Source: Thermoproteus sp.
Lineage (GTDB): Archaea > Thermoproteota > Thermoprotei > Thermoproteales > Thermoproteaceae
DNA: 16,932 nucleotides
Assembly (NCBI GenBank): GCA_049976425.1
Contig: JBMFIG010000029.1
Coordinates: 1-16,932 of the forward strand
Reading direction: 5' to 3'
Shown here in pieces: positions 1 to 16,932 of the stretch (position 1 is its first letter; every line of letters begins with the position of its first letter). Both the position numbers and the translations under genes were made by a program. The notes beneath the pieces are model-generated. The model worked only from the letters and a program-made list of their open reading frames with translations. It searched no databases and was not told where the DNA came from.

Positions 1-351
1 GTGATGCGCCTCCATCTATCGGCTAAGACACTACACGCCGTGAGGTATTTCGCTGAGAGAGAAGAGGCGGAGAAGGCCCTAAACGCCCTAAAGCCTCACG
101 CCAAGATGTACGTTGATAGGCGTTGGTATGTGGCGTATATACCGTGGAGAGAGTTGAAAGAGCTACTTAAGAGGGATCCGACGTTGAGAGAAGCCGTTGC
201 GAGATATCTAGCCGGTAGAAACAAGCCAGTAGCAAAGAAGTTGTTATCCCAAATCCCCCTTTTTGACACTAATAGCGTTATCCTCATGAAGATCGGATGG
301 AGCCCCGGCCGGGATTTGAACCTTATCCCAGACCCCCTGGCGGGGGCCTGA
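1..351 (+). CDS. 3' part of a hypothetical protein, possibly of a Thermoproteaceae PaRep2b-like repeated family; probably 5'-truncated by the window edge
   Basis: ORF open from base 1; about 49% GC by hand count over 1-300, lower than the neighbouring genes. The segment LREAVARYLA...AKKLLSQIPLF resembles, from memory only, C-termini of Pyrobaculum repeated-family proteins. The last 54 nt overlap the tRNA in antisense. Confidence 0.45.
   Translation: MMRLHLSAKTLHAVRYFAEREEAEKALNALKPHAKMYVDRRWYVAYIPWRELKELLKRDPTLREAVARYLAGRNKPVAKKLLSQIPLFDTNSVILMKIGWSPGRDLNLIPDPLAGA
323..351 (-). other. tRNA intron 2 (29 nt, position 51/52, T stem), BHB type
   Basis: Intron TCAGGCCCCCGCCAGGGGGTCTGGGATAA: bulge CG|U, hairpin CAGGCCCCC/GGGGGTCTG, 4-bp central helix of exon GUCC with intron GGAU, bulge AA|G. 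Confidence 0.93.
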
Positions 352-373
352 CGGGACCTCCCGCTTACAAGGC

Positions 374-393
374 CTACGCGGGGCTAAGCCCCA
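374..393 (-). other. tRNA intron 1 (20 nt, position 29/30, anticodon stem), BHB type
   Basis: Intron TGGGGCTTAGCCCCGCGTAG: bulge CC|U, hairpin GGGGC/GCCCC, 4-bp central helix of exon GCGC with intron GCGU, bulge AG|G. Confidence 0.93.
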
Positions 394-447
394 GGGCGCT
401 ATACCGGGCTTAGCTACCGGGGCCCTACTCTTTACATATATTTCACG

Positions 448-460
448 TTTTTAAGTTTTC
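448..460 (-). promoter_or_regulatory. BRE-TATA promoter of tRNA-Thr
   Basis: Minus strand GAAAA-CTTAAAAA, ending about 25 nt upstream of the tRNA 5' end. Confidence 0.75.
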
Positions 461-604
461 CACTAGTGCCATCGCCGGCCCACCCGCTGACGTCTGTATA
501 GCTCTCTTGCTAGAAGCGGCATAGGCCGGCTTTTGACGGCGCTCGGATAGGAAAAAGCGCGGAGATGCCGGGAAAAGGTTATCTCGCAGTGCCTAGGTTA
601 TTTT

Positions 605-1372
605 GTGATAGATCCGGAGGTGCTTACGCGGCTGGTGCTTGAGCACTCCGTGAGGGAGGAGGGAGGTGTCGTGTTGCGCCGCTATTTTAGATTTAGAGTC
701 GATAGATGGTATGGCGGCATCGCCACGGCCGACGTCGTCGGTTGCAACCTCCGTTGCGGCATGTGTTGGGCCTGGCGGAACAGCTCGTTTAGGCTGGACG
801 TGGGCGACTTCATGAGGCCCGACGCGGTGGCCCGCCGCCTGGCGGAGATGGCCAGGTCTAGGGGCCTCGCGCAGTTGAGGATCTCGGGAGGCGAGCCGAC
901 CATCGCCCCCCGCCACCTCCTCGCCGTGTTGAAATCGGTGCCGGAGAGCTATACCTTTATCGTCGAGACCAACGGCATATTGATAGATAGAGGGCTGGCG
1001 CGGGAGCTGGCCGGATTTCCCAACGTCGTGGTGAGGGTGTCCATAAAGGGGGCGACCCCCGAGGAGTTCAGCGCGATCACCATGTCTCCTCCCCAGTACT
1101 TCTACAGACAGCTGGACGCCTTGAGGAATTTGGTCGAGGCGGGCATGGTCCCCTGTAGAGACGTCTACGCGGCGGCCATGATAGGCTTCTCCACCGACGA
1201 TGGGGTGAGGAAGCTCAAGGAGGCCCTAGGCAACATACACGAGGCGTTGGCCGAATGCCTAGACGAGGAGCTCGTCATCCTCTATCCGCACGTGGTCAAG
1301 CTGATGAGGGCCAGAGGCCTGCGGCCTCTACGGGCCGTGGCGCCGAGCGGCGTGCCGCAGTCAATGATATGA
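605..1372 (+). CDS. Radical SAM protein (uncharacterised archaeal Fe-S oxidoreductase, COG5014-like)
   Basis: CxxxCxxC motif GCNLRCGMCW, RISGGEP and ETNG motifs; N-terminal RFR..WYGGIATADVVGC signature; GTG start. Confidence 0.9.
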   Translation: MIDPEVLTRLVLEHSVREEGGVVLRRYFRFRVDRWYGGIATADVVGCNLRCGMCWAWRNSSFRLDVGDFMRPDAVARRLAEMARSRGLAQLRISGGEPTIAPRHLLAVLKSVPESYTFIVETNGILIDRGLARELAGFPNVVVRVSIKGATPEEFSAITMSPPQYFYRQLDALRNLVEAGMVPCRDVYAAAMIGFSTDDGVRKLKEALGNIHEALAECLDEELVILYPHVVKLMRARGLRPLRAVAPSGVPQSMI

Positions 1373-2124
1373 ACTGCCTGGAGCTGACCCTATACCCCAG
1401 CCTGACGTTGACCCTCTTGGAGAGGAAGGGGGACTCCTACGTCAAGGCGTTCGGCGTGAGGAAGGGCGTGGACGCATCGGCCGATCCGTACCTTTCGGGT
1501 AGATGGTACGACCCATGGCGCTACGTGGGCGAGGTGGACAGCGACGTGGAGGGGGCCGTGCGGGAGCTGTTAGATCGGTACGGGGACTGCGTGGGCATCT
1601 CCATATCGCCGGGAGACGAGGGCTTGATCTTCGTCGCCGCGTTCCTCACGCAGAACACCGCATACCACGCGAACGTGCTCAGGTGGACGCATGCGTTGTT
1701 TTCCCGTAGCGAGCGCCTCGACGAGATAGCGGAGCTCGCCCCGTCTGTCGGCAACAGCTACCAGCTGAGGCGTCTGCCGGCCGCTCTGAGGGCCTACCTA
1801 TCGGCCAGGCCTAAGGACAGGGTCGATCTCCTGAAGATCCCGGGCGTGGGGCCCAAGGTCGCGGATCTCTACCTCCTCTTCACGGGGGACGTCTCGGCGG
1901 TTCCAGTCGACAAGCACTTCATGAGGCAGGCTCCGCGTTTGGGACTGACGGGGAGGCCGCCCGACAAGAACCACTGCGCTAGATACGACTGCGCTGTCTG
2001 TCCCCTACAGTCCGTCTGCCTAAGGGCGCGCGCCGCCGACAAGCTGGGCAGGCTGGCGGGATGGGTCCAGACAGTGCTCTATATAGTTGATAAGGGCATT
2101 ACGAGGGGGACTCGCCAGTCTTAG
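1369..2124 (+). CDS. HhH-GPD superfamily DNA glycosylase/lyase with C-terminal Cys4 (probable Fe-S) motif
   Basis: HhH motif LLKIPGVGPKVAD, catalytic Asp in VPVDKH, FLTQNT motif, C-terminal CARYDCAVCPLQSVC. Start moved from 1255 to ATG 1369, which overlaps the upstream stop as ATGA. Confidence 0.85.
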   Translation: MNCLELTLYPSLTLTLLERKGDSYVKAFGVRKGVDASADPYLSGRWYDPWRYVGEVDSDVEGAVRELLDRYGDCVGISISPGDEGLIFVAAFLTQNTAYHANVLRWTHALFSRSERLDEIAELAPSVGNSYQLRRLPAALRAYLSARPKDRVDLLKIPGVGPKVADLYLLFTGDVSAVPVDKHFMRQAPRLGLTGRPPDKNHCARYDCAVCPLQSVCLRARAADKLGRLAGWVQTVLYIVDKGITRGTRQS

Positions 2125-2617
2125 CCCCCTTGGCGCCCCGCCTCCTCCCCACCGGCCTCACGGGTTGCGGGGGCTGTCTAGGCACCACGGCGAAGCCCAG
2201 AGGCCAGCCGTAGACTCTATCCCTCTGCTCACTGGAGGTCGTGTGGGTCTCTATGGAGAAGCCGGCCCTGAACACCAGAGGTTCGTCTATCCAGACCGCT
2301 GTCTTTTCGGGGTAGTAGGCTATGGGCTCCACGAACCACTCAACGACTCTGCCGCCCTCGACGAACCGCACGTAGTCGAAATACTCGTCGTAGTTGTAGA
2401 AGCCCCAGACGACCACCAGCGAGGCCTCGGTCAGAGGCGGGCTTATCTTGCCTAGGGCCAGGCTGTAGCCGTATTTGTCCGCATCGTCTCCGTATATGTG
2501 CCTCGGCGCGAGCGGCTCGACCCTAGCCCCCACCTTTCTGGCATGTTCAGACGCTATGTTGTAGGATCTGCGTATTATCCTCTCGGCGTCCGCCCTCGAC
2601 AGTGGAAGCAACCACAT
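2099..2617 (-). CDS. Hypothetical protein, predicted beta-rich with basic C-terminal tail
   Basis: 172-aa ORF with normal protein composition; TATA-like TTTATAAG (minus strand, about 2638-2646) positioned for a leaderless start. Confidence 0.8.
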   Translation of the reverse strand: MWLLPLSRADAERIIRRSYNIASEHARKVGARVEPLAPRHIYGDDADKYGYSLALGKISPPLTEASLVVVWGFYNYDEYFDYVRFVEGGRVVEWFVEPIAYYPEKTAVWIDEPLVFRAGFSIETHTTSSEQRDRVYGWPLGFAVVPRQPPQPVRPVGRRRGAKGAKTGESPS

Positions 2618-2707
2618 GGCCCGGCACCGTCGAGGGGCTTATAAACATTAATAAGGCGATGGCCCAAATTAACCGTTATGTTTTTAGAGGGGAGAGTAGA
2701 ACGGACC

Positions 2708-3010
2708 ATGCTTATGCCTCTGCTCGCCCTCACCGCCGTCGCCGCGTTGCTGGGGCTGGCCATGAGGAGGGTGAGGGACAGGGCGTTGGCGGTGCTCGGC
2801 GTCGTCGGCTTCTTCCTAATCGCCATACCGGCGCTCTTCGTGAGCGGGGACGTGGTCGAGAGGATAGTGGCTGCCGTATTCGCGTATGCGCCGTATTGGG
2901 AATACATAGTGCCCGTAGTCGCCTTCGCCTTGCCGTTGTTGCCGCCGGCCAAGACCTCACATAGAAGGCCTAGAGGGGCGGCTAGGGCCGAAAAGACGGA
3001 GTACTGGTAA
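2708..3010 (+). CDS. Small membrane protein (about 3 hydrophobic segments)
   Basis: Hydrophobic stretches LLALTAVAALLGLAM, ALAVLGVVGFFLIAIPALFV and YIVPVVAFALPLL. Start uncertain (2678, 2708 or 2714). Confidence 0.7.
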   Translation: MLMPLLALTAVAALLGLAMRRVRDRALAVLGVVGFFLIAIPALFVSGDVVERIVAAVFAYAPYWEYIVPVVAFALPLLPPAKTSHRRPRGAARAEKTEYW

Positions 3011-3013
3011 CCC

Positions 3014-4723
3014 CTACCTCTTTTTCGCAGAAACTATTATTACCGATATCACGAACACTATCAGTATAATGGAAATAATATAGCTGGTCAAGCTGGCGCT
3101 GGTCGGCATAGACGCCGTGATGGCTGGCGGCGGGGCCAATGTGGATATATTGGAGGGCGCCTTCACGATAATGTAGGTGGCGTTGGACGAGCACAATATA
3201 TCGCCTATAGCTGCGGCGTACATCGAGGCCTCCTCGTACATGTATAACGCCGTCGCCGCATCGCTGTTCATGTAGTAGTCGCCGAACTGGATATAGCTAA
3301 GGGGGAGTATATTGGGCGATCCGCAGGCCGCCGCCCTGTAGATGTTCTCGAGCGCCGTCTGTTTCTCCACCGGCGCCAGACTGTCGGCGCCTGGAGACGC
3401 CAGCGCATTCTCGGCTAGAGATATCGTGTCGAGCGAGGCGGCGAGCGAGGCGAGGTAGTGCTTGCTGGAATAGAGGCTTTCAGCTAGCTGGAGGCTTTGC
3501 TGTAGCTCGGTCGCCAGATCGGGGGGCAGTTGAGATCCGTATGTCGTTACGACGTATGAGTACATCACATAGGCGTACTCCAGATACGTCTCGGCCATAT
3601 CGCTTAACGAGCTCTCGTTGATCACGCGGCCGTAGGCCAACATCTCGGCCGCGTTGATCCAAGGAGGCAATGTCACCGCGCGCGCGTACATGAAGGCGGC
3701 GTCGGGGCTGGAGGAGTTGGCTTGTTGGTAAATTTGATAAATCCTTTCATATATACCTATTATAATTCCTAAATTATTAGAAGTAATAGTTATATTGTTT
3801 GCAAATTTTTCGTAGTTTTTAGTAAGCTCTAGCGCCTTATTAGAGAGAGCGTTGGCGCTTAACGCACCGCTCGACACCTGCGATAGGTAGTACTTGTATA
3901 TGCCGTTGAACAACAGAGAAGCCGCGGTGTAGTACTGGCCTCTGGCCGCCAGCGACGATACGGCGCTCATGTTGACGTAGGCGTTGGCCGACGTCCCGGT
4001 CGCGTTCCTATATATGGCGAGGACCTGCTCGTAGAGGTATCTCGACACCTTGTTGAATACGGTCGTGTTTAGGTACGAGGGGCCGTAGGGCGAGGTCACG
4101 TTGTAGCCCGTAAGGTAGTATATCGCCTGTTGTATCGTGGCGACGGGTATGACCTGGACGCCGCGTACGCCCTTGGCCTGCCCCTGCTCGCCGAGCGGCA
4201 CAAGCACCCGCTTTATGCCGTTCTGGGCAGCCGCCGCGACCTTGTCGCCGACGCCTCCGACCCAGCCTATGGTCCCGTCGGGGAGTATTATGCCCGTCAT
4301 CGCCGTGTCGTTCCTGAGCGGGAGCCCCTTCATGAGGGCGAATAGGGCCGCCGTGATGTAGCCGCTGGCCGACGGGCCGCCTACGTTCGCCTCGAGGCCC
4401 GTGACCCTCAACAACGCGGTGTAGTTGGCCGCAGGGACGCCGGCGAGCCTGGCGGCCACGTACAGCGCCACCTGCGCGGAGGGCCCGAAGCCCTCGCCCG
4501 CCTCCGGGACCCCGGCCACGTAGGCTCTGCCGTTGCCGGGATACAGCAAGGTGACCTCTATGGGCACCACGGCCCCTCCGCCGCCTGAGCTGACGGCGAG
4601 CGCGTTGATCGTGGCAGTGCCTACCACGCGCATGGTCTGGCCGGGCCTCAGAGGCGCCAGAGTCAAGGCCGTGACTATGAGCGCGGCCGCGAGTAGGGCT
4701 ACAACGACATACGCCAGCCTCAT
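3014..4723 (-). CDS. Secreted, membrane-anchored Lon-like serine protease (peptidase S16 domain without ATPase, COG1750-like)
   Basis: Signal peptide; Ser motif VGGPSASG; AMTGII.PDG.IG.VGG..DK with the dyad Lys; helical C-terminal region; C-terminal TM helix followed by KKR; several NxS/T sequons. Confidence 0.9.
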   Translation of the reverse strand: MRLAYVVVALLAAALIVTALTLAPLRPGQTMRVVGTATINALAVSSGGGGAVVPIEVTLLYPGNGRAYVAGVPEAGEGFGPSAQVALYVAARLAGVPAANYTALLRVTGLEANVGGPSASGYITAALFALMKGLPLRNDTAMTGIILPDGTIGWVGGVGDKVAAAAQNGIKRVLVPLGEQGQAKGVRGVQVIPVATIQQAIYYLTGYNVTSPYGPSYLNTTVFNKVSRYLYEQVLAIYRNATGTSANAYVNMSAVSSLAARGQYYTAASLLFNGIYKYYLSQVSSGALSANALSNKALELTKNYEKFANNITITSNNLGIIIGIYERIYQIYQQANSSSPDAAFMYARAVTLPPWINAAEMLAYGRVINESSLSDMAETYLEYAYVMYSYVVTTYGSQLPPDLATELQQSLQLAESLYSSKHYLASLAASLDTISLAENALASPGADSLAPVEKQTALENIYRAAACGSPNILPLSYIQFGDYYMNSDAATALYMYEEASMYAAAIGDILCSSNATYIIVKAPSNISTLAPPPAITASMPTSASLTSYIISIILIVFVISVIIVSAKKR

Positions 4724-4769
4724 ACGCGGCCTTACGTCTCTCGATTAAAAAGGTTGCTCACCCCAGGTA

Positions 4770-4826
4770 AGGTCAGCGTAGGTCCAGGCGCACACCTTCC
4801 TTCACTTAAGCCTGGCTCATCATCAA
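4770..4826 (-). ncRNA. Probable C/D-box sRNA
   Basis: Perfect box C ATGATGA (4823-4817) and box D CTGA (4776-4773) span 51 nt; D'-like GTGA (4805-4802) follows an 11-nt spacer; intergenic; TATA-like TATAAATT upstream (about 4850-4843). Box C' is degenerate. Confidence 0.65.
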
Positions 4827-4849
4827 GGTTTTAACAGTCCTTAATTTAT

Positions 4850-5581
4850 ATGGAGGAGGTCGCCAAGGCTCTGGCCAACAGCAGATTCGCCGTGGCTTTC
4901 ACCGGCGCCGGCATCTCGGCCGAGTCGGGCGTGCCGACCTTCAGAGGACCGGGAGGCCTCTGGGAGAGGTACCGGCCTGAGGACCTCGCGACTCCGGAGG
5001 CCTTCTGGAGGGACCCCGTCTTAGTGTGGCGCTGGTATAGGTGGCGGCAGGAGCTTATCTACAACGCAACCCCTAACCCCGCCCACTTGGCTCTGGCCGA
5101 GCTGGAGAGCCTCGGCGTCTTGAAGGCCGTGATAACTCAGAACGTCGACGGCCTCCACAAGAGGGCCGGGTCGAGGCGCGTCGTGGAGCTCCACGGCAAT
5201 ATATGGCGGGCCAGATGTACGTCGTGCGGCCGCGAGCTCCCGATAGAGAGGCCTGTGGACGAGATACCGCCGAGGTGTCCCCACTGCGGGGGCCTGCTCA
5301 GACCTGCCGTGGTCTGGTTCGGCGAGCCGTTGCCCCGCGACGCCTGGGAGGAGGCCCTATCGCTCGCGTCCTCGGCCGACTTCATGTTGGTGGTGGGGAC
5401 GTCCGGCGTGGTGTACCCCGCGGCGTACATACCTCGGATAGCCAAGAGGAACGGCGCCGTCGTGGCGGTCGTGGATCCCGGCGAGACGGCTCTCGACGAT
5501 ATTGCCGACTTCAAGATAAGGGGGAGGGCGGCCGAGGTCTTGCCGAGGCTTGCCGTGGAGGTGAGGAGATGTCTTACGTAG
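4850..5581 (+). CDS. cobB: NAD-dependent protein deacylase, Sir2 family (class III)
   Basis: [30 protein letters not shown], two CxxC Zn pairs, [21 protein letters not shown]. Confidence 0.95.
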
Positions 5582-5958
5582 TTCTGTTCAGATGCCCCGC
5601 GTCAGTCGTGGAGACGAAGGCGAGGAGGTTCAGACTGGAGGAGGGGCTCTACGCATACGTCGGGTCCTGCGGCGTCTCTTGCCATAGGAGGATCGCCCGT
5701 CATCTGAGGAGGCCCGCGAGGAGGCACTGGCACGTCGACTATTTGCCGTGCGAGGCCGTGGCGTCGCTCGTCACCCGCCTCGGGGAGCCCGAGCTCGCCT
5801 TGCGCCTCTCCGCCCGCGCGGAGTACGTCAAGGGCTTCGGCTCCACGGACGACAGGCGCGCGCCGTCGCATCTGTTCAGGGTCAGGTCGCTAGCCCACCT
5901 TCTTGACGCGATATCTGCCGCCCCTCACGATCAGCTTAGCCAAGCCGATCTCCGCTAG
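5569..5958 (+). CDS. DUF123 / Uri-superfamily GIY-YIG nuclease family protein
   Basis: [26 protein letters not shown]...SHLF motifs. ATG 5569 follows a GGAGGTGA Shine-Dalgarno inside the sirtuin 3' end. Confidence 0.85.
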
Positions 5959-6621
5959 GTATTTGGCGAAGGCTATGCCCTCCTCCGCCAGCCTAAGCGC
6001 ATCGCCCTCCCCCCTGGCGCATAGGGCCATGGCGTAAGGGACGCCCTCGGACGAGCACTCCTCGTAGGCTCTCAACAACCTCCTCAGCCTGCCCTCGAGG
6101 ATCTCGGCGTATTGGGCGGCGGTGGTGGGCGGCTCGTGGGCCGGGTAGACCGTTGCGTCGCCGAGGGAGCGCAGTAGGGCTATGGCGCGCCTCAAGGAGT
6201 CCACGCTGACTATCCAGCCGCCCACATCGCCGACGAAGACTCCCTCGTCTATCTTGAAACAAGTATGGCCCCACGTATGGGATCCGCACGGCAGGACCTG
6301 GGCAGAGAACTCGTCTAGGTCGACCCAGCCCGCCGCGATCCTCGCGAAGCGGGCGCCCGCCCTCGCCGCAGGCACGTCCTTGAGAGGCGCGCCCGCCCTC
6401 CTGAAAACGGCGGCAACGTAGCCTCTGAACCTAGCCTCGTCGGTCAGCATGGCGGCCTCGAACGGGTTGGCCACCACGGCCCGCGGGGACGATTTGGAGA
6501 GGCCGGAGATATGGCCGACGTGGTGGTGCGTCAAGAGCACGTACTTGACGTCCACCGGCTCCGAGAGATCCACAGACACATCGCCCAGAATCCACGAGGC
6601 GCCGGCGCGGCTAGGCCTCAC
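5890..6621 (-). CDS. Metallo-beta-lactamase fold protein with degenerate metal motif
   Basis: LLTHHHVGHISG (HxHxDH with D replaced by G), GSHTWGH, FVGD, YPAH. Confidence 0.8.
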   Translation of the reverse strand: MRPSRAGASWILGDVSVDLSEPVDVKYVLLTHHHVGHISGLSKSSPRAVVANPFEAAMLTDEARFRGYVAAVFRRAGAPLKDVPAARAGARFARIAAGWVDLDEFSAQVLPCGSHTWGHTCFKIDEGVFVGDVGGWIVSVDSLRRAIALLRSLGDATVYPAHEPPTTAAQYAEILEGRLRRLLRAYEECSSEGVPYAMALCARGEGDALRLAEEGIAFAKYLAEIGLAKLIVRGGRYRVKKVG

Positions 6622-6650
6622 TTTTTTATACTACGGGTCGTGATATATAC

Positions 6651-7058
6651 ATGTCGTCGGACTGGACGGCTAGATTTATAGCAGACGCCGGGAGGCTGTT
6701 CGGGATATCGGCCGACGAGCTCGCCAAATTCGCCGACGCCATGGCCAAAGGCGACGAGAGGGCGGTCGCCGAGTGGGCCGAGCGGAACAAGATCGGGGAT
6801 AGGGATTTCCTGGTCCTCTCGACGATGTACATCCTCTACAAGACTGAGGACAAGGTCTCCGACATGCTGGAGGGGCTGGAGTTGAGGGTAGACGAGGCGG
6901 TGGCCTTCGTGGGCAGTTTGACGGCCCAATTAGTAAACGGGCTGGGCGCCGATAGGGGGAAGGCGTTGCTGGCGCAGATCCTGCTGGCCGCCGCCCTCCA
7001 GATAGAGGACAAGGAGACTAGGGAAAAAATAGCTGAGTTCGCCGGGTCCCTCCTCTAA
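6651..7058 (+). CDS. Hypothetical alpha-helical protein
   Basis: 135-aa ORF with host-like codon usage; TTTTTATA box (6623-6630) positioned for a leaderless start. Confidence 0.8.
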   Translation: MSSDWTARFIADAGRLFGISADELAKFADAMAKGDERAVAEWAERNKIGDRDFLVLSTMYILYKTEDKVSDMLEGLELRVDEAVAFVGSLTAQLVNGLGADRGKALLAQILLAAALQIEDKETREKIAEFAGSLL

Positions 7059-8033
7059 TCACCAGAGGGCGCTCCAGCTCTCGGCGCCTGGGTAGAGATA
7101 GGCGGTGTAGGGTCCCGACGCCGCGTCGGCCATGCCGGTCACGGTCTCCGCCGTGTCGGCGCCGTAGTCGAACGCGTGCGGGACCGAGACCAGCTTAGTG
7201 CCGTTGAGATACTGCAGGGTGTAGTAGGCCTTGTAGGCCGACGGCGAGGCGTTGGAGCCGCCGCCAGGGCCGCCGGTGACCAGCTCGGCGTCTTCGTAGA
7301 GACCGCTGGGCAGTGTGGTGTACCCCTCGACGTAGAAGGCTGCGGAGCTGACGGGCACTTTAACCACAACGCTGTCGTACTGTACCACCTTCCCGCCGTA
7401 TACGAAGTAGAAGTTTATCACTGGGTATTTCTGGGAGTTGATCGAGACCGTGACGAAGAGAGATACCTGGAGCGGGTAGGTGAAGGATATGGTCGACGGG
7501 TACTGATATGCGTAGTAGTTCTGGCCTTGGTAGGTATAGACCTTGCCGTTGCCGCTTAGACCTTTCAGCACGGATTTACTCGACGTCAAGTTCCATATGT
7601 TGTCCACTATGTTCATCTGGTTCGTCGCTGTGTTTATGACGGCTACGTCCTGCACCCACAGATAGGCGCTCTGCCCATTGGTCTTGGTGTAGTTGAGAAC
7701 CACGTTTAGCTGTATCGAGAAGCTGTGGGGGTAAAACTTGCTGTTAGACGTGAAGCTGGCCGTATAGATGGTGAAGTTCCCCATGAACTCGTTGGTGGAG
7801 TATTCGTAGGGAATTTCGGCCGAGCCCGAGTAATACGCTCCGTAGTCCGTCACGCCGACTGGGGCCTGGCTTCCGGAATACCAAGAGGGCGGCAACGTGA
7901 CCTGCATGTGTGTGGAGGGCGGCCTTACTGGAGGGAAGGCGGGAGGCGCGCTCTGCATCGACGCGACATGGACAAAGTATAGCACTATCAACGCCGTTGT
8001 TACTATTATCGTCATTGTTTCCAGTTTGTGCAT
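7059..8033 (-). CDS. Thermopsin-family acid protease (peptidase A5), secreted
   Basis: N-terminal hydrophobic signal; family motifs APVGVTDYG, SIQLNVVL, WVQDV, DNIWN, DAELVTGGPGGG, DTAET. Confidence 0.9.
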   Translation of the reverse strand: MHKLETMTIIVTTALIVLYFVHVASMQSAPPAFPPVRPPSTHMQVTLPPSWYSGSQAPVGVTDYGAYYSGSAEIPYEYSTNEFMGNFTIYTASFTSNSKFYPHSFSIQLNVVLNYTKTNGQSAYLWVQDVAVINTATNQMNIVDNIWNLTSSKSVLKGLSGNGKVYTYQGQNYYAYQYPSTISFTYPLQVSLFVTVSINSQKYPVINFYFVYGGKVVQYDSVVVKVPVSSAAFYVEGYTTLPSGLYEDAELVTGGPGGGSNASPSAYKAYYTLQYLNGTKLVSVPHAFDYGADTAETVTGMADAASGPYTAYLYPGAESWSALW

Positions 8034-8206
8034 AGTCAGCGGCTCTAATGAGTTTTTAAATATTAAGATAATAAGTAATAATATAAATAATATATATTAT
8101 ATCAAAGACTTCTAATAAATAACTTTAATAAATCGGTGAATAAAATATATGTTATTCCTGAACGCTTTAAACATTAATACTTAAAAATCAATATCTCGCT
8201 CTATCT

Positions 8207-10072
8207 ATGGCCAAAAACCTACTCATAATACTGGCGCTGTTCGCGGCGCTGGCGGCGGCCCAGCCGCTCTACTTCAACTGCAACTCGGCGGTCCCCGGAG
8301 TCCCCCAGAACGCCCCGGCCCACTTGATAGTTTGGCTGTGGCTCAACAACGTGACCACGCCAAACGGCCTGAACTATCTCCTGTATCAGCAGTACTACGC
8401 TCCCTCAAGCCCCTACTACCACAAGTTCATAACGCCGCAACAGTTCGCCGCCTGGTACAGCCCGCCTGCCTACGTCTTCTCGTACATCAAGGACGTAGCC
8501 TCCTCCAGCGGCCTCACGATACTCGGCGTGTACCCGATGGCTGTGGTCGCCTCCGGCACGGCATCGGCAGTGGACAACGCCATAGCGGCGCTCCAGTCCG
8601 CCCCCTCCTCAGTCGCCCAGTGGATAATAGTGGGCGAATGCATGCCGATAGGGTACTTCGCCGCGAATACCCGTAGCAGTAGAGCGCCCGCCTACAAGCC
8701 GGCGTACGTCACCGCCGAGGTGGGCAACCTATCCCAGGCGTTGGGCAACGTGACCTACGTGAACGGCCTGCCTCTACAGATCAGGTATAGGAACTTCGAG
8801 ATATGGCTTCCCAAAGGCCTCCAGTTCATATACGACGAACTTCCGCTGTTGTTGAAGGGCGTAGACGGCAGAGGCGTGACGATCGGCATAGTGGACGCCT
8901 TCGGCGATGTGAACTTCACATTGGCGTATATGTATCAGTACAAGGACGCCGCCCCCTATGACTTCGCGTTGTTCAACAAGCTATTCGGCCTTCCGCAGGC
9001 GCCGCTCTCAGTGATATACCCCGTGGGCATGCCGGTGATAACTCCGTACAACCTATACGACGCGTTGGGCTGGTCCTACGAGACGGCGCTCGATATAGAG
9101 TACGCCCACACAATGGCGCCCGGCGCCAATATAGTGCTGGCAGTTGCGCCGGATGCCGGCGACGATCTCTTCATAGCGGTGGAGTATCTGGTTAATAAAT
9201 CGTTGGCCGACTTCATAAGCTTGAGCTGGGGAGCGCCCGAGGACTTCTACTTGGCCCCGCCGCCAACTCCGCAGTTGTTGCTGGCATACGACGAGGTGTT
9301 CATGCAAGCGGCCGCCGAGGGGATAGGCGTATTTGCCTCCTCGGGAGACTGGGGCGCGTTCAACATATTCTGGCAGTACTACGGCCTCCCGATAGAGCCA
9401 AGCGTGCTCTACCCGGCCAGCGATCCTTGGGTGACGGCGGTGGGCGGCACATCGCTACACGCCTACGTCTCCGACGGCATGGTGACGAGGATAGAGCAGG
9501 CGTGGAGCTGGAACGCCTACTATATGTGGGGCTCTGGCGGCGGCTACTCCTTCGTGTTCCCGGAGACTCCCGGCCAGAGGATCGCCGACATAGTCTACGA
9601 ACGCCCCGTGGTCTACGAGCCAGCGTTAAGTGCGTTGTACGGCTACAAGTACTTCTTCTACCCGGCGGGCCATAGAGGCGTGCCCGACGTGGCCGCAGAC
9701 GCCGATCCGTACACGGGCGTGCTCATAGTGATCAACGGGAGTTTGTTCGGCCTTATAGGCGGGACGAGTCTGGCATCGCCTCTAGTCGCCGGCATGACCG
9801 CGACTGTGCAGAGCGGCATCGGGTTCAGGATAGGGCTTCTAGCGCCGACGCTCTACGCGCTCTACAGCAACCAGGGTAACGGCACCTTGAACGGCCCCTA
9901 TGTACAACGCCCCGTCATACCCACGTCCGCATTCTACAGCGGCTTCCCCGAGCCGTTCTTCCCGACCTACGGAGGCCAGAACGGGCTTTATAACGTGCTC
10001 ATGCAACAGTGGAACCCGGTGACCGGCATAGGACAGCTCAACGTATACGGAATCTACTCTTTTATGAGGTAA
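8207..10072 (+). CDS. S53 (sedolisin/kumamolisin) family serine-carboxyl peptidase with pro-domain, secreted
   Basis: Signal peptide; pro-domain SSPYYHKFITPQQFAAWYSP; catalytic ETALD (Glu/Asp), oxyanion SSGDWG, nucleophile GGTSLASP; RGVPDVAADADP; WNPVTGIG. Confidence 0.95.
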   Translation: MAKNLLIILALFAALAAAQPLYFNCNSAVPGVPQNAPAHLIVWLWLNNVTTPNGLNYLLYQQYYAPSSPYYHKFITPQQFAAWYSPPAYVFSYIKDVASSSGLTILGVYPMAVVASGTASAVDNAIAALQSAPSSVAQWIIVGECMPIGYFAANTRSSRAPAYKPAYVTAEVGNLSQALGNVTYVNGLPLQIRYRNFEIWLPKGLQFIYDELPLLLKGVDGRGVTIGIVDAFGDVNFTLAYMYQYKDAAPYDFALFNKLFGLPQAPLSVIYPVGMPVITPYNLYDALGWSYETALDIEYAHTMAPGANIVLAVAPDAGDDLFIAVEYLVNKSLADFISLSWGAPEDFYLAPPPTPQLLLAYDEVFMQAAAEGIGVFASSGDWGAFNIFWQYYGLPIEPSVLYPASDPWVTAVGGTSLHAYVSDGMVTRIEQAWSWNAYYMWGSGGGYSFVFPETPGQRIADIVYERPVVYEPALSALYGYKYFFYPAGHRGVPDVAADADPYTGVLIVINGSLFGLIGGTSLASPLVAGMTATVQSGIGFRIGLLAPTLYALYSNQGNGTLNGPYVQRPVIPTSAFYSGFPEPFFPTYGGQNGLYNVLMQQWNPVTGIGQLNVYGIYSFMR

Positions 10073-10153
10073 AAAACAATTATAGAACGAAATAATTATT
10101 TTTAAATAGCTGTTTTCTATTATAAGAAAAATTTTTAAGACTGGATATGATCC

Positions 10154-10393
10154 ATGGAAGTACTGATCTTGGTCTCCCATTTAGGCTGGCCGGACGAGGT
10201 GTCGTCCTATATAAGCAAGGCGCCGGGCGTCAGCGAAGTTTATAGCTCGCAGTCGGGGTACATAGTCGCCAGGGCGCGCGTCGAGAGTCCGTCGGATCTC
10301 AGAATGTTGCTGAGCTTCGTCAGGCGGTGCCGCGGAGTTCTCAGAGTCGAGTATATGGTGGCGAGACGGCCGGACGGTCGGCAACGGCCCTAG
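10154..10393 (+). CDS. Stand-alone Lrp/AsnC ligand-binding (RAM) domain protein
   Basis: 79 aa with pattern PGVSEVY...GYIVARARVES..DL..LL..VR...GV.RVE; no HTH; GAAAAATTTTTAAG promoter directly upstream. Confidence 0.65.
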   Translation: MEVLILVSHLGWPDEVSSYISKAPGVSEVYSSQSGYIVARARVESPSDLRMLLSFVRRCRGVLRVEYMVARRPDGRQRP

Positions 10394-11082
10394 GAGGCCT
10401 TCTCGTAGGCGGCCTTCAGGAGGTATCTCCTGTTGAGGTAGACGACGCCGGCCACCACGGGCGCCAGCGATATCTTGGTCAACAACAAGCCGGCGACGGA
10501 GCTCCAGAAGTCCGGCGGAGGCAGGACGCCCCAGAAAGCTATAGGCATGAAGACCAGCGTGTCGACGGCCATGGCGATTGGGTCGGAGTATATCACCCTC
10601 TTCCACACGGCGCCCCCTATCTTGGCCACCATATAGGCGTCGAGGGTCTCCGCGGCCAGATACGCTATGGGCGACGCGAAGGCGACCCTCGCCGACGTGG
10701 AGAAGACGGCCTCATATATCGAGTTGGGCGCGACGGGCGAGGGGAGGTACACCACGACGTAGTTCACGGCCGTGATCAGCCACTGGGAGAGGAAGCCCGC
10801 GAGGACCACGTTCCTGGCGTAGTGGAAGCCCTCCCTCAACACGATTATGTCCAGCATGGCCACTGTGGCCACGTAGGTCATGGTGCCGGCCGGCACCAGG
10901 AAGCCCAGGTAGTTGGTTATCTTGGAGGCGGCGTACTGGGAAACCGTCAGGAGGACCATGTAGAAGGCTATGGCGAGCACCGTGGGGTCTATCTTGGCGA
11001 GCCTTAACAACGCCCTGTACATGACGGCGGTTAGGCCGAAGGCCGCGAGCGCCTCGAGGAGGAGGGCGATCTGGCCCAACAC
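10390..11082 (-). CDS. Queuosine/archaeosine precursor transporter (YhhQ/DUF165, Vut_1 family)
   Basis: Multi-TM protein with ASKI, PAGT..Y...DI, RV..AS..AYL.AE.LD, R...SD....VDT.VF..IAFWG motifs. Start moved from 11124 to GTG 11082 because GGAAAATTTTAAAA (11116-11103) sits at leaderless spacing. Confidence 0.85.
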   Translation of the reverse strand: MLGQIALLLEALAAFGLTAVMYRALLRLAKIDPTVLAIAFYMVLLTVSQYAASKITNYLGFLVPAGTMTYVATVAMLDIIVLREGFHYARNVVLAGFLSQWLITAVNYVVVYLPSPVAPNSIYEAVFSTSARVAFASPIAYLAAETLDAYMVAKIGGAVWKRVIYSDPIAMAVDTLVFMPIAFWGVLPPPDFWSSVAGLLLTKISLAPVVAGVVYLNRRYLLKAAYEKAS

Positions 11083-11120
11083 GGCCCTCTTGAGGCAGGT
11101 TGTTTTAAAATTTTCCTGAG

Positions 11121-11927
11121 TCAAACGAATTCTGCCTCGCCCAGCTCGACAAGCCCCCGTCTCTTGGCCTCGGAGAGGAGCTCCCTCACCGCCTCCTCGC
11201 CCCTCTTCCCCATATCCTTGGTGTACTCGTTGACGTACATATCCACGAAACGCGCGACGTCGTCCAGCGGAAGGCCTCTGGAGAACTTGGAGGCATATCT
11301 CAAGGCCTCCTCCCTATGCGCCTCGGCGTATTTGATGGACTCCGAGAGGAGGCCCCTCAGCTCCTCCGCGACGTCTAGGCCTAGCTCTTTCCTCACGGCG
11401 TCTACGCCGAGAGGCGTCGGCAGCCCCTTCTCGCGGAGCCACCACTCGCCTAAGTCGACCACCTTCCTCAAGCCGAGGCGCCCGTAGGTGATCTGGCCCT
11501 CGTGTATGAGGACCCCGGCGTCGACGACGCCGGCCGCCACCGCGTCGATTATCTTGTCGAAGGGGACCTCGACGGTCTTGACGTCGGGCATGGCCAGCTT
11601 GAGGAGGAGCGCCGCCGTCGTGTATCTGCCCGGCACAGCCACGAGTCTGACCTCGCCGGATCTGGGGCCCGCGACGACGACGGGCCCGTAGCCGTAGCCC
11701 ATGGACGCGCCGACCCTAAGCACGTAGTACCTGTCGGTGAAGCCCAAGGCCGCCGCGCTCAAGGCGGTGAGGTCGAGCCGCGCCCCGCCCACCGCCAGCT
11801 TGTTGAGCGTCTCTATATCGGCTAAGAACTCCCTGAAGGCGAAGCGGCTCTTGACGGCCCCAGACGCTATGCCGTAGAACATGTAGGCGTCGTCTGCGTC
11901 CGGGGAGTGGGCCAGGACGAGCTCCAT
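11121..11927 (-). CDS. mqnD: 1,4-dihydroxy-6-naphthoate synthase
   Basis: HSPDADDAYMFY, DIETLN, GASMGYGYGP, PGRYTTA, LIHEGQITY, DLGEWW, MYVN; located in the mqn cluster. Confidence 0.93.
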   Translation of the reverse strand: MELVLAHSPDADDAYMFYGIASGAVKSRFAFREFLADIETLNKLAVGGARLDLTALSAAALGFTDRYYVLRVGASMGYGYGPVVVAGPRSGEVRLVAVPGRYTTAALLLKLAMPDVKTVEVPFDKIIDAVAAGVVDAGVLIHEGQITYGRLGLRKVVDLGEWWLREKGLPTPLGVDAVRKELGLDVAEELRGLLSESIKYAEAHREEALRYASKFSRGLPLDDVARFVDMYVNEYTKDMGKRGEEAVRELLSEAKRRGLVELGEAEFV

Positions 11928-11948
11928 GGCCCCGCCGCCGCGCGTATT

Positions 11949-12671
11949 TTAAACTTGCGCGAAGCGCAGAGGAGGGAGGCCCAAGATCTCGGCCTCCCTC
12001 TTCATGGCCTCCACGACGGAGCCGTTGACGAGGTAGCGGGAGCGCTGGTAGTACTCCTCGACCAAGCTCTTGCTCACGGAGAGCCTTCTGGCCACGGACT
12101 CTATTAGGGGGCCGGGGTTCTCGTAGAAGCTGGCCACTGAGTTCTCCATCTCTGCCACCGCCTCCTCTAGGCCGGGAGCGCCCGGCCTTGCGACGAGCAC
12201 CGCGAAGACGAGGGGGGAGCCGACGCGCTCCTGCCAGAGCTCGCCTACGTCCACCACGTGGGGGACGCCTCTGTCGGCCATCCTCAACGCCTCGTCGCCG
12301 ACGACCAGCACCTCGGAGCACGAGTCGAGGGCCGTCCAGGGATCGTCGACGCCCTTGAAGGAGAGGCCCAGCAAGGCCGAGAGGGCCCTGGCGCTGACTG
12401 TGGTCTCGCCGACCGCGCAAGCCCCGCCGGAGCCGCGTCCCTTGAACAGGCGGGAGGATATTATGGGCCCCACGCTGTATATAGCCAGCCGCGGGACTAT
12501 ATGTAGGCCGTACTGCGCCGCGAGGGTTATGGGGACGAAGCCTATGTCGGCGACGCCGTCGAGCAACAGGCGGGCGGACTCCAGATTGCCGGCCTCCACA
12601 GCCTGGACCCTCGCCTTCCAGAAAAGCGGATCGCTGTGCGCGTACCTTATCCTGACTACCTTCACAGCCAT
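11949..12671 (-). CDS. mqnA: Chorismate dehydratase (MqnA/MqnD SBP-like family)
   Basis: RIRYAHSDPL, LVVGDEAL, DVGELW...PLVFA motifs; lies between mqnE and mqnD. Confidence 0.85.
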   Translation of the reverse strand: MAVKVVRIRYAHSDPLFWKARVQAVEAGNLESARLLLDGVADIGFVPITLAAQYGLHIVPRLAIYSVGPIISSRLFKGRGSGGACAVGETTVSARALSALLGLSFKGVDDPWTALDSCSEVLVVGDEALRMADRGVPHVVDVGELWQERVGSPLVFAVLVARPGAPGLEEAVAEMENSVASFYENPGPLIESVARRLSVSKSLVEEYYQRSRYLVNGSVVEAMKREAEILGLPPLRFAQV

Positions 12672-13735
12672 CGCAGAACTCTGTGGAACGTATCCCTAAT
12701 CGCAGCCCGCCTCCCGGCCTCTCTGGCTATCGCGGCGAGCTCCTCCGGCGACGCGGCCCCGCGCATGCCGGCCGATGCCAGCACCGCCTCGTTGTACATA
12801 GTGCCCACCAAGTCGTTGGCCCCAGCCTTTAAGAGAGTCGACGCCAGCCGCTTGCCCGTCGAGACCCAATAGGCGGCGACCTTCAACTTGTCCAGCAAGA
12901 TGAGCCTCGCGATGGCGACGACCTTTATATCGTATACGGCAGGCGCCGGGGCCGCGACGAGGCCCCTCCGGCCGAGCTCCGTGTTGTGGGGGGAGAACTT
13001 GACCGGTATGAACAGGAGGAGGCCGCCAGTCCTCTCCTGAAGCTCCTTGACCTTGAAGATGTGGTCCACGACGTGCTCCGGCCTCTCTATATGGCCGTAC
13101 AACATAGTGGCGTTGCTGGGTATGCCGAGCTTGTGGGCCAGCTCCGCTATGTTCAGCCAAGTCCCGCCGTCGAGCTTGTGGGGCGACACGACGCGCCTGA
13201 CCTCCTCGGCGAAGATCTCGGCGCCTCCTCCGGATATGGCGTCCAGCCCCGCCTCCTTGAACCTCTCGAGGACCTCGCGCCACGACATGCGCCACAGACG
13301 CGAGTAGTAGTCGACCTCGGCCATCGTGGGGCCCTTTATCGCCACGCCGGGCGCCGCCCTCTTGACGGCCCTGAAAAGCTCCTCGAAGTACTCCACGGAC
13401 AGCTCCGGGTTGAAGCCGCCGTTTACGTGGAGCTCAGTCACGCCGAGGGACGAGGAGGCCTCGGCGACGGCCTTCGCCACGTCCTCAGGGGCGCGGGTAT
13501 AGGCCTCTGGATGCTTCGGGGGCCTATAGAAGGCACATATGGGGCATCTCGCCACGCAGACGTTGCTGTAGTTGATCACTATATTGTTTACGAACGTCAC
13601 CGAGTCGCCCCACAATCTGAGCGTCAGCTCCTCGGCGGCTTTGGCGAGGGCCATGAAGTCCTCGTCGAAGAGCTTCACGGCCTCGCCGGCCGACAAGCCC
13701 GACAGCGCGGCCTCGGCTATCTCGCGGGGGGTCAC
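12662..13735 (-). CDS. mqnE: Aminodeoxyfutalosine synthase (CofH/MqnE-type radical SAM)
   Basis: NYSNVCVARCPICAF, ELHVNGG, GGGAEIF, NATMLYGHIE, FIP..F.P.NT and K.AAYW are MqnE-type features. Confidence 0.85.
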   Translation of the reverse strand: MTPREIAEAALSGLSAGEAVKLFDEDFMALAKAAEELTLRLWGDSVTFVNNIVINYSNVCVARCPICAFYRPPKHPEAYTRAPEDVAKAVAEASSSLGVTELHVNGGFNPELSVEYFEELFRAVKRAAPGVAIKGPTMAEVDYYSRLWRMSWREVLERFKEAGLDAISGGGAEIFAEEVRRVVSPHKLDGGTWLNIAELAHKLGIPSNATMLYGHIERPEHVVDHIFKVKELQERTGGLLLFIPVKFSPHNTELGRRGLVAAPAPAVYDIKVVAIARLILLDKLKVAAYWVSTGKRLASTLLKAGANDLVGTMYNEAVLASAGMRGAASPEELAAIAREAGRRAAIRDTFHRVLRWL

Positions 13736-13776
13736 GGAGGAGGAAACGGATTTTTGTATTAAACGTTCTCCCAGCC

Positions 13777-14811
13777 GTGAGGCTGGAGGACGTGAAGGAG
13801 TTGCTCTCCAGAGATCTGTGGGAGCTGGGGATGGAGGCCTGGAAGATAAGGAGCGGCCTCTACGGGAGGAGGGCCACGTACATATCCAGCATGGTGTTGA
13901 ACTACACCAACGTGTGCGTGGTGGAGTGCGAGTTCTGCCCGTTCTGGAGGAGGCGGGGGGATAAAGACGCCTACGCGCTGTCGGTGGACGAGGCCGTCGG
14001 GAGGGTGCTCGCCGTCGACGCGAAGTACGGGCTGAGGCAGGTGTTGGTGCAAGGCGGCATAAACCCCGAGATAGGGATAGAGTACTTCGAGGATCTGTTC
14101 AGGAGGATAAAGGCCAAGGCGCCTCACATAGCCGTGCACGCGCTGTCGCCGCTGGAGGTGGACTACCTATCCAGGAGGGAGAGGATGTCGTGGCGCGAGG
14201 TCCTGGAGAGGCTCAAGGAGGCCGGCATGGACTCCATGCCCGGCGGAGGCGGCGAGATCCTCGTGGACAGGGTCAGGAAGGAGATATCGCCAAAGAAGAT
14301 AAGCGCCGAGGTCTGGCTGAGGATAATGGAGGAGGCCCACAAGCTCGGCATACCCACGTCGGCCACCATGATGTACGGCCACGTGGAGGGGCCCGAGGAC
14401 TGGGCCGAGCATATATGGAAGATAGCCGAGTTGCAGGAGAGGACCAAGGGCTTCCTGGCCTTCATAGCGTGGAACTACGAGCCGGGCGGCAACAAGCTCG
14501 GCGAGAGGGTGAGGCACCCGAGGACGTCGGCCACTCTGTTGAGGATGGTGGCCGTTGCGAGGATGGCGTTTATGGGAGACGCCTTCATACCCCACATACA
14601 GTCGTCCTGGCTCACCAACGGGCCCGAGACGGCGGAGCTCGCCATGTACTTCGGCGCCGACGACTTCGGCGGAACTCTATACGAGGAGAAGGTGTTGGAG
14701 GAGCAGAGGCGGAGCTCCCCCATAGCGACTAGGAAAGACGTGGAGGAGCTGATAAGGAGGGCCGGGTTCCAGCCCGTGGAGAGGGACAACTGGTATAGGC
14801 CAGCGGCCTAG
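13777..14811 (+). CDS. mqnC: Cyclic dehypoxanthinyl futalosine synthase (radical SAM)
   Basis: NYTNVCVVECEFCPF, VQGG..P, HALSPLE, SATMMYGH, FIAW, HIQSSWLT.G and ADDFGGTLYEE.V are MqnC-type features. Confidence 0.88.
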   Translation: MRLEDVKELLSRDLWELGMEAWKIRSGLYGRRATYISSMVLNYTNVCVVECEFCPFWRRRGDKDAYALSVDEAVGRVLAVDAKYGLRQVLVQGGINPEIGIEYFEDLFRRIKAKAPHIAVHALSPLEVDYLSRRERMSWREVLERLKEAGMDSMPGGGGEILVDRVRKEISPKKISAEVWLRIMEEAHKLGIPTSATMMYGHVEGPEDWAEHIWKIAELQERTKGFLAFIAWNYEPGGNKLGERVRHPRTSATLLRMVAVARMAFMGDAFIPHIQSSWLTNGPETAELAMYFGADDFGGTLYEEKVLEEQRRSSPIATRKDVEELIRRAGFQPVERDNWYRPAA

Positions 14812-15977
14812 GCCACGGCCTCGCCCGTCTCCAACAAGTGGAGGACGCCCTTGGAGGCGACCGCGACAGCCCTCCCGAACGCCCTCAAGCCGACAAGAGG
14901 CGAGAAGCGGCAGGTGCCCCTGAAGTCGCGCTCAGACACGGCGAACTCCTCGAGCTTGAAGACCGAGAAGGCGGCGGGGACCCCGGGCCTCAAGCCCACG
15001 TCGAGCCCGGCGAAGCGGGCCGGCCTGAAGGAGTAGAGCCGCACCACGTCGTCGAGGCCGAGGAGCCCGTCGCGCCAGAATCTGAGCAAGAGGGAGGAGG
15101 CCACGTCGAGGCTACAGATGCCGGGCGACCCCGACAGCTTCTCCTCCAGGGTGTGGGGGGCGTGGTCCGTCGCGTACATGTCGACTGCGCCTGCGAGGAA
15201 GAGGGCCAGGAGGCGCCTCCTCTGGTCCTCCCCCCGCAGAGGGGGGTTGACCCTACAGAGAGGGCCCGAGCACTTGTCGGAGCTGAGGAGGAGGTGGTGG
15301 GGGGTCGCGTCGACGGTGGCGAGCCCCCTCAAGGCCTCGACCGTGTAGGGCAGAGAGACGTGGGTCACGTGTATCCTGTAGCCGCGCCGGGCGTAGAGGG
15401 CGACGCGGTCGGCGCAGCGGGCCTCGGCCTCAGGCGGGCGGGAGCCCTCCGCGAGGTAGGCCGGATCCTCGCAGTGGAAGACCGCGACGCACCCGAGAGA
15501 TCTGCACCTCTCCAGCAGACGCTCCACGTGGGCCCAGCCGAATCTCTCCACGTCCTCCGGGTATATCTTGACCGAGCGCGGCCGCGCGGCGTCCAGCTCC
15601 GCCAAGTCCTCCGGGACGCCCATATGGACGCCGTAGTGTATGGGGAGGGACGAGCCCTCGGCGAGCCTCTTGGCGTAGAGCTCGGCGGTCCTTATATGAG
15701 GCCTCGTGTTGGGCATGTCCAGCACCGCCGCGACGCCGCCCGCCAAAGCCGCCGCGGAGCCGCCGAGGAGGGTCTCCTTGTGGGAAAGGCCCCAGTCCCG
15801 GAAGTGGACGTGGACGTCCACGAAGCCGGGCAGTATCAAGTGCTTGGCCGAGAACTGGAGAACCCTACACCCCTCGCCCCTCCCCTTGAGGGACTTGACC
15901 ACGCCGCCCTCGACGAGCAGAGATACGTAGCGGACGGCGCCGCCTACATACGCCTTCCCCTCCACGACGAAGCACAT
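14808..15977 (-). CDS. pyrC: Dihydroorotase (amidohydrolase superfamily)
   Basis: PGFVDVHVHFRD, DMPNT, HCED, H.TH.S, TPHHL, VNPPLR, TDHAPH. Start moved to ATG 15977 (MCFVVEG), about 25 nt below a TATAAA box. Confidence 0.85.
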   Translation of the reverse strand: MCFVVEGKAYVGGAVRYVSLLVEGGVVKSLKGRGEGCRVLQFSAKHLILPGFVDVHVHFRDWGLSHKETLLGGSAAALAGGVAAVLDMPNTRPHIRTAELYAKRLAEGSSLPIHYGVHMGVPEDLAELDAARPRSVKIYPEDVERFGWAHVERLLERCRSLGCVAVFHCEDPAYLAEGSRPPEAEARCADRVALYARRGYRIHVTHVSLPYTVEALRGLATVDATPHHLLLSSDKCSGPLCRVNPPLRGEDQRRRLLALFLAGAVDMYATDHAPHTLEEKLSGSPGICSLDVASSLLLRFWRDGLLGLDDVVRLYSFRPARFAGLDVGLRPGVPAAFSVFKLEEFAVSERDFRGTCRFSPLVGLRAFGRAVAVASKGVLHLLETGEAVA

Positions 15978-16058
15978 AGAGGCGAGAACGCCCGTCTTTA
16001 TATCCGAAAGGAATATAAACAGGGGAGGGCAAGGAGAGTGGACGGCCAAGGGAGATGG

Positions 16059-16073
16059 CGAAAAGTTTTTAAC
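16059..16073 (+). promoter_or_regulatory. rRNA operon promoter (BRE + TATA)
   Basis: CGAAAAG-TTTTTAAC about 200 nt upstream of the mature 16S, followed by a GC-rich structured leader (e.g. hairpin at 16111-16131). Confidence 0.75.
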
Positions 16074-16586
16074 TAGCTACGTTCAGTAAGCATCGCGCCT
16101 TCATCCATGTGGCCGAGGCGGCGCCTCGGCCGAATCATCTTCATGTTCCCCCGATGTCCCCTCCTGGGGCTAGCCCGGGCGGGGGCGCGGGGGAGAAAAC
16201 CCCACGCCGCCGTACGCGCGCGGAGTCCGGGGTGGTCCCGCCCCCGAGGGCGGCCTGCGGCCGCTCTCGAAACCGGTTGATCCTGCCGGACCTGACCGCT
16301 ATCGGGGTGGGGCTAAGCCATGCGAGTCGCGCGCCCGGGGCGCCGGGCGCGGCGCACGGCTCAGTAACACGTGCCCAACCTACCCTCGGGAGGGGGACAA
16401 CCCCGGGAAACTGGGGCTGATCCCCCATAGGGGAAGGGCGCTGGAAGGCCCCTTCCCCCAAAGGGATCTCGGGCGATCTCCCGGGATCCGCCCGAGGATG
16501 GGGGCACGGCCCATCAGGTTGTTGGCGGGGTAACGGCCCGCCAAGCCGAAGACGGGTAGGGGCGGTGAGAGCCGTGAGCCCCGAGA

Positions 16587-16620
<34 letters not shown>

Positions 16621-16645
16621 TGCAGCAGGCGCGAATACTCCGCAA

Positions 16646-16932
16646 ATGGGGGACGGCCGGCTCGCCATGGGCTACGTATTCGACCTCAGCCCCGTGGTTT
16701 ACTCCAAATTCGACCGTAGACGGGGCATAAAGATACCGGAAAAACCGTCAGAGAGTCTAGCCGAGGAGGTCGCCGTACACCTAGGCGACGGCTACCTCTT
16801 CTACGACGCCGAAGACCACAGCTACAGATACGGCATCGGCCTAAACCCAAAAACCGAGGCGGACTACGCCGAAGCGGTAGCTGACTTGCTCGGAGAAGTG
16901 TATGGCTACAGACCGCCGGTAAGAAACGCGAG
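16646..16932 (+). mobile_element. Archaeal rRNA intron at 16S position 374 (E. coli numbering), partial
   Basis: After ...TACTCCGCAA the expected TGCG...GCGACGGGG continuation is replaced by unrelated protein-coding sequence. Position 374 is a known intron locus in Thermoproteales. Boundary accurate to about 1 nt. Confidence 0.9.
16667..16932 (+). CDS. Intron-encoded LAGLIDADG homing endonuclease, 3'-truncated by the window end
   Basis: Manual translation [88 protein letters not shown]...; [12 protein letters not shown] is the LAGLIDADG helix. An alternative in-frame ATG lies at 16646. Confidence 0.88.

Follow-up and report, generated by a model that had tools for sequence, protein, structure and literature searches.

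A locus-374 16S rRNA intron encoding the start of a LAGLIDADG endonuclease in a Thermoproteus-like archaeon, most likely acquired horizontally

The 16S exon, the insertion and the open frame

The window, which is the whole of contig C29 (16,932 nt) in an assembly of 96 contigs that is 99.4% complete, comes from a Thermoproteus-like genome (G000, genus g1) with a single 16S rRNA gene; all features described here lie on the forward strand. The host label agrees with the thermopsin encoded in the window, since proteins of 90% identity or more to it carry the source name Thermoproteus sp. Exon 1 of this gene runs from the gene's 5' end to locus 374 (16270..16645). The archaeal small-subunit model of Rfam (RF01959) matches it with 270.7 bits from 16273, equivalent to model position 4, and the 5' end near 16270 is an extrapolation from that position. 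The Rfam alignment is clean through CUCCGCA(A) and degenerate beyond about 16645. Compared with the intronless 16S gene of G007, a genome of the same genus, the exon is identical at 373/373 positions up to 16645 and unrelated afterwards: past this point G007 reads TGCGGGCAACCGCG and the window reads ATGGGGGACGGCCGGC. Colinearity with 16S is lost after CUCCGCAA, at 16645/16646, which bears out the break after CCGCAA reported in a preliminary description of this DNA. The insertion directly follows ...CUCCGCAA, that is, E. coli position 374, and the junction is identical in eight complete copies of the intron from other loci. That description had also assigned the insertion to a known intron locus, and 374 is indeed among the 13 intron sites catalogued for archaeal 16S genes (Jay & Inskeep 2015, PMC4496867, Table 1). 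Exon 2 of the g1 type begins UGCGGGCAACCGCGACGGGGCCACC.

The last 287 nt of the window (16646..16932) are the 5' part, about 40%, of a locus-374 archaeal 16S intron, recognised by homology to complete introns and ended by the contig end. ATG codons lie at 16646-16648 and 16667-16669, and the frame from 16646 has no stop up to 16930, as against 6 and 2 stops in the other two frames; the uninterrupted frame from either ATG to the contig end, as first described, therefore stands. Taken from ATG 16667, the frame (16667..16930) comprises the first 88 codons of the intron-encoded endonuclease, corresponding to its N-terminal domain and open at the 3' end; a start at ATG 16646 would give 95 codons. 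It appears among the listed open reading frames only when open ends are allowed, as a 3'-open frame, which likely explains why the preliminary description found it missing from its ORF track.

The assembly lacks the 23S rRNA gene and everything of the 16S locus past the contig end, namely the distal 60% of the intron and exon 2. A blastn search of the genome with the full 16S loci of five relatives recovered only C29 and unrelated flanks, and a search of it with RF01959 gave no match, but as it did not even recover the 16S exon of the window, this result carries no information. The genome does contain a LAGLIDADG_3 match, which falls inside a 1278-aa open frame on contig C13 and belongs to a different gene. 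The block that would follow the contig end at 16932 is the most conserved in the family, yet no exact run of at least 17 nt is common to the copies in genomes G023 and G010, and this conservation therefore gives no explanation for the contig end. Public sequencing runs each contained at most 26% of the sampled words. Of four runs compared with the window, X10, X21 and X22 had zero depth on 16669-16932, and so did the RNA runs among the four. Run X19 yielded only a diverged intron-bearing contig (record 12), and run X10 contains an intronless g1-type junction, with a loose end at 16645 that continues TGCGGGCAACCGCGACGGGGCCACC. Both alleles thus exist in hot springs, the empty g1-type site in X10 and a diverged intron-bearing form in X19. 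Among the public runs and protein records searched, none carries the window variant of the intron, so that its exon-intron junction is known from this contig.

Complete relatives and the splice motif

Burggraf et al. reportedly described the first locus-374 intron, 713 nt long, from P. aerophilum in 1993. To place the window fragment, a 660-nt exon-plus-intron query was searched against 41 related genomes, of which 35 match the exon part. Besides the genome itself, only G023 (91%), G010 (84%) and G016 (83%) match into the intron, all from the sister genus g3 (Pyrobaculum-like). Their insertions of 718, 713 and 713 nt, respectively, occupy the same nucleotide and are followed by resumption of 16S at TGCGGG; in G010 and G016 the Rfam model matches along the entire 16S gene, which measures some 2,155 nt. 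Over 287 nt the window fragment is 89.2% identical to the G023 copy at the nucleotide level, and over 195 nt it is 75.9% identical to the copies of G010 and G016. Further complete copies at the same site were found in G118 (also recorded as L022) and in four metagenome contigs; the pattern surveys for the intron confirmed 1 of 120 candidate stretches in genomes and 4 of 142 in metagenomes. Genome G018 has at this site a 115-nt mini-intron that lacks an ORF and retains AUGGGGGG...CCCCCCAGCGGAA. The G023 ORF has lost its stop codon and reads 65 nt into exon 2, and its intron is 5 nt longer, which may hint that this sub-lineage is decaying. The element in the window is a member of the described locus-374 family of about 713 nt first seen in Pyrobaculum, because the locus is catalogued and the protein is 90% identical to one that NCBI names an rRNA intron-encoded homing endonuclease (P0004). 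According to the catalogue (PMC4496867), locus 374 holds 5 endonuclease-coding and 10 short hairpin introns, in Pyrobaculum and Caldivirga.

The window carries the predicted 5' strand of the splice motif, and its pairing partner would fall beyond the contig end. On the exon side, CCGC (16640..16643) would form one strand of the 4-bp central helix in the bulge-helix-bulge (BHB) motif and pairs with GCGG in the complete copies, and AAA (16644..16646) would be the 3-nt bulge with the 5' splice site, unpaired in the folds of two relatives and AAA in 8/8 complete copies. By alignment the cut falls at 16645|16646, with an ambiguity of up to 2 nt from the repeated A's; for the same reason, cuts at 16643, 16644 or 16645 give the same spliced product. 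On the intron side, the 5' strand of the intron-intron outer helices (16647..16661) reads UGGGGGA (16647-16653), C (16654) and GGCCGGC (16655-16661), the same as in the relatives that fold, where it pairs with GCCGGCC-UCCCCCA. All eight complete copies end in ...(GCCGGCC)UCCCCCA-GCGG-AA|UGCGGG, and all eight have CCGC:GCGG paired over 4/4 bp, the AAA bulge, and the AA tail followed by the exon U. Six copies form the outer helix as UGGGGGA:UCCCCCA, one of them with a G.U pair, whereas L030/L031 keep it through compensatory changes as UAGGGCUGGUGGG:CCCGCCAGCCCUA; in the G018 mini-intron it is UGGGGGG:CCCCCCA, also compensatory. The preliminary description had predicted an intron 3' end that pairs with UGGGGG, a GCGG-like tetramer pairing with exon CCGC, and a 2-nt bulge before 16S resumes at UGCG; these three predictions hold in 8/8 complete relatives and again in the ORF-less G018 mini-intron.

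When two complete introns are folded together with their flanks and without constraints, the minimum-free-energy and centroid structures pair the termini in the same arrangement, with two unpaired bases after the central helix and then the native GCGG-GCAA-CCGC hairpin; no outer helix between the exons, as a strict BHB would have, can be made out in the folds of these two relatives. The 5' site thus takes the canonical form of a 3-nt bulge, while the context of the 3' site is relaxed, since it sits between the central helix and the native hairpin. The host genome encodes the catalytic domain of EndA, matched at 92.2 bits, as well as RtcB, matched at 592 bits; these enzymes are established to cut and circularise archaeal introns (PMC3326292). 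We propose, from the complete relatives and this established knowledge, that the window intron would be spliced in the same way. In the pre-rRNA, exon CCGC would pair with GCGG near the intron 3' end, and UGGGGGA/GGCCGGC of the intron with GCCGGCC/UCCCCCA, so that the 5' splice site would fall within the AAA bulge and the 3' site within the single-stranded AA(U) ahead of exon 2 (UGCGGG...). The host tRNA-splicing endonuclease would then cleave both sites, and RtcB would ligate the exons and circularise the intron.

Assignment of the encoded protein

The open frame is more than a chance frame, because it matches the profile of the intron-ORF family at E 6e-47 and P0004 at E 1.8e-47, with 90% amino acid identity over 88/88 residues. 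Relative to the G023 copy it shows 20 synonymous and 9 non-synonymous differences (dN/dS 0.10), indicating that the frame has been kept by purifying selection. LAGLIDADG motif 1 comprises 12 residues (16757..16792), recognised by conservation of L31-G42 and by its position at a helix end in the structural model described below; these residues are invariant in 10/10 family sequences except at residues 35 and 37. The motif-1 Asp (codon 16787-16789), also invariant in 10/10, is presumably the metal-binding catalytic residue, by analogy with I-DmoI. The segment D..YAEAV..LL..V.G (17 residues) is encoded at 16856-16906, and all family-invariant residues, the motif-1 Asp included, are kept in the 88 codons of the window. 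The Glu of motif 2 (E142, in ..GL.DTEGS) is nearly invariant in the full-length relatives and falls beyond the contig end. The exact ORF, with any of three start choices, is absent from the protein collection searched; a search for longer proteins returned 4 among 141 candidates, the best at 90%, and a near-match search returned 1 among 29, which aligns to 36% of the query with 70% identity and is irrelevant.

Profile searches assign the family through its second half. The window fragment matched no Pfam family at E<=1 or at E<=10, and neither the fragment nor the 108-aa N-terminal half gave anything relevant in Pfam and NCBIfam. In full-length relatives, Pfam LAGLIDADG_3 (PF14528) matches residues 138-215 above its cut-off (E 7e-13 and 2.7e-11); this match covers the C-terminal domain only, the N-terminal domain being missed there too. 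The expectation of a LAGLIDADG profile match therefore failed for the window fragment and succeeded for the C-terminal domain of its full-length relatives. The two halves of the protein were not significantly similar to each other in an hhalign comparison of their profiles (E 0.15, probability 0.4%). Searched by sequence against the PDB, the full protein found no match, the family profile only PI-PfuI (E 0.006, on the C-terminal domain), and the N-domain profile no LAGLIDADG chain, only an unrelated chain at E 0.44. In the ESM Atlas the N-terminal part lies near clusters bearing LAGLIDADG_3 (score 0.94), which we treat as a lead only. The N-domain profile matched 191 library proteins at E<=0.001, and 10 of the 150 listed among these were scanned in Pfam: 8 carry LAGLIDADG_3 at E<=0.01 (4 of these exceed the cut-off), in every case on the C-terminal side of the matched stretch; of the other two, one gives a Hom_end match below threshold and the other nothing. 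Among these 10, only P0042 shows a sub-threshold LAGLIDADG_2 match on the matched stretch itself.

Since sequence searches with the N-terminal part found no LAGLIDADG family, the assignment of the window's domain rests on a structural model of a relative. The AlphaFold2 model is that of the G016 protein, a full-length relative 69% identical to the 88 residues of the window, built with a 10-sequence family alignment (pLDDT 94.1, pTM 0.90). It shows two alpha-beta-beta-alpha-beta-beta-alpha units in one chain. Foldseek returned 102 PDB matches at E<=0.001, the top ones all LAGLIDADG proteins, led by VMA intein endonucleases, I-SceI, I-DmoI, I-AniI, PI-PfuI and I-Tsp061I. With VIA-align, the TliVMA intein endonuclease scored Z 20.7, I-Tsp061I (PDB 2dch) Z 17.0 (171 residues aligned, rmsd 2.9) and I-DmoI Z 16.3-16.7 (1b24: Z 16.3, 159 aligned, rmsd 2.4), and the structural alignments span model residues about 24-219 and so cover both domains. 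The part present in the window maps to the helix 29-41, whose C-terminal end is motif 1 with the invariant GDG, directly ahead of strand 42-47, and then to strand 52-58, helix 65-79 and the first residues of the strand that follows. The model of the relative thus recovers what had been read from the sequence, a beta-rich stretch (strands 42-47 and 52-58) with a helix after it (65-79). For the family the LAGLIDADG class is borne out, the C-terminal domain being recognised by Pfam and both domains by their structure. In this model, the window part is the first domain of a two-domain LAGLIDADG enzyme and includes the motif-1 Asp. The catalogue scores all 5 coding introns at locus 374 as single-motif (PMC4496867); against this, the locus-374 enzymes are predicted from the model to be two-motif, two-domain monomers. 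The intron would encode a monomeric two-domain LAGLIDADG homing endonuclease of about 220 aa, which would cut the intronless 16S allele (...CTCCGCAA|TGCGGGCAAC...), so that the intron would be copied into it.

Distribution, origin and known systems

The distribution of the intron departs from the host phylogeny. Of the other eight g1 genomes, seven have an empty site, the eighth being matched over 68 nt only, and the endonuclease family occurs in none of the eight. Across the class it was found in 5 of 120 genomes, namely G000 and 4 of the 18 genomes of g3. Two housekeeping proteins encoded in the window are 97-99% identical to those of G007 and 67-71% identical to those of G023, G010 and G016. 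Against these values, the endonuclease fragment reaches 90% identity with the G023 copy and 67-69% with the remaining g3 copies, which shows that the history of the intron differs from that of its hosts. In a phylogeny the window copy and that of G023 form a clade, with a modest support of 80/91 on 88 columns. The GC content at third codon positions is 0.68 in the window copy, 0.59 in G023, 0.43 in the other copies and 0.79-0.89 in host genes, and between the window and G023 there are 23 AT>GC changes against 6 GC>AT; the composition of the window copy is shifted towards that of its GC-rich host. Because the nearest relatives belong to another genus and the congeners are without the intron, horizontal acquisition is most likely. 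Taking these lines together, we conclude, with a probability of roughly 0.8, that 16646-16932 is the 5' part of a splicing-endonuclease-dependent (BHB) intron that encodes a LAGLIDADG enzyme and was most likely acquired horizontally. That the acquisition was a recent cross-genus homing event, in which a locus-374 intron of the Pyrobaculum lineage invaded a Thermoproteus-like 16S gene, with G007 and run X10 retaining the empty site and the copy drifting to the GC content of its host, is an explanation that we favour by a narrow balance.

The main competing account is that the true 16S gene is intronless and that exon 1 was joined in assembly to a co-occurring Pyrobaculum-like intron through conserved exon sequence. 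Such chimeric joins arise easily where rRNA genes are assembled in metagenome bins, and several observations are in keeping with one: the intronless congeners, among them G007 with its identical exon 1, the empty g1-type junction in run X10, nearest intron relatives that all belong to the other genus, the window variant's absence from the runs and protein records searched, and a contig that stops 287 nt into the intron with the rest of the rRNA operon unassembled. A false join would nevertheless need a k-mer of at most 38, since the g1 and g3 exons share only 38 nt ahead of the junction and g1-specific bases (e.g. 16575, 16588 and 16607) appear from 39 nt upstream. A branch of the assembly graph at the junction should moreover have broken the contig there, and no such break exists; among known Pyrobaculum-like copies the best match stands at 89% at the nucleotide level; and both the third-position GC content and the substitution bias lean to a GC-rich host, with the reservation that some Pyrobaculum-like genomes are GC-rich too. 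The pattern is that of inter-genus transfer, and we consider a chimera less likely, indeed improbable. Far more improbable still is a reading without any intron, as a 16S pseudogene or a rearrangement breakpoint beside an unrelated gene: 16S does not resume in the window and the assembly holds no other 16S piece, but the break coincides to the nucleotide with a catalogued intron site, what follows it shows homology, starting with the very first base, to complete introns that lie between both exons at eight other loci, and a genome that is 99.4% complete has no second 16S gene.

A further question is whether a genuine, horizontally acquired intron would still be mobile. It might be a decaying passenger, spliced but immobile, with an endonuclease truncated, frameshifted or dead beyond the contig end. 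The life cycle of homing endonucleases predicts degeneration after fixation (PMC4496867), and the family offers examples in the lost stop and read-through of the nearest copy, G023, in the ORF-less derivative of G018, and in the predominance of short hairpin (10) over coding (5) introns at locus 374 in the 2015 catalogue. We hold this outcome possible but rather doubtful, as the 88 codons are intact with a dN/dS of 0.10, every family-invariant residue including the motif-1 Asp is kept, and a gene acquired recently, if it was, would have been functional recently.

Our reading of a horizontally acquired locus-374 intron has implications that are mainly practical and to a lesser degree evolutionary. 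The 16S gene of the source genome is incomplete, and an intron of this kind disrupts both the assembly and the binning of 16S sequences and may cause primers that span position 374 to fail; the preliminary description had foreseen such disruption of amplicons, in agreement with the listing of primer Kb366F as interrupted (PMC4496867). This Thermoproteus-like lineage could consequently be overlooked or mis-called in amplicon surveys. The preliminary interpretation is borne out in locus, type of element, splice geometry and enzyme class, and the points of note are confined to the host genus and the probable cross-genus transfer. One host genus is added to a known mobile element: the main table and text of the catalogue list Thermoproteus at loci 548, 722, 1093, 1205, 1213 and 1391, not at 374 (PMC4496867), and we found no later literature report of Thermoproteus at locus 374, although the supplementary lists of the catalogue could hold one; the text of PMC3189178 does not mention a locus-374 intron. 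The same source states that 16S introns group by geography and not by genus and that frequent horizontal transmission is needed, and the window provides a further case of intron similarity that does not track host phylogeny, as in the horizontal spread proposed there (PMC4496867). If cross-genus homing is true, locus 374 would have a wider host range than known, and the two alleles would form an intron-plus/intron-minus pair for studies of homing at high temperature. A small correction to the literature would follow from the model as well, the locus-374 enzymes being predicted to have two domains and two motifs instead of a single motif.

Among known proteins, the closest is P0004 ('rRNA intron-encoded homing endonuclease [Pyrobaculum ferrireducens]', NCBI), which carries Pfam LAGLIDADG_3; it differs from the window fragment in 9/88 residues and is 253 aa long with a tail that reads into the translated exon, whereas the window fragment is truncated. 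I-Tsp061I and I-DmoI resemble the modelled family in their monomeric two-domain LAGLIDADG fold and are likewise intron-encoded in hyperthermophilic Crenarchaeota. They share with it only 15-18% sequence identity, there being no sequence-level PDB match, and the locus-374 family has about 25 extra N-terminal residues outside their alignments. We take both to come from different introns and target sites. I-PogI, encoded by the Pog.S1213 intron of P. oguniense, is also a 16S intron-encoded enzyme from the same host family, and its homing has been demonstrated experimentally, although at locus 1213 and not 374 (Nakayama 2003, cited in PMC4496867); introns at different loci are too diverged to be compared, with less than 20% identity (PMC4496867). 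The closest system remains that of the locus-374 introns of Pyrobaculum and Caldivirga in the catalogue (PMC4496867), which agree with the window intron in site, termini, splice-motif geometry and protein family, and whose complete Pyrobaculum-like representatives (713-718 nt) are 76-89% identical to the window part at the nucleotide level; the window intron differs from this set in its Thermoproteus-like host and in being represented by its first 287 nt.

The truncated 16S rRNA gene and its surroundings

The 16S rRNA piece of 373 nt that precedes the intron (16273-16645 in the window) is matched by cmscan at 270 bits. Despite the presence of this piece, a search with RF01959, the Rfam archaeal SSU rRNA model, across the window's own genome gave zero matches; the first pass of this genome search seems to overlook truncated rRNA genes. 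Immediately upstream of the 16S rRNA gene lies an amidohydrolase gene, and the window further encodes a Sir2 protein (4850-5581), a thermopsin (7059-8033) and a futalosine-type menaquinone biosynthesis cluster (11121-14811) encoding VitK2_biosynth and radical-SAM/CofH_C proteins, two of each. The sole other match in this genome to LAGLIDADG_3, a Pfam endonuclease family, is at 13896-14174 of contig C13 (81.7 bits), within an open frame of 1278 aa; it is probably an intein endonuclease inside a large protein.

Annotated start of the intron ORF

Gene callers prolong the intron ORF 5'-ward into 16S exon 1, as in the public proteins P0001 and P0002, which start with in-frame translated rRNA (MRAASPEIGTETRAEALRG...). 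The same in-frame GTG is found at 16565 in the window, where the upstream extension would span 16565-16645. Such an rRNA-derived N-terminal extension is an annotation artefact.

Structural variants of the locus-374 intron

The complete copy nearest to that of the window is the 718-nt intron of the Pyrobaculum-like genome G023 (intron and ORF, L003:1876-2658). Its ORF, 260 codons long rather than 226, has lost the usual stop and reads into exon 2 for 65 nt after the 3' splice site. Farther downstream, this 16S rRNA gene of G023 bears a second intron (L003:2898-3662), which holds another LAGLIDADG_3 ORF (E 4.9e-10). Genome G018 carries at locus 374 an ORF-less mini-intron of 115 nt (L013:1876-1990) with the termini of the coding intron, AUGGGGGG...CCCCCCAGCGGAA; it probably arose from a coding locus-374 intron by deletion.

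Two metagenome contigs bear oversized locus-374 insertions, of 1792 nt in L030 (77-1868) and 1747 nt in L031 (122-1868), versus about 713 nt usually. In both, about 1.1 kb of additional DNA separates the 5' splice strand from the endonuclease ORF (L030:1189-1842). This DNA has a GC content of 0.57 and is 86% identical between the two contigs; tblastn showed no resemblance between it and the endonuclease family (E>0.3), and nothing similar was found in the window's genome or at any other locus. It could represent cargo or a nested element.
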